The position numbers and the translations under genes are program-made. From the NCBI RefSeq assembly GCF_054482595.1, contig NZ_CM137008.1: a DNA stretch of 64,000 bases. One strand, written 5' to 3'. Below the pieces are notes generated by a model. It did not search any database. It was given only the letters and a program-made list of their open reading frames with translations, and was not told the origin of the DNA. Each line of letters starts with the position of its first letter. Positions within the stretch are counted from its first letter, which is position 1. Positions 1 to 64,000 of the stretch are shown one piece after another.

Positions 1-538
<538 letters not shown>

Positions 539-622
539 TCACTTCCTGCTGAATTGATTCAGGTCAGGCCAAATGGCGGTATTTTATACACAAAATGCGG
601 GTCTGGCTCTCTTTTATACTGA

Positions 623-1525
623 TTATGAAAGCATAGACCGTTTACCCTCCCTGGGTACGACGGAACAGGGGTCCTGATGGATAATTACATCCGATCCCGG
701 AAAACGCCGTAAAATAGCCTGCTCTACCTGATCCGCCACCATATGTGCCTGAACCAAAGGCAGAGAGTCTTCCATTTCCAAATGAATCTGAATAAAGCGG
801 GTCGGCCCTGACTGCCGCGTGCGAAGATCGTGAGCGCCGCTAACACCCGGCCAGGAAGTCACGATATCAATAATTTCTTGCCGTTCCTCATCAGGCAATG
901 CGCGATCCAGTAATGACTGTACCGCCTCATATCCCATGCGTAACGCGCTATATAAAATATAGATGCCGATTCCCAATGCAAACAGAGCATCGGCGCGATG
1001 CCAGCCGTACCAGGACAACCCCAGCGCCAGCAGAATTGCGCCGTTCATCATAACATCAGACTGGTAATGTAGCATATCAGCCCGCACCGCCTGGCTTTGC
1101 GTCCGGCGCACCACCCAACGCTGAAACGAGACAAGGATAATCGTACAAATTAGCGCCACAATTGTCACGATAACCCCGACGCCTGGATCTGTCATCGGTG
1201 TTGGAGATATCAGATGTTGAATACCCGTCAAAAACAGGAATAGTGCCGAACCGGAGATAAACATACTTTGCGCCAGCGCCGCGAGGGACTCTGCTTTACC
1301 GTGACCAAACGAGTGATTATCGTCGGCAGGTTGCAGGGAATATCGCACCACCAGTAAATTCGTCAACGACGCGCCGATATCCACCAGCGAATCCACCAGC
1401 GCGGCGAGAATACTCACCGACCCGGTATACCACCATGCAAAAATTTTAATCAGCAATAGCAACGAAGCCATCGCCGTCGCAGCAATCGCCGCCCGACTGA
1501 CCAGCCGTCCATAAGATTGATTCAT
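623..1525 (-). CDS. fieF: Cation-diffusion-facilitator Fe/Zn efflux transporter
   Basis: ORF 623..1543; internal Met giving 300 aa ([13 protein letters not shown]...) matches FieF/YiiP; multi-TM CDF signature. Confidence 0.9.
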
Positions 1526-1606
1526 AAATACTCCCGCTATCAACTGACGCTAGTATAACGGAAGCAAATCATCTGCAATGCATTAAGCAGCAGGCAAATT
1601 GAGGAT

Positions 1607-1665
1607 AAAAAAAACCCCCACATCATGTGGGGGAAGACAGGGATGGTGTCTATGGCAAGGAAAAC
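1607..1665 (-). ncRNA. cpxQ: cpxP 3'UTR with rho-independent terminator (hairpin 1615..1633 plus U-run on minus strand); position of the 3'UTR-derived sRNA CpxQ
   Basis: Immediately downstream of cpxP stop (TAG at 1676..1674): CCCCCACAT-C-ATGTGGGGG followed by T8 on the minus strand. CpxQ is known to be processed from the cpxP 3' end; exact 5' end not determinable from sequence. Confidence 0.5.
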
Positions 1666-1673
1666 AGGGTTTA

Positions 1674-2174
1674 CTACTGGGAACGTGAGTTGCTACTACT
1701 CAATAGCTTCAACGATGAACTTTTTTGCCATTGCGTCACGTCACGCAACTGCTCCATTCGTTGTTGATGTTTCTCGTTTAAAACCGCTTGCTGCTCCGGC
1801 GTTAACAGGCGATACATTTGGTTGCGGACTTTTGCCATCTCAACCTGACGAGCAATTTGCTCATTCGCCATTTTTTCTGCCTGTGCGCGCACAGCGTTTT
1901 CATCAAAATTTTCTGCGGTGACAAGGCGATGCATTGTCTCCAGTTCGCTAACATTAACAGGAGGCTGTTCGTGCCGGGCCTGTTGCATAAGATCTCGCAT
2001 CTGCTGACGCTGATGTTCGGTTAAACTTATGCCGTCGAACATATGGCTCTGCGTACTGCGCTGCGTAAGTTCTTCACCCGGATGCCAGTTATCGCCTGAA
2101 CCGACTTCAGCAGCGTGGCTTAATGAACTGACTGCCAGCGTTGAGGCCATGACGGCAGCGGTAACTATGCGCAT
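1674..2174 (-). CDS. cpxP: Periplasmic Cpx-pathway inhibitor/chaperone CpxP
   Basis: 166-aa product [15 protein letters not shown]... with signal peptide and LTXXQ-type motifs; divergent from cpxRA. Confidence 0.92.
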
Positions 2175-2252
2175 CATTTGCTCCCAAAATCTTTCTGTCG
2201 CGATTCAACGATAGAGAGTTTACGATTCAGGCTGCAAACATGCGTCAGGGGG

Positions 2253-2267
2253 TGTAAAACAACGTAA
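2253..2267. promoter_or_regulatory. CpxR~P binding box GTAAA-N5-GTAAA in cpxP/cpxRA divergent promoter region
   Basis: Exact GTAAAacaacGTAAA between cpxP start (2174) and cpxR start (2324); matches published CpxR consensus. Confidence 0.7.
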
Positions 2268-2323
2268 AGTCATGGATTAGCGACGTCTGATGACGTAATT
2301 TCTGCCTCGGAGGTATTTAAACA

Positions 2324-3022
2324 ATGAATAAAATCCTGTTAGTTGATGATGACCGAGAGCTGACTTCCCTATTAAAGGAGCTGCTCGAGATGGAAGGCTT
2401 CAACGTGATTGTTGCCCACGATGGGGAACAGGCGCTTGATCTTCTGGACGACAGCATTGATTTACTTTTGCTTGACGTAATGATGCCGAAGAAAAATGGT
2501 ATCGACACATTAAAAGCACTTCGCCAGACACACCAGACGCCTGTCATTATGTTGACGGCGCGCGGCAGTGAACTTGATCGCGTTCTCGGCCTTGAGCTGG
2601 GCGCAGATGACTATCTCCCGAAACCGTTTAATGATCGTGAGCTGGTGGCACGTATTCGCGCGATCCTGCGCCGTTCGCACTGGAGCGAGCAACAGCAAAA
2701 CAACGACAACGGTTCACCGACACTGGAAGTTGATGCCTTAGTGCTGAATCCAGGCCGTCAGGAAGCCAGCTTCGACGGACAAACGCTGGAGTTAACCGGC
2801 ACTGAGTTTACCCTGCTCTATTTGCTGGCACAGCATCTGGGTCAGGTGGTTTCCCGTGAACATTTAAGCCAGGAAGTGCTGGGCAAACGCCTGACGCCTT
2901 TCGACCGCGCTATCGATATGCACATTTCCAACCTGCGTCGTAAACTGCCGGATCGTAAAGATGGTCACCCGTGGTTTAAAACCTTGCGTGGTCGCGGCTA
3001 TCTGATGGTTTCTGCTTCATGA
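2324..3022 (+). CDS. cpxR: Envelope-stress response regulator (OmpR family)
   Basis: 232 aa, MNKILLVDDDRELTSLL...; receiver domain plus winged-helix; 4-bp overlap with cpxA. Confidence 0.95.
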   Translation: MNKILLVDDDRELTSLLKELLEMEGFNVIVAHDGEQALDLLDDSIDLLLLDVMMPKKNGIDTLKALRQTHQTPVIMLTARGSELDRVLGLELGADDYLPKPFNDRELVARIRAILRRSHWSEQQQNNDNGSPTLEVDALVLNPGRQEASFDGQTLELTGTEFTLLYLLAQHLGQVVSREHLSQEVLGKRLTPFDRAIDMHISNLRRKLPDRKDGHPWFKTLRGRGYLMVSAS

Positions 3023-4392
3023 TAGGCAGCTTAACCGCGCGCATCTTCGCCATCTTCTGGCTGACGCTGGCGCTGGTGTTGATGTTGGTTTTGATGTTAC
3101 CCAAGCTCGATTCACGCCAGATGACCGAGCTTCTGGATAGCGAACAGCGTCAGGGGCTGATGATTGAGCAGCATGTCGAAGCGGAGCTGGCGAACGATCC
3201 GCCCAACGATTTAATGTGGTGGCGGCGTCTGTTCCGGGCGATTGATAAGTGGGCACCGCCAGGACAGCGTTTGTTATTGGTGACCACCGAAGGCCGCGTG
3301 ATCGGCGCTGAACGCAGCGAAATGCAGATCATTCGTAACTTTATTGGTCAGGCCGATAACGCCGATCATCCGCAGAAGAAAAAGTATGGCCGCGTGGAAC
3401 TGGTCGGTCCGTTCTCCGTACGTGATGGCGAAGATAATTACCAACTTTATCTGATTCGTCCGGCCAGCAGTTCTCAATCCGATTTCATTAACTTACTGTT
3501 TGACCGCCCGTTATTACTGCTGATTGTCACCATGTTGGTCAGTACGCCGCTGCTGTTGTGGTTGGCCTGGAGTCTGGCAAAACCGGCGCGTAAGCTGAAA
3601 AACGCTGCCGATGAAGTTGCCCAGGGAAACTTACGCCAGCACCCGGAACTGGAAGCGGGGCCACAGGAATTCCTTGCCGCAGGTGCCAGTTTTAACCAGA
3701 TGGTCACCGCGCTGGAGCGCATGATGACCTCTCAGCAGCGTCTGCTTTCTGATATCTCTCACGAGCTGCGCACCCCGCTGACGCGTCTGCAACTGGGTAC
3801 GGCGTTACTGCGCCGTCGTAGTGGTGAGAGCAAGGAACTGGAGCGTATTGAAACCGAAGCGCAACGTCTGGACAGCATGATTAACGACCTGTTGGTGATG
3901 TCACGTAATCAGCAAAAAAACGCGCTGGTTAGCGAGACCATCAAAGCCAATCAGTTGTGGAGTGAAGTGCTGGATAACGCGGCGTTCGAAGCCGAGCAAA
4001 TGGGCAAGTCGTTGACAGTTAACTTCCCGCCTGGGCCGTGGCCGCTGTACGGCAATCCGAACGCCCTGGAAAGTGCGCTGGAAAACATTGTTCGTAATGC
4101 TCTGCGTTATTCCCATACGAAGATTGAAGTGGGCTTTGCGGTAGATAAAGACGGTATCACCATTACGGTGGACGACGATGGTCCTGGCGTTAGCCCGGAA
4201 GATCGCGAACAGATTTTCCGTCCGTTCTATCGGACCGATGAAGCACGCGATCGTGAATCTGGCGGTACAGGTTTGGGGCTGGCGATTGTTGAAACCGCCA
4301 TTCAGCAGCATCGTGGCTGGGTGAAAGCAGAAGACAGCCCGCTGGGCGGTTTACGGCTGGTGATTTGGTTGCCGCTGTATAAGCGGAGTTAA
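3019..4392 (+). CDS. cpxA: Envelope-stress sensor histidine kinase
   Basis: 457 aa; two TM segments, HAMP, H-box (SHELRTPLTRL), ATPase G-boxes. Confidence 0.95.
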   Translation: MIGSLTARIFAIFWLTLALVLMLVLMLPKLDSRQMTELLDSEQRQGLMIEQHVEAELANDPPNDLMWWRRLFRAIDKWAPPGQRLLLVTTEGRVIGAERSEMQIIRNFIGQADNADHPQKKKYGRVELVGPFSVRDGEDNYQLYLIRPASSSQSDFINLLFDRPLLLLIVTMLVSTPLLLWLAWSLAKPARKLKNAADEVAQGNLRQHPELEAGPQEFLAAGASFNQMVTALERMMTSQQRLLSDISHELRTPLTRLQLGTALLRRRSGESKELERIETEAQRLDSMINDLLVMSRNQQKNALVSETIKANQLWSEVLDNAAFEAEQMGKSLTVNFPPGPWPLYGNPNALESALENIVRNALRYSHTKIEVGFAVDKDGITITVDDDGPGVSPEDREQIFRPFYRTDEARDRESGGTGLGLAIVETAIQQHRGWVKAEDSPLGGLRLVIWLPLYKRS

Positions 4393-4402
4393 ACTCCGCA
4401 TT

Positions 4403-4488
4403 TGTAGGCAGGATAAGGCGTTTACGCCGCATCCGGCATTTGAGCAGGATGCCTGATGCGACGCTGATAGCGTCTTATCAGGCCTACA
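4403..4488. repeat. REP/BIME element pair
   Basis: Convergent GCCGGATGCGGCGTAAACGCCTTATCC / GCCTGATAAGACG...CATCAGGC palindromic units between cpxA and yiiM. Confidence 0.8.
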
Positions 4489-4497
4489 CTCCGAGGG

Positions 4498-5172
4498 TTA
4501 TTTTCCCCACAACCGGCGGGAAAAATCTTCGATCTTGCCGCTCAGTCGGCGCTTTTGCATCGTCCGCGTCCAGCTTTTCGATAACCCGGCGGCGGAGAGT
4601 AAACGGTGATACTGATCGTCATCAAACGGCATATGCCATGCGATGGCGGCAGCCTCCTGCACGGTCACATCGCTGACACGGGAAACCAACTCCAGCGGTG
4701 CGTCCGCAGACACTTTCCCTGGCGCTATCACGCTATACAACCATCCCACTTTACCCGTGTTTTGCATCAACTGCGCTATATCGCTGATATCAAAATGGTA
4801 ATTGAGTTTATAGCAAGGCGAGCGCGGCTGGCTGACCTGAATTAATGCCTCTCCCCAGCGGAAAATATCGCCCATATAAACATTACTTTCCGTCAGACCG
4901 TCGGTTGAGAGATTTTCACCAAACGCAGGCGCAACAAACAACTCCGCCTGTTCCGGAAATTCCCGCGCCCAGTAGAGATAGTGCTCACGAGGATAATGAC
5001 ACAGCGCTCTGTCTGGCCCGCCGTGAACCTTTTTCTCCGCCTGCTCGTCACCTTCCAGCCCCAGCTCCGTCAGCATCAACTCACCATCAACCTGGATTTT
5101 GGCAATTGCGCTGGGTTTGCCTTCGGGATAAGCCTGAATCTTGCCTGTGTATACATCAACCGGATATCGCAT
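4498..5172 (-). CDS. yiiM: MOSC-domain protein (6-N-hydroxylaminopurine resistance)
   Basis: ORF 4498..5202; internal Met (MRYPVDVYTGKIQ...) gives the 224-aa YiiM length. Confidence 0.85.
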   Translation of the reverse strand: MRYPVDVYTGKIQAYPEGKPSAIAKIQVDGELMLTELGLEGDEQAEKKVHGGPDRALCHYPREHYLYWAREFPEQAELFVAPAFGENLSTDGLTESNVYMGDIFRWGEALIQVSQPRSPCYKLNYHFDISDIAQLMQNTGKVGWLYSVIAPGKVSADAPLELVSRVSDVTVQEAAAIAWHMPFDDDQYHRLLSAAGLSKSWTRTMQKRRLSGKIEDFSRRLWGK

Positions 5173-5320
5173 CTGTTCCCTCTCCACGAGAAATTTCCCC
5201 ATTAGACCATATTTATTTTATGTCAGGCGTGCTGTTTTCGCGGTAAGTATCCAGGCAGGAACTCAATAGCAAACCGGACGAACGTTAGTTCATCCGGCGG
5301 TGGGGATTAAGGAAGCAGGT

Positions 5321-6304
5321 TTATTTCACCGTACCTAAAATTTCGATTTTCGCCGCTCTGGCTTTGACTTTACGTGACCAGATAGAGGTAAGAATTGGCA
5401 CCAGAATCGAAGTCACAATGACTGCCGTCGCTACCAGCGAAGTTGCTGCCGGAGCCATCGGTTTAAACGCAGGCACCATTTCTGCAATCAGCACAGGTGT
5501 CGCTACCGCGGCCCCTGCGGAACTGGAAGCGGCAATTCCGGCAGTGCCATCGCCACCGCCAATCAATTTATCGGCGATAATCAACGGAATACCGGTCACG
5601 ATAATTACTGCCACACCCAACAGGATCCCCAGCAAACCTGTCTGGGCAATTACAGTCAAATCAATGGTATTGCCCAGTGCGAAGGCAAAGAATGGAATCA
5701 GCGTCTGCACCGCTTTGCTGAAAAATTCTCGTAATTCAGGGTCAAGGTTCCCCAGGGCAAAGCCCACCAGGAACGGTAATACTGCGCCGACGAAAACATG
5801 CGGTTCAAACGAGGCAATCCCGGCAGTGCCCAGAATAATCATCGTCATGAGCGGCCCGGACTCCAACGACATCAACACAAATGCCCCAGCTTCTTCTTTT
5901 GTGCCGTACTGCTGCATGATGGAAGCGTAAAGTCCGCCGTTGGTCATATCCATCGCCGCCACCAGCGCCAGCGTTGAAAGTCCGGCAAAGAATCCAACTT
6001 CAACACCATGTTCCGGAATAATGCGCGAGGCAATTGCCGCAACCACCCACGCGACGGCAATTTTAGTTACCACCAGCGTACCGGATTTACGCAGTACCGT
6101 TCCCGTCGCGCTTAATTTTATTGACGCCCCCATGCAAAAAAACCACACCGCCAGAATGGGCACCGTACCGGTAATCATCCCGTTGGTGAATGATCCAAAA
6201 TATTTCCCCGCCCCCGGCGAGAAGGTGTGGCACAGTGCGCCAAGGAATAGCGGGACGAGCATCATCCCCCCCGGGATTTTCTCAATCGAGCGTTTTATCT
6301 GCAT
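5321..6304 (-). CDS. kdgT: 2-keto-3-deoxygluconate permease
   Basis: 327 aa from [20 protein letters not shown]...; polytopic membrane protein. Confidence 0.9.
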
Positions 6305-6426
6305 TTCCATCACCTGTCGGCATATTTTTAAGGGCTGATGCGTAATTCCTCAATGGAGCATCAGTGTTGATGGAAACGAAGATAGACATTCATTTAATCA
6401 ATAAAAGTGATCAAAACCACATCAAT

Positions 6427-6441
6427 TGAAACGCTGTTTTA
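6427..6441. promoter_or_regulatory. Candidate KdgR-type operator (near-palindrome TGAAACgctGTTTTA) upstream of kdgT
   Basis: Imperfect inverted repeat about 125 bp upstream of kdgT start in an AT-rich promoter region; assignment by analogy only. Confidence 0.3.
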
Positions 6442-6563
6442 TTTTTATCGGATCATTGTTTTTATTTTGAAATTGATCACAAAAAAACCACCGCCATTGG
6501 CGATGGTTCATTTTTTAAGCTGATATGCGGCGTAAACGCCTCATTGCAGCAGACGGCAAATGA

Positions 6564-7184
6564 TTATTTTTTCGCCGCGAAACGTGCCGCTGCTTCGTCC
6601 CAGTTCACCACGTTCCAGAACTCTTTGATGTAGTCCGGACGGCGGTTCTGGAATTTCAGGTAGTAAGCATGTTCCCACACATCCAGGCCCAGAATCGGGA
6701 AGCCGGAAGCGCCAGAAATAGCTTCACCCATCAGCGGGGAGTCCTGGTTAGCAGTAGAAACCACCGCCAGTTTATCGCCTTTCAGCACCAGCCATGCCCA
6801 GCCGGAACCAAAGCGGGAAGCTGCCGCTTTTTCAAATTCTGCTTTGAAGTTATCAACGGAGCCGAAGTCACGTTCGATAGCCGCTTTCAGGTCACCCTGC
6901 AGGGTGGTGCCTTTTTTCAGACCTTTCCAGAACAGGCTGTGGTTAGCGTGACCGCCAGCGTTGTTGCGCAGTACGGTTTTCTTGTCTGCTGGCAGCTGGT
7001 CCAGTTTGGTGATCAGCTCTTCAACCGGCAGGTTGGCAAATTCTGGCAGGCTTTCCAGCGCCGCGTTGGCGTTGTTTACGTAGGTCTGATGGTGTTTGGT
7101 GTGGTGGATTTCCATGGTCTGCTTATCGAAGTGCGGTTCCAGGGCATCGTAAGCATACGGCAGGGATGGCAGGGTATAGCTCAT
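6564..7184 (-). CDS. sodA: Manganese superoxide dismutase
   Basis: 206 aa, [36 protein letters not shown]...; Mn/Fe SOD metal ligands present. Confidence 0.95.
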
Positions 7185-7258
7185 ATTCATCTCCAGTATT
7201 GTCGGGCGGCCGATTGTTAATGCCGCGTAAGCAGTTGGTTCATTATAGTTAATTAAAT

Positions 7259-7277
7259 GATATTGAAAATGATTATC
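7259..7277. promoter_or_regulatory. Fur-box-like site in sodA promoter
   Basis: Minus-strand GATAATCATTTTCAATATC resembles Fur consensus GATAATGATAATCATTATC; sodA is a known Fur target. Confidence 0.5.
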
Positions 7278-7468
7278 AATGCCGTACTTTTCGTAAGGGT
7301 ATGGTTTTGCAGGAAAATGCCCGAGATGTGAAGCAAATCACCCACTTAATGCCGTGATTGCCAGTAAATCGACAACGGCGGCAACAGGCGAAAGGTTAAT
7401 CGACAGCACGATTTTTACACTCATCTCGTCGGAGATGTGAAGCGACGAAAAATGATGAGGATAAGAAG

Positions 7469-8503
7469 ATGAGTAACGCGATTACGATGGGGATATTTTG
7501 GCATTTGATCGGCGCGGCCAGTGCAGCCTGTTTTTACGCTCCGTTCAAAAAAGTAAAAAAATGGTCATGGGAAACCATGTGGTCAGTCGGTGGGATTGTT
7601 TCGTGGATTATTCTGCCGTGGGCCATCAGCGCCCTGTTACTACCGAATTTCTGGGCGTATTACAGCTCGTTTAGTCTCTCTACGCTGCTGCCTGTTTTTC
7701 TGTTCGGCGCTATGTGGGGGATCGGTAATATCAACTACGGCCTGACCATGCGTTATCTCGGCATGTCGATGGGAATTGGCATCGCCATTGGCATTACGTT
7801 GATTGTCGGTACGCTGATGACGCCAATTATCAACGGCAATTTCGATGTGCTGATTAACACCGAAGGCGGACGCATGACGTTGCTCGGCGTTCTGGTGGCG
7901 CTGATTGGCGTAGGGATTGTAACTCGAGCCGGGCAGTTGAAAGAGCGCAAGATGGGCATTAAAGCCGAAGAGTTCAATCTGAAAAAAGGGCTGGTGCTGG
8001 CGGTGATGTGCGGCATTTTCTCTGCCGGGATGTCCTTTGCGATGAACGCCGCAAAACCGATGCATGAAGCCGCTGCCGCACTTGGCGTCGATCCACTGTA
8101 TGTCGCTCTGCCAAGCTATGTTGTCATCATGGGCGGCGGCGCGATCATTAACCTCGGTTTCTGTTTTATTCGTCTGGCAAAAGTGAAGGATTTGTCGCTA
8201 AAAGCCGACTTCTCGCTGGCAAAACCGCTGATCATTCACAATGTGTTACTCTCGGCACTGGGCGGGTTGATGTGGTATCTGCAATTCTTTTTCTATGCCT
8301 GGGGCCACGCCCGCATTCCGGCGCAATATGACTACATCAGTTGGATGCTGCATATGAGCTTCTATGTATTGTGCGGCGGTATCGTCGGGCTGGTGCTGAA
8401 AGAGTGGAACAATGCAGGACGCCGTCCGGTAACGGTGTTGAGCCTCGGTTGTGTGGTGATTATTGTCGCCGCTAACATCGTCGGCATCGGCATGGCGAAT
8501 TAA
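7469..8503 (+). CDS. rhaT: L-rhamnose:H+ symporter
   Basis: 344 aa, [35 protein letters not shown]...; 10-TM DMT-type. Confidence 0.95.
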
Positions 8504-9348
8504 TCTTTCTGCGAATTGAGATGACGCCACTGGCTGGGCGTCATCCCGGTTTCCCGGGTAAACACCACCGAAAAATAGTTACTATCTTCAAAGCCACATT
8601 CGGTCGAAATATCACTGATTAACAGGCGGCTATGCTGGAGAAGATATTGCGCATGACACACTCTGACCTGCCGCAGATATTGATTGATGGTCATTCCAGT
8701 CTGCTGGCGAAATTGCTGACGCAAAACGCGCTCACTGCACGATGCCTCATCACAAAATTTATCCAGCGCAAAGGGACTTTTCAGGCTGGCCGCCAGCCGG
8801 GTAATCAGCTTATCCAGCAACGTTTCGCTGGATGTTGGCGGCAACGAATCACTGGTGTAACGATGGCGATTCAGCAACATCACCAACTGCCCGAACAGCA
8901 ACTCTGCCATTTCGTTAGCAAACGGCACATGCTGACTACTTTCATGCTCAAGCTGACCGATAACCTGCCGCGCCTGTGCCATCCCCATGCTACCTAAGCG
9001 CCAGTGTGGTTGCCCTGCGCTGGCGCTAAATCCCGGAATCGCCCCCTGCCAGTCAAGATTCAGCTTCAGCCGCTCCGGGCAATAAATAATATTCTGCAAA
9101 ACCAGATCGTTAACGGAAGCGTAGGAGTGTTTATCGTCAGCATGAATGTAAAAGAGATCGCCACGGGTAATGCGATAAGGGCGATCGTTGAGTACATGCA
9201 GACCATTACCGCGCCAGACAATCACCAGCTCACAAAAATCATGTGTATGTTCAGCAAAGACATCTTGCGGATAACGGTCAGCCACAGCGACTGCCTGCTG
9301 GTCGCTGGCAAAAAAATCATCTTTGAGAAGTTTTAACTGATGCGCCAC
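8500..9348 (-). CDS. rhaR: AraC-family activator of rhaSR (GTG start)
   Basis: ORF track starts at an upstream ATG (319 aa), but the product aligns to RhaR from (M)[12 protein letters not shown], initiated at GTG (plus-strand CAC 9346..9348), giving 282 aa. Confidence 0.85.
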
Positions 9349-9421
9349 CGTGGCTACCTCGGCCAGAGAACGAAGTTGATTATTCGCAATATGGCGTACA
9401 AATACGTTGAGAAGATTCGCG

Positions 9422-10258
9422 TTATTGCAGAAAACCATCCCGTCCCTGACGAATATCACGCGGTGACCAGTTAAACTCTCGGCGAAAAAGCGTCGAAAAG
9501 TGGTTACTGTCGCTGAATCCGCAGCGATAGGCGATGTCAGTAACGCTGGCCTCGCTGTGGCGTAGCAGATGTCGGGCTTTCATCAGTCGCAGGCGGTTCA
9601 GGTAACGCTGAGGCGTCAGTCCCGTTTGCTGCTTAAGCTGCCGATGTAGCGTACGCAGCGAAAGAGAAAATTGATCCGCCACGGCATCCCAATTCACCTC
9701 ATCGGCAAAATGGTCCTCCAGCCAGGCCAGAAGCAAGTTGAGACTTGATGCGCTGTTTTCCAGGTTCTCCTGCAAACTGCTTTTACGCAGCAAGAGCAAT
9801 AATTGCATAAACAAGATCTCGCGACTGGCGGTCGAGGGTAAATCATTTTCCCCTTCCTGCTGTTCCATCTGTGCAACCAGCTGTCGCACCTGCTGCAATA
9901 CGCTGTGGTTAACGCGCCAGTGAGACGGATACTGCCCATCCAGCTCTTGTGGCAGCAACTGATTCAGCCCGGCGAGAAACTGAAATCGATCCGGCGATCG
10001 ATACAGCACATTGGTCAGACACAGATTATCGGTATGTTCATACAGATGCCGATCATGATCGCGTACGAAACAGACCGTGCCACCGGTGATGGTATAGGGC
10101 TGCCCATTAAACACATGAATACCCGTGCCATGTTCGACAATCACAATTTCATGAAAATCATGATGATGTTCAGGAAAATCCGCCTGCGGGAGCCGGGGTT
10201 CTATCGCCACGGACGCGTTACCAGACGGAAAAAAATCCACACTATGTAATACGGTCAT
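9422..10258 (-). CDS. rhaS: AraC-family activator of rhaBAD and rhaT
   Basis: 278 aa from [22 protein letters not shown]...; C-terminal dual HTH; upstream ATG in track not used. Confidence 0.9.
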
Positions 10259-13271
<3,013 letters not shown>

Positions 13272-13276
13272 ACACT

Positions 13277-13600
13277 GCCGGATGCGGCGCGAGCGCCTTA
13301 TCCGGCCTACAGGTCGGCAACAGTTGTAGGCCTGATAAGACGCGACAGCGTCGCATCAGGCATTGATTGCCGGATACGGCACGAGTGCCTTATCCGGCCT
13401 ACAGGTCGGCAATAGTTGTAGGCCTGATAAGACGCGACAGCGTCGCATCAGGCATTGATTGCCGGATGCGGCACGAGCGCCTTATCCGGCCTACAGGTCG
13501 GCAATAGTTGTAGGCCTGATAAGACGCGACAGCGTCGCATCAGGCATTGATTGCCGGATGCGGCACGAGCGCCTTATCCGGCCTACGGGTCGTGCATCCG
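13277..13600. repeat. Tandem BIME array: about 3.5 copies of a 92-bp unit, each holding a convergent REP pair
   Basis: Unit starts (GCCGGAT(G/A)CGGC...) at 13277, 13369, 13461 and 13553; near-identical copies, few substitutions. Confidence 0.9.
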
Positions 13601-13629
13601 ACAACACCGAATTTACAGGAACACAGAAC

Positions 13630-14454
13630 ATGCAAAATATTACCCAGTCCTGGTTTGTCCAGGGAATGATCAAAGCCACCACCGACGCCTGGCTAAAAGG
13701 CTGGGACGAGCGCAACGGCGGCAACCTGACGCTGCGCCTGGATGACGCCGATATCGCGCTTTATCACGACAACTTCCACCCACAACCGCGCTATATTCCG
13801 CTCAGCCAGCCCATGCCTTTACTGGCAAATACGCCGTTTATTGTCACCGGCTCCGGCAAATTCTTCCGTAACGTCCAGCTTGATCCTGCAGCTAACTTAG
13901 GCGTCGTAAAAGTCGACAGCGACGGCGCGGGCTACCATATTCTCTGGGGGTTAACCAACGAAGCCGTTCCAACTTCTGAACTTCCGGCTCACTTTCTCTC
14001 CCACTGCGAGCGTATTAAAGCCACCAACGGTAAAGATCGGGTGATCATGCACTGCCATGCCACCAACCTGATCGCCCTCACCTATGTACTGGAAAACGAC
14101 ACCGCGGTCTTCACTCGCCAACTGTGGGAAGGCAGCACCGAGTGTCTGGTGGTATTCCCGGATGGCGTTGGCATTCTGCCGTGGATGGTGCCCGGCACGG
14201 ACGAAATCGGCCAGGCAACTGCCCACGAGATGCAAAAACATTCGCTGGTGTTGTGGCCCTTCCACGGTGTGTTCGGTTCCGGACCGACGCTGGATGAAAC
14301 ATTCGGTTTAATCGACACCGCAGAAAAATCAGCGGAAGTGTTAGTGAAGGTGTATTCGATGGGCGGCATGAAACAGACCATCAGCCGTGAAGAGTTGATA
14401 GCGCTCGGCAAGCGCTTCGGCGTTACACCACTAGCCAGTGCGCTGGCGCTGTAA
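13630..14454 (+). CDS. rhaD: Rhamnulose-1-phosphate aldolase
   Basis: 274 aa from [25 protein letters not shown]...; class II aldolase. The track ORF (from 13459) is an artefactual N-extension through the REP array. Confidence 0.95.
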
Positions 14455-14463
14455 GGAGCAAAC

Positions 14464-14778
14464 ATGATCCGCAAAGCCTTTGTCATGCAGGTTAACCCCG
14501 ACGCTCACGAAGAGTATCAGCGTCGGCATAACCCCATCTGGCCGGAACTGGAAGCAGTGTTGAAATCTCACGGTGCGCATAACTACGCCATTTACCTCGA
14601 CAAAGCGCGTAATCTGCTGTTTGCCACGGTAGAGATTGAATCTGAAGAGCGCTGGAATGCGGTTGCCAGTACTGATGTTTGCCAACGTTGGTGGAAATAT
14701 ATGACCGACGTCATGCCCGCGAACCCGGATAACAGCCCGGTGAGTAGCGAACTGCAAGAAGTGTTTTACCTGCCGTAA
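14464..14778 (+). CDS. rhaM: L-rhamnose mutarotase
   Basis: 104 aa, [30 protein letters not shown]... Confidence 0.92.
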
Positions 14779-14787
14779 TTGCCTAAT

Positions 14788-14818
14788 GTGCCGGAGACGC
14801 CTCCGGCACAATATTTTT
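14788..14818 (+). terminator. Rho-independent terminator after rhaM
   Basis: Perfect 9-bp stem GTGCCGGAG-acgc-CTCCGGCAC followed by a T-rich tract. Confidence 0.75.
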
Positions 14819-15090
14819 AATTTCGATTTGAAAAATAAACATATTACACCTTCAGTTAATATATCCCGGTAACTTATATTTCCCCGATGCATTGTGAGTA
14901 AATCACAAAAATAATGAATAACTCATTAATGATTCATGTGGTTTATTTAAATAACCATTATGTGCATTACTCCGCAAATCTGACCTTTCACTCTGTCTCA
15001 AATTGTCATTGTTTACCGACATATCGCCTCTCATCACTTAATCGCTCCACCATTACAATTGATTAAAATATATTTCATGGAGTCCGATTA

Positions 15091-15537
15091 ATGGCAGCTC
15101 TTACTGCAAGCTGTATTGACCTGAATATTCAGGGCAATGGCGCTTATTCCATTCTGAAGCAGTTGGCGACAATGGCGTTACAAAACGGTTTTATCACCGA
15201 CTCACACCAATTCCTGCAAACCCTGCTGCTGCGCGAAAAAATGCACTCTACTGGATTTGGTTCCGGCATCGCCGTGCCGCACGGTAAAAGCGCCTGCGTT
15301 AAACAACCGTTCGTGTTATTCGCCCGCAAAGCGCAGGCTATTGACTGGAAAGCCAGCGATGGCGAAGACGTCAATTGCTGGATCTGCCTCGGCGTGCCGC
15401 AAAGCGGCGAAGAGGATCAGGTCAAAATCATCGGTACACTGTGTCGCAAAATTATCCACCAGGATTTTATTCACCAACTGCGACGAGGCGACGCCGACCA
15501 GGTGTTTGCCTTGTTAAATCAAACCCTCAGCTCATAA
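15091..15537 (+). CDS. frvA: PTS fructose-like EIIA component
   Basis: 148 aa; PTS EIIA-2 fold with conserved His motif (GIAVPHG). Confidence 0.9.
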   Translation: MAALTASCIDLNIQGNGAYSILKQLATMALQNGFITDSHQFLQTLLLREKMHSTGFGSGIAVPHGKSACVKQPFVLFARKAQAIDWKASDGEDVNCWICLGVPQSGEEDQVKIIGTLCRKIIHQDFIHQLRRGDADQVFALLNQTLSS

Positions 15538-15547
15538 GGAAGTGGCG

Positions 15548-16999
15548 ATGGAGTCATCCTTACGTATTGTCGCGATCACCAACTGCCCCGCCGGGATCGC
15601 TCACACCTACATGGTGGCGGAAGCCCTGGAACAGAAAGCCCGTTCTCTCGGCCATACCATAAAAGTGGAAACTCAAGGGTCCAGTGGCGTTGAAAACCGC
15701 TTATCCAGCGAAGAGATTGCCGCTGCCGATTACGTCATTCTCGCTACCGGGCGTGGCCTGAGCGGCGATGACCGGGCGCGGTTTGCCGGGAAGAAGGTTT
15801 ATGAGATTGCCATCTCCCAGGCGTTGAAAAATATCGACCAGATTTTCAGTGAATTACCAACAAACTCGCAGCTTTTTGCCGCAGATAGCGGCGTGAAGCT
15901 CGGCAAACAGGAAGTACAAAGCGGCAGCGTAATGAGCCACCTGATGGCGGGCGTCTCTGCGGCGCTGCCGTTTGTTATCGGTGGCGGTATCCTGGTGGCG
16001 CTTGCCAACATGCTGGTGCAGTTCGGCCTGCCGTATACCGATATGTCGAAAGGCGCGCCGTCGTTTACCTGGGTGGTTGAATCCATCGGTTATCTCGGCT
16101 TCACCTTTATGATCCCCATCATGGGCGCTTATATTGCCTCGTCGATTGCCGATAAACCCGCTTTCGCTCCGGCGTTTCTGGTTTGCTATCTGGCGAATGA
16201 CAAAGCCCTGCTCGGCACCCAGTCAGGTGCGGGATTCCTCGGCGCGGTGGTGCTGGGGCTGGCGATTGGCTATTTCGTCTTCTGGTTCCGTAAAGTGCGC
16301 CTTGGCAAAGCATTACAACCGCTGCTCGGTTCAATGCTGATCCCGTTCGTTACTCTGCTGGTTTTCGGCGTGCTCACTTACTACGTTATCGGACCGGTAA
16401 TGTCCGACCTCATGGGCGGGTTGCTGCACTTCCTGAACACCATTCCTCCATCAATGAAATTTGCGGCAGCGTTTCTGGTCGGTGCGATGCTGGCGTTCGA
16501 TATGGGCGGCCCCATCAATAAAACCGCCTGGTTCTTCTGCTTCTCACTGCTGGAAAAACACATTTATGACTGGTACGCCATCGTCGGCGTTGTCGCGCTG
16601 ATGCCGCCCGTCGCGGCGGGTCTTGCGACGTTCATTGCGCCCAAACTGTTTACCCGACAGGAAAAAGAGGCTGCCAGTAGTGCCATTGTGGTCGGTGCCA
16701 CAGTCGCAACCGAACCTGCTATTCCTTACGCTCTGGCAGCTCCGTTACCGATGATTACCGCCAATACGCTGGCGGGCGGTATTACCGGCGTGCTGGTGAT
16801 CGCTTTCGGAATCAAACGTCTGGCACCTGGTTTGGGTATCTTTGACCCGCTGATCGGCCTGATGTCGCCGGTAGGTTCGTTTTATCTGGTGCTGGCGATT
16901 GGCCTCGCGCTAAACATTTCATTCATTATCGTCCTGAAAGGATTGTGGTTACGCCGCAAAGCGAAAGCCGCGCAACAGGAGCTTGTCCATGAACATTGA
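15548..16999 (+). CDS. frvB: PTS fructose-like EIIBC component
   Basis: N-terminal EIIB Cys motif (ITNCPAGIAHTYM) plus polytopic EIIC domain; start chosen at second Met (483 aa), ORF opens at 15542. Confidence 0.88.
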   Translation: MESSLRIVAITNCPAGIAHTYMVAEALEQKARSLGHTIKVETQGSSGVENRLSSEEIAAADYVILATGRGLSGDDRARFAGKKVYEIAISQALKNIDQIFSELPTNSQLFAADSGVKLGKQEVQSGSVMSHLMAGVSAALPFVIGGGILVALANMLVQFGLPYTDMSKGAPSFTWVVESIGYLGFTFMIPIMGAYIASSIADKPAFAPAFLVCYLANDKALLGTQSGAGFLGAVVLGLAIGYFVFWFRKVRLGKALQPLLGSMLIPFVTLLVFGVLTYYVIGPVMSDLMGGLLHFLNTIPPSMKFAAAFLVGAMLAFDMGGPINKTAWFFCFSLLEKHIYDWYAIVGVVALMPPVAAGLATFIAPKLFTRQEKEAASSAIVVGATVATEPAIPYALAAPLPMITANTLAGGITGVLVIAFGIKRLAPGLGIFDPLIGLMSPVGSFYLVLAIGLALNISFIIVLKGLWLRRKAKAAQQELVHEH

Positions 17000-18059
17000 G
17001 TTACTGCAACAGTTGTGCGAAGCCAGCGCCGTCAGCGGCGATGAACAGGAAGTTCGCGACATCCTGATAAACACGCTGGAACCTTGCGTTAATGAAATCA
17101 CCTTTGATGGTCTGGGCAGCTTTGTTGCCCGTAAGGGGAATAAAGGTCCAAAAGTTGCCGTTGTCGGGCATATGGATGAAGTCGGCTTTATGGTCACCCA
17201 CATCGACGAGAGCGGTTTTCTGCGTTTTACCACCATTGGCGGCTGGTGGAATCAGTCGATGCTCAACCACCGGGTAACCATACGCACACACAAGGGAGTG
17301 AAAATCCCTGGTGTGATTGGTTCCGTCGCGCCTCATGCGTTAACGGAAAAGCAAAAGCAACAACCGCTGTCATTTGATGAGATGTTCATTGATATTGGCG
17401 CGAACAGTCGCGATGAGGTGGAAAAACGCGGTGTGGCGATGGGCGATTTTATTAGCCCGGAAGCCAATTTTGCCTGCTGGGGCGAAGATAAAGTGGTCGG
17501 CAAGGCGCTGGATAACCGCATCGGCTGCGCAATGATGGCTGAACTATTGCAGACGGTGAATAATCCCGAAATTACGCTGTATGGCGTCGGCAGCGTGGAA
17601 GAAGAAGTTGGGCTACGCGGGGCACAAACCTCGGCGGAACACATTAAACCGGATGTGGTGATTGTGCTGGATACCGCTGTCGCAGGTGATGTTCCGGGCA
17701 TTGATAACATTAAATACCCGCTGAAACTGGGCCAGGGGCCGGGGCTGATGCTGTTTGACAAGCGCTACTTCCCCAACCAGAAACTGGTGGCGGCGTTAAA
17801 AAGCTGTGCCGCACATAACGATTTACCGCTGCAATTTTCCACCATGAAAACCGGTGCGACGGATGGCGGGCGCTACAACGTGATGGGCGGCGGGCGTCCG
17901 GTTGTTGCGCTGTGCCTGCCAACCCGCTATCTGCACGCTAACAGCGGCATGATTTCAAAAGCCGATTACGATGCTCTGCTCACGTTGATACGGGATTTTC
18001 TGACCACCTTAACCGCGGAGAAAGTCAACGCGTTTAGCCAGTTCCGTCAGGTGGATTAA
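16989..18059 (+). CDS. frvX: M42-family aminopeptidase/cellulase-like protein
   Basis: 356 aa from MNIELLQQLCEASAVSGDEQ...; overlaps frvB 3' end by 11 nt. Confidence 0.88.
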   Translation: MNIELLQQLCEASAVSGDEQEVRDILINTLEPCVNEITFDGLGSFVARKGNKGPKVAVVGHMDEVGFMVTHIDESGFLRFTTIGGWWNQSMLNHRVTIRTHKGVKIPGVIGSVAPHALTEKQKQQPLSFDEMFIDIGANSRDEVEKRGVAMGDFISPEANFACWGEDKVVGKALDNRIGCAMMAELLQTVNNPEITLYGVGSVEEEVGLRGAQTSAEHIKPDVVIVLDTAVAGDVPGIDNIKYPLKLGQGPGLMLFDKRYFPNQKLVAALKSCAAHNDLPLQFSTMKTGATDGGRYNVMGGGRPVVALCLPTRYLHANSGMISKADYDALLTLIRDFLTTLTAEKVNAFSQFRQVD

Positions 18060-19807
18060 TGCTAAACGAACGCCAGTTAAAGATTGTCGATCTGCTGGAG
18101 CAACAGCCGCGCACGCCTGGTGAGCTGGCGCAACAGACTGGCGTTTCAGGCAGGACCATCCTGCGTGATATTGACTATCTCAACTTTACCCTTAACGGCA
18201 AAGCCCGCATTTCCGCCAGTGGTAGTGCGGGCTATCAGCTGGAAATCTTCGAGCGCCGCAGCTTTTTTCAGTTGCTGCAAAAGCACGATAACGACGATCG
18301 GCTGCTGGCACTGTTATTACTGAATACCTTTACTCCCCGTGCGCAACTCGCCTCGGCGCTTAATTTGCCAGAAACGTGGGTCGCAGAGCGTCTGCCCCGG
18401 TTAAAACAGCGTTATGAACGCGCTTGTTGCCTGGCCAGCCGCCCCGGTTTGGGCCATTTCATTGATGAGACAGAAGAGAAGCGCGTTATCTTGCTGGCGA
18501 ACTTGCTGCGCAAAGATCCGTTTTTAATTCCGCTGGCGGGCGTAACACGAGACAACCTTCAGCATTTATCCACGGCCTGCGACAACCAACACCGCTGGCC
18601 GCTCATGCAGGGTGATTATCTCTCCAGCCTGATTCTGGCGATTTACGCCCTGCGTAATCAACTGACCGATGAGTGGCCGCAATATCCCGGTGACGAGATA
18701 AAACAAATCGTTGAACATAGCGGTCTGTTTCTTGGTGATAACGCTGTAAGAACCCTGACAGGTTTGATAGAGAAACAGCATCAGCAAGCGCAGATAATTT
18801 CTGCCGATAATGTGCAGCGGTTGCTGCAAAGGGTGCCGGGCATCGCGTCATTGAATATTATTGATACGCAGCTGGTTGAGAACATTACCGGGCATTTATT
18901 ACGTTGCCTTGCCGCACCGGTGTGGATTGCTGAGCACCGCCAAAGCAGCATGAATAACCTGAAAGCCGCCTGGCCTGCGGCCTTTGATATGAGTCTGCAC
19001 TTTATTACGCTACTGCGTGAACAGCTCGATATTCCCCTTTTCGACAGCGATCTGATCGGTTTGTATTTTGCCTGTGCGCTGGAGCGGCATCAAAACGAAC
19101 GCCAGCCGATCATTTTGCTCTCGGACCAGAACGCAATTGCCACTATTAATCAGCTCGCCATTGAGCGCGATGTTTTAAATTGTCGGGTAATTATTGCCCG
19201 TAGCTTAAGCGAACTTGTTGCCATTCGCGAAGAGATTGAGCCGTTATTGATCATTAACAATAGCCATTATTTACTGGAAGACGCGGTAAATAATTACATC
19301 ACCGTAAAAAATATCATTACGGCTGCCGGTATCGAACAAATAAAACATTTTCTGGCGACGGCATTTATTCGCCAGCAACCGGAGCGTTTTTTCTCTGCCC
19401 CCGGAAGTTTTCATTATTCGAATGTACGCGGTGAAAGCTGGCAACATATTACCCGGCAAATTTGTGCGCAATTAGTGGCACAACACCATATTACCGCCGA
19501 TGAAGCACAACGCATCATCGCCCGCGAAGGCGAAGGTGAAAACCTGATTGTTAATCGCCTCGCCATCCCACATTGCTGGAGCGAACAGGAGCGACGTTTT
19601 CGTGGATTTTTTATTACCCTCGCCCAATCAGTTGAGGTGAATAAAGAAGTCATTAACCATGTTTTGATCGCCTGCGCCGCCGCCGATGCGCGTCATGAGC
19701 TAAAAATATTCAGCTATCTGGCAAGCGTATTGTGTCAGCATCCGGCGGAGACTATTGTCGGACTAACGGGGTATGAAGGGTTTATGGCGTTACTTCGCCA
19801 GGGGTGA
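18059..19807 (+). CDS. frvR: frv operon regulator
   Basis: 582 aa; N-terminal HTH (GELAQQTGVSGRTILRDI), large C-terminal domain; start overlaps frvX stop. Confidence 0.88.
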   Translation: MLNERQLKIVDLLEQQPRTPGELAQQTGVSGRTILRDIDYLNFTLNGKARISASGSAGYQLEIFERRSFFQLLQKHDNDDRLLALLLLNTFTPRAQLASALNLPETWVAERLPRLKQRYERACCLASRPGLGHFIDETEEKRVILLANLLRKDPFLIPLAGVTRDNLQHLSTACDNQHRWPLMQGDYLSSLILAIYALRNQLTDEWPQYPGDEIKQIVEHSGLFLGDNAVRTLTGLIEKQHQQAQIISADNVQRLLQRVPGIASLNIIDTQLVENITGHLLRCLAAPVWIAEHRQSSMNNLKAAWPAAFDMSLHFITLLREQLDIPLFDSDLIGLYFACALERHQNERQPIILLSDQNAIATINQLAIERDVLNCRVIIARSLSELVAIREEIEPLLIINNSHYLLEDAVNNYITVKNIITAAGIEQIKHFLATAFIRQQPERFFSAPGSFHYSNVRGESWQHITRQICAQLVAQHHITADEAQRIIAREGEGENLIVNRLAIPHCWSEQERRFRGFFITLAQSVEVNKEVINHVLIACAAADARHELKIFSYLASVLCQHPAETIVGLTGYEGFMALLRQG

Positions 19808-19812
19808 ATGAT

Positions 19813-19882
19813 GTCGGATGCACCGCTAACACGGCTTAACGACGTTTAGGTCGGATAAGGCGTTTACGCCGCATCCGACCTT
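19813..19882. repeat. REP element(s)
   Basis: GGTCGGATAAGGCGTTTACGCCGCATCCGACC palindromic unit between convergent frvR and yiiG. Confidence 0.75.
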
Positions 19883-19908
19883 GTATTTCTCAGCAAAAAC
19901 AAAAACGT

Positions 19909-20964
19909 TTAACGCAGGCTATTATAGTCATCAACCATTTCGTTGTACTCGCGTAACGCTCGTGGAAATGAGTCTTCGACCATCCAGCTTGTGTTTGCAT
20001 CCTGAAGATGCTCTTTATCCCAGTCAGAGTACGGGACTTTATCTCTGACGCGGCGAACATATTTTTTAGTCTCGAGTTGATACTGGTCTGCCGAATTAAT
20101 GAACGAGAAATTCATACCGCCTTTATCCGCTTCTTTGGCCTGCGCTACCAGCGTTTCCAGTTCAGAGACTTTCTTCATTGCCGCATCAACATCAAACTTC
20201 TCTTGCGATATCAGGTTATTAATTTGTTTCGCTGAAATCATGACTGCCAGAGAGTAGTAGTGGAATGTTTTCCCTTCTCTTTCTTCAATATTTTTCAGTT
20301 CCGCAAGCTGGCGCTTATCATTAATTTCCTGAATCGCCGCATGATAAGATTCTGCTACAGGTTCAAAGGCTTCCAGATTTTTTAAGAATGTCTGGTGCAG
20401 CGTTTTCCCTTTCGCAAACGCATCGTCTTTATAATTTTCCTGGGTGTAATATTTATCCATTTCGTTAATGGTATTACCCAACGCCACGGCAGCATCGATA
20501 TAACTCACCGCCACGCCATCAATTGGTTGCAGCGCAGGCGTTAACGCCACAGCACTTTTTACGCCTTTTTCACACTCAGCGAGGCTGGATTCACTAATGC
20601 CGTAGATGCCATAAACAGTACGCTCTTCACCGGTAGGCCCCTGTTTAAAATCTTTCAGCCAGTCAGCATAACGCGCCAGACTGCTCTGTACCGGGATCTG
20701 TAACTTGTTGTAGCACTTGATATAGACATCCATTTTTTCGTCGAAAACCGCTTGTTCATCGACCACCGGTTGCGCAGGTGTTTCAGGTTTAGCATCTGCT
20801 TTTGCAACGGGAGCTTCAGTAGGTTTCGCTTCAGGAGCTGGTGCGGCAGGTTGACTATTGGCAGGCGGGGGCGTTTCTGTTTCGGCTTTTTTATCATCAC
20901 AACCCGTCAGACCGAGGGCCATGATGGCGACTATAATAGCGGAAGATAATAAATTCCTTTTCAT
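19909..20964 (-). CDS. yiiG: Lipoprotein of unknown function
   Basis: 351 aa; lipobox LTGC after signal peptide, Pro/Ala-rich linker. Confidence 0.85.
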   Translation of the reverse strand: MKRNLLSSAIIVAIMALGLTGCDDKKAETETPPPANSQPAAPAPEAKPTEAPVAKADAKPETPAQPVVDEQAVFDEKMDVYIKCYNKLQIPVQSSLARYADWLKDFKQGPTGEERTVYGIYGISESSLAECEKGVKSAVALTPALQPIDGVAVSYIDAAVALGNTINEMDKYYTQENYKDDAFAKGKTLHQTFLKNLEAFEPVAESYHAAIQEINDKRQLAELKNIEEREGKTFHYYSLAVMISAKQINNLISQEKFDVDAAMKKVSELETLVAQAKEADKGGMNFSFINSADQYQLETKKYVRRVRDKVPYSDWDKEHLQDANTSWMVEDSFPRALREYNEMVDDYNSLR

Positions 20965-21072
20965 TTAATTGCCTTATAAATATATAGATAAGAGAGTGAA
21001 CATAATAAATGAAAAAAGAAAACGCCACTACACGCATTTTGTTTATAAATAAAATAATAAAATTCACGAAAT

Positions 21073-21113
21073 GAATAAGTCCTGCAATTTAATATATATC
21101 GCAGGACTTATTT
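21073..21113. terminator. Hairpin downstream of fdhD (12-bp perfect inverted repeat)
   Basis: AATAAGTCCTGC-N15-GCAGGACTTATT just 3' of fdhD stop in AT-rich spacer; no clean U-tract, so terminator function is uncertain. Confidence 0.4.
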
Positions 21114-21116
21114 TAA

Positions 21117-21950
21117 TTAATTGCTCAAACGCTGCGGATGGGTATAAACCGTTGCCCGACCCGGTTTACAAAAACCTACCAGTGTCAAATTACAGCGCTC
21201 AGCCACTTCTACAGCAAGCGTGGTCGCGGCAGACACCGCAAACAAAATCTCTACGCCGCACATCGCCGACTTTTGCACCATTTCATAACTGGCACGACTG
21301 GAAACCAGTACCGCACCTTGCTGCCAGCTTTCCCCTTCTTGTGACCGGCGGCCTAACAGTTTGTCCAGCGCCACATGGCGACCCACGTCTTCATGCCCGC
21401 CGACCAGTTCGCCAGATGGCAACATCCAGGCAGCGGCGTGAGTACAACCAGTCAGTTGCCCCACTGGCTGAAAATCGTTGAGATGACGTAATGCATCATC
21501 CAGTTTGTTGAGATCAAACGTCTGGGTGAACGGTAGCGGCTGCACCGGTTTTCCGATGTCATTAAGTTGCTCCACGCCGCATACGCCACAGCCCGTACGT
21601 CCCGCCAGCGCCCGGCGGCGCTCCTTCAACCCCATAAAGCGGCGGCTGGAAAGCTCAATTTGTACTTCAAGACCATTACAGGAAGGAACGACATCCATGC
21701 CGAAGATATCGCGCGGACTTTCTATTATCCCCTCGGAAAGCGAAAAACCGAGCGCAAAGTACTCAAGGTCTTTGGGCGACGCCATCATCACCACATGCGA
21801 AATGCCGTTGTAGACCAGCGCAACGGGAACTTCTTCCGCGACCTCATCCAACCGTGGGTGTTGTAAATCGTCACGCCGCCATAACTCAATTTGACGAACA
21901 CCTGTGATATTCATCACATTTTTGATTTCTTTTTGCTGTGTTTTTTTCAC
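21117..21950 (-). CDS. fdhD: Formate dehydrogenase maturation sulfurtransferase
   Basis: 277 aa, [28 protein letters not shown]...; divergent from fdoG. Confidence 0.92.
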
Positions 21951-22143
21951 TTTCTCTTAACCAGATAAGAACACACACACCAACATTATGGTATTCTGTT
22001 ACAAACCCTTCCTGGATGGAGGGAAATTGAGCCAATTCTGGACCTTTGCGGCCCCTTCCGCAAAGAAAAATAACTCCCACTCCCTGCACACTCAGCAAGC
22101 GAATGTAAATGGGACGTGACAATGTCGAAACAAGGAGCAATCC

Positions 22144-25100
22144 ATGCAGGTCAGCAGAAGGCAGTTCTTTAAGATCTGCGCTGGCGGTATGGCAGGCACC
22201 ACGGCAGCGGCACTGGGTTTTGCACCCAGCGTAGCACTCGCGGAAACCCGGCAGTATAAACTGCTGCGCACCCGCGAAACCCGTAATACCTGCACCTATT
22301 GTTCCGTAGGCTGTGGGCTGTTGATGTACAGCCTCGGTGACGGAGCAAAAAACGCCAAAGCATCTATCTTCCATATCGAAGGCGATCCGGATCACCCGGT
22401 CAACCGCGGTGCACTTTGTCCGAAAGGCGCTGGCCTGGTGGATTTCATCCACTCCGAAAGCCGTCTGAAGTTCCCGGAATACCGTGCCCCTGGTTCTGAT
22501 AAATGGCAGCAAATCAGTTGGGAAGAGGCGTTTGATCGCATCGCCAAACTGATGAAAGAAGACCGCGATGCTAACTACATTGCGCAAAACGCCGAAGGCG
22601 TGACCGTTAACCGCTGGCTCTCCACCGGGATGCTGTGTGCTTCCGCGTCGAGTAACGAAACCGGCTATTTAACGCAAAAATTCTCCCGCGCGCTGGGTAT
22701 GCTCGCGGTCGACAACCAGGCGCGTGTCTGACACGGACCAACGGTAGCAAGTCTTGCTCCAACATTTGGTCGCGGTGCGATGACCAACCACTGGGTCGAC
22801 ATCAAGAACGCCAACCTCGTCGTGGTGATGGGCGGTAACGCCGCTGAAGCTCACCCGGTCGGATTCCGCTGGGCGATGGAAGCCAAAATTCACAACGGCG
22901 CGAAGCTGATTGTGCTCGATCCTCGCTTTACGCGTACGGCGGCAGTGGCTGACTACTATGCCCCTATTCGTTCCGGTACTGACATTGCTTTCCTGTCAGG
23001 CGTATTGCTGTACCTGCTGAACAATGAAAAATTCAACCGCGAATACACCGAAGCCTATACCAACGCCAGCCTGATCGTGCGTGAGGATTACGGCTTTGAA
23101 GATGGCCTGTTCACCGGCTACGACGCAGAAAAACGCAAGTACGATAAATCCTCCTGGACTTACGAACTGGACGAAAACGGCTTCGCCAAACGCGATACCA
23201 CGCTGCAACATCCGCGCTGCGTGTGGAACTTGCTGAAACAGCACGTTTCCCGCTACACGCCAGATGTGGTTGAAAACATCTGTGGTACGCCAAAAGACGC
23301 GTTCCTGAAAGTCTGCGAATACATCGCAGAAACCAGTGCTCACGATAAAACTGCCTCGTTCCTGTATGCCCTCGGCTGGACGCAACACTCCGTTGGTGCG
23401 CAAAACATTCGTACGATGGCGATGATCCAGCTGCTGCTCGGCAACATGGGGATGGCAGGCGGCGGCGTTAACGCCCTGCGCGGTCACTCCAATATTCAGG
23501 GGCTGACGGACCTGGGCCTTCTGTCGCAGAGCCTGCCAGGTTACATGACGCTGCCAAGCGAGAAGCAGACCGATCTGCAAACCTACCTTACCGCCAACAC
23601 GCCAAAACCGCTGCTGGAAGGCCAGGTAAACTACTGGGGCAACTACCCGAAATTCTTCGTCTCCATGATGAAGGCTTTCTTTGGTGATAAAGCAACGGCG
23701 GAAAATAGCTGGGGCTTTGACTGGTTGCCGAAGTGGGATAAAGGCTACGACGTCCTGCAATACTTCGAGATGATGAAAGAGGGCAAGGTCAATGGCTATA
23801 TCTGCCAGGGCTTTAACCCTGTTGCCTCATTCCCGAACAAAAACAAAGTGATCGGTTGTCTGTCGAAACTGAAGTTCCTCGTCACCATCGACCCGCTGAA
23901 CACTGAAACCTCTAACTTCTGGCAGAACCACGGTGAGCTGAACGAAGTTGACTCGTCGAAGATCCAGACCGAAGTGTTCCGTCTGCCATCGACCTGCTTC
24001 GCGGAAGAGAACGGTTCTATCGTAAACTCAGGTCGCTGGTTGCAGTGGCACTGGAAAGGTGCGGACGCCCCAGGGATTGCGCTGACTGATGGCGAGATCC
24101 TCTCCGGTATCTTCCTGCGCTTGCGCAAGATGTATGCCGAACAGGGTGGCGCGAACCCGGACCAGGTGCTGAACATGACCTGGAACTACGCCATTCCGCA
24201 TGAGCCGAAGTCGGAAGAAGTAGCGATGGAGAGCAACGGTAAGGCGCTGGCCGATATTACCGATCCGGCAACCGGTGCGGTTATCGTCAAGAAAGGCCAA
24301 CAACTTAGCTCGTTTGCCCAACTTCGCGATGACGGTACAACTTCCTGTGGTTGCTGGATTTTCGCCGGTAGCTGGACGCCGGAAGGCAACCAGATGGCAC
24401 GCCGTGATAACGCCGATCCGTCTGGCCTCGGTAACACGCTGGGCTGGGCATGGGCATGGCCGCTTAACCGCCGCATTCTGTATAACCGCGCCTCCGCAGA
24501 TCCGCAGGGTAACCCGTGGGATCCGAAGCGTCAGTTGCTGAAATGGGACGGCACTAAGTGGACCGGCTGGGATATTCCGGACTACAGCGCAGCGCCTCCG
24601 GGTAGCGGCGTCGGGCCGTTTATCATGCAGCAGGAAGGCATGGGGCGTCTGTTTGCCCTCGATAAGATGGCGGAAGGTCCGTTCCCGGAACACTACGAGC
24701 CGTTTGAAACGCCGCTGGGAACTAACCCGCTGCATCCAAACGTTATCTCGAACCCGGCTGCACGTATCTTTAAAGACGACGCCGAAGCATTGGGTAAAGC
24801 CGATAAGTTCCCGTATGTCGGAACCACCTATCGTCTGACCGAGCACTTCCACTACTGGACCAAACACGCGCTGTTGAACGCGATTTTGCAACCAGAGCAG
24901 TTTGTGGAAATCGGGGAGTCGCTGGCGAATAAACTTGGCATTGCCCAGGGCGATACCGTGAAAGTCTCCTCCAACCGTGGCTATATCAAAGCCAAAGCGG
25001 TGGTGACCAAACGTATTCGTACGCTGAAAGCGAACGGCAAAGATATCGATACCATCGGTATTCCGATTCACTGGGGTTATGAAGGCGTAGCTAAAAAAGG

Positions 25101-25194
25101 CTTTATTGCCAATACGTTAACGCCATTCGTTGGTGATGCGAACACGCAGACGCCGGAGTTTAAGTCCTTCCTTGTGAATGTGGAAAAGGTGTAA
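22144..25194 (+). CDS. fdoG: Formate dehydrogenase-O catalytic subunit, selenoprotein; in-frame TGA at 22729..22731 read as selenocysteine
   Basis: Track ORFs 22144..22731 and 22780..25194 are in the same frame; reading through TGA gives a continuous ...AVDNQARV-U-HGPTVASLAPTFGRGAMTNHW... molybdopterin-oxidoreductase protein; Tat signal RRQFFK and Cys cluster at N-terminus. Confidence 0.93.
22732..22775 (+). other. Putative SECIS stem-loop directly 3' of the UGA-Sec codon
   Basis: Immediately downstream of TGA: local inverted repeat (GCAAG-tc-CTTGC within GGTAGCAAGTCTTGCTCC), in the position required for bacterial SECIS elements. Confidence 0.55.
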
Positions 25195-25206
25195 CGGAGA
25201 CGACAT

Positions 25207-26109
25207 ATGGCTTATCAATCTCAAGATATCATTCGTCGTTCCGCGACTAACGGTCTGACCCCCGCGCCTCAGGCGCGGGACTTCCAGGAAGAAGTGGCGA
25301 AACTCATCGACGTCACCACCTGTATCGGCTGTAAAGCCTGTCAGGTGGCGTGTTCAGAGTGGAACGACATTCGCGATACCGTCGGCAATAACATTGGGGT
25401 GTACGACAACCCCAATGATTTAAGCGCCAAATCGTGGACGGTAATGCGCTTCTCGGAAGTGGAGCAGAACGACAAACTGGAATGGCTGATCCGCAAAGAC
25501 GGCTGTATGCACTGTTCCGATCCAGGCTGCCTGAAAGCGTGCCCGGCGGAAGGTGCAATTATTCAGTATGCCAACGGTATCGTCGACTTCCAGTCCGAGC
25601 AGTGCATTGGCTGCGGTTATTGCATTGCGGGCTGTCCGTTCGACATTCCGCGCCTCAACCCGGAAGACAACCGCGTCTACAAATGTACGCTGTGCGTTGA
25701 CCGCGTGGTGGTTGGGCAAGAACCAGCCTGCGTGAAGACCTGCCCAACGGGCGCGATTCACTTCGGTACGAAAGAGTCGATGAAAACGCTGGCGAGCGAG
25801 CGCGTTGCTGAGCTGAAAACCCGCGGTTACGACAATGCGGGTCTGTACGATCCGGCAGGCGTCGGTGGTACACACGTCATGTACGTGCTGCACCATGCTG
25901 ACAAGCCAAATCTGTATCATGGCTTGCCGGAGAACCCGGAAATCAGCGAAACCGTGAAATTCTGGAAAGGCATCTGGAAACCGCTCGCGGCTGTTGGCTT
26001 TGCGGCTACCTTTGCGGCCAGTATCTTCCACTACGTGGGTGTCGGTCCGAACCGTGCGGATGAGGAAGAGAATAATCTGCACGAAGAGAAAGACGAGGAG
26101 CGCAAATGA
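25207..26109 (+). CDS. fdoH: Formate dehydrogenase-O iron-sulfur subunit
   Basis: 300 aa; four CxxCxxCxxxCP ferredoxin motifs, C-terminal TM anchor. Confidence 0.95.
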
Positions 26110-26741
26110 AACGACGTGACACCATCGTGCGCTACACCGCGCCGGAACGTATCAACCACTGGATCACCGCCTTCTGCTTCATCCTGGCGGCGGTGAGCGG
26201 GCTGGGCTTTTTGTTCCCGTCCTTCAACTGGTTGATGCAAATCATGGGCACACCGCAGCTGGCGCGAATTCTGCACCCGTTTGTCGGCGTGGTTATGTTT
26301 GCCTCGTTCATCATCATGTTTTTCCGTTACTGGCATCACAACCTAATCAATCGGGATGATATCTTTTGGGCGAAGAATATTCGTAAGATCGTCGTCAACG
26401 AGGAAGTAGGTGACACCGGGCGTTATAACTTCGGTCAGAAATGCGTTTTCTGGGCGGCGATTATTTTCCTGGTTCTGCTGCTGGTGAGCGGCGTGATTAT
26501 CTGGCGTCCTTATTTTGCGCCTGCTTTCTCAATCCCGGTGATCCGATTCGCGTTAATGCTGCATTCATTTGCCGCAGTGGCGTTAATTGTGGTTATCATG
26601 GTGCATATCTACGCCGCCCTTTGGGTGAAAGGCACGATTACCGCCATGGTGGAAGGATGGGTTACCAGCGCCTGGGCGAAGAAACATCACCCGCGCTGGT
26701 ACCGTGAGGTCCGCAAGACAACGGAAAAGAAAGCTGAATGA
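26106..26741 (+). CDS. fdoI: Formate dehydrogenase-O cytochrome b556 subunit
   Basis: 211 aa; four TM helices with heme-ligand His; 4-bp overlaps on both sides. Confidence 0.95.
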
Positions 26742-27667
26742 GTATTCGCATAATCCCGCAAGATGAGCTGGGTTCGAGCGAGAAACGTACGGCGGATATG
26801 ATTCCGCCGTTATTGTTCCCTCGGCTCAAGAATTTATACAACCGCCGCGCCGAGCGTCTGCGCGAGCTGGCAGAAAATAATCCGCTGGGTGATTACCTGC
26901 GCTTTGCTGCGCTTATCGCCCACGCCCAGGAAGTGGTGCTGTACGACCATCCGCTGGAGATGGATCTGACCGCGCGCATTAAAGAAGCCAGCGCACAGGG
27001 CAAGCCCCCGCTGGATATTCACGTTCTGCCGCGTGATAAGCACTGGCAAAAGCTGCTGATGGCGCTGATTGCTGAGCTGAAACCTGAAATGAGCGGCCCG
27101 GCGCTGGCAGTGATTGAGAATCTGGAGAAGGCATCAACTCAGGAGCTGGAAGATATGGCCAGCGCACTGTTTGCCTCTGATTTCTCATCCGTCAGCAGCG
27201 ATAAAGCGCCGTTTATCTGGGCTGCACTGTCGCTCTACTGGGCGCAGATGGCCAATCTGATCCCCGGCAAAGCCCGCGCTGAATACGGCGAGCAACGTCA
27301 ATATTGCCCGGTTTGTGGTTCTATGCCGGTGTCCAGCATGGTGCAAATTGGCACCACTCAGGGTCTGCGTTACCTGCACTGCAACCTGTGTGAAACCGAA
27401 TGGCACGTAGTGCGCGTAAAATGCAGCAACTGCGAGCAGAGCGGCAAACTGCATTACTGGTCGCTGGATGACGAACAGGCCGCGATTAAAGCCGAAAGCT
27501 GCGATGACTGTGGCACTTACCTGAAGATTCTTTATCAGGAAAAAGAACCGAAAGTTGAAGCCGTGGCAGATGACCTCGCTTCTCTGGTACTGGACGCGCG
27601 AATGGAGCAAGAAGGCTATGCCCGCAGTTCCATCAACCCGTTCCTGTTTCCGGGTGAAGGGGAGTAA
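26738..27667 (+). CDS. fdhE: Formate dehydrogenase accessory protein
   Basis: 309 aa; paired CxxC motifs ([27 protein letters not shown]). Confidence 0.93.
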
Positions 27668-27848
27668 TCTCTGACGTTTTCCGGGTGGCGCTGGTCGCCC
27701 GGATTACAGCTCATAGGGTGTGACGACACCATCTCTCGTATTCCGCGTTACCCATTCAAGATCATGCCGCAATTGTCTGTTTGCCTCGTTCTTCCCTCCA
27801 ACACATCGATAAGGTTATGGGTATGTCACTGATGACAAGCGTATGATT

Positions 27849-27947
27849 GCCTGATGCGCTGCGCTTATCAGCCCTACCAATAAACTTCAATATATTGAAT
27901 TTGCATGACTTTGTAGGCCGGATAAGGCGTTCACGCCGCATCCGGCA
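27849..27947. repeat. REP/BIME pair
   Basis: GCCTGATGCGCTGCGCTTATCAGCCCTAC and TGTAGGCCGGATAAGGCGTTCACGCCGCATCCGGCA after fdhE. Confidence 0.8.
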
Positions 27948-27996
27948 TGAACAACGCGCACGTTGTCAGCAATCTGATTGACATCATTTTTTCCCA

Positions 27997-28215
27997 TTAC
28001 CATTCCTCGCGCAGCTTACGCTGATATTCGACACCATCTTCCTCACACCCTTGCCAGATGCCAGGAACACTGGTTCTTGCTGTTTGCGATTGATTTATCA
28101 GGTATTGATCTACCGCTTCCCTTAATAGGTCCGCACGAGGAAGATTACGCTGCACCTCGAGATCATCAAGTTGCTTAATCACCTCATTCGATAAATCGAG
28201 TAAAATTCTGCCCAT
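27997..28215 (-). CDS. yiiF: Small ribbon-helix-helix (CopG/Arc-like) protein
   Basis: 72 aa from [39 protein letters not shown]...; RHH signature; paralogous to yiiE. Confidence 0.8.
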
Positions 28216-28332
28216 ATCTATACCTACCAGAGAGTTCATAAATATCTCGCCAATATCATTTTTGAATCTATGGAGAGAAAAGTACCCTTGTCGAATCTTT
28301 AAAGAAAGCTCATTTACGAATCATTTTTTATT

Positions 28333-28352
28333 TTTGCGAGGCGTTTTCCAGA
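28333..28352 (-). promoter_or_regulatory. Copy 1 of conserved 20-bp motif TTTGCGAGG(C/T)G(T/C)TTTCCAGA, about 120-135 bp upstream of yiiF
   Basis: tttgcgaggcgttttccaga; extended similarity to copy 2 continues through ...GTTGCAGTT. Confidence 0.5.
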
Positions 28353-28458
28353 TATGATGTAACAGTTGCAGTTATTATAAGTTCAAGTAAAACAACCTTG
28401 TATTAATACCAGAATAAGGGCATCTGGTTTTTTATATTCAAGAATAAAAAAATTTTTG

Positions 28459-28677
28459 TCATTCCTTATGATCCTTACACTGATCATAAACACCTACTGT
28501 CTCACCCCTTTGCCTGCCTCTCTTTGCTTTACGCACCGGAAATTGCTGCCGCTCCAGATATTGCTCAACCGCTTCGCGTAAAATTGCAGATCGTGAAACC
28601 TTACGCCAGCCCCGAAGCTTGTTCAGCCGTTTAATTGCCTCTTCTGATAAATGAAGAAAAACCGTATTCATCGCCAT
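28459..28677 (-). CDS. yiiE: Small ribbon-helix-helix (CopG-like) protein
   Basis: 72 aa from MAMNTVFLHLSEEAIKRLNKLRGWRKVSRSAILREAVEQYL...; GGTGG RBS; shares L.LS.E.IK.L...R..LREAV.QYL with yiiF. Confidence 0.8.
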   Translation of the reverse strand: MAMNTVFLHLSEEAIKRLNKLRGWRKVSRSAILREAVEQYLERQQFPVRKAKRGRQRGETVGVYDQCKDHKE

Positions 28678-28772
28678 TACCACCACCTTACATATATTAC
28701 TCATTAATGTATGTGCGAAAATTACGCCGGAAAATCATTTAAAAAAAGCGGATTTTTGCATGTTGTTTTGTT

Positions 28773-28792
28773 TTTGCGAGGTGTTTTCCAGA
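28773..28792 (-). promoter_or_regulatory. Copy 2 of conserved 20-bp motif, about 100-115 bp upstream of yiiE
   Basis: tttgcgaggtgttttccaga followed by ...GTGTTGCAGTTG as in copy 1. Confidence 0.5.
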
Positions 28793-29084
28793 AATAATAA
28801 GAGTGTTGCAGTTGTTTCATTTATTACTCAAAAATGGTTTAGTTATCGCCCAGGATGAGTTATGGATGCTATGAATATATTATATTCAGAGATATTTATT
28901 TGCATAATCTGAATGGTGTAGCCGAAAAACGTCAGCATCCTAACAGCACCAGGATTTAAGGTGAAATTAATCATCCATCACAGACCGGTCAGTACTGCCA
29001 CCAACCGGTCTTTACTTGTTCATCGTTATAATTTTGTTGGTAACAGTTCGGGAAACAAGGAATTCCTTCCGGAACCCCCCGGTA

Positions 29085-29177
29085 TCATCCGATAGCATTG
29101 ACGTCAATCATCAGCGCGACGATGAGTTTTTTTAATCGCATCATAGGGTGGCGACGTTCAGCACGATTACGGGTCAT
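29085..29177 (-). CDS. Candidate 30-codon small ORF downstream of the antitoxin gene
   Basis: AGGAG 7 nt upstream of ATG; product MTRNRAERRHPMMRLKKLIVALMIDVNAIG (basic N-terminus, hydrophobic C-terminus); below the size cutoff of the ORF track; no homolog recognised. Confidence 0.3.
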   Translation of the reverse strand: MTRNRAERRHPMMRLKKLIVALMIDVNAIG

Positions 29178-29262
29178 AGCAAAACTCCTGGGCAGGCGAC
29201 CACTATGCCGCTTTCACAGGAGTTCTGAATGCTAGTGCTTTCTGTATGGCATAACCATGCCT

Positions 29263-29553
29263 CTAACGGTTAAGTGCTTGCAGCACATGTTGCGGATCAT
29301 TGGCAATCGCTCGCAGCAAAGCCTTTGCAGGCCCGGTCGGTGAACGTCGCCCCTGCTCCCAGTTACGCAACGTGTCTACGCTTACAGAAATAAGATCGGC
29401 AAATTTAGATTGTGACAACCCTGAAGCGCGGCGTATTTCTTTGATTTTCATAGCATCAACTTCAAAAGTCCGCGAAGGCTGTCGCGTTCCTTCAATAATT
29501 TCATTCATCTGGGCCATGCTGTGAGTCAACCGCTCAAAAAGTGCCTTATCCAT
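29263..29553 (-). CDS. HTH-XRE family DNA-binding protein, putative HigA-like antitoxin
   Basis: 96 aa; C-terminal HTH (IKEIRRASGLSQSKFADLISVSVDTLRNWEQGRR); GAGGTGG RBS inside the upstream toxin gene; ATG directly abuts the toxin stop (TGG-TAA-ATG). Confidence 0.7.
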   Translation of the reverse strand: MDKALFERLTHSMAQMNEIIEGTRQPSRTFEVDAMKIKEIRRASGLSQSKFADLISVSVDTLRNWEQGRRSPTGPAKALLRAIANDPQHVLQALNR

Positions 29554-29865
29554 TTACCACCTCGTATTTAACAACCGGAGCATTGCTTTTTCCTGGGGAG
29601 ACAGATCATCTTTAATACCCTTACGATAAATAAGCAGTAATCTGATCTCATAATGTTTAACCTGATGAAAGTAAATAACCCTGACACCAGCACGTTTCCC
29701 CTTTCCTCCTGAAACCCATCGAACCTTTCTTAACCCACCAGTTTCAGGTATTACCTCACCATAGTCAGGATTCAAGGCCAGGAAAAACTGAAAACGACTG
29801 AATTCATCGTCGGTCAGCAGTTTTTGAACATCTTCAGTAAAAATTTCCGTTTCGATGAAGAGCAT
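29554..29865 (-). CDS. RelE/ParE-superfamily toxin, HigB-like (toxin encoded upstream of its antitoxin)
   Basis: 103 aa; pattern ...GGLRKVRW...GKGKRAGVRVIYF.....IRLLLIYRKGIKDDLSPQE... typical of HigB-type addiction-module killer proteins; gene order toxin then HTH antitoxin with zero spacing. Confidence 0.65.
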   Translation of the reverse strand: MLFIETEIFTEDVQKLLTDDEFSRFQFFLALNPDYGEVIPETGGLRKVRWVSGGKGKRAGVRVIYFHQVKHYEIRLLLIYRKGIKDDLSPQEKAMLRLLNTRW

Positions 29866-29902
29866 AATTATACGCCATTGGCTTAGAGTAACAATCCTTT
29901 TT

Positions 29903-29919
29903 GTACGTCATTGACGTAC
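29903..29919. promoter_or_regulatory. Perfect 17-bp palindrome GTACGTCA-t-TGACGTAC upstream of the toxin gene: candidate operator
   Basis: Located about 40-55 bp upstream of the toxin ATG, adjacent to TTGTTA-N16-TATAAT-like hexamers on the minus strand. Confidence 0.4.
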
Positions 29920-29986
29920 CCTTGAAACCACTAGCTTACTGATAGTGCTCCAGCAAAACCACGTCTCTGCCGGGTTTGTCTTTAGA

Positions 29987-30006
29987 TTTGCGAGGCGCTT
30001 TCCAGA
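29987..30006 (-). promoter_or_regulatory. Copy 3 of conserved 20-bp motif, about 120-140 bp upstream of the toxin-antitoxin operon
   Basis: tttgcgaggcgctttccaga; 18-19/20 identity to copies 1 and 2. Confidence 0.5.
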
Positions 30007-30093
30007 TTTTTCACGCCCGTGAATTTCCCTGTATCCATCCAGCAAAAACGGGTGTATAAGACTGTGCATTCATACAGCAAAATAAGTTCTACT

Positions 30094-31002
30094 ATGGCAC
30101 TGGAAAAAGGAATTGCAGAGTTAGTCGAAAAGTTTATCGCTGCGGGTCGCCCCTCATCGCGTCAACAAAGTATTGCGCAGCGCAGGGAGGGCTATATCGC
30201 CAGCGCTGTCCTTGCGGGTGAGACAGAAACGCGGGTAGATATTCAGACTATCGAACTTGAAGGGATGACCTTACGAATAGTGTCGCCGCTGAATGCCCCG
30301 ACATTACTCCCGACGATAATTTATTACTACGGTGGCTGTTTTGTTAGCGGCGGGTTCGCAACTCACGACAACCAGCTGCGCCAGTTAGCCTATTACGGGC
30401 AATGTCGGGTTATTGCCGTCCAGTATCGGCTGGCACCGGAACATACTTTCCCCGCCGCCCATGATGATGCGCAACGAGGTGCAGAAATAGTCTGGCAACA
30501 CGCCGAACGACTCGGCGTTGATAAACAACGTATAACTCTTGCCGGTGACAGTGCGGGCGGACATCTGGCGCTGGTAACTGCTTTGCGATTAAAGCGTGCT
30601 GGCGAGTGGCAACCGGCACAACTCATCTTAATTTATCCTATGCTTGATGCGACTGCGCATTTCGAAAGCTACATACGCAATGGTCACGATTACATCATCA
30701 CACGCGACACTTTACTGAGCGGCTTTGAGATGTATCTGCCAGGCATTGAACGCAGGCATCCTGAAGCCAGCCCTCTTTGGCGCGATGATTTCAATGGCTT
30801 GCCACCTGTACATATCATTACCGCTGAATACGACCCACTTTGCGATGAAGGTGAAGCGTTGTATCACCGCATGACAGGGCAAGGAGTGCAATGCACCTGC
30901 CAACGCTACCTTGGCGTTATCCACGGATTTTTTCAGTTAGGTGGTATCAGCGAGGCCGCGCGATCGGCACTACGGGATGTTGCCTGGAGAGCGGGAAGGT
31001 AA
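30094..31002 (+). CDS. Alpha/beta-hydrolase esterase/lipase, hormone-sensitive-lipase family
   Basis: Oxyanion-hole motif YYYGGCFVSGG, nucleophile elbow GDSAGG, downstream Asp/His (VIHGFF); start uncertain (ATG 30094 chosen; ORF opens at GTG 30019). Confidence 0.75.
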   Translation: MALEKGIAELVEKFIAAGRPSSRQQSIAQRREGYIASAVLAGETETRVDIQTIELEGMTLRIVSPLNAPTLLPTIIYYYGGCFVSGGFATHDNQLRQLAYYGQCRVIAVQYRLAPEHTFPAAHDDAQRGAEIVWQHAERLGVDKQRITLAGDSAGGHLALVTALRLKRAGEWQPAQLILIYPMLDATAHFESYIRNGHDYIITRDTLLSGFEMYLPGIERRHPEASPLWRDDFNGLPPVHIITAEYDPLCDEGEALYHRMTGQGVQCTCQRYLGVIHGFFQLGGISEAARSALRDVAWRAGR

Positions 31003-31019
31003 CTTCGGACCTGGGCCCT

Positions 31020-31048
31020 GAAAAGGTTTTCAGATTGAAAACCTTTTC
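31020..31048. terminator. Hairpin between convergent esterase and yiiD genes
   Basis: Perfect 13-bp stem GAAAAGGTTTTCA-gat-TGAAAACCTTTTC; symmetric, could terminate both converging transcripts. Confidence 0.6.
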
Positions 31049-31065
31049 AGTCAAGTAAAACGCCC

Positions 31066-32055
31066 CTACTCTTCTTCGTTCCCGCCCTCTTCATACGGGC
31101 CAAATGGCTTCGCGGGCAGAACGATATACGTGCCTTCAAACACTGCACCCGGCGTCTCGTCGCCAAAGATTTCAACTTGCATCTGCACCCGTGCTTTTCG
31201 TCCGCGCGCCAGACGGTCGAGATCGCCGCTTAAGGCACCAAGGTCGGCTACCGCATGAGGTTTACCGCTAATCGGCTTGCTGTAGCGGATATGCGCATCC
31301 GCCAGAATAATCGTTCCGCCGAGATGGCGTTCGCGCAGCATCAGCCAGATAAGCCCCCAACCGGTGAGCGTCGCCAGCGAGAATAAACTCCCGGCAAACA
31401 GCGTATGGTGCGGATTCTGATTGCCGGTTTCCGGCATGGTGGTGATAAATTTTTGCCCGGTATATTGTTGAATACGCACGCCCATTTTTTCACTAAGCGG
31501 GATATGTTCGTACCACGCCTGTTGCAGCTGCGCGCACCAGTCGCCGCGATGCAAAATATCATCCAGAGTGGCGACGGGCTTAATCATCAAAAAATGGCGA
31601 ATCGGCGTGGTGGTTGGCGTGGTGATTTCTCCCTGATTAACAAACCCCAGCTTGGCGAAAAACTCCACCGCGTCTTCACGGGCGCTACAGGTCACGCGCT
31701 TAACGCCTTCCTGACGCGCCACCGACTCCAGGGTCATCGCCATCAGCGTTCCTAACCCTTTGTCCTGCACGTCCGGGTGAACGGCCATAAAGCGAATGGA
31801 CGCTTCATTGTCGGCATTAATATACAGTCGGCCTACCGCCACCAGATTACCCTGCTCGTCGACGACCATCTGGTGATGCGCCATCGCATCCCACGCGTCG
31901 CGTTCCGAACCTTTTGGTTGATGCAGGGGCTTACGCAACATTTCCCAGCGAAACTGATAGTAACGCTCTAATTCTTCTTCTGTTTGTGGAACCCGAAGGT
32001 GATACATAGCGATACTCTCTCTTGTTTCCCGTGACAACCCTGGAAGCTGGCTCAT
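31066..32055 (-). CDS. yiiD: GNAT acetyltransferase fused to hotdog-fold thioesterase domain
   Basis: 329 aa, [44 protein letters not shown]...; I recall this gene having been renamed fabY, but that is from memory. Confidence 0.85.
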
Positions 32056-32489
32056 ACCTGCAACCAGAATGTCACGGGGCCATCATTGACCAGCGATACC
32101 TGCATATCGGCAGCGAAGCGTCCTGTTTGCGTGTTCATCTCTTGCTGGCGGCAGCGTTCGACGAAATAGTCATATAACGCCTCTGCGCGATCCGGTGATG
32201 CACCTTTGGAGAAACTTGGGCGCATCCCCCGTTCGGTATCTGCGGCGAGGGTAAACTGGGAAACCACCAGCACACTGCCGCCCGCCTGTTGCACGTTGAG
32301 GTTCATCTTGCCTTCGGCATCGCTAAAGATGCGGTAGCCGAGCACACGCTCGCACAGACGGTTTGCTTTCTGTTCGTCGTCATCCTTTTCGACACCCAAT
32401 AACACCAAAAGTCCCGCGCCAATTTCGCCCGTCACTTCTCCCTCCACGGTGACGCTGGCACGGGTTACGCGTTGAATTAATGCAATCAT
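32052..32489 (-). CDS. dtd: D-aminoacyl-tRNA deacylase
   Basis: 145 aa, [37 protein letters not shown]...; 4-bp overlaps with both neighbours. Confidence 0.95.
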
Positions 32490-33358
32490 GGTTCGTCGTC
32501 TTCTTCTTGTTCAGCTGCTTGTTTTAGTTTGCGGTATTCCCCGAGAGTGACAGTAATTTCCGCGCCAAGCAAGACGATACACCATGTCCAGTAGACCCAA
32601 ACAAAGAGAATGGGGATCACCGCCAACACGCCGTAAATGAGCTGATATGACGGAAACATGGTGATATAAAGCGCGAAACCTTTCTTTCCTGCTTCGAACA
32701 GGAGCGCGGCGACAAACGCGCCGACAATCGCGTCGCGGTTAGGTACGCGGATGGTAGGAACAATGCTGTACAGCAACCAGAAGGAGATCCACGACAACAG
32801 CAGCGGAAAAATACGCAGCACGTTATCGATGACAGTATTGAGATCGCTCGCCCAGCGCAGGGAGAGCAAATAGGAACTGATCGCCAGACTGGCCCCTGCC
32901 AGCAGCGGCCCCAGCGTTAAAATCATCCAGTACACGGCGAACGAGTAAATTTTTGGTCGCGCTCGTTTACTGCGCCAGATGGTATTCAACGCGCTATCGA
33001 TGGAGTACATCAGCAATAACGCGGTGACGATCAGCCCGCACGCCCCAACGGCGGTCATCTTGTTGGAATTGGCAACAAATTGTTCGATATACCGCTGAAT
33101 AACATCGCCAGTAGCAGGCAGAAAGTTGGCAAAAATAAAGTGACGTAACTGAATGCTGACGTCGGAAAACATGGGAAAAGCGGCGAAAAGCGCAAAAACA
33201 ACGGCAACCAGCGGCACTAATGAGAGCAACGACACATAGGCAAGGTTACCTGCCAGGGTTGTCATGTTGTCCTCATCAATGCGTTGCCAGAGTAGTTTTA
33301 GCCAGGCCCATAGTGGACGGGTACGGTGCCTGGCTTTGTCCTGAATGGTTTTTAGCAT
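32486..33358 (-). CDS. yihY: YihY/BrkB-family inner membrane protein
   Basis: 290 aa, six predicted TM helices. Confidence 0.88.
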
Positions 33359-33951
33359 AACACCTTCGCGAAATAGTCCGGGATGGTGGTTTTATCTTTC
33401 ACCAGAATACTGGTAATGCCCAGCTGATTGGCTCCTTCTATATTATCGGCGTTATCGTCGAAAAAGACCGTATCGCTGGGTGAAAAACCTTCCGCCTGCA
33501 AAACATGCTGGTAAATTCGTGCTTCAGGTTTGCGCATCCCCAGATCTTGCGACAGATAGATATGGTCAGCAGCATCACGAATTTCCGGGTATTCTTCCGG
33601 CCAGAAGGTGGTATGCAGGCGGTTGGTATTGGAAAGCACCACCACGCGATGCCCCTGCTCACGCAGTTTATGCATGATGGCGATCACTTCCGGGCGCAGC
33701 GCAACAAACACCGCCTGCCAGCCGTGAGAGAACTGCTCGTAGCTTAGCGGTAGAGCCATCTCATGACACAGCGCCTCTGCGAACGCTTCGTCGCTAATTT
33801 CCCCACGCTCATGCTGATGAAACGCCTCCCCCATATGAAAACTCTTCTTAAGCGATGCCAGCGGAATACGCGTTAAATCGCTCCAGGCTCCCAGCACACG
33901 GTTAAAGTCGATATCGACAATCACATTACCTAAATCAAAGATATAGAGCAT
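33352..33951 (-). CDS. yihX: HAD-family alpha-D-glucose-1-phosphate phosphatase
   Basis: 199 aa from [16 protein letters not shown]... (HAD motif I DxGxV); ORF opens 7 codons upstream. Confidence 0.88.
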
Positions 33952-34049
33952 TTTTGCCTCCTTTCGCGCCACAAGAAATTAACTGTAGCGGGAAAGGATG
34001 GGTTTGGCTATGTGGCAAGGTATGAAGCCAGGTTAACGGTCACAAAAAT

Positions 34050-34835
34050 CTACGCGTCTTCCTGGGGAAGAATGATTTCAATTTGGCTGTCTTGTAAGCG
34101 TGATTTTAGCGCAGCGGGCGGCAGCTCGTCGGTAAAGAGCGCAGTGACCTGTGCCACGTTACCAATTTCAACCGCCGCCGAAGCATGATACTTAGTGTGA
34201 TCGGCGACCAGCAGAATATTTCTCGCGTGCGCCATCATCGTTTTCACCACGTTAGCTTCGTTTACATCAAACTCCATCAACGCGCCATCGCTCTCAATCG
34301 CCCCAACGCTTGTTACCAGATAATCAGCACGAAAATCAGCCACAAAGGACGCCGCTGAAGGGCCAATGATCCCGCTATTATGAGAGCGCAACGTACCGCC
34401 GGGCACCATCACTTCAAAGCGCGGGTTGTGGTAAAGAATATGCGCCACACGCAGGCTGTTGGTGATTATCCGCAAATGATTATGGTTAAGTAACGCCCGG
34501 GCAACATGCTCAACAGTCGTACCAATGGTGATAAATATTGTTGAACCATCAGGAATATAGTCTGCCACCGCTTCGGCAATCGCTTTTTTTTCCTCGGTTT
34601 GCGAAACCTCACGCTGCTCGAACGCCGTATTAACGACGCTGGAAGCCCGACCCGCGCCACCGTGATGGCGCGTAATCAGGCCTTGCTCGCTTAATTTACG
34701 AATATCCCGGCGGACCGTCTGCGTGGAGACATCCAGCAGATTTGCCAGCTCATCAATATTCATATACCCACGCTCGGCGATCAGCATGAGGAGTTGGTCG
34801 TGCCGCGGGTTACCGGTTAGTTCGGTAAGGCTCAT
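34050..34835 (-). CDS. yihW: DeoR-family repressor of sulfoquinovose catabolism
   Basis: 261 aa from MSLTELTGNPRHDQLLMLIAERGYMNIDELANLLDVSTQTVRRDIRKL...; HTH plus sugar-phosphate-binding domain. Confidence 0.88.
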   Translation of the reverse strand: MSLTELTGNPRHDQLLMLIAERGYMNIDELANLLDVSTQTVRRDIRKLSEQGLITRHHGGAGRASSVVNTAFEQREVSQTEEKKAIAEAVADYIPDGSTIFITIGTTVEHVARALLNHNHLRIITNSLRVAHILYHNPRFEVMVPGGTLRSHNSGIIGPSAASFVADFRADYLVTSVGAIESDGALMEFDVNEANVVKTMMAHARNILLVADHTKYHASAAVEIGNVAQVTALFTDELPPAALKSRLQDSQIEIILPQEDA

Positions 34836-34868
34836 GAAAATTCCTCGAAAAACCATCACCCTGGCATT

Positions 34869-35765
34869 TTATACAAAAAGTGACAAAAAAGATCGGGTTT
34901 GATCACAGTCAGGGATCCCGGCTCGTCCACCGGGACGTGTGCATTTTAACGCCGCTACACCGCTGGCGAAGCGGACTGACTCCGCTAAATCCCCACTTGT
35001 TGCCAGCGCCACCGCCAAAGCGCCGTGAAAAACATCACCCGCACCTGTGGTATCTACCACATCAACTTTGAAGGCCGGTTGATGCTGACGCCCACCATTT
35101 TCCAGCCAGTCGCAGCCTGCGCTACCCTGGGTCACATAGACATGACCATTTGTGAGCGTTTGTGCCTGTTTTAGCGCACTGGCCATCTCTTTCACGCCCG
35201 TTAAGCGCGCCAGACCCGGTTCTGAAAAGGCCGCGTGATCGCTTAATGCCACCAGCTCACTGATATCCTGCGGCGTAATGTCCCCGTCCAGAACGGTCAT
35301 CACACCCGCCTGACGGGCCAGGGTGAAGGCTTTTTTAGCGCCGTCGTGCCAGCGTACATCTGCCAGCACAACATCCCACTGAGAGAAATCAATTTCCTCC
35401 AACCACTCTGCGTCAGGCAGCAGATCCGGGCTGGGGTAGTTAATGATTATCCGCTCGCCTTTGGTATCCACCATGATGGCGGATTGCGAAGATTTCGCCT
35501 GGTTATACCGTTTGGTGTAACGGGTGTTAACGCCCCAGGATTCCAGCTCTGCCAGCAGGCTGTTGCCCGTGTCGTCATCACCTACGCGACCAATAAAATC
35601 GACCTGCGCCCCCAGCCTTGCCGCCGCAACCGCTGCCGTCGCCGCTGGCCCGCCACCAACTTCCGTATAATTTCTCGCCACGTATTTACCGCTCTCCGTC
35701 GGTAACCCTTCCACGTAATAGATGCGATCCATCACGGTTATACCTACACAAGCAACACGAATCAT
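34869..35765 (-). CDS. yihV: Sulfofructose kinase (PfkB/ribokinase family)
   Basis: 298 aa from MIRVACVGITVMDRIYYVEGLP...; GAGD anion-hole motif. Confidence 0.9.
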   Translation of the reverse strand: MIRVACVGITVMDRIYYVEGLPTESGKYVARNYTEVGGGPAATAAVAAARLGAQVDFIGRVGDDDTGNSLLAELESWGVNTRYTKRYNQAKSSQSAIMVDTKGERIIINYPSPDLLPDAEWLEEIDFSQWDVVLADVRWHDGAKKAFTLARQAGVMTVLDGDITPQDISELVALSDHAAFSEPGLARLTGVKEMASALKQAQTLTNGHVYVTQGSAGCDWLENGGRQHQPAFKVDVVDTTGAGDVFHGALAVALATSGDLAESVRFASGVAALKCTRPGGRAGIPDCDQTRSFLSLFV

Positions 35766-35932
35766 GGTCATTCCTTAAACATTTTGGGATGCGTTCATTT
35801 TAATTTCACCAATTGTTTAAAAAGTGACGGCTGTCAATTTTTTGACGATAAATTACAAATACGATCAAAAACAGACAAGCAAAGCATGTCATAAATGACA
35901 AAAAGTGACATCACTGTATTCAGGAGAGGGTT
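35766..35932. promoter_or_regulatory. Divergent yihV / yihUTS promoter region with repeated AAAAGTGAC motifs
   Basis: AAAAGTGAC at 35820..35830 and 35901..35910 (third copy at 34876..34884 upstream of yihW); consistent with operators of the DeoR-type regulator. Confidence 0.5.
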
Positions 35933-36829
35933 ATGGCAGCAATCGCGTTTATCGGTTTAGGACAAATGGGTTCGCCAATGGCGAGCAATTTATTGCAGCA
36001 AGGGCATCAACTTCGCGTCTTTGATGTGAACGCCGAAGCTGTGCGGCATCTGGTAGACAAAGGTGCGACTCCCGCCGCCAACCCGGCGCAGGCCGCTAAA
36101 GATGCCGAATTTATCATTACCATGTTGCCGAATGGCGATCTGGTGCGCAACGTGTTGTTCGGTGAAAACGGCGTTTGCGAAGGCTTATCTACCGATGCGC
36201 TGGTCATTGATATGTCCACCATCCATCCGCTGCAAACCGATAAATTGATTGCCGATATGCAAGCCAAAGGCTTCAGCATGATGGATGTTCCGGTAGGCCG
36301 TACTTCTGCAAATGCCATTACCGGTACTCTGTTACTGCTGGCTGGCGGCACCGCTGAACAAGTTGAACGTGCCACACCGATCCTGATGGCGATGGGCAGT
36401 GAGTTGATCAACTCTGGCGGTCCGGGCATGGGGATCCGCGTTAAGCTCATCAACAACTACATGAGCATCGCGCTCAATGCGCTTTCGGCAGAAGCCGCCG
36501 TTTTGTGCGAAGCCCTGAATCTTCCCTTCGATGTTGCCGTCAAAGTGATGAGCGGTACCGCCGCCGGTAAAGGTCACTTCACCACTTCCTGGCCAAACAA
36601 AGTCCTCAGCGGAGATCTTTCTCCCGCCTTCATGATCGATCTTGCCCATAAGGATCTTGGCATCGCCCTTGATGTCGCCAACCAGCTGCATGTGCCAATG
36701 CCGCTGGGGGCCGCCTCACGGGAGGTTTATAGCCAGGCGCGCGCAGCGGGTCGCGGTCGCCAGGACTGGTCCGCCATTCTGGAACAGGTCCGTGTCAGTG
36801 CCGGGATGACTGCCAAAGTAAAAATGTAA
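35933..36829 (+). CDS. yihU: 3-sulfolactaldehyde reductase (beta-hydroxyacid dehydrogenase family)
   Basis: 298 aa; N-terminal Rossmann motif [14 protein letters not shown]. Confidence 0.92.
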
Positions 36830-36852
36830 CGACTGGATAAAGGAATAAATGA

Positions 36853-37731
36853 ATGAATAAGTACACCATCAACGACATTACGCGCGCATCGGGCGGTTTT
36901 GCCATGCTGGCGGTCGATCAGCGCGAAGCCATGCGCATGATGTTTGCCGCGGCTGGGGCACCCGCTCCGGTAGCCGATAGCGTTTTAACTGATTTCAAAG
37001 TTAACGCTGCAAAGGCCCTCTCGCCTTATGCCTCGGCGATTCTGGTAGATCAACAATTCTGCTACCGCCAGGTGGTTGAGCAAAACGCGATTGCCAAAAG
37101 TTGCGCCATGATTGTCGCCGCCGATGAGTTCATTCCTGGCAACGGTATTCCGGTCGATAGCGTGGTTATTGACCGCAAAATCAATCCGCTACAGATCAAA
37201 CAAGACGGTGGCAAAGCCTTAAAACTGCTGGTGCTGTGGCGTAGTGATGAAGATGCGCAGCAACGTCTGGATATGGTGAAAGAGTTCAACGAACTGTGCC
37301 ACTCACACGGTCTGGTAAGCATCATTGAGCCAGTCGTCCGCCCACCGCGTCGTGGCGATAAATTCGATCGCGAACAAGCGATCATCGATGCCGCCAAAGA
37401 GCTGGGCGACAGTGGCGCTGACCTCTACAAAGTTGAAATGCCGCTTTATGGCAAAGGTCCGCAACAAGAGCTTCTCTGTGCTTCACAACGTCTGAATGAC
37501 CATATCAATATGCCATGGGTGATCCTCTCTTCCGGTGTCGACGAAAAACTGTTCCCGCGTGCCGTACGCGTGGCAATGACGGCGGGCGCATCGGGATTCC
37601 TGGCAGGCCGTGCAGTCTGGGCATCGGTCGTCGGTTTACCAGACAACGAGCTGATGCTGCGTGACGTTTGCGCACCGAAATTACAACAACTTGGCGATAT
37701 CGTCGACGAAATGATGGCTAAACGCCGCTAA
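36853..37731 (+). CDS. yihT: 6-deoxy-6-sulfofructose-1-phosphate aldolase
   Basis: 292 aa; class I aldolase family. Confidence 0.9.
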
Positions 37732-37747
37732 GATGAGGATAAAAGGA

Positions 37748-38989
37748 ATGAAATGGTTTAACACCCTAAGCCACAACCGTTGGCTGGAACAGGAAACCGA
37801 CCGCATCTTTGATTTTGGTAAAAATTCAGTAGTGCCGACTGGTTTTGGCTGGTTAGGCAATAAAGGGCAAATCAAAGAAGAGATGGGCACCCATCTGTGG
37901 ATCACCGCTCGTATGTTACACGTTTATTCCGTTGCTGCGGCGATGGGTCGACCTGGCGCTTACTCGTTGGTTGATCACGGTATCAAAGCCATGAACGGCG
38001 CACTGCGTGATAAAAAATATGGCGGCTGGTATGCCTGCGTGAATGACGAGGGCGTGGTGGATGCCTCCAAACAGGGCTATCAACACTTCTTTGCTCTGCT
38101 GGGTGCCGCCAGCGCCGTCACAACGGGTCACCCGGAAGCGCGCAAGCTGCTCGATTACACCATTGAAATTATCGAGAAATATTTCTGGAGCGAAGAAGAG
38201 CAGATGTGCCTGGAATCCTGGGACGAAGCCTTCAGCAAAACCGAAGAGTACCGCGGCGGCAATGCCAATATGCACGCGGTGGAAGCTTTCTTGATTGTTT
38301 ATGACGTCACTCACGACAAAAAATGGCTGGATCGCGCGATTCGCGTGGCTTCCGTGATTATCCACGACGTCGCCAGAAATAATCATTATCGCGTTAACGA
38401 ACACTTCGATACCCAGTGGAATCCGCTGCCGGATTACAACAAAGATAACCCGGCGCATCGCTTCCGCGCGTTCGGAGGTACACCAGGCCACTGGATCGAA
38501 TGGGGCCGTTTAATGCTGCACATCCATGCTGCCCTGGAAGCCCGTTGCGAACAACCACCAGCATGGCTGCTAGAAGATGCCAAAGGTCTGTTTAACGCCA
38601 CCGTGCGCGATGCCTGGGCACCCGATGGCGCGGACGGGATTGTTTATACCGTTGACTGGGAAGGAAAACCGGTGGTCCGCGAACGTGTACGTTGGCCTAT
38701 CGTCGAAGCAATGGGTACGGCCTACGCGCTCTACACCGTCACTGGCGATCGCCAGTATGAAACCTGGTATCAAACATGGTGGGAGTACTGCATTAAGTAC
38801 CTGATGGACTATGAAAATGGTTCCTGGTGGCAGGAGCTGGATGCGGACAATAAGGTCACCACCAAAGTCTGGGACGGCAAACAGGATATTTATCACCTGC
38901 TGCATTGCCTGGTGATCCCGCGTATCCCGTTAGCGCCCGGCATGGCTCCAGCGGTTGCAGCGGGTCTGCTGGATATTAATGCGAAATAA
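37748..38989 (+). CDS. yihS: Sulfoquinovose isomerase (AGE family)
   Basis: 413 aa from [24 protein letters not shown]... Confidence 0.9.
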
Positions 38990-39003
38990 CTGATCTGAAA
39001 ATA

Positions 39004-39070
39004 GGGTGCGGGTTTTCCCCTCACCCTAACCCTCTCCCCAAAGGGGCGAGGGGACCGTCCGGTGCAGTTT
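39004..39070. repeat. GC-rich imperfect-palindrome intergenic repeat
   Basis: TGCGGGTTTTCCCCTCACCCTAACCCTCTCCCCAAAGGGGCGAGGGGACCGTCCGGTGCA; resembles a short E. coli intergenic repeat family; exact family not verifiable here. Confidence 0.4.
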
Positions 39071-39102
39071 TTGGGTTTGACATCAGCCTCACGGGAGGCT
39101 GT

Positions 39103-40029
39103 ATGTCGTTAATTAAGGTGCCTTGTATGCAAATCACCAATATGCATTGCAGTGGACAGACCGTTTCACTTGCCGCGGGGGATTATCACGCGACCATTGT
39201 GACCGTCGGTGCTGGTCTGGCTGAATTAACCTTTCAGGGTTGTCATTTAGTCATCCCGCACAAACCCGAAGAGATGCCGCTGGCGCATCTGGGTAAAGTG
39301 CTTATTCCGTGGCCGAACCGGATCGCCAACGGCTGTTACCGCTATCAGGGGCAGGAATATCAGTTACCCATTAATGAACATAGTTCAAAAGCCGCTATTC
39401 ACGGGCTGCTTGCCTGGCGAGACTGGCAAATTAGTGAATTAACCGCCACCAGCGTTACCCTGACAGCTTTTCTGCCGCCCAGTTACGGCTATCCGTTTAT
39501 GCTGGCTTCACAAGTTGTTTATTCGCTCAACGCACACACGGGTCTTTCCGTTGAGATCGCAAGCCAGAATATCGGCACTGTCGCAGCGCCTTATGGCGTG
39601 GGTATTCATCCTTATTTAACCTGCAACTTAACATCTGTTGATGAATATCTGTTCCAGCTTCCGGCAAACCAGGTTTATGCCGTTGATGAACACGTAAATC
39701 CGACAACGCTTCACCACGTTGATGAGCTGGATTTAAATTTCACGCAGGCGAAAACAATAGCCGCGACAAAAATCGACCACACCTTTAAAACCGCTAATGA
39801 TCTGTGGGAAATAACCATTACCCATCCACAACAGGCGCTTTCGGTTAGCCTTTGTTGCGATCAACCCTGGGTACAAATTTATAGCGGTGAAAAATTACAG
39901 CGTCAGGGACTGGCAGTTGAACCTATGAGTTGCCCGCCTAACGCCTTTAATTCAGGTATCGACTTATTATTACTGGAACCAGGAAAACCGCACCGCCTGT
40001 TTTTTAACATTTACGGACAGAGAAAATAA
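39103..40029 (+). CDS. yihR: Aldose-1-epimerase family protein (sulfoquinovose mutarotase)
   Basis: 308 aa; GGGAGG RBS 5 nt upstream of ATG. Confidence 0.88.
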   Translation: MSLIKVPCMQITNMHCSGQTVSLAAGDYHATIVTVGAGLAELTFQGCHLVIPHKPEEMPLAHLGKVLIPWPNRIANGCYRYQGQEYQLPINEHSSKAAIHGLLAWRDWQISELTATSVTLTAFLPPSYGYPFMLASQVVYSLNAHTGLSVEIASQNIGTVAAPYGVGIHPYLTCNLTSVDEYLFQLPANQVYAVDEHVNPTTLHHVDELDLNFTQAKTIAATKIDHTFKTANDLWEITITHPQQALSVSLCCDQPWVQIYSGEKLQRQGLAVEPMSCPPNAFNSGIDLLLLEPGKPHRLFFNIYGQRK

Positions 40030-40227
40030 CTTGTATTGATTAGCAGTCAAAATCATTGAAGAACATTTCACTCGCTAAAGGCAACATTATGTATCTTCAA
40101 TTTATTAAGTTAAAAACAGCTCAGCTTCTGTAAAGTTTTTATATATCAGTTTTATGAGAATCATTTTACATAAGCCTGTAATAACAGGAAGGCAACAATC
40201 TCGTTCTCAACTCTATGGAGATTAGTT

Positions 40228-42264
40228 ATGGATACGCCACGTCCACAGTTATTAGATTTTCAATTTCATCAGAATAACGACAGTTTTACCCTACATTTTC
40301 AACAACGTCTTATTTTAACCCATAGCAAAGATAATCCTTGTTTATGGATTGGCTCAGGTATAGCGGATATCGATATGTTCCGCGGTAATTTCAGCATTAA
40401 AGATAAACTACAGGAGAAAATTGCGCTTACCGACGCCATCGTCAGCCAGTCACCGGATGGTTGGTTAATTCATTTCAGCCGTGGTTCTGACATTAGCGCC
40501 ACGCTGAATATCTCTGCCGACGATCAGGGCCGTTTATTGCTGGAACTACAAAACGACAACCTTAACCACAACCGTATCTGGCTGCGCCTTGCCGCTCAAC
40601 CAGAGGACCATATCTACGGCTGCGGCGAACAGTTTTCCTACTTCGATCTGCGTGGCAAACCGTTCCCGCTATGGACCAGTGAACAAGGCGTTGGTCGCAA
40701 CAAACAAACCTATGTCACCTGGCAGGCCGACTGCAAAGAAAATGCGGGCGGCGACTATTACTGGACTTTCTTCCCACAGCCTACGTTTGTCAGCACGCAG
40801 AAGTATTACTGCCATGTTGATAACAGTTGCTATATGAACTTCGACTTTAGTGCCCCGGAATACCATGAACTGGCGCTGTGGGAAGACAAAGCAACGCTGC
40901 GTTTTGAATGTGCTGACACATACATTTCCCTGCTGGAAAAATTAACCGCCCTGCTGGGACGCCAGCCAGAACTGCCCGACTGGATTTATGACGGAGTAAC
41001 GCTCGGCATTCAGGGCGGGACGGAAGTGTGCCAGAAGAAACTGGACACCATGCGTAACGCGGGCGTGAAGGTCAACGGCATCTGGGCGCAGGACTGGTCC
41101 GGTATTCGTATGACCTCTTTTGGCAAACGCGTGATGTGGAACTGGAAGTGGAACAGCGAAAACTACCCGCAACTGGATTCACGCATTAAGCAGTGGAATC
41201 AGGAGGGCGTGCAGTTCCTGGCCTATATCAACCCGTATGTTGCCAGCGATAAAGATCTCTGCGAAGAAGCGGCACAACACGGCTATCTGGCAAAAGATGC
41301 CTCTGGCGGTGACTATCTGGTGGAGTTTGGCGAGTTTTACGGCGGCGTTGTCGATCTCACTAATCCAGAAGCCTACGCCTGGTTCAAGGAAGTGATCAAA
41401 AAGAACATGATTGAACTCGGCTGCGGCGGCTGGATGGCTGACTTCGGCGAGTATCTGCCCACCGACACGTACCTGCATAACGGCGTCAGTGCCGAAATTA
41501 TGCATAACGCCTGGCCTGCGCTGTGGGCGAAGTGTAACTACGAAGCCCTTGAAGAAACGGGCAAGCTCGGCGAGATCCTTTTCTTTATGCGCGCCGGTTC
41601 TACCGGTAGCCAGAAATACTCCACCATGATGTGGGCGGGCGACCAGAACGTCGACTGGAGTCTCGACGATGGCCTGGCGTCGGTTGTCCCGGCGGCGCTG
41701 TCGCTGGCAATGACCGGACATGGCCTGCACCACAGCGACATTGGCGGTTACACCACCCTGTTTGAGATGAAGCGCAGCAAAGAGCTGCTGCTGCGCTGGT
41801 GCGATTTCAGCGCCTTCACGCCGATGATGCGCACCCACGAAGGTAACCGTCCTGGCGACAACTGGCAGTTTGACGGCGACGCAGAAACTATCGCCCATTT
41901 TGCCCGTATGACCTCCGTCTTCACCACCCTGAAACCTTACCTGAAAGAGGCTGTCGCGCTGAATGCGAAGTCCGGCCTGCCGGTTATGCGCCCGCTGTTC
42001 CTGCATTACGAAGACGATGCGCACACTTACACCCTGAAATATCAGTACCTGTTAGGTCGCGACATTCTGGTCGCTCCGGTGCATGAAGAAGGCCGTAGCG
42101 ACTGGACGCTCTATCTGCCGGAGGATAACTGGGTCCACGCCTGGACGGGTGAAGCGTTCCGGGGCGGGGAAGTTACCGTTAATGCGCCCATCGGCAAGCC
42201 GCCGGTCTTTTATCGCGCCGATAGCGAATGGGCGGCACTGTTCGCGTCGTTAAAAAGCATCTAA
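40228..42264 (+). CDS. yihQ: Sulfoquinovosidase (GH31 alpha-glucosidase family)
   Basis: 678 aa; GH31 catalytic region (WADFGEY, GGYTT). Confidence 0.92.
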   Translation: MDTPRPQLLDFQFHQNNDSFTLHFQQRLILTHSKDNPCLWIGSGIADIDMFRGNFSIKDKLQEKIALTDAIVSQSPDGWLIHFSRGSDISATLNISADDQGRLLLELQNDNLNHNRIWLRLAAQPEDHIYGCGEQFSYFDLRGKPFPLWTSEQGVGRNKQTYVTWQADCKENAGGDYYWTFFPQPTFVSTQKYYCHVDNSCYMNFDFSAPEYHELALWEDKATLRFECADTYISLLEKLTALLGRQPELPDWIYDGVTLGIQGGTEVCQKKLDTMRNAGVKVNGIWAQDWSGIRMTSFGKRVMWNWKWNSENYPQLDSRIKQWNQEGVQFLAYINPYVASDKDLCEEAAQHGYLAKDASGGDYLVEFGEFYGGVVDLTNPEAYAWFKEVIKKNMIELGCGGWMADFGEYLPTDTYLHNGVSAEIMHNAWPALWAKCNYEALEETGKLGEILFFMRAGSTGSQKYSTMMWAGDQNVDWSLDDGLASVVPAALSLAMTGHGLHHSDIGGYTTLFEMKRSKELLLRWCDFSAFTPMMRTHEGNRPGDNWQFDGDAETIAHFARMTSVFTTLKPYLKEAVALNAKSGLPVMRPLFLHYEDDAHTYTLKYQYLLGRDILVAPVHEEGRSDWTLYLPEDNWVHAWTGEAFRGGEVTVNAPIGKPPVFYRADSEWAALFASLKSI

Positions 42265-42309
42265 TCACATCCGCCCGTGGGGAAACTCATGGGCAAAGGG
42301 AGAACATCG

Positions 42310-43695
42310 ATGAGTCACATCACAACGGAAGATCCAGCAACTTTACGCCTGCCCTTTAAAGAGAAACTCTCTTACGGTATTGGCGACCTGGCCTCTAACA
42401 TCCTGCTGGATATCGGTACGCTTTATCTTTTGAAGTTTTATACCGACGTTCTGGGGCTGCCAGGCACCTATGGCGGCATTATCTTTTTGATTTCAAAATT
42501 CTTTACTGCGTTTACCGATATGGGTACCGGCATTATGTTGGATTCCCGACGCAAGATCGGTCCAAAAGGTAAGTTCCGTCCTTTTATTCTGTATGCGTCA
42601 TTCCCGGTCACCTTACTGGCGATCGCCAACTTTGTCGGCACACCGTTTGATGTCACCGGTAAAACGGTGATGGCCACTATTCTGTTTATGCTTTACGGAC
42701 TGTTTTTCAGCATGATGAACTGCTCCTACGGCGCAATGGTTCCCGCTATCACCAAAAACCCCAACGAACGCGCCTCACTGGCGGCATGGCGTCAGGGCGG
42801 CGCTACGCTGGGCCTGCTGCTGTGCACGGTGGGATTCGTGCCAGTGATGAATCTTATCGAGGGTAATCAGCAACTTGGCTATATCTTCGCCGCCACGCTG
42901 TTTTCACTGTTCGGCCTGCTGTTTATGTGGATCTGCTACTCAGGCGTGAAAGAGCGTTATGTCGAAACCCAACCAACCAATCCGGCGCAAAAGCCTGGCC
43001 TATTGCAATCTTTCCGCGCAATTGCCGGTAACCGCCCACTGTTCATTCTGTGTATTGCCAACCTCTGCACCTTAGGGGCGTTTAACGTCAAGCTCGCCAT
43101 TCAGGTCTATTACACCCAGTACGTACTTAACGATCCCATCCTGTTGTCGTATATGGGATTTTTCAGCATGGGCTGTATTTTCATCGGCGTGTTCCTGATG
43201 CCTGGCGCAGTCAGACGTTTTGGTAAGAAGAAGGTCTATATCGGCGGCCTGCTGATTTGGGTGCTGGGCGATCTGCTCAACTATTTCTTCGGCGGCGGCT
43301 CGGTCAGCTTTGTGGCGTTCTCCTGCCTGGCGTTCTTCGGCTCAGCGTTTGTTAACAGCCTGAACTGGGCGCTGGTTTCCGACACCGTCGAGTACGGCGA
43401 GTGGCGCACCGGCGTGCGTTCGGAAGGCACGGTCTACACCGGCTTCACCTTCTTTCGCAAAGTGTCTCAGGCGCTGGCTGGTTTCTTCCCCGGCTGGATG
43501 CTGACGCAAATTGGCTATGTGCCGAACGTCGCACAGGCTGACCACACCATTGAAGGGTTACGCCAGTTGATCTTCATCTACCCAAGCGCACTGGCGGTAG
43601 TCACCATTGTGGCGATGGGTTGCTTCTACAGCCTGAACGAGAAGATGTATGTCCGCATTGTGGAAGAGATAGAAGCCCGTAAACGCACGGCGTAA
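42310..43695 (+). CDS. yihP: GPH-family sugar:cation symporter
   Basis: Start set at MSHITTEDPATLRL... (ORF opens at 42277); about 45 percent identical to adjacent yihO, so tandem paralogs. Confidence 0.85.
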   Translation: MSHITTEDPATLRLPFKEKLSYGIGDLASNILLDIGTLYLLKFYTDVLGLPGTYGGIIFLISKFFTAFTDMGTGIMLDSRRKIGPKGKFRPFILYASFPVTLLAIANFVGTPFDVTGKTVMATILFMLYGLFFSMMNCSYGAMVPAITKNPNERASLAAWRQGGATLGLLLCTVGFVPVMNLIEGNQQLGYIFAATLFSLFGLLFMWICYSGVKERYVETQPTNPAQKPGLLQSFRAIAGNRPLFILCIANLCTLGAFNVKLAIQVYYTQYVLNDPILLSYMGFFSMGCIFIGVFLMPGAVRRFGKKKVYIGGLLIWVLGDLLNYFFGGGSVSFVAFSCLAFFGSAFVNSLNWALVSDTVEYGEWRTGVRSEGTVYTGFTFFRKVSQALAGFFPGWMLTQIGYVPNVAQADHTIEGLRQLIFIYPSALAVVTIVAMGCFYSLNEKMYVRIVEEIEARKRTA

Positions 43696-43737
43696 TAATA
43701 ATAAACGACGCCCTGCGGGGCGTTATAAGGAGTGATT

Positions 43738-45141
43738 ATGTCTGACCATAATCCACTGACATTAAAACTGAATCTGCGGGAAAAAATCGCCTATGGTATG
43801 GGCGACGTCGGTTCGAATTTAATGCTCTGCATCGGTACTCTGTATCTCCTCAAATTTTATACCGATGAATTAGGGATGCCTGCTTACTATGGCGGGATTA
43901 TCTTTCTGGTGGCGAAGTTTTTTACCGCGTTTACCGATATGCTCACCGGATTTTTACTCGACTCGCGGAAAAATATTGGGCCTAAAGGCAAATTTCGTCC
44001 CTTTATTTTATATGCAGCAGTTCCGGCGGCGTTAATTGCAACGCTCCAGTTTATCGCCACCACCTTTTGTTTGCCGGTTAAAACGACGATTGCCACCGCG
44101 CTGTTTATGATGTTTGGACTTTCATACAGTCTGATGAACTGCTCGTATGGTGCGATGATCCCGGCAATTATCAAAAACCCGAATGAGCGCGCGCAGCTCG
44201 CGGCTTACCGCCAGGGTGGTGCAACCATAGGGCTATTGATTTGTACCGTGGCGTTTATTCCGTTGCAGTCGCTTTTTTCTGACTCAACCGTCGGTTATGC
44301 CTGTGCGGCACTTATGTTCTCCATTGGCGGCTTTATTTTTATGATGCTGTGCTACAGAGGCGTCAAAGAGCATTATGTGGACACAGCGCCAACCGGACAT
44401 AAAGCCAGTATTCTCAAATCTTTTTGCGCGATATTTCGTAATCCACCATTGCTGGTTTTATGCATTGCTAACCTGTGTACTCTGGCGGCATTTAATATCA
44501 AACTGGCGATTCAGGTCTATTACACCCAGTATGTGCTGAATGATATTAATTTATTGTCGTGGATGGGATTCTTCAGTATGGGATGCATCCTCGTCGGCGT
44601 ATTACTGGTGCCAGTAACTGTAAAATGTTTTGGTAAAAAACAGGTTTATTTAGCTGGCATGGTGCTGTGGGCGGTGGGTGATATACTGAATTATTTCTGG
44701 GGAAGTAACTCTTTCACTTTCGTCATGTTCTCTTGTGTCGCCTTTTTTGGCACGGCCTTTGTAAACAGCCTGAACTGGGCACTGGTACCAGATACCGTAG
44801 ATTACGGTGAATGGAAAACCGGTATTCGTGCCGAAGGTTCTGTTTATACCGGTTATACCTTCTTTCGTAAAATTTCTGCCGCACTTGCTGGCTTCTTGCC
44901 AGGCATTATGCTGACGCAAATTGGTTATGTTCCCAACATCGCGCAAAGCGATGCGACATTACAGGGTTTGCGTCAGCTCATTTTTATCTGGCCTTGTGCA
45001 CTGGCAATTATTGCTGCATTGACGATGGGATTCTTTTACACACTCAATGAAAAACGGTTTGCATTGATTATTGAGGAAATCAACCAACGCAAAAATAAAG
45101 AGATGGCGACAGAGGAAAAAACGGCTTCCGTAACGTTATAA
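43738..45141 (+). CDS. yihO: GPH-family sulfoquinovose transporter
   Basis: 467 aa from MSDHNPLTLKLNLREKIAYGMGDVGSN... Confidence 0.88.
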   Translation: MSDHNPLTLKLNLREKIAYGMGDVGSNLMLCIGTLYLLKFYTDELGMPAYYGGIIFLVAKFFTAFTDMLTGFLLDSRKNIGPKGKFRPFILYAAVPAALIATLQFIATTFCLPVKTTIATALFMMFGLSYSLMNCSYGAMIPAIIKNPNERAQLAAYRQGGATIGLLICTVAFIPLQSLFSDSTVGYACAALMFSIGGFIFMMLCYRGVKEHYVDTAPTGHKASILKSFCAIFRNPPLLVLCIANLCTLAAFNIKLAIQVYYTQYVLNDINLLSWMGFFSMGCILVGVLLVPVTVKCFGKKQVYLAGMVLWAVGDILNYFWGSNSFTFVMFSCVAFFGTAFVNSLNWALVPDTVDYGEWKTGIRAEGSVYTGYTFFRKISAALAGFLPGIMLTQIGYVPNIAQSDATLQGLRQLIFIWPCALAIIAALTMGFFYTLNEKRFALIIEEINQRKNKEMATEEKTASVTL

Positions 45142-45208
45142 ATGTCAATAGCCGCTATTTCCATCCTGGTGGGTGGCGGCCTCCCTACGTTTAAAAAATG
45201 GACTTATT

Positions 45209-45901
45209 ATGAAAAAGATTAATGCAATAATTTTATTATCTTCTCTGACCTCTGCCTCGGTATTTGCTGGCGCATACGTCGAAAACAGGGAGGCATATAA
45301 TCTTGCCTCCGATCAGGGCGAGGTTATGCTACGTGTGGGTTATAACTTCGATATGGGCGCGGGTATTATGTTAACCAATACCTACACCTTTCAGCGAGAA
45401 GATGAACTAAAACATGGCTATAATGAAATTGAAGGTTGGTATCCTTTATTCAAACCAACCGATAAATTAACCATCCAGCCCGGTGGCTTAATTAATGATA
45501 AGAGTATCGGTTCGGGTGGTGCAGTGTATCTGGACGTCAACTATAAATTTGTACCATGGTTTAATCTGACAGTACGAAATCGCTATAACCATAATAACTA
45601 TAGTTCAACAGATTTGAGCGGGGAACTGGATAATAATGACACCTATGAAATTGGCACCTACTGGAATTTTAAAATCACCGATAAATTTTCCTATACATTT
45701 GAGCCACATTATTTCATACGCGTAAATGACTTTAATAGCAGCAATGGAAAAGATCATCACTGGGAAATCACTAATACCTTCCGTTATCGCATTAATGAAC
45801 ACTGGCTGCCTTATTTCGAATTACGTTGGTTAGATCGTAATGTCGAACCGTACCACCGCGAGCAAAACCAGATTCGTATCGGGACGAAGTATTTCTTCTG
45901 A
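45209..45901 (+). CDS. ompL: Outer membrane porin L
   Basis: 230 aa from MKKINAIILLSSLTSASVFA (signal peptide); beta-barrel with terminal YFF. Confidence 0.88.
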   Translation: MKKINAIILLSSLTSASVFAGAYVENREAYNLASDQGEVMLRVGYNFDMGAGIMLTNTYTFQREDELKHGYNEIEGWYPLFKPTDKLTIQPGGLINDKSIGSGGAVYLDVNYKFVPWFNLTVRNRYNHNNYSSTDLSGELDNNDTYEIGTYWNFKITDKFSYTFEPHYFIRVNDFNSSNGKDHHWEITNTFRYRINEHWLPYFELRWLDRNVEPYHREQNQIRIGTKYFF

Positions 45902-45910
45902 TGTGAAACT

Positions 45911-45986
<76 letters not shown>

Positions 45987-45991
45987 ATTAA

Positions 45992-47257
45992 TCAAGCTTC
46001 AGCCGCCAGCATCTCTTTCTTACGTTGGCTAATTCGCTTAACCAGCATTACGGAAACCACCGCACCACAGAATGCGAAGCAGGCCATAATGCCAAACACG
46101 ATTTTGTAGCCAATAATCCCCGGATTTAAATCCAGAATGTAGCCATACAGACTGAAGCAGAACATCGCCGGAGCGTAACCAATAAAGCTACCCAACGCCA
46201 TCGCCGCGCCTGTTTTATTTTCAGCAATTTTTGCTTCGCCGATAGGTGCAAAAAATACGGCTCGCTGTGTAAAGACTATCGCGCCAAAGCCCAGCGTACA
46301 TGCCATCCCTAAATAGACCGGCATACTTTCGTGCGGCAGCATAATCAACAGTACGAGCGCAGCGGTACTGATGATAAAGGTGTAGCATAGATATTTACTC
46401 GGCGATTTCAGGATCTTATCTGAAATCATGCCACCAATCGGTCCACCAATCATTTTCAGACAGTATTGGTTAATGATGCCGTAAGCCCCCACCAGCGCAA
46501 CGGGCAATAGATAGATGTTTTTCAGGAATGGAATGAAGAATGTCAGGCCACAGTAAACCGCGTAAACGAAGAAGACGTTAAAAGCGATAAGCCAGATGGT
46601 TTTGTCTCTCAGCACCGAGGTCATACTGGTGTTTTGCGATGCTCCGTCTTCTTTTTTCACCTCAACGGACGGTGCCTCTTCTTTGTCATTCAGGACAAAG
46701 AAAATAATAATGCCTACGGCAATCACAATAAGGGAATAGAACCAGATGCCTGCTTTAAAACCCAATAAGCCACTGCCAAACCAGGTAAATACTGCCAACG
46801 CAGAAAATGCCACCACGGTATCGACAATGCCACGCCCTGTTTCGAAGAAGCCAAACAACCGACCTTGTTGTTCGCTATTGCCCAATCGACTTACCGACTT
46901 GAGCAAGACCGGCCAGTTCATCATGTCGCAAGTAACGCCAAATAGCGCCCAGACAAAGAGGATGCCCCAATACCCCGGCATTGTCGTCAAATAAACACCC
47001 AGTAATCCTGTCGCAATGAGTGAGAATGACATGGTGTATCTGCGCGGTAGTTTATCGGCAAAATAAATAGACAGAAAAAAACCCACTGTCGTGACAAATG
47101 AGTTTACCGACATAGCATTACCAATTTGACCATTGGTCAAATGGAAATATTCCTGCATCGGGATATAAAACGCATCTTTCAGCGACGGTAATTTATAAAT
47201 TGTACCGCCACACAATGTTAATAGACTAAATAACGCCCATTTCTTTTTCGTGAGCAT
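45992..47257 (-). CDS. yihN: MFS transporter
   Basis: 421 aa, 12 TM pattern. Confidence 0.88.
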   Translation of the reverse strand: MLTKKKWALFSLLTLCGGTIYKLPSLKDAFYIPMQEYFHLTNGQIGNAMSVNSFVTTVGFFLSIYFADKLPRRYTMSFSLIATGLLGVYLTTMPGYWGILFVWALFGVTCDMMNWPVLLKSVSRLGNSEQQGRLFGFFETGRGIVDTVVAFSALAVFTWFGSGLLGFKAGIWFYSLIVIAVGIIIFFVLNDKEEAPSVEVKKEDGASQNTSMTSVLRDKTIWLIAFNVFFVYAVYCGLTFFIPFLKNIYLLPVALVGAYGIINQYCLKMIGGPIGGMISDKILKSPSKYLCYTFIISTAALVLLIMLPHESMPVYLGMACTLGFGAIVFTQRAVFFAPIGEAKIAENKTGAAMALGSFIGYAPAMFCFSLYGYILDLNPGIIGYKIVFGIMACFAFCGAVVSVMLVKRISQRKKEMLAAEA

Positions 47258-47358
47258 AACATCCCCTAAGCGATTTTTAAAATCACTGTTTTAAAGGCAA
47301 TAAGATACCGACCATTCATATGGAATGGTTTTATTAACTGCGTATGAGTTAAAACTTA

Positions 47359-48339
47359 TTAGTGGTTCAGAAGATGGTTTGCCTCTTGTTTGATTTGTTG
47401 TAGTACGTTACGCACATGATTTATCTGATTAATTGCATCTTCTTTTTCTTTACGTAACCGCGCATCCAGTAAATGATTTTCTGGCAATGGTGTTTCACTC
47501 ATCTGGCGATAAGGGATCCACGGATTATCATCTTCGTCTTCAAAGCGGAACGCCGGCGCATAGTAATCAACCTCTTCTTCCAGGCCATATGCCGTCACCT
47601 GCGGCTCATCATCACCCAGGCATATAAGGTGCGTTAATAACGCTTTGAACGGCATATCACCCTGACCTGAAATACAGGCTTTATGACCCAGGCCACCCGG
47701 TTCTTTAACGATCAAGGCATCTTTGATATGGACCTGGGTAATATGCGGCGCCATCGTTTTTAAAGCGTCGATGGGATGCTCATTTGCATTGATCATGTTC
47801 GCAAAATCAAACAGTAAGGAAAGAGATTCCATCTCACTTTCTTTGACCAGCGACACCAGCTCATGGCTTTTTAAATCTTCATGCTGTTCGATCGTAAAAG
47901 TCAGGCCGCTGTCCTGATACGTTTCCCGTACATAGGCAATGTCGTTAGAGATGATCGATAATACGTCGCGCAAATTACCTTCATAACGTGGATAAAAACG
48001 TACGGACGATGCCCCAGTTTTCAACGCAATGGCGACGGCTTCGTCAATAGATGCCTTATCTGAGGCGCTGGTTTCAATATGAATATCAAGGTTCAGACGG
48101 CGGGCTTTATCCCCAAAGGCAGAGAGTTCTTTATCGTCCATATTACCAAGAGAAAAACGCTCGCCATCCAGAACATGGATTTTGACGCCACGTAGATTAT
48201 TTTCACTTGCGATATCAAGTAAATCAGCAGGCAACACTCTTTCCAGCCGCATATTTAAATGAAAGGCATAAGCATGTAAATAAAGAGGAAGAGTGTCGAC
48301 ACGTTGTAGAATCTTTCTTGCGTTATTTATTGTCACCAT
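47359..48339 (-). CDS. yihM: Sugar-phosphate isomerase/epimerase (TIM-barrel, xylose-isomerase-like)
   Basis: 326 aa. Confidence 0.85.
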   Translation of the reverse strand: MVTINNARKILQRVDTLPLYLHAYAFHLNMRLERVLPADLLDIASENNLRGVKIHVLDGERFSLGNMDDKELSAFGDKARRLNLDIHIETSASDKASIDEAVAIALKTGASSVRFYPRYEGNLRDVLSIISNDIAYVRETYQDSGLTFTIEQHEDLKSHELVSLVKESEMESLSLLFDFANMINANEHPIDALKTMAPHITQVHIKDALIVKEPGGLGHKACISGQGDMPFKALLTHLICLGDDEPQVTAYGLEEEVDYYAPAFRFEDEDDNPWIPYRQMSETPLPENHLLDARLRKEKEDAINQINHVRNVLQQIKQEANHLLNH

Positions 48340-48346
48340 AAAACAC

Positions 48347-49057
48347 CTACAGATTAATGATGAGGTCTACGGCCTCAAATCGCCAATATTCAATATCTAT
48401 CTGGACAATATTGCCTTGCTGGTCGGCGCGATGCTTTTCAATTAAGATCGCTGGCATACCCGCAGAACCGCCAAGATACTTGCTGATATCGCCCGGCATT
48501 CTGACGGGTTTGAAAATCAATTTTTTTACTACCGTCTCTTTTTGGTAGCACTTTTCCCAGACTGCAGAAAATGAGTGGTTTTCAAGTTGTTCAATAAAAC
48601 CTGGGGCAACTTCAGGATTAATATATGTTTCATGATAGAAAACTTTATGTCCTTCCAGCGCCCCCCAGCCGGTAATACGATAGAGTTCGGTTGATGGCGT
48701 CACTGCAATCAGTGGCGCAAGCGTCTGGGGAATGTCGCTGGTACGGCTTTTCTCGGTAAACCCCCAGGAAGGTTCCCGCCCTTGCTCAATTGCGGCCCGC
48801 TGAAAGCTCGCCGACAGCTCCGGGCTGTAATTAAATCGCGGCTGAGTCACGAACCACCCTTTACGATCCTTACGGAAGATTTTGGATTCTGCCTCGAGGT
48901 TCAGCAACGCCTGGCGCAGCGTCATACGTTTAATGCCCAGCAGCTCTCCCAGCTCTCTTTCTGAAGGGAGTTTTCCACCCGGCGTGGTGATGCCATCTTT
49001 CAACCACCGATCCAGTTTCTCTTTTGCATTTTCTACGGTGGATTGATTCTCCGCCAT
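48347..49057 (-). CDS. yihL: GntR-family transcriptional regulator (UTRA effector domain)
   Basis: 236 aa; N-terminal winged HTH (PSERELGELLGIKRMTLRQAL). Confidence 0.85.
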   Translation of the reverse strand: MAENQSTVENAKEKLDRWLKDGITTPGGKLPSERELGELLGIKRMTLRQALLNLEAESKIFRKDRKGWFVTQPRFNYSPELSASFQRAAIEQGREPSWGFTEKSRTSDIPQTLAPLIAVTPSTELYRITGWGALEGHKVFYHETYINPEVAPGFIEQLENHSFSAVWEKCYQKETVVKKLIFKPVRMPGDISKYLGGSAGMPAILIEKHRADQQGNIVQIDIEYWRFEAVDLIINL

Positions 49058-49273
49058 TGTTTAATCCTTTTGGTTTAAACCAGATGAAGCATCTTACGCT
49101 TACGCCAAAAAAGAAAGCAATTAACGGCGTATGACTTTGCAGATAATTGTGACAAAGCTCTCTATTGACGTAATCCCAGACTTATAAGGGAGATACTCGC
49201 ATTGGTGTGCGCTCACGACAGGTAAAAAAAAACCTGCCAGCGCTGGCAGGTTTTTTATGACTAAAAAACGAAA

Positions 49274-51097
49274 TTAATCGTCTTTCGGTGCGCGGTTGGC
49301 GCGACGACGATCGTTTTCCGTCAGGTGACGTTTACGAATACGGATAGAGGTCGGGGTCACTTCTACCAGTTCGTCATCATCGATGAACTCCAGAGCTTGT
49401 TCCAGAGTCATGCGGATAGGCGGAACCAGAACAACGGCTTCGTCAGTACCGGAAGCACGCATGTTGGTCAGTTTCTTACCGGTCAGGCAGTTTACAGTCA
49501 GGTCGTTAGAGCGGCTATGAATACCGATAATCTGACCTTCGTAAACTTCTGCACCGTGACCGAGGAACAGCTTACCGCGATCCTGCAGACCGAACAGCGC
49601 GAACGCGACCGCTTTACCCTGACCGTTAGAGATCAGTACGCCGTTCTGACGCTGACCCACTTCACCCGGACGTACGTCGTCGTAGTGGCTGAAGGTGGAG
49701 TACAGCAGACCCGTACCGGAAGTCATGGTCATGAACTCAGAACGGAAGCCAATCAGACCACGGCTTGGGATCACGTAGTCGAGACGTACGCGGCCTTTAC
49801 CGTCTGGATTCATGTTTTTCAGGTCGCCTTTACGTTCGCCCAGCGCCTGCATCACAGAACCCTGATGCTGTTCTTCAACGTCCAGCGTCACGTTTTCATA
49901 CGGCTCTTGTTTACGACCGTCGATTTCACGGAAGATAACTTTCGGACGGGATACCGCCAGTTCGAAACCTTCACGACGCATGTTTTCGATCAGAACAGAC
50001 AGGTGCAGTTCGCCACGACCAGAAACGCGGAACGCATCGGCGTCTTCGGTTTCTTCTACGCGCAGCGCAACGTTGTGTACCAGTTCTTTGTTCAGACGAT
50101 CCAGGATCTGACGAGACGTTACGAACTTACCTTCTTTACCGCAGAACGGCGAGGTGTTAACGCAGAAGAACATAGAAACGGTCGGCTCATCAACGGAGAG
50201 TGCCGGCAGCGCTTCAACGTTTTGCGTGTCGCAAACGGTGTCAGAAATGTTCAGTTCGCCAAGGCCCGTGATCGCAACGATATCGCCAGCTTCCGCCAGA
50301 TCGGTTTCGATACGTTCCAGACCGAGGTGGCCCAGCACTTTACCGACTTTCGCGTTGCGGGTTTTGCCTTCGCTATCGATGATAGTGACCTGCTGGTTCG
50401 GCTTCACTTTACCGCGCTTGATGCGGCCAATGCCGATAACGCCAACATAGCTGTTGTAATCGAGCTGAGAAATCTGCATCTGGAACGGACCGTCAAGGTC
50501 AACGTCCGGCGCAGGAACGTGATCAACAATCGCCTGATACAGCGGGGTCATGTCTTCCGCCATATCTTCGTGGTCCAGACCCGCGATACCGTTCAGCGCA
50601 GAAGCGTAAACGATCGGGAAGTCCAGCTGCTCGTCGGTCGCGTCGAGGTTAACGAACAGATCGAATACCTGATCCACAACCCAATCAGGACGCGCGCCAG
50701 GGCGGTCAACTTTGTTGATAACAACAATCGGCTTCAGGCCGTAAGCAAACGCTTTTTTGGTTACGAAGCGCGTTTGCGGCATCGGGCCGTCAAATGCGTC
50801 AACCACCAGCAGCACTGAGTCTACCATGGACATTACACGTTCAACTTCACCACCGAAGTCGGCGTGCCCCGGGGTATCAACGATGTTGATACGGTAATCA
50901 TTCCATTTGATAGCGGTGTTTTTCGCGAGGATGGTAATCCCACGCTCTTTCTCCAAATCGTTGGAGTCCATCACGCGCTCTTGGGTTTCGGCACGAGAGT
51001 CGAACGTACCGGATTGTTGGAGCAGCTTGTCTACCAGGGTGGTTTTACCATGGTCTACGTGCGCGATGATGGCGATATTACGCAATTTTTCGATCAC
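49274..51097 (-). CDS. typA: Ribosome-associated translational GTPase BipA/TypA
   Basis: 607 aa, [26 protein letters not shown]...; EF-G-like G-domain. Confidence 0.95.
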
Positions 51098-51248
51098 AAC
51101 TTTGCCTCAGGCATTAGAAATAGCGCGTTATTGTACACGGATTAATCGCACTACAAAACAGGATCACAAACATCCTCCGCAAACAAGTATTGCAGAGTCC
51201 CTTTGTGATCGCTTTCACGGAGCATAAAAAGGGTTATCCAAAGGTCAT

Positions 51249-51297
51249 TGCACCAATATGGTGCTTAATGTTTCCATTGAAGCACTATATTGGTGCA
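51249..51297. promoter_or_regulatory. Tandem NtrC-binding sites (TGCACC-N5-GGTGCA type) upstream of glnA
   Basis: TGCACCAATATGGTGCT (51249..51265) and GCACTATATTGGTGCA (51282..51297). Confidence 0.75.
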
Positions 51298-51370
51298 ACA
51301 TTCACATCATGGTGCAGCCCTTTTGCACGATGTTAAGCATGATAACGCCTTTTAGGGGCAATTTAAAAGT

Positions 51371-51386
51371 TGGCACAGATTTCGCT
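51371..51386 (+). promoter_or_regulatory. Sigma-54 promoter glnAp2 (-24 TGGCAC / -12 TCGC)
   Basis: TGGCACagattTCGCT with canonical GG-N10-GC spacing, about 85 bp upstream of glnA ATG. Confidence 0.8.
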
Positions 51387-51469
51387 TTATCTTTTTTACG
51401 GCGACACGGCCAAAATAATTGCAGATTTCGTTACCACGACGACAATGACCAATCCAGGAGAGTTAAAGT

Positions 51470-52879
51470 ATGTCCGCTGAACACGTACTGACGATGCTGA
51501 ACGAGCACGAAGTGAAGTTTGTTGATTTGCGCTTCACCGATACCAAAGGTAAAGAACAGCACGTCACTATCCCTGCTCATCAGGTGAATGCTGAATTCTT
51601 CGAAGAAGGCAAAATGTTTGACGGCTCCTCGATTGGCGGCTGGAAAGGCATTAACGAATCCGACATGGTGCTGATGCCAGACGCATCCACCGCAGTGATT
51701 GACCCGTTCTTCGCCGACTCCACCCTGATTATCCGTTGCGACATCCTTGAACCTGGCACCCTGCAAGGCTATGACCGTGACCCGCGCTCTATTGCGAAGC
51801 GCGCCGAAGATTACCTGCGTTCCACTGGCATTGCCGACACCGTACTGTTCGGGCCAGAACCTGAATTCTTCCTGTTCGATGACATCCGTTTCGGATCATC
51901 TATCTCTGGTTCCCACGTTGCTATCGACGATATCGAAGGCGCATGGAACTCCTCCACCCAATACGAAGGTGGTAACAAAGGTCACCGTCCGGCAGTGAAA
52001 GGCGGTTACTTCCCGGTTCCGCCGGTAGACTCTGCTCAGGATATTCGTTCTGAAATGTGTCTGGTGATGGAACAGATGGGTCTGGTGGTTGAAGCCCATC
52101 ACCACGAAGTAGCGACTGCTGGTCAGAACGAAGTGGCTACCCGCTTCAATACCATGACCAAAAAAGCTGACGAAATTCAGATCTACAAATATGTTGTGCA
52201 CAACGTAGCGCACCGCTTCGGTAAAACCGCGACCTTTATGCCAAAACCGATGTTCGGTGATAACGGCTCCGGTATGCACTGCCACATGTCTCTGTCTAAA
52301 AACGGCGTTAACCTGTTCGCAGGCGACAAATACGCAGGTCTGTCTGAGCAGGCGCTGTACTACATTGGCGGCGTAATCAAACACGCTAAAGCGATTAACG
52401 CCCTGGCAAACCCGACCACCAACTCTTATAAGCGTCTGGTCCCGGGCTACGAAGCACCGGTAATGCTGGCTTACTCTGCGCGTAACCGTTCTGCGTCTAT
52501 CCGTATTCCGGTGGTTTCTTCTCCGAAAGCACGTCGTATCGAAGTACGTTTCCCGGACCCGGCGGCTAACCCGTACCTGTGCTTTGCTGCCCTGCTGATG
52601 GCCGGTCTTGATGGTATCAAGAACAAGATCCATCCGGGCGAAGCCATGGACAAAAACCTGTATGACCTGCCGCCAGAAGAAGCGAAAGAGATCCCACAGG
52701 TTGCAGGCTCTCTGGAAGAAGCACTGAACGAACTGGATCTGGACCGCGAGTTCCTGAAAGCCGGTGGCGTGTTCACTGACGAAGCAATTGATGCGTACAT
52801 CGCTCTGCGTCGCGAAGAAGATGACCGCGTGCGTATGACTCCGCATCCGGTAGAGTTTGAGCTGTACTACAGCGTCTAA
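51470..52879 (+). CDS. glnA: Glutamine synthetase
   Basis: 469 aa, [31 protein letters not shown]...; adenylylation-site Tyr region present. Confidence 0.97.
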
Positions 52880-52939
52880 TAGTTGAAGTTGTACTACCCG
52901 GCGCAACAACGCCGGGATTTAGTTGCCGTGGAAACTTTC

Positions 52940-52966
52940 AGCCCATCTCTGCATGGGCTTTTTTCT
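52940..52966 (+). terminator. Rho-independent terminator after glnA
   Basis: AGCCCAT-ctctgc-ATGGGCT followed by TTTTTTCT; a second weaker hairpin (CCCGGCG-caacaa-CGCCGGG) lies at about 52898..52917. Confidence 0.75.
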
Positions 52967-53014
52967 CCGTCAATTCTCTGATGCTTCGCGCTTTTTATCC
53001 GTAAAAAGCTATAA

Positions 53015-53031
53015 TGCACTAAAATGGTGCA
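53015..53031. promoter_or_regulatory. NtrC-type palindrome at the glnL promoter
   Basis: TGCACTAAAATGGTGCA overlapping a TATAAT-like hexamer (GCTATAATGCAC). Confidence 0.65.
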
Positions 53032-53052
53032 ACCTGTTCAGGAGACTGCTTT

Positions 53053-54102
53053 ATGGCAACAGGCACGCAGCCCGATGCTGGGCAGATCCTCAACTCGCTG
53101 ATTAACAGTATTTTGTTAATCGATGACAACCTGGCGATCCATTACGCCAACCCCGCCGCGCAACAACTGCTCGCCCAAAGCTCCCGCAAATTGTTTGGTA
53201 CACCGTTACCGGAACTGTTGAGCTACTTCTCATTAAATATCGAGCTGATGCAAGAAAGTCTGGAGGCGGGGCAAGGTTTTACCGATAACGAAGTGACGCT
53301 GGTCATCGACGGGCGCTCGCATATCCTTTCTGTGACGGCCCAGCGTATGCCGGACGGCATGATCCTGCTGGAGATGGCTCCGATGGATAACCAGCGCCGC
53401 TTAAGTCAGGAACAGCTACAGCACGCCCAGCAGGTTGCTGCCCGTGATTTAGTGCGCGGCCTGGCACATGAGATTAAAAATCCGCTTGGCGGTTTACGTG
53501 GCGCGGCGCAGCTGCTCAGCAAAGCGTTACCTGACCCATCACTACTCGAATATACCAAAGTGATTATCGAACAGGCGGACCGGCTGCGAAATCTGGTCGA
53601 CCGTCTGTTGGGGCCGCAGCTGCCCGGTACGCGCGTTACCGAAAGTATTCACAAAGTAGCTGAACGCGTGGTAACGCTGGTGTCGATGGAACTGCCGGAC
53701 AACGTGCGGTTGATTCGTGATTACGATCCCAGCCTGCCGGAACTGGCGCACGACCCGGATCAAATTGAACAGGTCTTGCTGAATATTGTGCGCAATGCGC
53801 TACAGGCGCTGGGGCCGGAAGGCGGTGAAATCATTCTGCGTACCCGCACCGCGTTTCAACTGACCTTACACGGCGAACGCTACCGGCTGGCGGCGCGGAT
53901 TGATGTGGAAGATAACGGGCCAGGCATTCCGCCTCATTTGCAGGATACGCTGTTTTACCCGATGGTCAGCGGCCGCGAAGGTGGCACCGGGCTTGGCTTA
54001 TCCATCGCTCGTAATTTGATTGATCAGCATTCAGGCAAAATTGAATTTACCAGTTGGCCAGGGCATACCGAGTTCTCGGTTTACCTGCCTATCAGGAAAT
54101 AA
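53053..54102 (+). CDS. glnL: Nitrogen sensor histidine kinase NtrB
   Basis: 349 aa; PAS domain, H-box ([14 protein letters not shown]), ATPase domain. Confidence 0.95.
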
Positions 54103-54113
54103 AGGTGACGTTT

Positions 54114-55523
54114 ATGCAACGAGGGATAGTCTGGGTAGTCGATGACGATAGTTCCATCCGTTGGGTGCTTGAACGTGCGCTCGCTGGAGCGGGTTTAACC
54201 TGTACGACATTTGAGAACGGCGCGGAGGTACTGGAGGCGCTGGCGAGCAAAACGCCGGATGTGCTGCTTTCAGATATCCGTATGCCGGGAATGGACGGGC
54301 TGGCACTGCTCAAGCAGATTAAACAGCGCCATCCGATGCTTCCGGTCATCATTATGACCGCACATTCCGATCTGGATGCTGCCGTCAGCGCCTATCAACA
54401 AGGGGCGTTTGATTATCTGCCCAAACCGTTTGATATCGACGAAGCCGTGGCGCTGGTTGAGCGCGCCATCAGCCATTATCAGGAACAGCAGCAGCCGCGT
54501 AATATTCAGCTTAACGGCCCAACGACCGATATCATCGGCGAAGCGCCAGCCATGCAGGACGTGTTCCGTATTATCGGTCGGCTTTCGCGTTCTTCTATTA
54601 GCGTGCTGATTAACGGCGAATCCGGCACCGGTAAAGAACTGGTCGCTCATGCCCTGCATCGCCACAGTCCGCGCGCCAAAGCGCCGTTTATCGCGCTGAA
54701 TATGGCAGCTATCCCAAAAGATTTGATCGAATCAGAACTGTTTGGCCACGAGAAAGGCGCGTTTACTGGCGCGAATACCATTCGTCAGGGGCGTTTTGAA
54801 CAGGCCGATGGCGGTACATTATTCCTCGACGAAATTGGTGATATGCCGCTGGATGTGCAGACGCGTTTGCTGCGCGTGCTGGCAGACGGTCAGTTTTACC
54901 GCGTTGGCGGCTATGCGCCGGTGAAAGTGGATGTGCGGATTATCGCTGCCACTCACCAGAATCTCGAACAGCGAGTGCAGGAAGGTAAGTTCCGTGAGGA
55001 TCTGTTCCACCGCCTGAACGTTATCCGCGTTCATCTGCCGCCGCTGCGCGAACGTCGGGAAGATATTCCCCGTCTGGCGCGCCATTTTTTACAGGTTGCC
55101 GCGCGCGAACTGGGCGTAGAAGCGAAGTTACTGCATCCGGAAACCGAAGCTGCTCTGACGCGTCTGGCGTGGCCAGGCAACGTGCGCCAGCTGGAAAACA
55201 CCTGCCGCTGGCTAACGGTGATGGCCGCCGGGCAGGAAGTGTTGATTCAGGATTTGCCCGGCGAACTGTTTGAATCAACGGTTGCGGAGAGTACTTCGCA
55301 AATGCAACCGGACAGTTGGGCGACGCTTCTTGCGCAGTGGGCAGACAGAGCGCTGCGTTCCGGTCATCAAAATCTGCTTTCCGAAGCGCAGCCAGAGCTG
55401 GAGCGGACGTTACTGACGACCGCGTTGCGACATACGCAGGGGCATAAACAGGAAGCGGCGCGGCTACTCGGCTGGGGCCGCAACACTCTGACGCGTAAGT
55501 TAAAAGAGCTGGGGATGGAGTGA
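54114..55523 (+). CDS. glnG: Nitrogen regulator NtrC (sigma-54 enhancer-binding protein)
   Basis: 469 aa from [19 protein letters not shown]...; receiver, AAA+ ([14 protein letters not shown]) and C-terminal HTH; ORF opens 20 codons upstream. Confidence 0.95.
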
Positions 55524-55634
55524 TTCACGGCGTGTGTGTAAAGATTGATTATTGAGCGCAAATTGCTGGTATTTTGCGCTTTACTGTTCCGATAAGTTCA
55601 GTATGATCTTGCCCGGAAAACGGGGAGAGTCATT

Positions 55635-55745
55635 ATGCTGGAATCAATAATTAATCTGGTATCGAGTGGCGCAGTTGACAGCCACACACCGCAAACTGCC
55701 GTTGCTGCCGTGCTGTGTGCCGCAATGATTGGGCTGTTTAGTTGA
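55635..55745 (+). CDS. yshB: Small membrane protein (36 aa)
   Basis: GGGGAGAG RBS then ATG; product MLESIINLVSSGAVDSHTPQTAVAAVLCAAMIGLFS; below ORF-track size cutoff. Confidence 0.7.
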   Translation: MLESIINLVSSGAVDSHTPQTAVAAVLCAAMIGLFS

Positions 55746-55779
55746 GTTTCAGATTGCTGATGAAGTGCTCTTTGTTCAT

Positions 55780-55868
55780 GCCGGATGCGGCGTGAACGCC
55801 TTATCCGGCCTACAAAAGCAATATTTTCAACAGGTTTTGTAGGCCTGATAAGCGTAGCGCATCAGGCA
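55780..55868. repeat. REP/BIME pair
   Basis: GCCGGATGCGGCGTGAACGCCTTATCCGGCCTACA and TGTAGGCCTGATAAGCGTAGCGCATCAGGCA. Confidence 0.8.
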
Positions 55869-55934
55869 ATCTTGTTCTCAGCACATTGATGGCGCTTTCG
55901 TTTTCTACTTTGTAAACGAAGCGCCATTCACTAT

Positions 55935-57308
55935 TTAAATCACCCGTGAGAACTGCTGCATCCGCGCTTTCTGGCGCAGATAGGTATCAAAGCACATGCA
56001 AATGTTGCGGATCAGCAAGCGACCTTTCGCCGTCACCTGTATTCCCTTCTCATCCACATCCACCAGCCCATCTTTTGCTAACGGGGCGAGCAGCTTGAGA
56101 TCTTCCGCAAAGTAATCAGCGAAGTGCAAATCCCACTGTTTCTCAATAGGGGCGTAATCCAGACGGAAGTTGCAGATGAGCGACTTAATCACATCGCGGC
56201 GAATACAGTCATCACGCGTTAGCGCAATACCACGCCACAGCGCATTGCCTTGTTCATCCACTTGCTGATAGTACTGCTTCAACTCTTTCTGGTTCTGCGC
56301 GTAGCAGTCGCCAATCATGCTGATGGCGGAAACGCCCATCCCCAGCAGATCGGTATCGCCCTGAGTGGTGTAGCCCTGGAAGTTACGATGCAGCACGCCT
56401 TCACGCTGGGCCACCGCCAGCTCGTCATCCGGACGGGCAAAGTGATCCATACCGATAAACTGATAGCCCGATTGCGTCAGGAAGGCGATGGTTTCCTGCA
56501 GGATATCGAGTTTTTGCTGCGGACTCGGCAGGTCAGCATCTTTGATTTTGCGCTGAGCAGCAAAAATGGTCGGCAGATGCGCGTAGTTAAAGACACTCAG
56601 ACGATCGGGGTTCAGCTCCGCCACACGTTTCAGGGTAAAGGCGAAACTCTCCGGCGTCTGTTTCGGCAGGCCGTAAATCAGGTCGATGTTGGTGGAGGTA
56701 AAACCAATCTCACGCGCATGGTTAAGCAGTGCAAAGATGAACTCTTCATCCTGCTCGCGGTTAACCAGACGTTGCACTTCTTTGTTGAAGTCCTGCACGC
56801 CCATGCTCAGGCGATTAAAGCCTTCGGCGCGTAAATGATCGAGTACATCCAGTTCGATTTCCCGCGGATCGACTTCGATCGAAATCTCCGCATCGGCATT
56901 GAACTGGAAGTTTTCGCGCAGCAGCTTCATCAGGCGGCTGATTTGCGCTTTATTCAGATACGTCGGCGTTCCGCCGCCCCAGTGCAATTGGCTGACGTGA
57001 CGCCCGGCGAACAGCGGTGCACGATGGACGATTTCTTGCTCCAGCGCGTCCAGATACTGATCGGCCTTGTGCTGCTGGCGAGTAACAATCTTATTGCAAC
57101 CGCAGAAGTAACAAAGCTTATGGCAGAACGGGATATGTACGTAGAGAGATAATGGACGCTCAGGATAGCGCGCCACGGCTTGTAAAAACGCCTGTTCGCC
57201 GAAGTCTTCTGAAAACTCCAGCGCGGTCGGGTACGAGGTGTATCGTGGCCCGGAATAGTTATATTTCTGGATCAGGGCCAGATCCCAGTCGATTTGCTGT
57301 ACAGACAT
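55935..57308 (-). CDS. hemN: Oxygen-independent coproporphyrinogen III oxidase (radical SAM)
   Basis: 457 aa from MSVQQIDWDLALIQKYNYSGPRYTSYPTA...; CxxxCxxC motif (CHKLCYFCGC). Confidence 0.95.
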   Translation of the reverse strand: MSVQQIDWDLALIQKYNYSGPRYTSYPTALEFSEDFGEQAFLQAVARYPERPLSLYVHIPFCHKLCYFCGCNKIVTRQQHKADQYLDALEQEIVHRAPLFAGRHVSQLHWGGGTPTYLNKAQISRLMKLLRENFQFNADAEISIEVDPREIELDVLDHLRAEGFNRLSMGVQDFNKEVQRLVNREQDEEFIFALLNHAREIGFTSTNIDLIYGLPKQTPESFAFTLKRVAELNPDRLSVFNYAHLPTIFAAQRKIKDADLPSPQQKLDILQETIAFLTQSGYQFIGMDHFARPDDELAVAQREGVLHRNFQGYTTQGDTDLLGMGVSAISMIGDCYAQNQKELKQYYQQVDEQGNALWRGIALTRDDCIRRDVIKSLICNFRLDYAPIEKQWDLHFADYFAEDLKLLAPLAKDGLVDVDEKGIQVTAKGRLLIRNICMCFDTYLRQKARMQQFSRVI

Positions 57309-57496
57309 GCTCACTCCTTCCGATGGCGTCTCTGGCGGCTACGGCGTACCGGCGGATGCCCGTTTCGGGTCATCAGCCGGTTGCGCAGCCACTTTTGTCG
57401 CCGCGACAACCGCTGTAGTTTAACGAATAACCACACCAGATAACATATAACCGGAAGGGTTATCAGCAGAACGGGAAGGCCCACGGCGGCAATCCG

Positions 57497-58006
57497 TTAG
57501 TTGCCCCGCAGCAGACGCATCATGTCTTCTTGCTTCTCGTCTTCTTCCTCTTCTTCGTCATCGTCATAAGAGAGGCCGAGTTTCTGCATCAACTCATCAA
57601 TACGATCCAGTTTAGCATCCACCCAGGATTGCTCTTCGGCGCTCAGGGTTTCGCCTGCTTCCAGACGTTCCAGCAGCGCATCCAGACGCTCATCCGTTTC
57701 CAGTAATTCCAACTCCGCCTGCGGTGAAAGCATAGGTTTCTCACTCTTCGGTTTGTGCTGTTTGGTGACTTTTTCAGTCACGCCCAATGGAATAGGGGTT
57801 TTACTGCCAATACGTGGATCTTTTGGTGCGTTCTGGCCTTTGCTGCCTGACGTGGTGTTTCCGCCCGCTGCGCGGCTGCCCGGCGCATGACCACGACGTT
57901 TTTTCTGACGCTTGCGATCACGAGCTTCCTGATCCAGCTCCTCGCGTGTTTTTCGACGCGCTTTTGCATGACCTTTGCTGCGTGAGTTTGAAGATGATGG
58001 TTTCAT
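57497..58006 (-). CDS. yihI: Der GTPase-activating protein
   Basis: 169 aa from [26 protein letters not shown]...; highly basic N-terminus, acidic C-terminus; ORF opens 21 codons upstream. Confidence 0.88.
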
Positions 58007-58075
58007 AATGGTTCGTCTTTTAGCCGTTTTATTCAGTATAGATTTGCGGCGGAATCTAACAGAAAGCAAGCAAAG

Positions 58076-58320
58076 AAAAAAGGCGACAGATTACTCTGTC
58101 GCCTTTTTTCCTGACTCATAACCCTTAACGGGTCTTACAATCCTTGCAGGCCGCCAACACACCCTGTTTTTCCTTTAGCCGGAACAATCCGTGTTGATTC
58201 CATTTCCGTTTAATTACGTCTCCGGACGTTTGTCTTCCTGACAATCCTCTGTCTTCGCCTCCTGGCGCTCCTGACCCTCATCCTGAGTCATTGTTCCTGT
58301 TAGCGTCCTCGCTCTATGGG
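58076..58320 (-). ncRNA. csrC: CsrC small RNA (CsrA-sequestering)
   Basis: Minus strand reads AUAGAGCGAGGACGCUAACAGGAACAAUGACUCAGGAUGAGGGUCAGGAGCGCCAGGAGG...; more than ten GGA motifs; ends in hairpin AAGGCGACAGAGUAAUCUGUCGCCUUUUUU; no ORF. Confidence 0.85.
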
Positions 58321-58587
58321 TGCTACTTTACGCCTTTGCTTTAAACAAACAATCAACCGCCATCAGTATTTGCACATTTTCAGAGTTTTATATAAAAGCA
58401 ATTCACTGATTTATATAGCTTATTTGACATGCATCGCAGAATTTTCTCTGCTATTTCGCATAAAGACTATCGGCAATGTCTCACAAAGCGTATGGCTTTT
58501 ACTTACAACGCTCACGCCGAAAAATCCGCCTTTTATTATGGTTCAGGTATAATCGCCACAAAGCTTTGACTGACGGAGACGACCGCT

Positions 58588-59220
58588 TTGACTAATTTGA
58601 ATTATCAACAGACGCATTTTGTGATGAGTGCGCCTGATATTCGCCACCTACCTTCCGATACCGGAATTGAAGTGGCTTTTGCAGGCCGTTCCAACGCAGG
58701 TAAATCCAGCGCGCTGAACACGCTGACTAACCAGAAAAGCCTGGCTCGTACCTCAAAAACCCCAGGGCGCACCCAGCTTATCAACCTGTTTGAAGTGGCT
58801 GACGGCAAGCGTCTGGTTGACTTGCCTGGGTACGGTTATGCGGAAGTCCCGGAAGAGATGAAGCGCAAATGGCAGCGTGCGCTCGGCGAATACCTCGAAA
58901 AACGTCAGAGCCTGCAAGGTCTGGTGGTGCTAATGGATATTCGCCATCCGCTGAAAGATTTGGATCAGCAGATGATTGAGTGGGCGGTAGACAGCAATAT
59001 CGCCGTTCTGGTGCTGCTGACCAAAGCGGACAAACTGGCAAGCGGCGCACGTAAAGCGCAATTGAATATGGTGCGTGAAGCTGTACTGGCGTTTAACGGT
59101 GATGTGCAGGTTGAAACGTTTTCTTCGTTGAAGAAACAAGGCGTGGACAAGCTGCGGCAGAAACTGGATACCTGGTTTAGCGAGATGCAGCCTGTAGAAG
59201 AAACGCAGGACGGCGAATAA
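58588..59220 (+). CDS. engB: Ribosome-biogenesis GTPase EngB/YsxC (TTG start)
   Basis: 210 aa (M)[21 protein letters not shown]...; G1 motif GRSNAGKSS; ORF initiates at TTG with GGAG RBS; TATAAT-like -10 (GGTATAATCG) about 40 bp upstream. Confidence 0.9.
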
Positions 59221-59239
59221 TTTTCTTGCCTTAATGCTT

Positions 59240-59321
59240 GTGCCGGATGTGGCGTATCCGGCCCGTAAATTCAATAGATTACAATTCTACCGTTGGCCTG
59301 ATAAACATAGCGCATCAGGCA
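59240..59321. repeat. REP/BIME pair
   Basis: GTGCCGGATGTGGCGTATCCGGCCC and TTGGCCTGATAAACATAGCGCATCAGGCA. Confidence 0.75.
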
Positions 59322-59345
59322 TTACGGATCTTTTCTTTCGCCCAA

Positions 59346-59454
59346 TAAAAAACGCCCCAGTCATTACTGACTGGGGCGGCTAAAATATTCAGCCAAATCC
59401 GATTACGTGAAGTAAAAGGTCTGAAAGATAGAACATCTTACCTCTGTACCCTAC
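59346..59454 (-). ncRNA. spf: Spot 42 small RNA
   Basis: Minus strand reads GUAGGGUACAGAGGUAAGAUGUUCUAUCUUUCAGACCUUUUACUUCACGUAAUCGGAUUUGGCUGAAUAUUUUAGCCGCCCCAGUCAGUAAUGACUGGGGCGUUUUUUA with terminal hairpin plus U-tract. Confidence 0.9.
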
Positions 59455-59601
59455 GCGACTAACTTTACTCTTTTTTGTTCAGTTCAGAAAGCACTTTTTG
59501 TAATTTTTTTTCAGTTGTTGCATAGGAATTTCTAATAGCCATCACAAAACGTGACAGCTTATGTTGCTTACTTACGAAAAAAGGGCATGTTCAGGCGAAT
59601 C

Positions 59602-62388
59602 TTAGTGCGCCTGATCCCAGTTTTCGCCACTCCCCACTTCCACCAGCAACGGCACATCCAGACGGGTACAGTTTTCCATCAGTTGATGAATCTGCTTCGC
59701 GACGGCATCAACATCATCTTTATGAACTTCAAATACCAGTTCATCGTGTACCTGCATGATCATACGTACACGCGGTTGCTCAGCCTGTAACCACGCATCA
59801 ACGGCAATCATCGCCCGTTTGATAATGTCGGCGGCGGTTCCCTGCATTGGCGCGTTAATGGCTGCACGTTCAGCCGCTGCACGACGAGCACCATTGCTGG
59901 ATTTGATATCCGGCAGATACAGACGGCGTCCGTCCAGCGTTTCAACGTAGCCCTGCTCTTTCGCCTGAGCACGGGTGCGTTCCATATACTCCAGCACGCC
60001 AGGGTAGCGTTCGAAGTAAAGGTCCATGTACTTCTGCGCTTCTTTACGTGGAATGTTCAATTGCCGCGCCAGACCGAAAGCACTCATGCCATAAATCAGA
60101 CCAAAGTTGATCGCTTTCGCGCTACGGCGTTGCTCGCTGGTGACGGTTTCCAGTGGCAAACCAAACACTTCTGCCGCCGTTGCCCGGTGGATATCTTTTC
60201 CTTCCGCGAATGCGGTCAGCAAGCCTTTGTCACGCGAAAGATGCGCCATAATGCGCAGTTCAATCTGCGAGTAGTCCGCTGAGACAATCACATAATCCTC
60301 TGGCGCAATAAACGCCTGGCGGATACGACGACCTTCTTCGTTACGCACCGGAATGTTTTGCAGGTTAGGATCGGTTGACGATAAACGTCCCGTTGCAGTT
60401 ACTGCCTGGTGATAAGAGGTATGCACACGCCCGGTTTTCGGGTTGATCATCAGCGGCAGCTTGTCGGTGTAGGTCGATTTCAGCTTCGCCAGACCACGAT
60501 ACTCCAGAATCACTTTTGGCAACGGATAGTCCAGCGCCAGTTCTTCCAGTACCTCTTCCGACGTTGACGGCGCGCCACCCGGCGTTTTCTTCAGCGGTTT
60601 AATACCCTGTTTTTCAAAGAGAATGGTTTGTAACTGCTTGGTGGAAGAAAGGTTAAATTCTTCACCTGCAATTTCATGCGCTTTCTTTTCCAGCTCAGCC
60701 AGACGCAAGGTGAGCTCTTCAGAATGATTGTGCAGCACTTTCGGATCGATCTTCACACCGTTACGTTCAATGCGTGAAAGCACCGGCACCAGCGGCATTT
60801 CGATATTCTCGAAGACGTTCAACGGCCCTTTGTGTTTTTGCAGATCTGGCCACATTTTCAGATGCAACTGCAAGGTGACATCAGCATCTTCGGCGGCGTA
60901 ACGTCCGGCCTCTTCGAGGGCAATCTGGTTAAAGGTCAGTTGATTTTTGCCTTTACCCGCAATCTCTTCAAAAGTGATGGTTTTGTGCTTCAACCAACGT
61001 TCCGCGAGGCTGTCCATATCGTGACGCCCGGCAACGCTATTGAGAATGTAGGACTCCAGCATGGTATCAAACGCAATCCCACGCAGCTCAATGCCGTAAT
61101 TCGCCAGAATACCGCGATCGTATTTCAGGTTTTGCCCGACCTTCAGCGCCTTTTCATCTTCCAGCAGCGGTTTTAGCAACTCGAGTGCACGCTCGCGAGA
61201 GATTTGATCGGGCGCATCAAGATAATCATGAGCAACCGGAATATATGCCGCTACACCTGGCTCGATAGCAAAAGAAAGCCCGACCAGGTTAGCAGAGATG
61301 TTATCAAGGCTGTCGGTTTCGGTATCAAATGCAAATACCGGCGCTTTTTCCAGCTTCGCAATCCACGCTTTCAGTGTTTCTTCATCAAGGATGGTGACGT
61401 AGTTGTCATAAGAAATCACCGTTGCCGTCACTTCTGGCGCTTCGTCTGCAACACTGGTTTCCTGTGGCTTCGCGGCTGGTTTTGCCCCTTTGGCCTGTAA
61501 CCATTTGCCCGCTTCGACATCAGCAGTCCAGCGTTTGAACTCATACTTTTTGAACAGCCCCAACAACTCTTCCGCTGCCGGTTGCTGCACTTCCAGTTGT
61601 TCACAGGTCAGCTCCAGTTCAACGTCGGTTTTAATCGTCGCCAGCTGGTATGAGAGATAAGCAACTTCTTTGTTTTGCTCGAGCTTCGCTGCCATTGTTT
61701 TCGCGCCACGGAAGCTCAACCCAGCAATTTTTTCTGGCTCGGCATACAGCGTATCCAGTCCGCCAAGACCTTGCAGCAATGCCTGCGCGGTTTTTTCACC
61801 GACGCCCGGTACGCCAGGAATGTTATCAGAGGAGTCACCCATCAGCGCCAGGAAATCGATGATCAGTTCTGGCGGCACGCCGTACTTATTCACCACCTCT
61901 TCCGGTCCGAGGATGGTATTCGTCATGGTATTGATAAGCGTAATATTTGGCGTCACCAGCTGCGCCATATCTTTATCGCCAGTGCTGATCAGCACCGGAC
62001 GCCCGGCTTTTTCGGCTTCGCGCGCCAGAGTACCGATAACGTCGTCCGCTTCTACGCCAGAAACCGCCAGCAGCGGCAGTCCCATCGCTTTAACCATCGC
62101 GTGCAAGGGTTCGATTTGTGCACGCAGATCGTCCGGCATTGGCGGGCGATGTGATTTGTAATGTTCAAACAGTTCATCACGAAAGGTTTTTCCCTTGGCG
62201 TCAAAGACCACCGCTGCATGCGTCGGTTTATATTGCATGATCAGACTGCGCAGCATGTTGAGGACACCATACATCGCACCGGTCGGCTCGCCTGCGCTGT
62301 TAGTCAGCGGGGGAAACGCGTGATATGCGCGATAAAGATAAGATGAACCATCTACAAGGATAAGTGGATTTTGGGGGATCTGAACCAT
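59602..62388 (-). CDS. polA: DNA polymerase I
   Basis: 928 aa, [28 protein letters not shown]...; 5'-3' exonuclease, 3'-5' exonuclease and polymerase domains. Confidence 0.97.
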
Positions 62389-62511
62389 AATGTCCGTGCC
62401 TGTTTATCAGATTATGGGTAAAGGATGCCACAGACAGGATGAAAACATGAGTTTTTCACCGCTTTTCGTGAAAATCTTTTGTAGATCTTCTGGATCGCTC
62501 GCAAATCGTCA

Positions 62512-62520
62512 TGTGGATAA
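62512..62520. promoter_or_regulatory. DnaA box (TGTGGATAA) in polA upstream region
   Basis: Exact consensus 9-mer about 125 bp upstream of polA ATG; a second near-consensus TGTGGATAG at 62653..62661. Confidence 0.6.
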
Positions 62521-62751
62521 CTTTGTGCATAAATTATTTACATCGCTTTTAATTTATTATCATGCTTTTTACAGCATGATGTTTGTCTTTGTTTTTCATG
62601 CAGTTAAAAATAAATCCATCCCTAATAATTGAGATAATGGGATTTTTTCTAATGTGGATAGATATGAATTATTTTTCTCCTTAAGGATCATCCGTTATTT
62701 GGGTCGTTTTCTGCTAAAATCTGCGCCTTGCGCTTCTTTAGCGCACTGTCT

Positions 62752-63684
62752 ATGGCTAACCTTTTGAATCAATTCATTATGACGAGAATACTCGCTGCGA
62801 TAACCCTTTTGCTGAGTATCGTATTGACCATTTTGGTCACTATTTTTTGTTCCGTCCCGATCATCATTGCCGGGATTGTAAAACTATTGCTACCTGTGCC
62901 AGTCATTTGGCGAAAGGTTTCGCGTTTTTGTGATTTTATGATGTATTGCTGGTGTGAAGGTCTGGCGGTATTACTGCATCTGAACCCACACCTGCAATGG
63001 GAAGTTCACGGGCTGGAAGGGTTAAGTAAGAAGAACTGGTATCTGCTTATTTGTAACCACCGTAGTTGGGCAGATATTGTCGTACTGTGCGTGCTGTTTC
63101 GTAAGCACATTCCGATGAATAAATATTTCCTCAAGCAACAGCTGGCCTGGGTGCCATTTCTTGGCCTGGCGTGCTGGTCGCTGGATATGCCGTTTATGAA
63201 GCGTTATTCCCGCGCTTATTTATTACGTCATCCGGAGCGACGTGGTAAAGATGTTGAAACCACTCGGCGTTCTTGTGAAAAGTTTCGCCTGCATCCCACC
63301 ACCATTGTCAATTTCGTTGAAGGCTCCCGTTTCACGCAAGAAAAACATCAGCAAACCCACTCCACTTTTCAAAACTTGTTGCCACCAAAGGCGGCAGGCA
63401 TTGCGATGGCGCTAAATGTACTGGGTAAACAATTCGATAAACTGCTTAATGTTACGCTGTGTTATCCGGACAATAACCGTCAGCCGTTCTTCGATATGTT
63501 AAGCGGTAAACTGACGCGGATTGTCGTACATGTGGATTTACAGCCTATTGCCGATGAGTTACATGGCGACTACATCAATGACAAAAGCTTTAAGCGCCAT
63601 TTTCAGCAATGGCTGAACTCATTGTGGCAGGAAAAAGACCGGCTTCTGACGTCTCTCATGTCATCACAGCGTCAGAATAAGTAA
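62752..63684 (+). CDS. yihG: PlsC-family acyltransferase
   Basis: 310 aa from [21 protein letters not shown]...; acyltransferase HX4D-like motif (CNHRSWAD). Confidence 0.88.
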
Positions 63685-63724
63685 GTTTTACTCGCCTCTG
63701 AATGAGCAGAGGCGAGTGAGTATT

Positions 63725-64000
63725 TTAATGAACAAAACGTCCGGCACGAGACATAAATTCTTCTTCGCTCATCTCCTGTCCGTTAAAAACAACTTTACCC
63801 GGTGTATAACGCAGCTGCAGCGAGGCGGTATTGTTGTCAATCGTGATTAACTGAAACATCTGACCTAATGTCATCATCCCGCTGATTTGTTTATCAGCCT
63901 GCTTTTGCGCTTTTTCCGCATCCATTCCTTCAGATAAATTAAGCTGTTTTGCGGTTTCTGTGACGACATTAAGCGGTAACTTCACATCAAAATTGAGCGA
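63725..64000 (-). CDS. yihF: C-terminal fragment of a larger minus-strand gene running off the window; probably yihF by gene order
   Basis: Reading frame open to window edge; the track Met at 63985 is most likely internal; identity inferred from K-12 gene order, not from recognised sequence. Confidence 0.45.
   Translation of the reverse strand, partial: SLNFDVKLPLNVVTETAKQLNLSEGMDAEKAQKQADKQISGMMTLGQMFQLITIDNNTASLQLRYTPGKVVFNGQEMSEEEFMSRAGRFVH

Follow-up and report, generated by a model that had tools for sequence, protein, structure and literature searches.

The 9-mer AAAAGTGAC, which occurs three times in the regulatory DNA of the sulfoquinovose genes of Escherichia coli, is a real, non-random and deeply conserved word, and it forms the core of a longer unit of about 12 bp, 5′-CAAAAA-N-TGACA-3′. 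Of this unit, here called the box, six copies are found; the csqR promoter contains one and the yihV/yihU spacer the other five. It appears rather probable that the box is the recognition unit of the winged-helix domain of the repressor CsqR (YihW), for which it is the best available candidate.

The DNA analyzed (the window) is a single stretch of 64,000 nucleotides, numbered from its first letter. Positions 34000-36900 are 100% identical to many RefSeq E. coli chromosomes, and the segment 34801-35960 differs from K-12 MG1655 by one base, at 35912. Three genes of the locus are considered here.

34050-34835, minus strand: csqR (yihW), gene of a DeoR/GlpR-family repressor, assigned from its ORF, NCBIfam DeoR/GlpR matches and the RefSeq name csqR.
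34869-35765, minus strand: yihV, sulfofructose kinase, assigned from its ORF, with the csqR promoter and box b1 within its 3′ end.
35933-36829, plus strand: yihU, sulfolactaldehyde reductase, assigned from its ORF and a match to NF012005 at 602 bits, the first gene of the yihUTS... operon.

Past yihU, the gene order continues with yihT, yihS, yihR, and yihQ. By NCBIfam, GlpR is the closest paralogue of CsqR.

The CsqR regulatory system is already known. Purified CsqR binds the yihU/V spacer as well as the DNA upstream of csqR (PMC12608037, PMC8006165), and it is released from DNA by sulfoquinovose and also by sulforhamnose (PMC8006165, PMC12608037, PMC8249747). The CsqR-DNA complexes were described as large, cooperative, and polymer-like (PMC8006165), the CsqR proteins of K-12 and Nissle cross-bind each other's yihU/V DNA (PMC12608037), and gSELEX characterized CsqR as a single-target factor acting at exactly this locus (PMC8249747). 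Transcription starts were reported at −27/−28 for csqR, at −25/−27 for yihV, and at −15, −25, −35, −62/−63, and −82/−92 for yihU, and it was also reported that CRP binds both the yihU/V and the csqR-upstream fragments (PMC5816610). The regulator, its targets (yihUTS, yihV, and csqR), the inducers, and the cooperativity are the same here as in the published CsqR regulon (Shimada et al. 2019; Kaznadzey et al. 2018; Sharma et al. 2021). In the accessible CsqR papers, binding is described by fragment or by ChIP-exo peak, and the box consensus, its six positions, and the overlap with yihV codons are unstated; the accessible literature (excluding the primary paper, Shimada et al. 2019) contains no base-level CsqR footprint, operator, motif, or mutational evidence. 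Since the system is already known, the contribution of the present analysis is a base-level refinement, together with a putative operator and the csqR promoter embedded in yihV codons.

The initial annotation had noted three copies of AAAAGTGAC, and these are indeed located at 34876-34884 (site 1), 35820-35828 (site 2), and 35901-35909 (site 3), all on the plus strand; its positions are correct, but two of its end coordinates, 35830 and 35910, overshoot by 1-2 nt. No further copy occurs on either strand of the whole 64-kb window. The three copies compare with 0.38 expected, and at least three were obtained in 0 of 100 window shuffles, so that the recurrence is non-random against shuffled sequence. 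The word common to all three sites is 10 nt long, AAAAAGTGAC; between sites 1 and 3, the common word is the 13-mer ACAAAAAGTGACA. Because regulatory DNA is AT-rich, shuffles of local composition were added, in which dinucleotides were shuffled within the two regulatory stretches only; under these, P was 0.0095 for finding any 9-mer at least three times (0.0025 when only non-trivial words were counted) and 0.003 for finding a shared word of at least 13 nt. With at most one mismatch allowed, the window has 18 matches to AAAANTGACA, a total that chance alone would give; six of these, including all three exact ones, fall within 34876-35910.

The three 9-mers had been recognized correctly, but three further copies of the longer unit were overlooked. 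The six boxes are listed below, each with a consensus derived per position over the aligned species (for b1, from 56 sequences).

34874-34885, plus strand: b1 (site 1), CAAAAAGTGACA, consensus CAaAAAGTGACA.
35818-35829, plus strand: b2 (site 2), TAAAAAGTGACG, consensus tAAAAAGTGAC, over the −35 region of the yihV promoter.
35832-35843, minus strand: b2′, AAAAAATTGACA, which is also the species consensus, an exact match to AAAANTGACA and invariant across species.
35866-35877, plus strand: b4, degenerate, CAAAAACAGACA, which is also the consensus, with one mismatch to AAAANTGACA and invariant in nearly all species.
35889-35900, plus strand: b3′, TCATAAATGACA, one mismatch, consensus ..taAnTGACA.
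35899-35910, plus strand: b3 (site 3), CAAAAAGTGACA, consensus CAaaAaaTGACA, over the proximal yihU starts (−35, −25, −15).

Boxes b2 and b2′ form an inverted pair, the palindrome AAAAAGTGAC-GGCT-GTCAATTTTT with its centre at 35830.5, while b3′ and b3 form a tandem pair in which b3 begins 10 nt after b3′. All six boxes in the two fragments bound by CsqR share the CAAAAA-N-TGACA form across the target promoters. Additional box-like sequences at 40144-53 (in the yihR/yihQ spacer), 39890-99, and 45632-41 were taken as chance occurrences and dismissed, since they are without reported binding there.

Conservation was assessed by scanning one genome per species, which yielded 59 syntenic yihU-yihV-csqR loci in Enterobacterales. 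A motif search in orthologous clusters, proposed in the initial annotation, showed that each box is kept in place in about 50 Enterobacterales species, and over 51 orthologous loci the two regulatory regions have a box density of 17.9 per kb versus 0.18 per kb elsewhere. Across 50 non-Escherichia species, the spacer block 35797-35877 is 92% identical to E. coli, above the expectation from the flanking proteins (62-88% identical), and the 9-mer of site 2 is 97% identical, while the neighbouring stretch 35878-35895 falls to 39% identity. The pentamer TGACA is conserved at 87% in b3′, the flanks of which vary, and at 96% in b3, whose variable position is G, A, or T. Box b1 has been lost in Yersinia and Hafnia.

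The boxes can also be followed into more divergent loci. The short cassette, a known variant that is about 67% identical and present in 1327 of 5426 E. coli genomes, keeps ATAAAGTGACAAAAA upstream of the regulator gene, ATAAATTACAAATATGCTCAAAAACAGAC in the spacer, and a TGACA-N6-TGACA pair near yihU on the opposite strand. The CsqR of Dongshaea marina (Aeromonadales) is 68% identical, and in this organism ATAAACTGACAAAAA adjoins the csqR −10 hexamer and the spacer contains AAAGAGTGAC-GAAT-GTCAT and GATAAGTGACAAA. Upstream of csqR, E. coli, the short cassette, Dongshaea, and Chimaeribacter all have CA.AAA.TGACAAAAA without variation; in the spacer, the alignment of four lineages has AGTGA, TGTC, TTTTT, and ACAAATAYGMTCA invariant, the last being the most universally conserved spacer block. 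A second homologue search with the Dongshaea regulator as query returned the same Enterobacterales set, with no wider phylogenetic reach. The recognition helix of CsqR, VSTQTVRRDIRKLS, is conserved in 11 of 11 aligned lineages, with a single V-to-I change in two, consistent with the published finding that K-12 and Nissle CsqR bind each other's DNA (PMC12608037). The assignment of the boxes to CsqR cannot be based on conservation alone, because a large part of what is conserved, for example ACAAATAYGMTCA and TTGACC, does not resemble a box. An Rfam scan of 34700-36100 gave no match, and the conserved core is therefore not a known RNA. When words were enumerated de novo, AAATGACA-type words ranked highest for E. 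coli, the short cassette, and Chimaeribacter, with P of about 0.07-0.2; the repeated-word max-statistic for E. coli alone is marginal (P of about 0.07), and no repeated-word enrichment was detected in Dongshaea or Yersinia, each taken alone. Single-species word enumeration is, by itself, weak as support for the boxes.

With regard to site 1, its placement upstream of yihW, 41-49 nt from the csqR ATG, holds, but this DNA is inside yihV and not intergenic. The 9-mer corresponds to yihV codons 295-297 (S-L-F of ...SLFV-stop), and box b1 spans codons 294-298. The published csqR start at −27/−28 from the ATG corresponds to window position 34862/34863, and b1 is situated at about −12 to −23 of this start, abutting the −10 hexamer. 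Two further elements of this promoter were recognized.

34868-34873, minus strand: probable csqR −10 hexamer, TATAAA, read from sequence.
34898-34913, minus strand: CRP-like site of the csqR promoter, CCTGACTGTGATCAAA, with three mismatches to the CRP core and separate from b1.

The sequence CATTTTA at the csqR −10 region is invariant in four divergent lineages, and upstream of csqR the block CATTTTATACAAAAAGTGACAnAAAAGAnCGGGTTTGATCACAGTCAGG is conserved within the yihV reading frame. Third-position entropy within yihV reaches its minimum in the last 14 codons (0.44 versus a mean of 1.32 bits), and the synonymous sites of yihV in b1 are largely fixed (TCA in 47, CTT in 48, and GTA in 53 of 53 species). 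The CRP-like site is kept via synonymous sites as well, with TGT GAT CAA fixed in 50-53 of 53 species, and published work places a conserved CRP site of the csqR promoter at −41.5 (PMC5816610). Judged from these alignments, the 3′ end of yihV offers a clear example of synonymous codons being constrained by regulatory sequence.

In the yihV/yihU spacer, a consensus promoter/terminator scan detected nothing beyond chance; two −10 hexamers are proposed from the positions of the published starts.

35797-35802, minus strand: probable yihV −10 hexamer, TAAAAT, in columns 90-100% conserved.
35860-35865, plus strand: probable yihU −10 hexamer, TACGAT, for the start at −62/−63, lying in ACAAATAYGMTCA.

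The yihV start at −25/−27 corresponds to 35790-35792, and b2 is located at about −27 to −38 of this promoter. The yihU start at −62/−63 corresponds to 35870/71, which makes TACGAT the probable −10 hexamer of that promoter. Box b4 is placed on the same start, b3′ and b3 are placed on the proximal yihU starts, and every box overlaps a published start site or a −10/−35 region.

Site 2 is also CRP-like, with AGTGA-N6-TCAAT matching 7/10 core letters, a level at which the window has 181 equally good matches. From its centre at 35830.5, the distance is 39-41 bp to the yihV starts and 40-41 bp to the yihU start at −62/−63 (primer-extension starts being accurate to 1-2 nt). The invariant letters of site 2 are GTGA, and the C of TGAC is replaced by T in Rahnella, Hafnia, one Buttiauxella, and the short cassette, a pattern more in line with CRP than with a TGACA box. 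CRP and CsqR may overlap at this site. The possibility that all three sites are CRP sites was ruled out for sites 1 and 3, where the CRP second half matches only 1/5 letters, and site 2 remains a candidate. Around site 3, the half-sites TGTCA (35887-91), TGACA (35896-900), and TGACA (35906-10), described in the initial annotation as flanking the 9-mer, are all present, but TGTCA is conserved only within Escherichia, and the two TGACA pentamers are the only conserved ones near this site. The possibility that the conserved element is a GlpR-style operator formed by the E. coli palindrome TGTCATAAATGACA (35887-35900) was rejected, as the left arm of this palindrome varies outside Escherichia.

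The fragments used in the published EMSA were located via the primers of PMC5816610 at window 35698-36032 and 34777-35082, and accordingly hold all motif copies: the six boxes, including all three 9-mers, lie inside the two CsqR-bound fragments, a localization with fragment-level resolution only. In vivo, YihW ChIP-exo gave one dominant peak, the strongest in the genome, at NC_000913.2 4071641-4071681 with S/N 168 (PMC8464067 supplement). Mapped via the NC_000913.3 annotation with a 1976/1977-nt offset, this peak corresponds to about 35847-35887 of the window, with an uncertainty of about 1 nt. It falls within the box array, in the interval from site 2 to site 3, where the degenerate b4 is the sole box covered, and its edges are about 18 nt short of b2 and about 12 nt short of b3; the YihW ChIP-exo listing of PMC8464067 has no peak at site 1/b1.

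The proposal of the initial annotation that the repeated word marks operators of YihW is thus supported in part. The bound fragments, the conserved six-copy family, the promoter overlap, and the invariant recognition helix argue for it, but the support is only partial because the ChIP-exo peak misses the 9-mers, holding only b4, with none listed at b1; because site 2 has features that would suit a shared class II CRP site; because much of the ultraconserved core, probably including the TACGAT −10 hexamer, is not box-like; and because the single-species repeat statistics are marginal.

It is possible, though unlikely, that the true high-affinity CsqR operator is instead the central block at about 35847-35877, ATAAATTACAAATACGATCAAAAACAGACA, that site 2 is the CRP site of both divergent promoters, and that sites 1 and 3 are promoter-context or weak auxiliary elements. 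This block is essentially invariant in 50 species, with ACAAATAYGMTCA in all four divergent lineages, and the ChIP-exo peak (35847-35887) leaves out the 9-mers; however, it includes b4 and a probable −10 hexamer, so that its conservation is compatible with the box model, and the CsqR-bound yihV/W fragment contains no copy of it. The assignment of site 2 to CRP draws on AGTGA-N6-TCAAT being centred about 40.5 bp from the yihV and yihU −62/−63 starts, and on GTGA, not TGAC, being invariant. Against this assignment, a CRP core with three mismatches is undistinctive (181 in the window), the right half of site 2 keeps the non-consensus TCAAT and a T-tract, to which the inverted box AAAAAATTGACA is a better fit than CRP, and the csqR promoter has its own CRP-like site at 34898-34913. 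As to sites 1 and 3, both are without the CRP second half, yet their TGACA is at least 96% conserved, and site 1 constrains synonymous codons.

Clearly less probable is a reading in which the boxes are architectural, namely phased A-tracts or UP-like elements with −35-like hexamers, or sites of a different factor, for example H-NS, Fis, or PhoB, that shape weak promoters. An A-tract does precede every TGACA, GTGACA/TTGACA agree with the −35 consensus at 5-6 of its 6 positions, and no canonical sigma-70 promoter was detected in the spacer. However, neither the consensus scan nor manual reading revealed a −10-like hexamer 16-18 nt downstream of any box in its own orientation, and a role of the boxes as −35/UP elements was rejected for lack of properly spaced −10 hexamers in the spacer or at b1. 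In favour of an architectural role, pentamers at 35843, 35853, 35863, and 35873 are in 10-bp phase, and we take the TGTCA repeats to recall the pho box and CGATAAATT to recall the H-NS high-affinity motif. The pho box consists of two CTGTCAT-type direct repeats with an 11-bp period, whereas the TGACA repeats of b3′/b3 have a period of 10 bp and the TGTCA arm (35887-91) is conserved only in Escherichia, and the boxes were not accepted as pho boxes. In the short cassette, the TGACA pair is flipped yet kept, which argues for a protein site independent of promoter direction, and gSELEX has CsqR as a single-target factor on this locus (PMC8249747). A chance origin of the repeat, as an A-rich word in AT-rich intergenic DNA, could appeal to the AT-richness of regulatory DNA and to the marginal single-species repeat tests, but it is effectively refuted by the shuffles (three copies in none of the 100 window shuffles, and P < 0.01 with local composition) and by the per-position conservation of the copies, in place in about 50 species, including the constraint on synonymous sites, and its probability is almost negligible.

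The preferred reading is that the boxes would be the bases contacted by CsqR, with repression exerted through promoter occlusion by a cooperative array. It is established, from the present analysis and the literature together, that the boxes are conserved, that the fragments containing them are bound by CsqR and freed by sulfoquinovose, and that CsqR represses three transcription units. According to the model, in the absence of inducer, CsqR oligomers would fill the boxes cooperatively over about 95 bp (35818-35910) and at b1, where they would occupy the spacer of the csqR promoter within the last yihV codons. Occupancy of b2/b2′ would cover the −35 region of the yihV promoter and that of the divergent distal yihU promoter, that of b4 would be at the distal yihU start, and that of b3′/b3 would cover the proximal yihU starts. 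RNA polymerase would be excluded by the filled array from all three transcription units, and sulfoquinovose, sulfoquinovosyl glycerol, or sulforhamnose would cause the release of CsqR. The cooperative, polymer-like CsqR-DNA complexes (PMC8006165) fit a multi-box array, and the overlap of the boxes with promoter cores fits repression by occlusion. The proposed mechanism agrees with what is known of CsqR and with the way in which DeoR/GlpR repressors generally act. More tentatively, and with somewhat less than even confidence, the yihV/yihU spacer and the 3′ end of yihV might constitute one conserved nucleoprotein switch, built on an ultraconserved core of about 80 bp in which a six-box CsqR array is interleaved with a shared CRP site and three weak promoters, with an operator and the csqR promoter in the last 14 yihV codons. 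In such a switch, polymerisation of CsqR on phased boxes, and not a single operator, would set the induction threshold, and yihV synonymous codons would be under regulatory selection across Enterobacterales and Aeromonadales.

Several features of this arrangement resemble known systems. Site 2 is similar to a class II CRP site in its palindromic form, its GTGA left half, and its distance of about 40.5 bp from two divergent starts, at promoters without −35 hexamers, and CRP binds the yihU/V fragment (PMC5816610). On the other hand, 7/10 core letters correspond to the chance frequency in the window, letters departing from the CRP consensus are conserved in the right half of site 2, and sites 1 and 3 are not CRP-like. 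In the glp regulon of E. coli, the DeoR/GlpR-family repressor GlpR is released by a sugar derivative and occupies adjacent half-sites of about 10 bp over promoters as a cooperative oligomer. By analogy, CsqR is a repressor released by sugar derivatives with several promoter-overlapping boxes, for which cooperative oligomer occupancy is proposed. The half-site of GlpR, approximately TGTTCGAT within a 20-bp palindrome, is unlike CAAAAA-N-TGACA, and the CsqR boxes differ from it in being mixed in orientation (an inverted pair, a tandem pair, and singles), with one in a coding region. The DeoR operator of the E. coli deo operon is the 16-bp TGTTAGAATTCTAACA, and the deo operators, separated by hundreds of bp, work through looping. 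Site 2, as AGTGACGG/CTGTCAAT, is a 16-bp imperfect palindrome equal in size to the DeoR operator, and multiple operators and an oligomeric repressor would be common to both systems. However, the sequences are unrelated, and in place of widely separated operators, five boxes are here contained in about 95 bp.

Sulfoquinovose ranks among nature's most abundant organosulfur compounds, and for sulfoglycolysis the E. coli yih cluster serves as the reference system. The accepted picture of yih regulation is unchanged by the present analysis. The box consensus, with its six mapped copies, would provide direct targets for footprinting and mutagenesis and a basis for predicting the CsqR regulon in other genomes, and it could explain how the divergent short cassette still cross-binds K-12 CsqR.

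The intergenic core of about 80 bp between the divergent genes yihV and yihU (35797-35877) shows 92% identity across 50 non-Escherichia Enterobacterales, and its conservation exceeds that of the flanking proteins. Within it, the ACAAATAYGMTCA block is retained even in Aeromonadales and in the short cassette, a 67%-identical E. coli variant of the yih cluster. The CAAAAA-N-TGACA boxes, which are presumed CsqR sites, or the putative -10 hexamer account for only part of this core. Within 35843-35877 there are four pentamers in exact 10-bp phase, each of which is nearly invariant, with the following start positions:

35843, TGACG
35853, TTACA
35863, GATCA
35873, AGACA

These pentamers coincide for the most part with the published in vivo ChIP-exo peak of YihW (CsqR), which maps to about 35847-35887, and may be either an array of degenerate direct repeats that CsqR recognises or no more than a feature of promoter architecture.

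No species other than E. coli and E. whittamii has the perfect-arm palindrome TGTCA-TAAA-TGACA (35887-35900), and its right arm alone is kept outside these two. The sole difference from K-12 MG1655 within 34801-35960 is at 35912 (C in the window, A in K-12; + strand). This variant base is located two bases past box b3 (35899-35910). The word CGATAAATT (35846-35854) is similar to the H-NS high-affinity motif TCGATAAATT, and most other species carry CCATAAATT at its position.

The promoter of csqR lies within the last 14 codons of yihV (285-298, 34869-34913), together with box b1 (34874-34885) and a CRP-like site. The strongest synonymous-site constraint within yihV is also found in codons 285-298, with a third-position entropy of 0.44 bits versus a mean of 1.32 bits (53 species). 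With regard to other sites, TGTGATATTCATCACA (21903-21918) perfectly matches the CRP core palindrome TGTGA-N6-TCACA; every other match in the window has at least one mismatch. The AT-rich yihR/yihQ spacer (40030-40227), for which no CsqR binding has been reported, has a single sequence that weakly resembles a box, AAAACTGATA (40144-53 on the minus strand). TTAAAAACAGCT is also present in this spacer.

The divergent yihTUVW short cassette (approximately 67% nucleotide identity), a variant that is already known (PMC12608037), was detected in 1327 of 5426 complete E. coli genomes. It is followed by genes for a zinc-dependent alcohol dehydrogenase and an MFS transporter, and a TGACA pair near its yihU lies on the opposite strand with an 11-bp period. 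One such locus (L062) is as follows:

NZ_CP076262.1, 4344871-4352401, short-cassette locus of E. coli strain 0-4

In strain EC147566 (match H1, NZ_CP139360.1, 4679183-4683421), an IS4-like ISVsa5 element interrupts the match, and the annotation lists two partial DeoR/GlpR regulator features; csqR appears to be disrupted by the ISVsa5 insertion. In the Dongshaea marina locus (L063), the yihV homologue (7068-7963) is called as two PfkB open reading frames of 173 and 99 aa, which suggests that the kinase gene beside an intact csqR is frameshifted or split in this member of the Aeromonadales.

Follow-up and report, generated by a model that had tools for sequence, protein, structure and literature searches.

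Lying between yihS and yihR, the GC-rich element is a copy of the dispersed enterobacterial BoxC repeat, also known as the PIT element or the TMECO triplex motif. We assign a probability of roughly 85% to the joint reading that it is a BoxC copy without function at this locus, the most likely consequence of which lies at the DNA level. The element is already known, which the original prediction did not recognize: descriptions of the family go back to 1992, its biophysics dates from 2000 to 2015, and this very copy has been tabulated.

The window analyzed here is a stretch of 64,000 nucleotides from contig NZ_CM137008.1 (NCBI RefSeq assembly GCF_054482595.1), in which the yihS-yihR spacer measures 113 nt and the element is intergenic, within the sulfoquinovose (yih) cassette. 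The original prediction had singled out positions 39004-39070 (67 nt) as a discrete GC-rich element, and such an element is indeed present, with 65.7% G+C compared to 50.9% for the whole window. The locus comprises the following features.

37733..38989, plus strand: yihS (sulfoquinovose isomerase), the upstream gene, from the open reading frame and comparison with NC_000913.3
39002..39016, minus strand: flank on the side of the G-blocks, GAAAACCCGCACCCTA on the minus strand, compare GAACAGGCCCGCAC in other copies
39017..39052, minus strand: core BoxC/PIT/TMECO motif of 36 nt, CCCTCGCCCC-TTT-GGGGAGAGGG-TTA-GGGTGAGGGG, type A, with one stem mismatch
39017..39026, minus strand: second G-block, GGGTGAGGGG, potential reverse-Hoogsteen third strand with 10/10 allowed triads
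39030..39039, minus strand: first G-block, GGGGAGAGGG, purine strand of the hairpin
39043..39052, minus strand: C-block, CCCTCGCCCC, Watson-Crick partner of the first G-block with 9/10 pairs and one G.A mismatch
39053..39086, minus strand: conserved flank on the side of the C-block, GACCGTCC on the plus strand, common to nearly all K-12 copies
39079..39107, plus strand: locus-specific hairpin, GACATCAGCCTC-ACGG-GAGGCTGTATGTC, covering GGAGG and ATG 39103
39103..40029, plus strand: yihR (sulfoquinovose mutarotase / aldose-1-epimerase), the open reading frame as annotated in K-12

On the plus strand, the core consists of C-blocks at 39017-39026 and 39030-39039 and a G-block at 39043-39052, contained in the string CCCCTCACCCTAACCCTCTCCCCAAAGGGGCGAGGGGACC (39017-39056) that the original prediction had quoted. 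The minus strand of 39017-39052 reads as the 36-mer CCCTCGCCCCTTTGGGGAGAGGGTTAGGGTGAGGGG, an exact fit to the published consensus 5'-CCCTCNCCCN3-6GGGNGAGGGN3GGGNGAGGG-3' (Holder et al., NAR 2015, PMC4666352). That paper equates TMECO with the element for which Bergler et al. (1992) had used the name BoxC and Hoyne et al. (2000) and Hoyne & Maher (2002) the name PIT. Written as a regular expression, CCCTCNCCC-N3-6-GGGNGAGGG-N3-GGGNGAGGG, the pattern matches the window once, on the minus strand at 39018-39052; with 24 specified bases, 2.6e-9 occurrences are expected in 64 kb and 1 was observed, far beyond chance, and no shuffle of the window contained a match. Neither the pattern with mismatches nor short-word BLAST revealed further copies in the 64-kb window. 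The 36-mer is identical, letter for letter, to TMECO nos. 7, 11 and 15, of the class 'type A mm' (Table 1, PMC4666352), and its orthologue in K-12 MG1655 is TMECO no. 21, which differs from it by 1 nt. TMECO no. 21 is listed at NC_000913 4,070,452-4,070,487, plus strand (PMC4666352, Table 1, Tables S2 and S8), a position that we reproduced with the regular expression on K-12 DNA, with yihR 49 nt away and yihS (misprinted as 'yhiS' in Table S2) 27 nt away. The sole difference between the window and K-12 spacers is A39023 in the window for T in K-12 on the plus strand, so that compared to TMECO no. 21 the window copy has T, not A, at one third-strand position.

The family assignment extends beyond the core. 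We fetched 13 other K-12 loci by their published coordinates, obtaining 15 further copies, and laid out 16 K-12 copies in register. Nearly all type A K-12 copies, together with the window copy, carry GGAC(G/A)GTC on the 5' side of the C-block and GAA(A/C)A on the 3' side of the last G-block, and these shared flanks account for the classical ~56-bp BoxC unit. Four of the 16 copies examined, those at yihS-yihR, fimH-gntP, gcvP-ygfF and fepB-entC, extend further with a tail, ...GC.C.GAC.GTC preceded by AAAA and (C)TGATGWCAAA. As the window copy has this tail (GGTGCAGTTTTTGGGTTTGACATCAG, in common with the other three according to the in-register layout and the fimH-gntP alignment), it belongs to the long form of about 85 nt, and the full unit with its conserved flanks spans approximately 39002-39086. 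The founding BoxC copy, at ycjD-fabI (envM), aligns with the yihS-yihR copy across both core and flanks. BoxC (Bergler et al. 1992 and Bachellier et al. 1999, both as cited in PMC4666352) is likewise GC-rich, ~56 bp long, intergenic, imperfectly palindromic and dispersed, with 22-32 copies reported in K-12 (PMC2267715); nothing essential differs in the window copy, which represents the longer, ~85-nt sub-form with the extra tail AAAAA...TTTGWCATCAG. The same three-block architecture characterizes PIT/TMECO, which is known to give an intrastrand purine-motif triplex in vitro and displays the same 'mutated / missing' behavior between strains (PMC4666352).

The description of the element as an imperfect palindrome was partly apt: its second and third blocks are complementary, with 9/10 pairs, but the core as a whole is a three-block motif. 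Inverted repeats were detected between 39002-39012 and 39018-39028 and between 39016-39026 and 39044-39054. The first of these reflects TAGGGTGCGGG (39002-39012, plus strand), a locus-specific G-block that pairs with 39018-39028 to form a second hairpin, using the first C-block.

That the element is unlike the REP family proved correct. The REP consensus GCC(G/T)GATGCG(G/A)CG(C/T) (GCCKGATGCGRCGY) has 0 matches in 38990-39102 at up to one mismatch. Elsewhere in the window, 13 REP/BIME consensus matches occur (again with at most one mismatch; 0.3 expected), at 4424-4464, 13277-13566 (a cluster of seven), 19866, 27933, 45911, 55780 and 59242. REP/BIME (PU) sequences share with the element that they are short, GC-rich, structure-forming, intergenic and often polymorphic between strains, and that they are frequently found inside operons or in transcribed 3' regions, but there is no sequence relationship between the two. 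We know of no link between BoxC and REP-associated transposases (RAYTs). ERIC/IRU and other enterobacterial MITE-like repeats are also dispersed, intergenic, transcribed and polymorphic for presence or absence, but differ in length and sequence (ERIC being ~127 bp). An Rfam 15 search of 38500-39600 with permissive thresholds returned three chance-level hits (E-values 1.2-2.5, scores below half of the gathering score).

A genome-wide search for further copies, which the original prediction had proposed, bore out the repetitive nature of the element. An 80-nt query around it matched by BLAST at 96,563 places in 5,425 of the 5,426 complete E. coli genomes; the median genome has 19 such places, and none has more than 35. 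Overall, the family occupies about 20-30 dispersed places in each E. coli genome. All 13 other K-12 loci examined are intergenic, like yihS-yihR. Across the 14 K-12 loci, six copies lie between convergent genes (tauD/hemB, aaeR/tldD, frlR/yhfS, zntA/tusA, yjdP/phnP, fimH/gntP), six between co-directional genes (adk-hemH, ycjD-fabI, gcvP-ygfF, xynR-argF, pstA-pstB, yihS-yihR) and two between divergent genes (fepB/entC, yagA/yagE). Combining the Table 1 positions with the locations that we take oriC and the terminus to have, we find that 13 of 23 K-12 copies have their G-rich strand in the lagging-strand template, and hence no bias. Some copies are associated with mobile DNA: 370 of the 96,563 places are on plasmids, and TMECO nos. 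3 and 4 (K-12 281400-290000) lie inside the annotated cryptic prophage CP4-6, observations that qualify the published claim of no such association. Outside Enterobacteria, the matches listed include the three-block core CCCTC(T/G)CCC...GGGAGAGGG...GGGTGAGGG, in great abundance in Mitsuaria chitosanitabida and also in one MAG each of Candidatus Methylomirabilota and Contendobacter. These listed cores frequently occur as inverted pairs, and their loops (GCTTGC) and flanks are unlike those of enterobacterial BoxC.

Comparison across strains, likewise proposed in the original prediction, showed that the yihS-yihR copy is polymorphic. Among the 5,426 complete genomes, yihS is present in 4,016 and absent from 1,410. 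A junction-specific query recovered the element-bearing junction in 2,247 genomes; 1,666 have an element-free junction, and subtraction leaves about 100 with other alleles, among them a hairpin-only remnant. About 41% of the yihS-carrying genomes are therefore without the element. A higher figure of ~3,500 element-bearing genomes (3,501/3,555) was discarded as a coverage artefact: element-free alleles cover 80-81% of a 513-nt query, and long-form copies elsewhere cover most of the 80-nt query. The genomes that lack yihS agree with the 'short cassette' yihTUVW described in PMC12608037, and in ST131 genomes matches arise only through repeats at other loci. TMECO no. 21 had already been scored in a published survey of 56 strains, as unchanged in 20, 'TM mutated' in 14 and not found in 22 (Table S3, PMC4666352), and TMECO loci vary more between strains than control intergenic sites (PMC4666352).

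The element-bearing allele is very uniform, with one SNP class among the 2,247 genomes. The number of genomes in which yihS is at least 99% identical to that of the window is also 2,247, and this equality ties the element to a single, tight yihS haplotype. The full-element allele is that of the window and K-12; spacers ~75 nt shorter and free of the element are found in O157:H7, AF57 and BEC1-S17; and the divergent strain CS5L has a remnant that lost the third block and left flank and kept the hairpin and the long tail. Outside the indel, element-bearing and element-free spacers are 76-83% identical, compared to 94-96% for the adjacent coding DNA. The genes flanking the element-free alleles diverge by 4-6%, an unusual depth for core-like DNA in E. 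coli. These sequence comparisons suggest that the yih haplotypes are old or introgressed.

Which allele is derived bears on the statement that the element was inserted. The length difference is real, the spacers without the element being ~75 nt shorter in other E. coli; the event behind it may have been a gain or a loss. At yihS-yihR and fimH-gntP, the two loci for which both allele types were compared, we found no terminal inverted repeats with target-site duplication, no target-site duplication of any kind and no clean empty site; ~77-81 nt are replaced by 5-12 unrelated bases. Element-free yihS-yihR alleles keep ACAT(AT)CAG, which matches the conserved end of the long-form tail (in other copies TTTGWCATCAG), and element-free fimH-gntP alleles keep GACAATCCG, similar to GACTGTCCG of the element. 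The fimH-gntP copy, located downstream of fimH, is polymorphic in its own right, with 12 nt (CGACAATCCGAA) in place of ~81 nt in element-free strains, and this 12-nt filler is similar to a piece from the element's interior. We also considered that insertion might prefer GATGWC as its target, and rejected this, given that at fimH-gntP this motif falls inside the element-specific segment.

The retained ACAT(AT)CAG, the retained GACAATCCG and the remnant in CS5L favor deletion over recent insertion, and from this comparison within E. coli we lean towards the view that the element-free alleles would have arisen by loss of the element. Recombination between haplotypes could confound this reading. 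The converse scenario, in which a MITE-like non-autonomous element inserted into a virgin spacer in the ancestor of the K-12-type haplotype and the element-free state is ancestral, would explain the discrete ~75-nt indel and the restriction of the element-bearing junction to one tight yihS haplotype, and would suit a dispersed family with conserved ends and two size classes, the core motif of which reaches high copy number in unrelated bacteria among the matches listed. We nevertheless consider it rather unlikely: it does not account for the missing target-site duplication and the unrelated filler at both loci, the motifs retained in element-free alleles suggest deletion derivatives, the same tail in the divergent CS5L haplotype suggests an old element at this locus, and no transposase association is known (PMC4666352).

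The most plausible consequence of the element concerns DNA structure. On the minus strand, the second G-block fits purine-motif triads (G.G-C, A.A-T, T.A-T) on the first G-block at 10/10 positions, and the window/K-12 SNP at 39023 swaps T.A-T and A.A-T triads, both of which are allowed. Folded as DNA, the G-rich strand yields a hairpin of -8.9 kcal/mol in ViennaRNA, which models the hairpin only and no third strand. CD and NMR show that in vitro the 'type A mm' oligonucleotide forms a hairpin with a reverse-Hoogsteen third strand, a very stable intrastrand triplex melting at 74 +/- 1 C (PMC4666352). Because the published non-triplex control is the 36-mer with four G-to-C changes, we infer that the oligonucleotide characterized in PMC4666352 is exactly this 36-mer. 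The G-rich strand at this locus may form an intrastrand purine-motif triplex. PIT elements stop DNA polymerase in vitro, as summarized in PMC4666352, and DMS footprinting detected no triplex in vivo (PMC4666352).

We propose that the G-rich strand, when single-stranded, would fold and stall polymerases, and that such folding would promote local deletion and sequence turnover. In K-12, this strand is on what we take to be the lagging-strand template, from the presumed positions of oriC and the terminus. Turnover at the DNA level would agree with the existence of three allele classes and with the spacer's excess divergence; as triplex formation in vivo was not seen by DMS footprinting (PMC4666352), we put this mechanism of instability forward as a hypothesis. 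The higher divergence could also result simply from relaxed non-coding constraint between two old haplotypes, and within the element-bearing haplotype, with its one SNP class in 2,247 genomes, the element is not visibly unstable.

The yih genes are on the plus strand, so the C-rich strand is present in the mRNA and the G-rich strand is the template for yih transcription. The stable RNA stem envisaged in the original prediction is supported by folding: for 39002-39054, two adjacent hairpins are predicted at -33.7 kcal/mol (z = -3.9), the first using TAGGGTGCGGG, and the entire spacer RNA folds at -52.6 kcal/mol (z = -3.1). The placement of the element directly upstream of the yihR ribosome-binding site has to be corrected. 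Between the element and ATG 39103 lies the separate hairpin at 39079-39107, the 5' arm of which overlaps the last bases of the BoxC long-form tail and the inner 18 nt of which fold at -11.2 kcal/mol, with GGAGG and ATG 39103 predicted to be sequestered. Furthermore, the conserved yihR start is probably ATG 39127, 24 nt downstream of ATG 39103, the K-12-style annotation probably being mis-set: AAGGTG precedes ATG 39127 by 6 nt, PGAP places the start at its equivalent in all four other alleles fetched, and in other alleles ATG 39103 is out of frame through a 4-nt indel or, in CS5L, absent. The Shine-Dalgarno sequence of neither yihR start falls within the predicted stems of the element.

Element-free alleles have a different 12-bp hairpin at the equivalent place (AATAACGGCATAT...GTATGTCGTTATT; spacer -24.2 kcal/mol), and the occurrence of different hairpins at the same place in both allele classes implies that some stem-loop is kept just upstream of yihR. 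The next spacer, yihR-yihQ (40030-40227, 198 nt), is strongly AT-rich, unlike that of yihS-yihR, and could be the site of an internal promoter for yihQ and downstream genes.

The suggested effect on yihR translation or mRNA processing found no support. The C-rich hairpins might act as a cis-element in the RNA, as a barrier to 3'-exonucleases or a processing determinant comparable to some REP sequences, uncoupling yihUTS from yihR-yihQ-yihP-yihO or modulating yihR translation. The element would be transcribed, being in a co-directional string of genes, its predicted folds are strong, another copy is present in the pst operon in the same orientation, and the six convergent contexts among the 14 K-12 loci are 3' untranslated regions. 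We regard such a role as unlikely, however, since both candidate Shine-Dalgarno sequences are outside the stems, some 41% of yihS-carrying genomes do without the element, both orientations occur in the family, divergent promoter regions such as fepB-entC and yagA-yagE also harbor copies, and in published tests these elements neither acted as terminators nor affected RNA polymerase (PMC4666352). In addition, the stem mismatch is common to most copies, which points to common descent and not to selection for pairing. The two intra-operon K-12 copies, pstA-pstB and yihS-yihR, have identical orientation relative to transcription, but with n = 2 this carries no weight in either direction.

Still less probable, to the point that we attach very little credence to it, is an intrinsic terminator that sets an operon boundary between yihUTS and yihR with the genes downstream. 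The GC hairpin at 39030-39052 is followed, 14 nt on, by TTTTT (39068-39072), but this T-run is not adjacent to the stem, and scanning 38700-39400 on both strands gave 0 terminator-like sites and no promoter-like site. PIT elements showed neither promoter nor terminator activity (Hoyne & Maher 2002, via PMC4666352), and RNA polymerase, reverse transcriptase and conjugation were all unaffected by them, as summarized in PMC4666352. Moreover, in K-12 on sulfoquinovose, yihR, yihQ and yihP are induced along with yihS, yihT and yihU (PMC12608037), and this co-induction of yihR with the cassette indicates that the element does not stop transcription into yihR.

Taken with the rest of the evidence, we infer that the BoxC copy at yihS-yihR serves no dedicated regulatory function and is carried along as a tolerated passenger, in a spacer that is non-essential. 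In the mRNA, its C-rich strand would form one or two strong GC hairpins, which might at most modestly affect 3'-5' decay of the yihUTS portion.

As a discovery, the yihS-yihR element matters little, being real but ordinary. What the present analysis adds are population-scale numbers for this locus, the link to a single yihS haplotype and the correction of the idea that the element abuts the ribosome-binding site. The yihS-yihR and fimH-gntP loci contribute small hints that the 'empty' alleles may be deletion derivatives. Two further possibilities, which we judge to be long shots, would give the locus greater significance: either this copy, like that at pstA-pstB, was co-opted as a determinant of RNA stability or processing that sets the yihUTS : yihR-yihQ-yihP-yihO expression ratio in the K-12-type haplotype, or the element-free alleles are scars of deletions provoked by the triplex. 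If the former were true, the 41% of yihS-carrying strains without the element would run the sulfoquinovose pathway at a different stoichiometry; if the latter, yihS-yihR would be a natural record of BoxC-driven deletion.

Follow-up and report, generated by a model that had tools for sequence, protein, structure and literature searches.

The adjacent GPH-carrier genes yihP and yihO of the Escherichia coli sulfoquinovose cluster descend from one ancient tandem duplication

The sulfo-EMP (yih) cluster of E. coli contains two neighbouring carrier genes, yihP and yihO, both of which are induced more than 30-fold on sulfoquinovose (SQ; PMC12608037). YihO was assigned as the SQ importer by knockout, a ΔyihO strain showing no growth on SQ with yihP still present (PMC6278857). 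YihP is described as experimentally uncharacterised in bioRxiv 10.1101/2021.11.10.468170, where an identity of about 65% between the two proteins was already stated. The hypothesis that the pair divides import and export is credited to Denger et al. (2014) in later papers (PMC6278857, PMC8006165, PMC12608037). No transport measurement for either protein was found in a literature search, and every step of the E. coli pathway has biochemical proof except the entry of SQ or SQ glycosides and the exit of 2,3-dihydroxypropane-1-sulfonate (DHPS). The pair, its paralogy (a textbook-level annotation) and the import/export hypothesis are thus already known; a dating of the duplication, the rate asymmetry of the two proteins, a pocket comparison, fusion alleles, a variable TauE gene and an intercistronic hairpin are added here.

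The DNA analysed (the window) is a stretch of 64,000 nucleotides from contig NZ_CM137008.1 of RefSeq assembly GCF_054482595.1. Compared with the sulfo-EMP cluster of E. coli K-12, it carries the same genes in the same order, yihQ-yihP-yihO-ompL, with no gene-level difference. The pair region shows 100% DNA identity to annotated E. coli chromosomes, the CDS coordinates match RefSeq exactly (Table 1) and, according to the ORF map and the RefSeq annotation of the identical region, the pair sits within the csqR-yihV / yihUTSRQPO-ompL cluster. The two genes are orthologous to those of the E. coli YihP clade and YihO clade, respectively, given the 100% identity to the WP_000018387.1 and WP_001297066.1 loci; at all 12 clade-diagnostic positions the upstream gene has the P-type residue and the downstream gene the O-type one. 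The ATG codons at 42310 and 43738 were taken as starts because each is preceded by a Shine–Dalgarno or Shine–Dalgarno-like sequence; the longer GTG-initiated ORFs (from 42277 and 43732) were rejected.

Table 1. Features of the yihP-yihO segment in window coordinates
Feature	Position	Strand	Basis
yihQ (sulfoquinovosidase), directly upstream, 45 nt to yihP	40228..42264	+	ORF map, RefSeq
Shine–Dalgarno-like AAGGGAGA, 6 nt 5' of yihP ATG	42296..42303	+	Direct sequence reading
yihP CDS, 461 aa	42310..43695	+	ORF agrees with RefSeq annotation WP_000018387.1
Crossover zone 1 in yihP, gene nt 158-198 (yihO counterpart 43886-43926)	42467..42507	+	Fusions in other E. coli genomes
Crossover zone 2 in yihP, gene nt 403-432, MMNCSYGAM(V/I)P, helix IV (yihO counterpart 44131-44160)	42712..42741	+	Fusion junctions
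GC-rich hairpin (G)ACGCCC-UGCG-GGGCGU(U), between yihP stop and yihO ribosome-binding site	43707..43724	+	RNA folding
Shine–Dalgarno AAGGAG, 5 nt 5' of yihO ATG	43727..43732	+	Direct sequence reading
yihO CDS, 467 aa	43738..45141	+	ORF agrees with RefSeq annotation WP_001297066.1
ompL (outer-membrane porin), directly downstream of yihO	45209..45901	+	ORF map, RefSeq

We consider it very likely (probability of about 0.85) that the segment is the intact, adjacent and co-oriented yihP-yihO pair of the E. coli sulfo-EMP cluster, encoding 64%-identical GPH carriers that stem from one ancient tandem duplication, have been kept as non-redundant proteins and would possess MelB-type pockets adapted to sulfonates.

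Paralogy was assessed by pairwise comparison. BLASTP aligned YihP and YihO with 294 of 456 residues identical (64%), 81% positives and three gaps (E = 0), far above the 25% that the original prediction had set as the lower limit for calling the genes paralogues, and the Smith–Waterman score was 1601 against 43 ± 6 for 100 shuffles (z of about 252). The five shared blocks on which that prediction was built all lie at equivalent positions of YihP and YihO: LYLLKFYTDxLG (38/35), GGIIFLxxKFFTAFTDM (55/52), NCSYGAMxPAIxKNPNERA (137/134), QVYYTQYVLND (265/259) and SLNWALVxDTVxYGEW (350/344). Nucleotide identity is 65%, distributed over codon positions 1, 2 and 3 as 71, 84 and 41%, and the similarity is therefore one kept at the protein level rather than a recent DNA repeat. 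BLASTP, family models and the ORF and RefSeq annotation together bear out the paralogy, the GPH membership and the sulfoquinovose-cluster context that had been proposed.

Both proteins belong to the GPH:cation symporter family (TC 2.A.2) according to curated family models. TIGR00792 (gph) is matched over profile positions 1-437 of 437 by YihP (536.6 bits) and YihO (523.7 bits; cutoff 231), and Pfam MFS_2 (PF13347) over its full length with 262 and 261 bits, respectively (cutoff 27). The AlphaFold2 model of YihP (pLDDT 90.7, pTM 0.86) contains 12 long helices and a C-terminal helix; in a Foldseek search with this model MelB structures ranked first at TM 0.86-0.88, followed by MFSD2A, so that a MelB-like 12-helix MFS fold is assigned on the YihP model. 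For YihO, the best solved relative was MelB 4M64 (E = 9e-39). The loop 2-3 signature [DG]-x3-G-x3-[DN]-x6-8-[GA]-[KRHQ]-[FSA]-[KR]-[PT]-[FYW], which we take to be a PROSITE PS00872-like pattern, was searched as a regular expression and matched YihP at residue 70 (DMGTGIMLDSRRKIGPKGKFRPFILYAS) and YihO at residue 67 (DMLTGFLLDSRKNIGPKGKFRPFILYAA). Narrower models fell below their cutoffs for YihP and YihO: the MelB equivalog NF007749 scored 215 and 216 bits (cutoff 456) and the glucuronide transporter equivalog NF007353 scored 296 and 286 bits (cutoff 528). TauE/SafE (TSUP; PF01925) was not matched by either protein, the Pfam matches being MFS_2 and MFS_1 only.

The relation between the genes is old. 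Synonymous differences between yihP and yihO are saturated (pS 0.75, dN 0.26), which leaves dS undefined and a dN/dS ratio of the paralogues not estimable; selection was therefore measured on orthologues, using E. whittamii, where dN/dS was 0.028 for yihP and 0.049 for yihO, values close to those of the pathway enzymes. Of the two proteins YihP has the lower evolutionary rate, and it is the most conserved protein of the cluster in 42 of 51 loci. The arrangement around the pair recurs in 73 species loci, 64 of which carry two GPH genes of full length in tandem; in 60, yihQ is followed immediately by yihP, and in ten more a TauE gene intervenes. The pair is conserved across Enterobacterales and Anaerobiospirillum as two orthologous clades separated by 12 fixed, clade-specific positions. 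In a neighbour-joining tree, bootstrap support was 100% for the joint clade, 93% for the P clade and 52% for the O clade, the last value being low because of the long Anaerobiospirillum branch. Against a library of 1.8 billion representatives the pair stands apart as one group: it scores 596 bits, and the next relative of full length only 375 bits. YihP and YihO of one and the same genome are 57-71% identical. No sign of recent gene conversion was seen in the window, where the two genes share exact nucleotide matches of 23 nt at most and no tract of low pS showed up in a sliding-window scan, and no member of the P or O clade carries a run of at least three opposite-type diagnostic residues that would mark a conversion tract.

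One tandem duplication, older than the Enterobacterales radiation, gave rise to yihP and yihO. The in-cluster duplication of the original prediction is thus correct as a duplication, but it is neither recent nor specific to E. coli, given the saturated pS and the breadth of the two clades. Since separate orthologous lineages have been kept under strong purifying selection, YihP and YihO are not redundant; functional divergence, also anticipated, agrees in general terms with the purifying selection on both genes, the 12 diagnostic positions and the published ΔyihO phenotype (PMC6278857).

The binding pocket was mapped at 23 positions through an alignment to MelB of about 25% identity, using the MelB residue roles of PMC8329300 and no ligand-bound structure of YihP or YihO. 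At the sugar site, MelB Asp19 and Asp124 are replaced by Asn, Lys18 by Ser, Arg149 by Gln, and Trp128 and Trp342 by Gly and Asn. Val376 is replaced by Arg and Lys377 is kept, giving an invariant Arg-Lys pair on helix XI (Arg383/Lys384 in YihP, Arg377/Lys378 in YihO). At the cation site, Asp55 and Asn58 have both become Thr (invariant in both clades) and Thr121 has become Ser; the Asp59 equivalent is kept as Asp70 in YihP and Asp67 in YihO. With the cation site reduced to this aspartate, coupling to H+ would be likelier than to Na+, as the alignment suggests. Both carriers would have a MelB-type central pocket that has lost its acidic residues and been rebuilt for an anionic sulfonated ligand, and the helix XI Arg-Lys pair, together with the Asn residues in place of the MelB aspartates, are candidate sulfonate-binding residues.

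At 20 of the 23 mapped positions YihP and YihO have the same residue, without variation in either clade. Only three Tyr/Phe swaps set the pockets apart, every polar or charged position being the same: the equivalent of MelB Trp116 is Tyr in YihP and Phe in YihO (Phe126), and those of Tyr120 and Gln372 are Phe in YihP and Tyr in YihO (Tyr130 and Tyr373). Pockets that differ by so little would point to closely related sulfonates, which both proteins probably handle. YihO would import SQ, and YihP would either release DHPS, whose structure corresponds to the C4-C6 end of SQ, or import SQ glycosides such as sulfoquinovosyl glycerol.

In the spacer that separates the yihP stop codon from the yihO ribosome-binding site, the RNA folds into a hairpin with a minimum free energy of -13.4 kcal/mol (z = -2.7). 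Of 65 two-gene loci, 39 have a similar hairpin; the stems show compensatory changes and the loops are mostly of the UNCG type. No U-tract follows the stem in the window and no Rfam family matches it. A scan for internal promoters gave seven sites against 5.9 expected, which is no evidence for one, and the terminator-like matches on the + strand are internal to the coding sequence, with no convincing tails.

The window carries the unrecombined pair. Elsewhere, rare fusion genes were identified in E. coli, E. albertii, S. bongori and Ca. Symbiopectobacterium, in which a 5' part derived from yihP continues in frame into a 3' part derived from yihO, at several different junctions and with the loss of about 1.43 kb. 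Strains with a fusion include E. coli 2013C-4187 (CP027546, no TauE gene), E. coli WEM25 (CP061530, with a TauE gene), E. albertii CP117606 and S. bongori CP035676. In zone 1 the junctions lie at nt 158-168 in E. coli strain 2013C-4187 and at nt 192-198 in strain WEM25, and a 15-nt exact match of yihP and yihO occurs at aligned nt 189. Zone 2 contains E. coli junctions at nt 403-417 (loci L077/L078) and 430-432 (L079), and those of E. albertii (L002) and Ca. Symbiopectobacterium (L062) map to about nt 426-430 and to nt 420-435. The S. bongori junction (L003), mapped with Salmonella proxies, is fuzzy at about nt 363-440; a position at nt 676 obtained with E. coli parents was misleading, a product of that mapping, and was discarded. 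A lone, divergent O-type gene of Lelliottia nimipressuralis (L066) was rejected as a fusion. The frequency was bounded with the deleted segment as query: the region is present in 3898 complete E. coli genomes, of which 3891 gave some match and 3869 a match of at least 80% coverage, so that at most about 29 of 3898 carry a fusion. Genomes with a single fusion gene imply either that two separate carriers may not be strictly required or that these lineages may be losing the pathway.

All seven or eight fusion events fall in the first 435 nt, yet DNA similarity between the genes is highest in the 3' half; the clustering may stem from selection for compatible domains or just from the small number of events. 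A gene of the reciprocal type, with the N-terminus of YihO and the C-terminus of YihP, was seen ahead of a normal yihO on one metagenome contig (P0009) at 4× coverage and may be a gene conversion or an assembly chimera.

The division of labour between the two carriers was weighed against this evidence. The original prediction had offered import versus export or different substrate preferences. For the first of these, with YihO importing SQ together with a proton and YihP dedicated to exporting the 1:1 end product DHPS, we put the chances somewhat short of even. The assignment is repeated in PMC6278857, PMC12890257 and PMC8006165, and RefSeq has one entry named 'Putative 2,3-dihydroxypropane-1-sulfonate exporter'; DHPS must be released by the pathway in stoichiometric amounts, and the cluster in the window offers no other transporter candidate. 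The YihP pocket also has two Tyr hydroxyls fewer than that of YihO (at the Tyr120 and Gln372 equivalents) and would therefore fit a smaller ligand with fewer OH groups, the sulfonate handle being retained. However, GPH carriers are cation symporters that serve mostly in uptake, and both proteins retain the coupling Asp. A TauE-family gene (PF01925; sulfonate/sulfite exporter type) is variably present in the cluster and in 17 of 73 species accompanies the two paralogues there, which weakens the need for YihP as an exporter. Nor does the export role sit easily with the single-fusion genomes of E. coli 2013C-4187 and S. bongori, which have no TauE gene, and the top conservation of YihP is not obviously expected of a replaceable efflux route.

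That both proteins are importers with different substrate preferences is possible, with the odds leaning against it. One would take up free SQ and the other SQ glycosides such as sulfoquinovosyl glycerol, which would then be cut by cytoplasmic YihQ, and DHPS would leave through TauE-type carriers, by SQ/DHPS exchange or through an unlinked exporter. SQ glycosides do require import before intracellular hydrolysis (PMC8006165). The position of yihP directly after yihQ, the identity of the pockets at 20 of the 23 mapped positions, every polar or charged one included, the loci with a TauE gene alongside both paralogues and the tightest constraint in the cluster, which falls on YihP, are in keeping with this arrangement. 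It is opposed by the cluster in the window, from which the PF01925 gene is absent: a separate one stands in the cluster of other genomes, and the yihR-yihQ spacer here is without the approximately 980 bp that carry the TauE gene in E. whittamii. The loss of growth of ΔyihO on free SQ fits two importers but does not demonstrate them. A more speculative extension, which we regard as doubtful, is that YihP is not a DHPS exporter but the main and most constrained uptake carrier, for example for SQ glycosides, that DHPS leaves by SQ/DHPS exchange or TauE-type carriers, and that, as the recurrent natural fusions would then show, one chimera with the N-terminal helices I-IV of YihP and the remainder of YihO can replace both proteins.

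It is improbable that the genes are two copies of a single importer retained for dosage: the 64% identity, the shared operon, the co-induction by SQ and the near-identical pockets would suit such isoforms, but deleting yihO alone abolishes growth on SQ, the lineages separated before the Enterobacterales radiation and have not evolved in concert (the within-genome identities given above), 12 residues are fixed by clade and the evolutionary rates are asymmetric. The older Salmonella reading of YihO and YihP as permeases for O-antigen capsule assembly or translocation, which survives in biofilm papers where the mutants serve as capsule-deficient strains, is very improbable for genes that are embedded among and co-conserved with yihQ, yihS, yihT, yihU and yihV across 73 species, are induced by SQ and encode GPH symporter folds of about 460 residues with a small MelB-like pocket, not a polysaccharide exporter. 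Whichever transport role applies, the analysis supplies handles for the question: the candidate Arg-Lys and Asn residues, the three Tyr/Phe positions and the natural single-fusion strains with or without a TauE gene in the cluster.

Among known systems, the Na+/H+/Li+:melibiose symporter MelB of Salmonella and E. coli (PDB entries 4M64 and 7L16/7L17) is of the same GPH/MFS_2 family and the same fold at about 25% identity. It has in common with YihP and YihO the loop 2-3 motif G-K-F-[KR]-P and the Asp59, Lys377 and Thr373 equivalents, and it differs in substrate, a neutral galactoside in MelB and a predicted anionic sulfonate here. The best sub-threshold NCBIfam matches were to UidB/GusB-type carriers (NF007353, with the 296 and 286 bits given above) and YagG/YicJ-type putative symporters; the UidB/GusB type likewise belong to the GPH family and carry an anionic sugar. 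The helix XI Arg-Lys pair and the Asn at the MelB Asp124 position of YihO and YihP are also found in the nearest outgroup sequences, but all outgroups keep the Asp55 equivalent, which is Thr in YihO and YihP, and lack their Ser-Asn pair at MelB positions 18/19.

Unequal crossing-over between tandem paralogues is known to yield fusion genes, as in haemoglobin Lepore and the red/green opsin hybrids. The yihP'-'yihO alleles have the same anatomy and recur with different junctions; unlike those cases, their parent genes have a DNA identity of only 65% and share no exact match longer than 23 nt, and the events are rare ones in bacterial genomes.

The window is a segment of the E. coli chromosome, the 3.5 kb around the pair matching many complete genomes of the species at 100% identity, in which the genes are annotated as yihQ (sulfoquinovosidase), yihP and yihO (both MFS transporter) and ompL. 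The span named in the original prediction runs exactly from the yihP start to the yihO stop, and the gene names given there are right. A good Shine–Dalgarno sequence stands before both annotated ATGs, and slightly longer ORFs opening on GTG are therefore unlikely starts. The pair is present in 72% of complete E. coli genomes (3898 of 5426), a count consistent with the short cassette (yihTUVW) described alongside the long one (ompL-yihOPQRSTUVW; PMC12608037). A naRNA4 match below the Rfam threshold (45905-45977; 40.6 bits, gathering score 59.5) lies between the convergent ompL and yihN and is probably due to a palindromic element of the REP type.

Features of the yihP-yihO region and of related loci (L0xx, numbered loci from the species scan and other genomes; each in the coordinates of its own sequence)
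Feature	Sequence	Coordinates	Strand	Remarks
csqR, yihV, yihU, yihT, yihS, yihR	window			upstream of pair; remaining sulfo-EMP cluster
yihQ	window	40228-42264		precedes yihP
yihP Shine–Dalgarno AAGGGAGA	window	42296-42303		before annotated ATG
yihP	window	42310-43695	+	461 aa
Zones equivalent to fusion junctions	window	42467-42507; 42712-42741
GC-rich hairpin (G)ACGCCC-UGCG-GGGCGU(U)	window	43707-43724		between yihP stop codon and yihO ribosome-binding site; MFE -13.4 kcal/mol
yihO Shine–Dalgarno AAGGAG	window	43727-43732		before annotated ATG
yihO	window	43738-45141	+	467 aa
ompL	window	45209-45901		after yihO
TauE/SafE gene	L002	2939-3814
TauE/SafE gene	L004	6935-7810
TauE/SafE gene	L080	830-1705
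Fusion	L081, E. coli 2013C-4187 (complete genome)	5001-6413		junction nt 158-168
Fusion	L080, E. coli WEM25 (complete genome)	3896-5308		junction nt 192-198
Fusion	L077/L078, E. coli lineage	3001-4413		junction nt 403-417
Fusion	L079, another E. coli lineage	2992-4404		junction nt 430-432
Fusion	L002, E. albertii CP117606	6001-7413		junction nt ~426-430
Fusion	L062, Ca. Symbiopectobacterium endolongispinus	9992-11422		junction nt 420-435
Fusion	L003, S. bongori CP035676	6001-7428		junction about nt 363-440
Chimeric gene	L082, metagenome contig (~4x coverage)	1016-2392		upstream of normal yihO
Split yihO	L026, S. enterica diarizonae	11420-12841		yihP intact
Split yihO	L073, Yersinia aldovae			yihP ORF shorter, 419 aa
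Split yihO	L074, Leclercia adecarboxylata			yihP ORF shorter, 438 aa

YihP and YihO were aligned by BLASTP with 294/456 identities (64%), 81% positives and 3 gaps, and the local alignment score lay about 250 standard deviations above shuffled controls. All five sequence blocks quoted as shared were found in both proteins at equivalent positions, so that the predicted similarity was confirmed. At the DNA level the identity is 65% (71/84/41% at the three codon positions), the longest exact match is 23 nt and the proportion of synonymous differences (0.75) indicates saturation, with dN = 0.26 and dS undefined. The similarity is therefore kept at the protein level, a paralogue–paralogue dN/dS is not estimable owing to the saturation, and a recent repeat is ruled out as its source. 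Comparison of the two genes showed no recent gene conversion in this genome.

In a profile search against 1.8 billion cluster representatives, YihP and YihO formed one isolated group (596 bits; next full-length relative 375 bits). The species scan, using one genome per species, gave 73 loci, 64 of which have two full-length tandem GPH genes downstream of yihQ; most of the others are cut at contig ends or contain pseudogenes. Among the taxa represented are Escherichia, Citrobacter, Enterobacter, Salmonella, Klebsiella, Pantoea, Rahnella, Yersinia, Serratia, Hafnia, Budvicia, Pectobacterium and a Succinivibrionaceae MAG (Anaerobiospirillum). Neighbour joining with seven outgroups gave a bootstrap support of 93% for the upstream-gene (P) clade, 52% for the downstream-gene (O) clade, lowered by the long Anaerobiospirillum branch, and 100% for P+O. 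Identity between P and O inside one genome is 57-71% everywhere (median 67%), so that concerted evolution is absent. The simplest reading is one tandem duplication predating the Enterobacterales radiation; the in-cluster duplication originally proposed is thereby upheld, as an ancient and not a recent event.

Several loci depart from the common pattern. The YihO proteins of E. coli and E. whittamii cluster with those of Citrobacter sp. wls619 and an Enterobacteriaceae MAG (L001, the haplotype of the window, L004, L049, L050 and the E. albertii fusion) in a deep O sub-lineage separate from other Enterobacteriaceae. YihR at these loci is 70-100% identical to that of E. coli, versus ~56% elsewhere, and TauE is present in all of them except L001; together these features suggest that cluster haplotypes were exchanged between genera. 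In Chimaeribacter (L057, L058, L060) the gene after yihP encodes a distant GPH protein, 46-48% identical to both paralogues, that branches outside the P+O clade. No yihS or yihT homologues were detected in these three loci or in those of Hafnia, Yersinia and Serratia (L048, L056, L059, L061, L063, L064, L067), which all retain yihV, yihU, yihQ, yihP and yihO and may represent a variant pathway. In the representatives of three species yihO is broken into two ORFs and is apparently a pseudogene; yihQ is fragmented in Ca. Symbiopectobacterium (L041, L062).

Against E. whittamii, where synonymous sites are not saturated, dN/dS was 0.028 for yihP, 0.049 for yihO and 0.025-0.073 for the pathway enzymes; both transporter genes are under strong purifying selection. 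In most comparisons yihO exceeded yihP in dN by a factor of ~2-2.7, but by one of 1.1 against Citrobacter sp. wls619, and the all-against-all O/P distance ratio was 1.3. Measured against the E. coli sequences, YihP shows the highest conservation of all cluster proteins in 42 of 51 loci; mean identity (loci L004-L076) was 90% for YihP, 77.5% for YihO and 77-87% for the enzymes, the gap between the paralogues arising in part because E. coli YihO sits in the divergent O sub-lineage.

The GC-rich hairpin between the genes has counterparts in 39 of 65 two-gene loci, with compensatory changes in the stem (GCGCCC/GGGCGC, ACGCCC/GGGCGT, GCGCTC/GAGCGC, GCGCCG/CGGCGC) and mostly UNCG-type loops. It matched no Rfam family and was rejected as a classical terminator because it has no U-tract. 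As a guess, it could be an mRNA-stability or processing barrier giving the two paralogues different dosage.

Some YihP homologues are YihP over their first ~50-145 residues and YihO over the remainder. At the DNA level these are single in-frame genes lying between yihQ and ompL in place of the pair, 1413 nt long (470 aa) in E. coli and E. albertii; the fusions are the product expected of unequal homologous recombination between the tandem paralogues, with loss of ~1.43 kb. The WEM25 junction coincides with a 15-nt exact P/O match. Crossovers occurred at five or more distinct points, so that such recombination recurs, on haplotypes with and without the cluster TauE gene. Fusions are rare: of the 3898 complete E. 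coli genomes, no more than ~29 are without all or part of the deletable segment. All 7-8 junctions fall within the first 435 nt, while yihP and yihO DNA is most alike in the 3' half; with so few events this bias is only suggestive. Fusions and TauE go unmentioned in a 2025 paper on variants of the yih cassette. The chimeric gene on the metagenome contig joins a YihO-type N-terminus to a YihP-type C-terminus, and arose either by gene conversion at the 5' end of yihP or as a chimera of the assembly.

Both the gene pair and the resemblance of its products have been described before, and as a discovery the finding is ordinary. YihO was named the sulfoquinovose (SQ) importer because a yihO deletion mutant did not grow on SQ, aerobically or fermentatively, and YihP was called 'most likely' the exporter of 2,3-dihydroxypropane-1-sulfonate (DHPS) (PMC6278857; also PMC8006165, PMC12890257 and an Arthrobacter preprint). 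Both genes are strongly induced on SQ (PMC12608037); older Salmonella literature ties them to the O-antigen capsule. The import/export reading of the original prediction is thus the published, putative assignment. We give this division, SQ import by YihO and DHPS export by YihP, a probability of roughly 0.4. In its favour, each SQ degraded leads to the release of one DHPS, no other carrier is encoded in the E. coli cluster, and DHPS corresponds chemically to the C4-C6 end of SQ, so that a paralogous pocket poorer in hydroxyl donors is plausible. However, GPH carriers are symporters and the coupling Asp is kept in both proteins, YihP is under tighter constraint than any other cluster protein, and in 17 of the 73 species loci both paralogues coexist with a gene of the TauE/SafE family, the type usually proposed for sulfonate export (Arthrobacter preprint). 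This variably present gene, in the yihR-yihQ or yihQ-yihP interval, is absent from the window, where a spacer (~40038-40171) stands in place of ~980 bp; it bears on whether YihP is truly the DHPS exporter. The same three observations favour a possible, if less favoured, arrangement of two importers, one for free SQ and one for SQ glycosides to be cleaved by cytoplasmic YihQ, as does the position of yihP directly behind yihQ in 60/73 loci. Plain redundancy of YihP and YihO is very improbable. What interest remains concerns the function of YihP and the naturally occurring fusion alleles, which could help to settle it.

Both proteins match Pfam MFS_2 end to end and score 537 (YihP) and 524 bits (YihO) with NCBIfam TIGR00792 (GPH:cation symporter; cutoff 231). 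The closest solved relative by sequence is the melibiose symporter MelB (E = 9e-39), neither YihP nor YihO having a solved structure. An AlphaFold2 model of YihP built from an 80-sequence alignment (pLDDT 90.7) has twelve long helices and a C-terminal helix, and the PDB entries that it resembles most are those of MelB (TM 0.86-0.88), with MFSD2A next. With a PROSITE-like loop 2-3 signature also present in both, GPH membership is solid. Scores were well under the NCBIfam equivalog cutoffs of the glucuronide transporter, YagG, MelB and PRK11462, and membership in any characterized equivalog other than YihP/YihO themselves is not solid.

In 252 of 457 aligned columns both clades share one residue at a frequency of 90% or more. 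Clade-diagnostic columns number only 12, each a conservative change (L/M, F/Y, F/L, S/P, V/I, S/A, T/S, F/Y, Q/A, F/L, T/A, Y/F). The sugar- and cation-site residues of MelB (roles per PMC8329300) were mapped onto both clades through an alignment of ~25% identity. Twenty of the 23 positions are identical and invariant across both clades; the other three are Tyr/Phe exchanges (Tyr in P and Phe in O at the MelB W116 equivalent; Phe in P and Tyr in O at those of Y120 and Q372), two of them among the diagnostic columns. This pattern makes closely related sulfonated ligands, with a few hydrogen bonds different, most likely for the two carriers. Compared with MelB, the sugar-binding Asp19 and Asp124 are Asn in both clades, Lys18 is Ser, Arg149 Gln, Trp128 Gly and Trp342 Asn, and Val376 is Arg, adjoining the kept Lys377 equivalent, so that helix XI carries an invariant Arg-Lys pair (R383-K384 in YihP, R377-K378 in YihO). 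The pocket would thus be stripped of negative charge, and the freed Lys and Arg may hold the sulfonate. At the cation site, Asp59, the proposed H+ site of MelB, is retained, while Asp55, which pairs with Lys377 in MelB (PMC8329300), and Asn58 are Thr and Thr121 is Ser, residues that would fit H+ rather than Na+ coupling; unlike YihP and YihO, all seven outgroups and the second Chimaeribacter gene keep Asp55.

Follow-up and report, generated by a model that had tools for sequence, protein, structure and literature searches.

Nitrogen-control elements and a probable O157-type GlnZ small RNA at an Escherichia coli glnALG locus

The glnALG control region is the textbook model of enhancer-dependent bacterial transcription, and its outlines can be read in a 64,000-nucleotide stretch of DNA (NZ_CM137008.1, assembly GCF_054482595.1; hereafter the window, meaning the whole stretch analysed). 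The locus raises two questions: are the apparent control elements upstream of glnA and glnL real or a chance reading, and does the glnA 3'UTR also encode a small RNA (sRNA), and of which form? A sequence-only reading had proposed two NtrC palindromes and a sigma-54 -24/-12 element upstream of glnA, a further NtrC-type palindrome over the glnL promoter and, as a possibility, an enterobacterial sRNA called GlnZ derived from the glnA 3' end. We find that the region very probably represents the standard glnALG nitrogen-control unit of E. coli, with an O157-type GlnZ inside the glnA 3'UTR, and that the whole published model very probably applies to it. Both the glnALG controls and GlnZ are already known, and neither is new here.

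The source is E. coli: positions 51100-53100 are 100% identical to many complete genomes and find a match in 5425 of the 5426 complete E. coli genomes, and the matching genomes annotate glnA followed by glnL. We identified the open reading frames with NCBIfam equivalog models (glutamate-ammonia ligase, NR(II) and NR(I)), each aligned over its full length (Table 1). The glnG product scores as the NR(I) equivalog, and the operon therefore encodes its own cognate activator.

Table 1. Features at the glnALG locus, with positions counted from the first base of the window
Feature	Position	Strand	Evidence
typA	51097..49274	-	
CRP site TGTGATCGCTTTCACG, upstream of glnAp1	51204..51219	+	one mismatch to TGTGA-N6-TCACA; identical to K-12
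High-affinity NtrC site 1, TGCACCAATATGGTGCT, one mismatch; overlaps the glnAp1 -35 region	51249..51265	+	consensus search
High-affinity NtrC site 2, AGCACTATATTGGTGCA, two mismatches; covers the estimated glnAp1 start	51281..51297	+	consensus search
Region of low-affinity ('governor') NtrC sites 3 and 4; TGGTGCA at 51310-16, TGCAC at 51324-28	51300..51340	+	K-12 alignment
glnAp2 sigma-54 promoter, TGGCAC-N5-TCGCT, TGGCACAGATTTCGCT	51371..51386	+	pattern search, K-12 identity, conservation
glnA, glutamine synthetase, 469 aa; parental mRNA of the sRNA	51470..52879	+	NF007006, 1048.6 bits, full length
glnA 3'UTR, predicted GlnZ of O157-type/Class I (= EsrF), 85 nt	52880..52964	+	100% identity to O157:H7; 85-nt length
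5' GC-rich hairpin CCCGGCG-CAACAA-CGCCGGG, 7 G-C pairs, -13.8 kcal/mol	52897..52916	+	RNA fold
GlnZ seed UUGCCGUGGAAA	52923..52934	+	exact match to the published seed, the sole one in the window
Rho-independent terminator: 7-bp stem AGCCCAT/ATGGGCT, 6-nt loop, U6	52940..52964	+	hairpin 52940-59, T6 52959-64; fold
glnLp -10 TATAAT (53010-15) with NtrC operator TGCACTAAAATGGTGCA, one mismatch (53015-31)	53010..53031	+	
glnL (ntrB), NR(II) sensor kinase	53053..54102	+	NF008293, 700.8 bits, full length
glnG (ntrC), NR(I), sigma-54 activator acting at the listed NtrC sites	54114..55523	+	NF008176, 1051.7 bits, full length

We searched all 64 kb for the NtrC consensus TGCACCAnnnTGGTGCA with at most two mismatches, and found just three sites: sites 1 and 2 upstream of glnA and the operator upstream of glnL. 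By chance 0.33 sites are expected at this threshold, and three were attained in only one of 100 shuffles. Relative to the estimated glnAp2 start, the centres of sites 1 and 2 fall at -140 and -108, the classical enhancer positions, and lie 32 bp apart, giving two dyads within the range of ~100-150 bp upstream of the promoter and three helical turns from each other. For comparison between species, we scanned one genome per species (GTDB) with a DNA pattern composed of the GlnZ seed plus terminator, which returned at least 120 loci; the comparison therefore covers motif-bearing genomes. Promoter tests were made on the 70 listed loci with 400 nt of sequence upstream of glnA. Among these matches, NtrC-like sites are present near -140 in 66 of 70 other species and near -108 in 64 of 70, and both positions are occupied (each within 3 nt) at 60 of the 70 loci, compared to none of 2100 shuffles.

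The sigma-54 element lies 99 nt before the glnA ATG, with the -24 GG at 51372-73 and the -12 GC at 51384-85, at the 10-bp spacing required of such promoters. The pattern by itself does not stand out in the window (5 matches versus 3.3 expected by chance), so the case for this element rests on its identity to K-12, its position and its conservation. It is base-for-base the same as K-12 glnAp2, and a sigma-54-like element with intact GG and GC is found at 70 of 70 orthologous loci among the matches listed, versus 2.6% of shuffles (54/2100). Counting 12 nt on from the -12 GC puts the transcription start at ~51397 (within ~3 nt), which agrees with a glnA leader of 73 nt.

The CRP site, NtrC sites 1 and 2, the sigma-54 element, the spacing between elements and the glnLp operator are all the same in the window as in the K-12 glnAp1/glnAp2/glnLp control region, the system of Reitzer and Magasanik and of Ninfa and colleagues, in which these elements were first described (PMC1865078, PMC3870243). 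The two control regions differ at six bases: 51257 in the spacer of site 1, 51444 in the leader, and, in the governor region, 51309 and three of the four bases 51333-36. None of these differences falls in a high-affinity half-site or in the -24/-12 element. The window's allele of the polymorphic governor region is carried by 2205 of 5426 E. coli genomes; the exact borders of the governor sites in Table 1 are presumably those of the older literature. The three-promoter scheme comprises two high-affinity and two low-affinity 'governor' NtrC sites (PMC3870243), and from the near-identical K-12 sequence, transcription needs rpoN and phosphorylated NtrC (PMC1865078, PMC3870243). The promoter glnAp1 lies 115 bp upstream of glnAp2, with a classical CRP site upstream of it (PMC1865078). 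This spacing would put the glnAp1 start at ~51282, inside NtrC site 2, and the CRP site is centred at about -70 from that estimated start. The CRP site and the low-affinity NtrC region are control elements that had gone without mention in the sequence-only reading.

Upstream of glnL, the first T of the palindrome at 53015-31 is also the last T of a perfect TATAAT, a layout that would suit autorepression of glnLp; NtrC is known to repress both glnAp1 and glnLp (PMC3870243). Among the matches listed, glnL follows glnA on the same strand at 113 of 114 loci, and an NtrC-like site (at most two mismatches) abuts a TATAAT or TATACT upstream of glnL in 79 of 113 other species. This conservation across species argues that the control architecture is real and not a chance reading. 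The paired palindromes upstream of glnA, the sigma-54 element and the palindrome over the glnL promoter are thus all present as the sequence-only reading had them, within the interval it had given, whose first and last positions (51249 and 53031) are the outer ends of the first and third NtrC sites.

The glnA 3'UTR begins directly after the TAA stop codon (52877-79). Its 85 nt are predicted to fold into a 5' hairpin, a largely unpaired stretch and a terminator (z-score of the whole RNA -2.3), and the seed within this stretch has a mean unpaired probability of 0.61. The terminator is invariant among the O157, O111 and K-12 UTR types, and together with its U tail it would supply the Hfq-binding module characteristic of GlnZ. 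Its energy is -9.5 kcal/mol, compared to -13.8 kcal/mol for the hairpin upstream.

Published work identifies GlnZ as an sRNA from the glnA 3'UTR with the seed 5'-UUGCCGUGGAAA-3' (Miyakoshi et al, 2022; PMC9731577). Three UTR types have been described in E. coli, with lengths of 197 nt in K-12, 85 nt in O157 and 230 nt in O111 (PMC9731577), and the short form, termed Class I, has been equated with the sRNA EsrF (Walling et al, 2022; bioRxiv 10.1101/2022.04.01.486790). By RACE, EsrF is exactly 85 nt long and starts at the T adjoining the glnA stop codon (Jia et al, 2021; PMC8092317); the 85-nt length and T-to-T ends of 52880-52964 agree with this mapping. A 201-nt glnA-glnL stretch, taking in the whole spacer, is 100% identical to O157:H7 genomes, and we found no sequence difference between the window and O157-type GlnZ/Class I/EsrF, which share the 85-nt length, a GC hairpin near the 5' end and a seed placed just before the terminator. 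Since every GlnZ sequence feature that we tested is present, we assign the RNA to the GlnZ family, and by its sequence it is predicted to be the O157-type/Class I form and not the ~194-197-nt GlnZ of K-12. The proposal of a 3'UTR-derived sRNA at this position was right; such an RNA was described in 2021-2022, this allele included, and the alignment to published GlnZ that had been suggested as a check returns the exact seed, the O157:H7 identity and the 85-nt length. The other suggested check, a northern blot under nitrogen limitation, is already in the literature for this sequence in O157 strains and was positive (PMC9731577; bioRxiv 10.1101/2022.04.01.486790). The sequence-only reading had also described a 3'UTR of 52880..52966 ending in a strong terminator. 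Its start and the presence of a terminator held up; the RNA most likely ends at 52964 and not at 52966, and 'strong' overstates a 7-bp stem that is weaker than the hairpin upstream of it and is best described as an ordinary intrinsic terminator.

The other forms of GlnZ differ from the window's RNA mainly in what surrounds the seed. K-12 GlnZ (~194-197 nt, Class III) has the seed (UUAGUUGCCGUGGAAACUUU), terminator, glnLp region and targets in common with the window, but its seed comes immediately after the stop codon and a long REP-derived stem-loop separates seed from terminator, whereas the window lacks a REP and has its seed preceded by a 5' hairpin. O111-type GlnZ (230 nt) has the same 5' part, seed and terminator as the window, but an insertion of 145 nt, which contains direct repeats of AGGTTCAAA, separates its hairpin from its seed, and it is one base shorter after GGAAA. 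In Salmonella GlnZ1 and GlnZ2 (Class II) and in Ysr49 of Yersinia (RF02766), the seed adjoins the terminator downstream of glnA, as in the window; the 5' part of the Salmonella RNA is longer and unrelated, and an additional G beside its seed alters aceE and deoD targeting (PMC9731577). Across 5426 complete E. coli genomes, a junction-specific query counted 2857 O157-type UTRs, and subtraction gave ~996 O111-type and ~1572 K-12-type UTRs.

How the 5' end of the 85-nt RNA arises is a point of disagreement in the literature. GlnZ has been described as a discrete RNA made under nitrogen limitation that needs RNase E and Hfq (PMC9731577; bioRxiv 10.1101/2022.04.01.486790). At the mapped 5' end, 52879/52880, a motif scan for RNase E sites gave no strict match to RN↓WUU, so the generation of the 85-nt end is not explained by sequence. 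RNase E-type motifs do occur at 52854-58, inside the coding sequence (109-nt product), and at 52916-20 (47-nt product). Judging by this second motif, cleavage at GA↓UUU after the 5' hairpin would release a 47-nt form consisting of seed plus terminator, for which the ~50-nt Salmonella GlnZ2 is an analogue.

A different origin and role have been proposed for EsrF, namely that the 85-nt RNA is transcribed independently from a promoter within the final part of glnA, repressed by NtrC and induced by high ammonium, and that it acts mainly by activating flhB through GGGAUUUAG, thereby promoting motility and virulence. In that work, EsrF was resistant to TEX and hence a primary transcript, its level was unchanged when the glnA promoter was deleted, it was expressed from a plasmid carrying the putative promoter, and it bound flhB mRNA in REMSA (PMC8092317). 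These results and the reported induction of EsrF by high ammonium (PMC8092317) contradict a model of processing at low nitrogen. The motif GGGATTTAG on which the proposal relies is present in the window at 52914-52922, but in the predicted fold the 5' hairpin and its extension take up five of its nine bases (52914-16, 52921 and 52922) in pairs. A consensus scan of the plus strand near 52840-52880 found no sigma-70-like promoter, which is weak evidence against the proposal. Two independent groups found O157-type GlnZ to be induced by low and not high nitrogen, using northern blots of O157 strains with the same sequence as the window (PMC9731577 Fig. 2C; Walling et al, Fig. 7C, bioRxiv 10.1101/2022.04.01.486790). 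In K-12, GlnZ was lost on deletion of the glnA promoter and a P_glnZ-lacZ fusion had minimal activity (PMC9731577; bioRxiv 10.1101/2022.04.01.486790), and PMC9731577 explicitly disagrees with Jia et al. We therefore consider a self-promoted EsrF with flhB as its main target to be very unlikely here.

It is also unlikely that either of two additions to the published model holds. One is a dual route, under which each of the conflicting reports would be partly right: the RNA would come from processing of glnA mRNA at low nitrogen and from an internal promoter at high ammonium; a single regulator would then couple nitrogen status both to control of the TCA cycle and glutamine transport and to flagellar motility. 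The other is co-variation of UTR type and governor allele by lineage, in which case the UTR type (O157, O111 or K-12) and the governor allele would together tune glnA and GlnZ output between phylogroups.

The processed GlnZ, induced by nitrogen limitation, that we favour would act on known targets: the O157-type RNA represses sucA, glnP and aceE (PMC9731577; bioRxiv 10.1101/2022.04.01.486790). We predicted duplexes between seed region 52917-39 and the K-12 leaders of sucA, glnP and aceE, and in silico the seed is complementary to all three published sites. Positions relative to the start codon and duplex energies are -48..-27 and -20.4 kcal/mol for sucA, -22..-11 and -18.4 kcal/mol for glnP, and -105..-91 and -20.8 kcal/mol for aceE. 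In 1000 trials each, shuffled seeds paired at least as strongly 18, 35 and 3 times, respectively, so that by energy alone the duplexes are only modestly better than shuffled seeds. The predicted pair between G52925 and aceE C-99 is the compensatory pair validated in K-12 (G12C/C-99G; PMC9731577), and changing U41 of the O157 form, which is U52920 here, to G weakens aceE control. In an O157:H7 genome, all three target regions show 100% identity; matches occur in no fewer than 5419 of 5426 E. coli genomes, the majority with an identity of 99% or more. We also paired the full-length 85-nt RNA with the whole leaders, and rejected the resulting long duplexes as meaningless: shuffled targets matched or beat their energies in 57 of 300 (sucA), 59 of 300 (glnP) and 11 of 300 (aceE) cases. 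For this reason, only the seed-region duplexes were used.

The seed region is also conserved well beyond E. coli. All of the listed loci belong to Enterobacterales, including Citrobacter, Enterobacter, Pantoea, Erwinia, Serratia, Yersinia, Pectobacterium, Dickeya, Brenneria and others. Of the 120 matches listed, 113 could be tested, and in every one of these the seed-plus-terminator motif lies 12-323 nt after the glnA stop codon and on the strand of glnA; in the other seven, the sequence ends before glnA could be placed. Among the matches listed, a conserved block surrounds the seed at ~52918-52939. It includes bases outside the search pattern, namely a GUU that precedes the seed, a U-rich run farther upstream and a CUUU that follows the seed, which are conserved in 73-100% of the listed loci, while the UTR further upstream is unconserved. 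Conservation of these unsearched flanks within an otherwise variable UTR is the pattern left when a seed is under constraint and the UTR around it drifts.

These data bear on another reading, in which the 3'UTR serves only in cis as a terminator or mRNA-stability element and its seed and target complementarity are incidental. The moderate advantage of the duplex energies over shuffles is compatible with this, and a cis role does exist, since deletion of the terminator slightly lowers GlnA in K-12 (PMC9731577). However, among the matches listed, which were picked by seed core and terminator, the 12-nt seed and its flanks are conserved well beyond what a terminator needs, published compensatory mutations show direct pairing between GlnZ and its targets (PMC9731577), and the window's sequence is identical to the O157 allele that was tested. 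We find a role exclusively in cis scarcely credible.

Taken with the published work, the elements described here suggest how the locus would operate as a nitrogen-responsive unit; our analysis establishes the DNA elements with their conservation, the O157 identity, the predicted fold and the target complementarity, and the literature supplies the steps of NtrC and sigma-54 binding, RNase E and Hfq processing, induction at low nitrogen and target repression. Under nitrogen limitation, phosphorylated NtrC would bind sites 1 and 2 and, through DNA looping, activate sigma-54 RNA polymerase at glnAp2. Binding at the same two sites would switch off the CRP-dependent sigma-70 promoter glnAp1, and the third NtrC site would repress the internal glnLG promoter, glnLp. 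Most glnA transcripts would then stop at the terminator, and RNase E with Hfq would free the last 85 nt as GlnZ, from which shorter processed forms may arise. The single-stranded seed (~52918-52939) would pair with sucA, glnP and aceE in their 5' regions and repress them, such that the TCA cycle would use less 2-oxoglutarate while glutamine synthetase is induced.

The practical value of these results lies in annotation. In the matched genomes, no RefSeq feature covers the sRNA, and Rfam 15 contains no GlnZ family. Automated pipelines thus overlook an RNA that essentially all E. coli genomes carry and that is widespread in Enterobacterales, and the UTR-type counts and the motif from at least 120 species could seed an Rfam-type model. 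The K-12 and O111 UTRs gave no Rfam match at E <= 0.01. The window's RNA matched RF02766 (Ysr49, from Yersinia) at 34.1 bits (E = 5e-4), below the gathering threshold of 95 bits, which rules out membership in Ysr49 as curated; a Yersinia locus likewise gave only a sub-threshold match to Ysr49. Ysr49 appears to be the Yersinia counterpart of GlnZ, because the seed and terminator are the only parts that align.

Among the matches listed from the Enterobacterales loci carrying the GlnZ seed-plus-terminator pattern (L009-L128, one genome per species), the seed lies at clustered distances from the glnA stop codon, namely ~12-25, 41-68 and 76-106 nt, with a tail extending up to 323 nt. The corresponding spacing in the window is 46 nt, including the GC hairpin. 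Because the distances are clustered, these data suggest that the seed-plus-terminator module is fixed, and that independent insertions have occurred repeatedly upstream of it.

Within E. coli, we aligned positions 301-646 of the glnA locus of an O111:H11 strain (L002) to window positions 52860-53060. The O111-type 3'UTR differs from that of the window by an insertion of 145 nt that carries AGGTTCAAA direct repeats and separates the 5' hairpin from the seed. The 145 nt is the total length difference that we measured between the two UTRs, compared to a published insertion length of 98 nt with AGGTTCAAA repeats on its flanks (PMC9731577). The insertion looks like a small mobile element with a target-site duplication. 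In the E. coli genome collection, two of the glnA-region matches belong to replicons that their records describe as plasmids and not as chromosomes; mislabelling or misassembly is the probable explanation.

We identified RNase E-type motifs at two sites (see table). Cleavage at the predicted downstream site would yield a 47-nt RNA comprising the seed and terminator, of which Salmonella GlnZ2 is the analogue, and cleavage at the predicted site within the glnA coding sequence would yield a 109-nt precursor.

Features identified around glnA in the window
Feature	Position	Strand	Details
ES222 sRNA match (Rfam RF02755)	51179-51286	-	Full-length; 133 bits vs gathering score of 62
RNase E-type motif (RN|WUU)	52854-52858		Within glnA CDS; predicted cut 52855/56
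RNase E-type motif (RN|WUU)	52916-52920		Predicted cut 52917/18
yshB	~55635-55745		Small membrane protein, 37 codons; just 3' of glnG; from annotation of identical reference genome

The match to the ES222 sRNA family lies between typA and glnA in the orientation of typA, where it starts within NtrC site 2 and covers both NtrC site 1 and the CRP site. A terminator-like hairpin (51197..51175) falls at the 3' end of the match, and the typA start lies 82 nt further on. The match could represent a fragment of the typA leader, or alternatively RNA transcribed divergently out of the enhancer region; a literature search on ES222 found no mention of it.

The low-affinity NtrC "governor" region of the window differs from that of E. 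coli K-12 at position 51309 (A in the window, G in K-12) and within positions 51333-51336 (51332-51337 read GTTAAG in the window, GGTGCG in K-12), with the latter change removing a TGGTGC-like half-site. Of 5426 complete E. coli genomes, 2205 carry the window's allele of this region, and O157:H7 is among them. At the other end of the operon, the annotation of the identical reference genome places hemN next after yshB, on the opposite strand.

Follow-up and report, generated by a model that had tools for sequence, protein, structure and literature searches.

The locus analysed here raises the question of whether a 36-codon open reading frame (ORF) located between glnG, a nitrogen-regulator gene, and hemN is a genuine gene, and what its product could do in the cell. 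In the window, which is the whole stretch of 64,000 nucleotides of DNA that was analysed, glnG ends at 55523 and hemN occupies 55935-57308 on the minus strand, leaving a gap of 411 nt. The ORF lies on the plus strand of this gap at 55635-55745, with an ATG start at 55635 and a TGA stop at 55743-55745, and its 36 codons encode MLESIINLVSSGAVDSHTPQTAVAAVLCAAMIGLFS. Start, stop and peptide are exactly those of the original prediction, which had placed the ORF in the glnG-hemN gap and had named it yshB.

The name was confirmed by several annotation sources. The RefSeq record NZ_CP025916.1 carries a CDS, 'yshB: YshB family small membrane protein', at locus positions 1636-1746, corresponding to 55635-55745 of the window, and in the curated K-12 record yshB is b4686, located between glnG and hemN and labelled 'uncharacterized protein YshB'. 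An exact-sequence lookup of the peptide returned an identical UniProt sequence (RepID=YSHB_ECOLI), whose cluster members carry the name 'YshB family small membrane protein'. The NCBIfam equivalog NF033841 (small_YshB) was matched with 72.1 bits against a cutoff of 34 (E = 2.4e-20), residues 1-36 being aligned to profile positions 1-40 of 40; none of the Pfam families matched YshB. When the segment 55500-55950 was compared by megablast with 5,426 complete E. coli genomes, RefSeq yshB annotation was found under the match. The promoter and ORF (55575-55750) were present in a single copy, with at least 95% identity, in 5425 of these 5426 genomes, and this single-copy locus was labelled yshB throughout the ranking of complete E. 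coli genomes.

Taken with the purifying selection described below, the segment 55635-55745 is almost certainly yshB, a gene that is transcribed on its own and translated efficiently, and whose product is a hydrophobic YshB-family protein of 36 residues. This is not a new discovery, as yshB was annotated in E. coli K-12 years ago and has its own NCBIfam model and several papers. The locus serves instead as a positive control, showing that a genuine gene of fewer than 50 codons can be recognised from raw sequence. The original prediction had also stated that the ORF falls below the size cutoff of the ORF track, which is true at the default of 60 aa, and that it would be missed by most gene callers. 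The latter claim stood in part: an exhaustive phmmer search of 1.84 billion representative proteins returned only 15 relatives, mostly frameshifted or extended miscalls, but NCBI's PGAP does call yshB, via a dedicated HMM.

Conservation and coding evidence

The length of the ORF alone is not beyond chance, since 67% of shuffled versions of the 411-nt gap contained an ATG-started ORF of at least 36 codons. What does rise above chance is the conservation of the Shine-Dalgarno (SD) sequence, the promoter, the frame and the codon-position pattern across 58 species. Because so few relatives had been called as proteins, species-representative genomes were scanned for the conserved core instead, using the exact pattern HTPQTAx[AVT]A[VI]. 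The scan recovered 58 loci, a lower bound rather than a census, as expected species such as Klebsiella pneumoniae are missing from the list. These loci belong to at least 14 genera (Escherichia, Salmonella, Citrobacter, Klebsiella, Kosakonia, Enterobacter, Pluralibacter, Trabulsiella, Phytobacter, Leclercia, Izhakiella, Erwinia, Brenneria and Serratia), all of them Enterobacterales, the only order in which these searches found the YshB family.

An intact ATG-started ORF of 35-41 codons was found at every locus (L059 is cut by the locus edge), the sense frame was open in 58/58, and a G-rich SD stood at the same distance from the ATG in all 57 loci that include upstream sequence. The gene order was conserved as well, with glnG upstream on the same strand in 56 of the 58 loci (the other two are truncated) and hemN convergent downstream in 57. 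In 53 of these 56 loci glnG and yshB are separated by 100-116 nt, most often by 108-113 nt, and the yshB-hemN gap ranged from 29 to 607 nt.

Within the ORF, the entropies of codon positions 1, 2 and 3 over the 58 loci were 0.45, 0.18 and 1.16, respectively. Mean pairwise pS was 0.55 against a pN of 0.12, giving a pN/pS of about 0.2; between E. coli and Salmonella diarizonae there were 18.5 synonymous and 2.5 nonsynonymous differences. All indels were multiples of three and mapped to the linker that precedes the invariant HTPQTA motif, where the homologs of Kosakonia, Brenneria and Serratia carry an insertion of 4-5 residues restricted to this linker.

Two explanations other than a coding yshB were weighed against these data. 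A chance open frame in non-coding DNA, with the conservation coming from a promoter, terminator or RNA element, would agree with the non-significant ORF length and with the nucleotide conservation of the 110-nt upstream region (75% mean column identity in 31 genomes). It is contradicted by the excess of third-position over second-position entropy, the low pN/pS, the in-frame indels and the preservation of the ATG, SD spacing and stop in 58 species; in addition, the transcript matched no Rfam family, and the intact protein has been seen by top-down MS (PMC12529367). This explanation retains practically no probability and is effectively refuted already. The other candidate is an antisense gene whose wobble coincides with the wobble positions of yshB. 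Here the entropy pattern alone cannot discriminate, since third positions are common to both frames, and the antisense frame (-,1) is stop-free across the body of yshB in 49 of the 58 species. Its openness is explained by composition, because a stop in this frame needs a Tyr codon, or a His or Gln codon that follows a codon ending in T, whereas YshB lacks Tyr altogether and contains a single His (H17) and a single Gln (Q20). The frame is interrupted in 9 species, its first start varies in position and in type (GTG, ATG, TTG or none, with 7 species lacking a start), no SD precedes the start, ORF lengths run from 6 to 181 codons, and neither RefSeq nor the curated K-12 record annotates an antisense gene. 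An antisense gene is thus exceedingly improbable and was rejected for its lack of a conserved start and of an SD, its scattered lengths and the compositional origin of its openness.

Signals upstream and downstream of yshB

The strong ribosome-binding site that had been claimed for yshB is indeed there. The SD sequence GGGGAGAG lies on the plus strand at 55622-55629, with GGAG 7 nt before the ATG, and its best duplex with the 16S anti-SD reaches -8.1 kcal/mol. The promoter, also on the plus strand, spans 55580-55607 and is composed of a TTTACT -35 box, a 16-nt spacer and a TATGAT -10 box, this being the sole sigma-70-like site in 55400-56000. In an alignment of 31 genomes extending from Escherichia to Serratia and Erwinia, the CTTTAC and GTAnnAT columns are invariant. 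The yshB ORF, its SD and the sigma-70 promoter are under purifying selection at a fixed position about 110 nt past glnG.

Other conserved stretches were seen in the glnG-yshB spacer. Positions 55537-55582 are conserved about as strongly as the CDS and begin with a near-invariant block, TGTAAAGATT, at 55537-55546. A conserved GC-rich stretch, CTTGCCCGG, occupies 55608-55616, between the -10 box and the likely transcription start, and resembles a GC-rich discriminator.

Between the glnG stop and the -35 box, which it abuts, there is an inverted repeat on the plus strand (GAGCGCAAA-N10-TTTGCGCTT, 55554-55581) that forms a 9-bp stem in the centroid fold. Across 31 species it is paired in 87.5% of cells, just 1 pair changes on both sides, and the TATTTTG T-run and the AAA of this region are near-invariant. 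As there is essentially no compensatory change, covariation cannot separate an RNA role from a DNA role, and the repeat, maintained through conservation of its sequence, is described here as a putative element, either a weak glnG terminator hairpin or a DNA-level, protein-binding site. A hairpin in the 5' UTR (CCCG-GAAAA-CGGG, 55612-55624), which overlaps the SD and looked conserved by eye, was not supported: folded species by species, its mean energy was -4.7 kcal/mol against -4.5 kcal/mol for shuffles, and its 5' arm may precede the transcription start.

On the 3' side, a pair of mutually inverted REP elements (55780-55813 and 55839-55867) is located ahead of the hairpin next to hemN. The pair folds strongly (z = -8.1), and a sub-threshold match to the REP-derived Rfam family naRNA4 was found at 55774-55810. 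With the REP pair included, a query matched each E. coli genome at 39 places (median); without it, the match was to 1 place. In other genera the yshB-hemN gap is only 29-100 nt; the REP pair is an Escherichia-specific insertion outside the conserved gene. A GC-rich hairpin at 55889-55927, between the convergent stops of yshB and hemN, is a putative shared terminator. One strong hairpin (-17 to -54 kcal/mol) was found in the yshB-hemN spacer of each of 13 other species, with a sequence that differs between genera. A consensus terminator scan made no call at 55889-55927, where the hairpin lacks a clean T-run.

Published evidence on YshB

Hemm and co-workers are said to have found yshB by comparative genomics combined with ribosome-binding-site models and to have confirmed it with a chromosomal SPA tag. 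In the study of Bomjan and co-workers, yshB was reportedly induced inside macrophages and its mutant attenuated in mice, and the work of Li and co-workers from 2014 is said to be a ribosome-profiling study. Ribosome profiling, epitope tagging and membrane fractionation, which had been proposed as checks on the prediction, have largely been done in published work.

In PMC10470546 and in Miyakoshi et al., the discovery of yshB is credited to Hemm et al. (2008), and Bomjan et al. (2019) is cited for the part that YshB plays in the virulence of Salmonella and in its replication inside cells. Steinberg et al., citing Li et al. (2014), give more than 11,000 predicted YshB copies per cell in stationary phase (PMC7549839), and C-terminally His-tagged YshB was undetectable in that study (PMC7549839). 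The top-down MS detection mentioned above concerned the native protein, which has no tryptic sites, and was reported in 2025 (PMC12529367). Akiyama and co-workers placed YshB among the class I substrates of RseP, an intramembrane site-2 protease of the inner membrane, with positive results in four assays that employed HA-MBP and 3xFLAG tags in vivo, chromosomal RseP and purified enzyme, all resting on N-terminally tagged constructs (PMC10470546). Cleavage by RseP requires a membrane-embedded segment, and an additional, RseP-independent periplasmic cleavage of YshB was also observed (PMC10470546).

Protein features and probable membrane association

The hydrophobic nature predicted for the peptide was evident, with a GRAVY of 1.12 and C-terminal 15-residue windows of up to 2.4. 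A search of the PDB gave no relative at E <= 1. The AF2 model, built from a 36-sequence alignment, has helices at residues 2-13 and 17-35 with a mean pLDDT of 74.7, that is, only moderate confidence. The second helix comprises 19 residues with a pLDDT of about 80; the maximum over Kyte-Doolittle windows of 19 residues is only 1.53, and the strongest hydrophobic stretch, A22-F35, is only about 14 residues long. Helix 1, with a hydrophobic moment of 0.49, is amphipathic, and helix 2, with a moment of 0.06, is uniformly hydrophobic.

The invariant residues of YshB are M1, H17, T18, P19, Q20, T21, A22, A25, L27 and C28; the invariance of H17-A22, A25, L27 and C28 suggests a specific interface. E. 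coli YshB has neither Lys nor Arg, its only charged or ionisable residues being E3, D15 and H17, and so the positive-inside rule gives no topology for the protein. The absence of Lys and Arg is unusual in a membrane protein.

A likely architecture can be drawn from these features. Residues 2-13 would form a short amphipathic helix at the membrane interface, followed by the variable linker and by the invariant H17-T-P-Q-T-A22, which would open the 19-residue helix 17-35, predicted to be long enough for the inner membrane, with the invariant Cys28 placed mid-helix. Insertion would be post-translational, in the style of tail-anchored proteins, because only one residue separates the end of the hydrophobic helix from the stop, so that the helix would not be out of the ribosome before termination; small and tail-anchored membrane proteins provide the basis for this expectation (compare PMC7549839). 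The topology would be N-in/C-out, which fits the cleavage of N-terminally tagged forms by RseP.

Possible function

YshB would bind a larger inner-membrane protein and modulate it through the invariant polar motif and Cys28. A constitutive-type promoter of its own, together with turnover by RseP, would determine how much YshB is present, and in Salmonella its activity would support replication inside host cells. The partner-modulation mechanism is proposed by analogy with MgrB, AcrZ, MgtS and CydX, and we consider it about equally probable that it applies to YshB or that it does not. YshB is under strong purifying selection and is reportedly both abundant and needed by Salmonella for full virulence; the papers cited here by accession report no binding partner. 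Mutagenesis could be aimed at the HTPQTA motif, at Cys28, at the complete lack of basic residues and at the promoter, whose boxes are invariant.

Three other readings of the protein or its transcript have to be set against this proposal. YshB might be peripheral or soluble and rely on its amphipathic N-terminal helix to work at the surface of the membrane, an unlikely arrangement that would suit the lack of positive charges, the short strongly hydrophobic core and the high hydrophobic moment of helix 1, as well as the MS paper's setting YshB apart from 'the small membrane proteins' (PMC12529367). RseP, however, cuts within membrane-embedded segments and cut YshB fusions in all four assays (PMC10470546), the predicted helix 17-35 has the 19 residues and the low moment typical of a TM helix, and the NCBI curators' family name is 'small membrane protein'. 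A tie to the neighbouring genes is quite unlikely too. Rather than a generic small membrane protein, YshB could then be, for example, a membrane anchor or modulator that serves HemN or the handling of haem, or it could provide NtrB/NtrC with an input from the membrane, a reading drawn from the near-universal glnG-yshB-hemN order, the invariant His17 and Cys28 and the dedicated invariant promoter. HemN is the oxygen-independent coproporphyrinogen oxidase. If true, such a tie would supply the molecular function that YshB has lacked since 2008, and could explain the intramacrophage phenotype of Salmonella.

It is very improbable that the yshB transcript is mainly, or additionally, a base-pairing regulatory RNA (a dual-function transcript), with a position like that of the sRNA NrsZ. 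A short independent transcript directly past glnG is what this reading expects, and Bomjan and co-workers reportedly met yshB during work on Salmonella small RNAs. The positional correspondence with NrsZ, which in Pseudomonas aeruginosa lies downstream of ntrBC and is likewise an independent short transcript directly after ntrC/glnG, was pointed out by Miyakoshi et al. NrsZ, however, is non-coding and RpoN/NtrC-dependent, whereas yshB encodes a protein from a sigma-70-type promoter and shows no induction under nitrogen limitation (Miyakoshi et al.). Moreover, no Rfam family matched the yshB transcript of E. coli or Salmonella or either strand of the ORF, synonymous sites are near saturation between genera (pS 0.55-0.9), leaving little room for a conserved seed within the ORF, and the 5' UTR folds no better than shuffles.

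Comparison with known small proteins

YshB was compared with described systems. The YshB of K-12 and Salmonella (NF033841) has the same length, the same glnG-hemN position and the same HTPQTA..LC core as the protein studied here, and nothing was found to differ. The small modulators MgrB (of PhoQ), AcrZ (of AcrB), MgtS (of MgtA), CydX (of CydAB) and MgtR (of MgtC) resemble YshB in having fewer than 50 aa, one predicted TM helix and a stand-alone gene. MgrB and CydX also share its susceptibility to RseP (PMC10470546), and MgtR is linked to virulence, as YshB is in Salmonella. None of the five has a sequence relationship to YshB; the likeness serves as a working analogy and no family membership is claimed. 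YshB differs from these modulators in lacking Lys and Arg, in having its predicted TM helix at the extreme C-terminus and in having no known partner. With YohP and other small membrane proteins inserted post-translationally by an SRP/YidC route (PMC7549839), YshB has in common that it is too short for co-translational targeting, as its hydrophobic segment runs to the C-terminus.

A type I toxin of the Hok, Ldr, Ibs or TisB kind was also considered and rejected, as no RNA family that could be an antisense antitoxin was found on either strand of the ORF, there is no conserved antisense ORF or signal, and the peptide has no basic residues. In E. coli genomes yshB is single-copy rather than multi-copy. 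The high natural copy number of YshB reported in PMC7549839 also argues against toxicity.

Other small genes in the vicinity

An unannotated ORF of 57 codons was found on the minus strand at 57311-57484, between the yihI stop at 57497 and the hemN ATG at 57308. It starts with GTG, and its product, MGLPVLLITLPVICYLVWLFVKLQRLSRRQKWLRNRLMTRNGHPPVRRSRQRRHRKE, carries a TM-like segment and, after it, a tail that is very basic. The sampled RefSeq E. coli records and the curated K-12 record do not annotate it, and in public sources it is called only sporadically, as 'hypothetical protein'; no family model matched it and no literature on it was found.

Among 54 Enterobacteriaceae loci, the product shows 70-96% amino acid identity. 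The frame is open over 57 codons at the homologous position in 52/54 loci, and one 55-codon and one 75-codon variant were also seen. Every species has a candidate start, which is either a GTG/ATG at codon 1 or a TTG in the same frame, three codons further upstream. In 53 of the 54 loci only 2-3 nt separate the stop from the ATG of hemN (2 nt in the window). The invariant C-terminal RKE coincides with the SD of hemN, which is located inside the last codons, a layout that predicts coupled translation of the two frames. In all 53 ungapped loci this is the only open frame of the six, and its pN/pS of 0.53 compares with 1.2-1.3 off frame. Synonymous sites in codons 5-36 are unusually conserved (entropy 0.26), indicating that a nucleotide-level constraint overlaps the ORF. 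It may encode a translationally coupled small membrane protein or be a leader ORF for hemN.

Two small RNA genes expected in this neighbourhood were found on the minus strand above their Rfam gathering scores, CsrC at 58064-58317 and Spot 42 at 59346-59464.

Follow-up and report, generated by a model that had tools for sequence, protein, structure and literature searches.

The gap between yihI and engB carries a csrC gene identical to that of Escherichia coli K-12

What lies between yihI and yihA (engB), two genes whose start codons are 578 bp apart in the 64,000-nucleotide stretch of DNA analysed here (the window; contig NZ_CM137008.1, assembly GCF_054482595.1)? A preliminary description, made from the letters alone, had proposed that this gap of roughly 0.5 kb, free of open reading frames (ORFs), is explained by the small RNA CsrC, encoded on the minus strand. 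RefSeq records of E. coli suggest something different, as their PGAP annotation implies a protein-coding origin for the same DNA. We conclude that the interval is almost certainly the known E. coli csrC gene, which runs from a sigma-70-type promoter to an intrinsic terminator and specifies a noncoding CsrA decoy.

Identity and surroundings of the gene

The Rfam/Infernal scan, which the preliminary description had named as a check, returned a full-length match to the CsrC family (RF00084) at 58064..58317 (−), far above the gathering score (278.7 bits against 61, E = 6.4e-88). The match spanned model positions 1-255 of 255 and was not truncated. When positions 58000-58600 were aligned with E. 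coli K-12 MG1655, identity was 100% over 601 bp, a stretch that takes in the whole csrC gene and its flanks. The K-12 record holds the curated ncRNA csrC (b4457, "small regulatory RNA CsrC") at 4051036..4051281, between yihA and yihI, and alignment of b4457 onto the window gave a gene of 246 nt (Table 1); the published length of CsrC is ~245 nt (PMC9037510). The sequence, flanks, neighbours and their orientation, promoter, UvrY site and terminator are all the same as in K-12. No difference from K-12 csrC was detected, and the window reads the locus from the opposite strand to the MG1655 record.

The annotated K-12 transcription start maps to A 58317 (5'-AUAGAGCGAGGA...), and the 3' end of the RNA falls inside the U-run past the terminator. 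The full-length family match and the identity to b4457 thus bear out the proposed RNA, its strand and its place between engB and yihI. The limits given for it, 58076-58320, were 3-4 nt off at each end: compared with the curated gene, that interval has three extra promoter bases at its 5' end and stops where the U6 run ends.

The proposed ORF-free gap also held up. The 578 bp between the start codons consist of a 62-nt spacer between csrC and yihI (the yihI ATG, at 58009, lies 62 nt past the csrC 3' end), the 246 nt of csrC itself, and 270 bp of divergent control region. Inside the RNA we found no ORF of at least 40 aa, only short chance ORFs of up to 39 aa. The surrounding gene order is the known one, with polA, spf and yihA/engB followed by csrC and yihI in the opposite direction. 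The yihA and yihI flanks are the same in K-12, Salmonella, Klebsiella and Enterobacter, and these two neighbours are given as the constant setting of csrC (PMC1488887). The K-12 record additionally annotates a small protein, SpfP, within Spot 42.

Table 1. Features of the csrC locus and its neighbours (window coordinates).
Feature	Position	Strand	Evidence
yihI, Der GTPase-activating protein, co-directional with csrC	57497..58009	−	NF003560, 169 bits; K-12 annotation
csrC gene, 246-nt CsrC sRNA	58072..58317	−	RF00084 match; identity to K-12 b4457
Intrinsic (Rho-independent) csrC terminator	58073..58112	−	Terminator scan; cross-species pairing
GGA-bearing span (candidate CsrA-binding motifs)	58111..58308	−	Motif count; conservation
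First G of each GGA	58308, 58297, 58283, 58271, 58262, 58247, 58238, 58223, 58207, 58201, 58190, 58173, 58143, 58111	−	
csrC core promoter	58325..58352	−	Invariance in 15 species; spacing to annotated K-12 start
BarA-UvrY upstream activating site (by sequence match)	58468..58507	−	Match to footprinted E. coli csrC sequence
−10-like TATAAT of yihA/engB	58548..58553	+	Inside TTCAGGTATAATC, invariant in 15 species
yihA/engB, ribosome-biogenesis GTPase, divergent from csrC	58588..59220	+	TIGR03598 (YihA/YsxC = EngB), 252 bits; K-12 annotation
Spot 42 sRNA (spf), between engB and polA	59346..59464	−	Rfam RF00021, 122.8 bits

A 267-base query matched the csrC locus in 5425 of the 5426 complete E. 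coli genomes; the match reached or exceeded 99% identity in 4302, and a single genome lacked the locus. In NZ_CP148581.1 the locus was no more than 86.9% identical, a value that points to an Escherichia that is divergent or misnamed. In some 60 complete E. coli genomes the query matched in two places.

A separate observation concerns the spacer between the csrC terminator and yihI, where a block of ~30 nt, TTTCTGnTAGATTCCGnCnCAAnTnTATACTGA (~58033..58064, −), was near-invariant in 16 species. It holds the hexamer TATACT (58040..58035), and its conservation goes past the usual hexamers to include the would-be promoter spacer. In E. coli the block contains a 6-bp inverted repeat (TAGATT/AATCTA), and the Rfam CsrC model reaches into the block with its 3' tail (CUUUGCUUGCUU). 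Read most simply, the block is probably the promoter of yihI, unremarkable but well conserved, in which TATACT serves as the −10. We regard it as unlikely that the block is an undescribed regulatory element, such as an operator or an RNA element through which YihI expression would be coupled to the Csr circuit or to csrC read-through.

The Rfam scan of the window also returned RNA elements away from this locus. The ES222 sRNA (RF02755) was matched over its full length at 51179..51286 (−; 133 bits), and SECIS_3 (RF01989, 84.3 bits) at 22726..22784 (+), which implies a selenoprotein gene there. Four matches to naRNA4 (CssrE, RF02564) lie at 4407..4484 (+) and 13329..13583 (−), three of them in tandem with 92-nt spacing; these look like repetitive extragenic elements.

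Promoter and control region

The control region was analysed in an alignment of the 320 bp 5' of CsrC from 15 species. A strict sigma-70 consensus scan over 57900-58700 called no promoter, and promoters were placed by cross-species conservation together with the annotated start. The csrC −10 hexamer is TAAAGT (58330..58325, positions −13 to −8), which was invariant in all 15 species. It is separated by a 16-bp spacer from the −35 hexamer TTGTTT (58352..58347), the TTGT part of which was likewise invariant.

Further upstream, an imperfect inverted repeat, TGTGAGACATTGCCGATA, occupies 58485..58468 (−; positions −168 to −151), and a TGTAAG half-site is found 16 bp further 5', at 58507..58502 (−; positions −190 to −185). 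Repeat and half-site together match exactly the UvrY-protected E. coli csrC repeat of Zere et al. (PMC4682653). That repeat was footprinted with DNase I, and a UvrY ChIP-exo crosslink at −223 to −143 encloses it; a promoter-proximal crosslink was also reported at csrC, from −49 to +32 (PMC4682653). In the 15-species alignment, the conserved parts were TGT..GA.AT (the TGTGAGACAT core from 58485) and TGTAAG. Judged by its sequence, the region has the features expected of a UvrY-dependent promoter with an upstream inverted-repeat site.

On the other strand of the same intergenic region, the TATAAT hexamer listed in Table 1 lies 35 bp 5' of the engB TTG start codon (58588). It is the one −10-like element conserved for engB and is likely to be the engB −10; there was no good −35 hexamer at 17 bp from it. 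The preliminary description had placed the engB −10 region on the opposite strand just upstream of CsrC. The strand and the intergenic region were right, but the hexamer, though upstream, is not adjacent: 231 bp separate it from the csrC start, and the −10 and −35 of csrC itself and the published UvrY site lie in between.

Structure, GGA motifs and conservation of the RNA

Folded as a single sequence, CsrC had a minimum free energy of −86 kcal/mol (z = −6.9 relative to shuffles). The intrinsic terminator already proposed from the letters was recovered at its 3' end, with a stem of 16-18 bp (18 pairs in the scan, 7 of them G-C), a 4-nt loop and the U-run UUUUUUCUU. Over 16 species this stem was 98% paired; 12 of its 16 pairs did not vary, and one changed in a compensatory way, between AU and UA.

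A de novo consensus from RNAalifold contained the terminator and four small hairpins, together with an implausible long-range closing helix. We therefore used the Rfam consensus structure for the formal pair count, projecting it onto an independent MAFFT alignment of 16 sequences. In this alignment 86.5% of cells were paired, against 40-50% when partners were slid by 1-3 columns, a comparison that partly favours the tested structure by construction as it comes from Rfam, whose seed includes E. coli. Compensatory cells numbered 16, compared with 7.2 ± 3.0 in shuffles (none of 500 reached 16), and the covariation score was 0.101 where shuffles gave 0.083 (0 of 500). Six of the 59 pairs changed on both sides in the 16-species alignment, no more than in the shuffles (123 of 500). 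Covariation remains modest, since close relatives were sampled and many of their stems do not vary. Taken together, the support for a conserved CsrC structure is real but modest.

GGA triplets, which the preliminary description had pointed out, are indeed abundant: 14 on the CsrC RNA strand compared with 2 on the opposite strand. When every 245-nt segment of the 64 kb was counted on each strand, the mean was 3.0 GGA, and the highest count, 14, was that of the csrC locus. Ten of the 14 triplets occur as AGGA and six as CAGGA. The longer motif CAGGA(U/A)G, said to occur several times, is present but had been overstated, with exactly two occurrences (RNA positions 33 and 78). An outlying AGGA density, together with the yihA/yihI context, is a published hallmark of csrC (PMC1488887). 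Placed on the Rfam consensus structure, six GGAs belong to hairpin loops and another five to single-stranded linkers. Thirteen of the 14 E. coli GGAs had a counterpart no more than 4 alignment columns away in 14 or more of the 16 Enterobacteriaceae species compared, and the number per species ranged from 13 to 17 on the sense strand and from 0 to 2 on the antisense strand (n = 16).

Orthologous loci were sought by scanning the whole collection with a 16-mer, GCGCCAGGAGGCGAAG, from the most conserved hairpin. The 16-mer is too short and GC-rich; it gave at least 120 matches, mostly chance matches in unrelated high-GC genomes. Twelve Enterobacteriaceae loci among the matches listed were usable, a narrow sample that is biased to species keeping the GCGCCAGGAGGCGAAG hairpin and is without the more distant csrC genes of Yersinia, Vibrio and Shewanella. 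All 12 of these other loci gave full-length CsrC matches, of 140-275 bits, and in each of the 10 for which the fetched flank was long enough Spot 42 was found ~1 kb from csrC on the same strand.

For Salmonella, Klebsiella and Enterobacter hormaechei, the csrC copies were taken from pieces of chromosome that are filed as plasmids. Plasmid-borne CsrC was considered and rejected, as the records matched in the plasmid collection are chromosomal, whole or in part, despite their plasmid label: pCFSAN003307, from Salmonella, has the gene order polA-yihA-csrC-yihI-hemN-glnG, and the supposed Klebsiella plasmid measures 5.4 Mb. Among the plasmid-collection matches there was no evidence for a mobile csrC. 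The PLSDB "plasmids" NZ_CP019203.1, CP125156.1 and NZ_CP077309.1 are mislabelled, each carrying the chromosomal polA-yihA-csrC-yihI-hemN block.

Coding annotation, related RNAs and mechanism

Could the region instead be a small-protein gene, or a decayed protein-coding gene, as RefSeq/PGAP implies? Every listed RefSeq E. coli record carries a PGAP "hypothetical protein" pseudogene (frameshifted; internal stop) at ~58125..58291 (−), and the listed records are without a csrC ncRNA feature. On the Salmonella CsrC strand, PGAP calls an intact 74-codon ORF (WP_001541209.1); the calls within CsrC are L001:2676-2842 and, in NZ_CP019203.1, L123:2481-2705. Against this, two stop codons interrupt the E. 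coli frame. Across the 16 species, neither strand has a frame that is free of stops in every one of them, and which frame is open longest varies from one species to another. Variable columns made up similar shares of the three codon positions (55/84, 52/85 and 51/85), which indicates no codon periodicity. The Salmonella 74-aa "protein" is low-complexity text, rich in Q, E, G and R, that is made by the AGGA repeats, an overlapping 78-aa ORF on the plus strand had no match in NCBIfam, and the curated K-12 record has an ncRNA at this interval. A coding origin is therefore very improbable. With no conserved frame and no codon periodicity, the PGAP pseudogene over csrC is an annotation artefact, propagated by homology and echoing a chance Salmonella ORF.

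Two further readings accept a noncoding region, and we give each of them even less credence than a coding one. GGA triplets and hairpins could arise by chance in a stretch that is no more than a divergent promoter region or a 5' leader and makes no stand-alone RNA. Base composition does account for part of the count, since dinucleotide-preserving shuffles of CsrC averaged 8.8 GGA (sd 1.95); however, 14 or more were reached in only 18 of 2000 shuffles, and neither the strand asymmetry nor the position of csrC as the maximum of the window is expected on this view. The GGA positions are also kept in 16 species while the flanking intergenic sequence diverges (mean column identity was 80% within the RNA compared with 69% upstream), and the unit has a conserved promoter of its own at one end and a strong terminator at the other. 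The other reading, that the locus is a copy of the paralogue CsrB (clan CL00106) or a generic GGA-rich CsrA sponge, draws on genuine likeness, as CsrB and CsrC share a GGA-repeat architecture, terminator type and UvrY dependence (PMC7652899). Yet cmscan, which keeps only the best member of a clan, retained CsrC over the full model, and the 246 nt with 14 GGA found here compare with ~350-370 nt and 22 GGA for CsrB. The yihA/yihI context defines csrC, whereas csrB lies at yqcC/syd (PMC1488887), and the upstream repeat is the weaker csrC version, TGTGAGACATTGCCGATA, and not the csrB palindrome, TGTGAGAGATCTCTTACA. By clan competition, length, GGA number and context, the locus falls outside the CsrB family (RF00018). 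Both readings are extremely unlikely, and csrC remains the identification that we adopt.

Among known relatives, CsrB (RF00018, CL00106) resembles CsrC in being a multi-GGA decoy of CsrA with BarA-UvrY activation, turnover through CsrD and RNase E, and an intrinsic terminator (PMC7652899). It differs in having a near-perfect 18-nt UvrY palindrome and a need for IHF, while CsrC has a weaker repeat and no IHF requirement (PMC4682653). RsmX, RsmY and RsmZ of Pseudomonas and CsrB1-3 of Vibrio are likewise GGA-loop sponges for CsrA/RsmA homologues, under GacA/UvrY-type regulators and with an upstream palindrome (PMC1488887, PMC7652899). Unlike CsrC, they are shorter (RsmX/Y/Z are just over 100 nt), unrelated in sequence, located in other contexts and outside RF00084.

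How would this gene work? The locus is a discrete noncoding unit bounded by a promoter and a terminator, with strand-specific, conserved and mostly unpaired GGAs and a conserved UvrY site. CsrA binding, UvrY activation and CsrD-dependent turnover are taken from the literature on the identical K-12 sequence, and would be expected to apply here by that identity. In CsrC, as in CsrB, a number of high-affinity sites compete for CsrA with its mRNA targets, so that CsrA dimers are sequestered (PMC7652899); the binding of several CsrA dimers by K-12 CsrC and its antagonism of CsrA are credited to Weilbacher et al. 2003, as cited in PMC7652899. CsrA favours short hairpins that present GGA in their loop, and the SELEX consensus is RUACARGGAUGU (PMC7652899, PMC4682653). 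BarA-UvrY activates csrC without the IHF requirement seen at csrB (PMC4682653). Turnover of CsrC involves RNase E, PNPase and the EAL-GGDEF protein CsrD, with unphosphorylated EIIA-Glc as the trigger (PMC7652899, PMC4682653).

On this basis, csrC would be transcribed on the minus strand from 58317, from the sigma-70-type promoter (TTGTTT, 16 bp, TAAAGT), with phosphorylated UvrY activating it from a site ~160 bp upstream, and transcription would be stopped by the intrinsic terminator, ending near 58072. The resulting RNA of ~245 nt would stay untranslated and display about a dozen GGAs in small hairpin loops and single-stranded linkers, mimicking the GGA-containing sites of the mRNAs that CsrA targets. 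Each CsrC molecule could thereby hold several CsrA dimers, which would lower free CsrA and relieve mRNA targets of CsrA control, and CsrC would act in this jointly with its larger paralogue CsrB. The level of CsrC would be set by BarA-UvrY-dependent synthesis on the one hand and CsrD- and RNase E-dependent decay on the other.

There is nothing new about csrC in this copy, which is identical to the K-12 reference; CsrC is a textbook part of the Csr global regulatory system, and biologically the locus adds no novelty to it. What the analysis does illustrate is that a reader of the sequence alone was able to recognise a noncoding RNA gene inside a seemingly empty intergenic gap. It also bears on how such gaps are counted in E. 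coli, as pipelines that count pseudogenes or intergenic regions would inherit the PGAP error at csrC.
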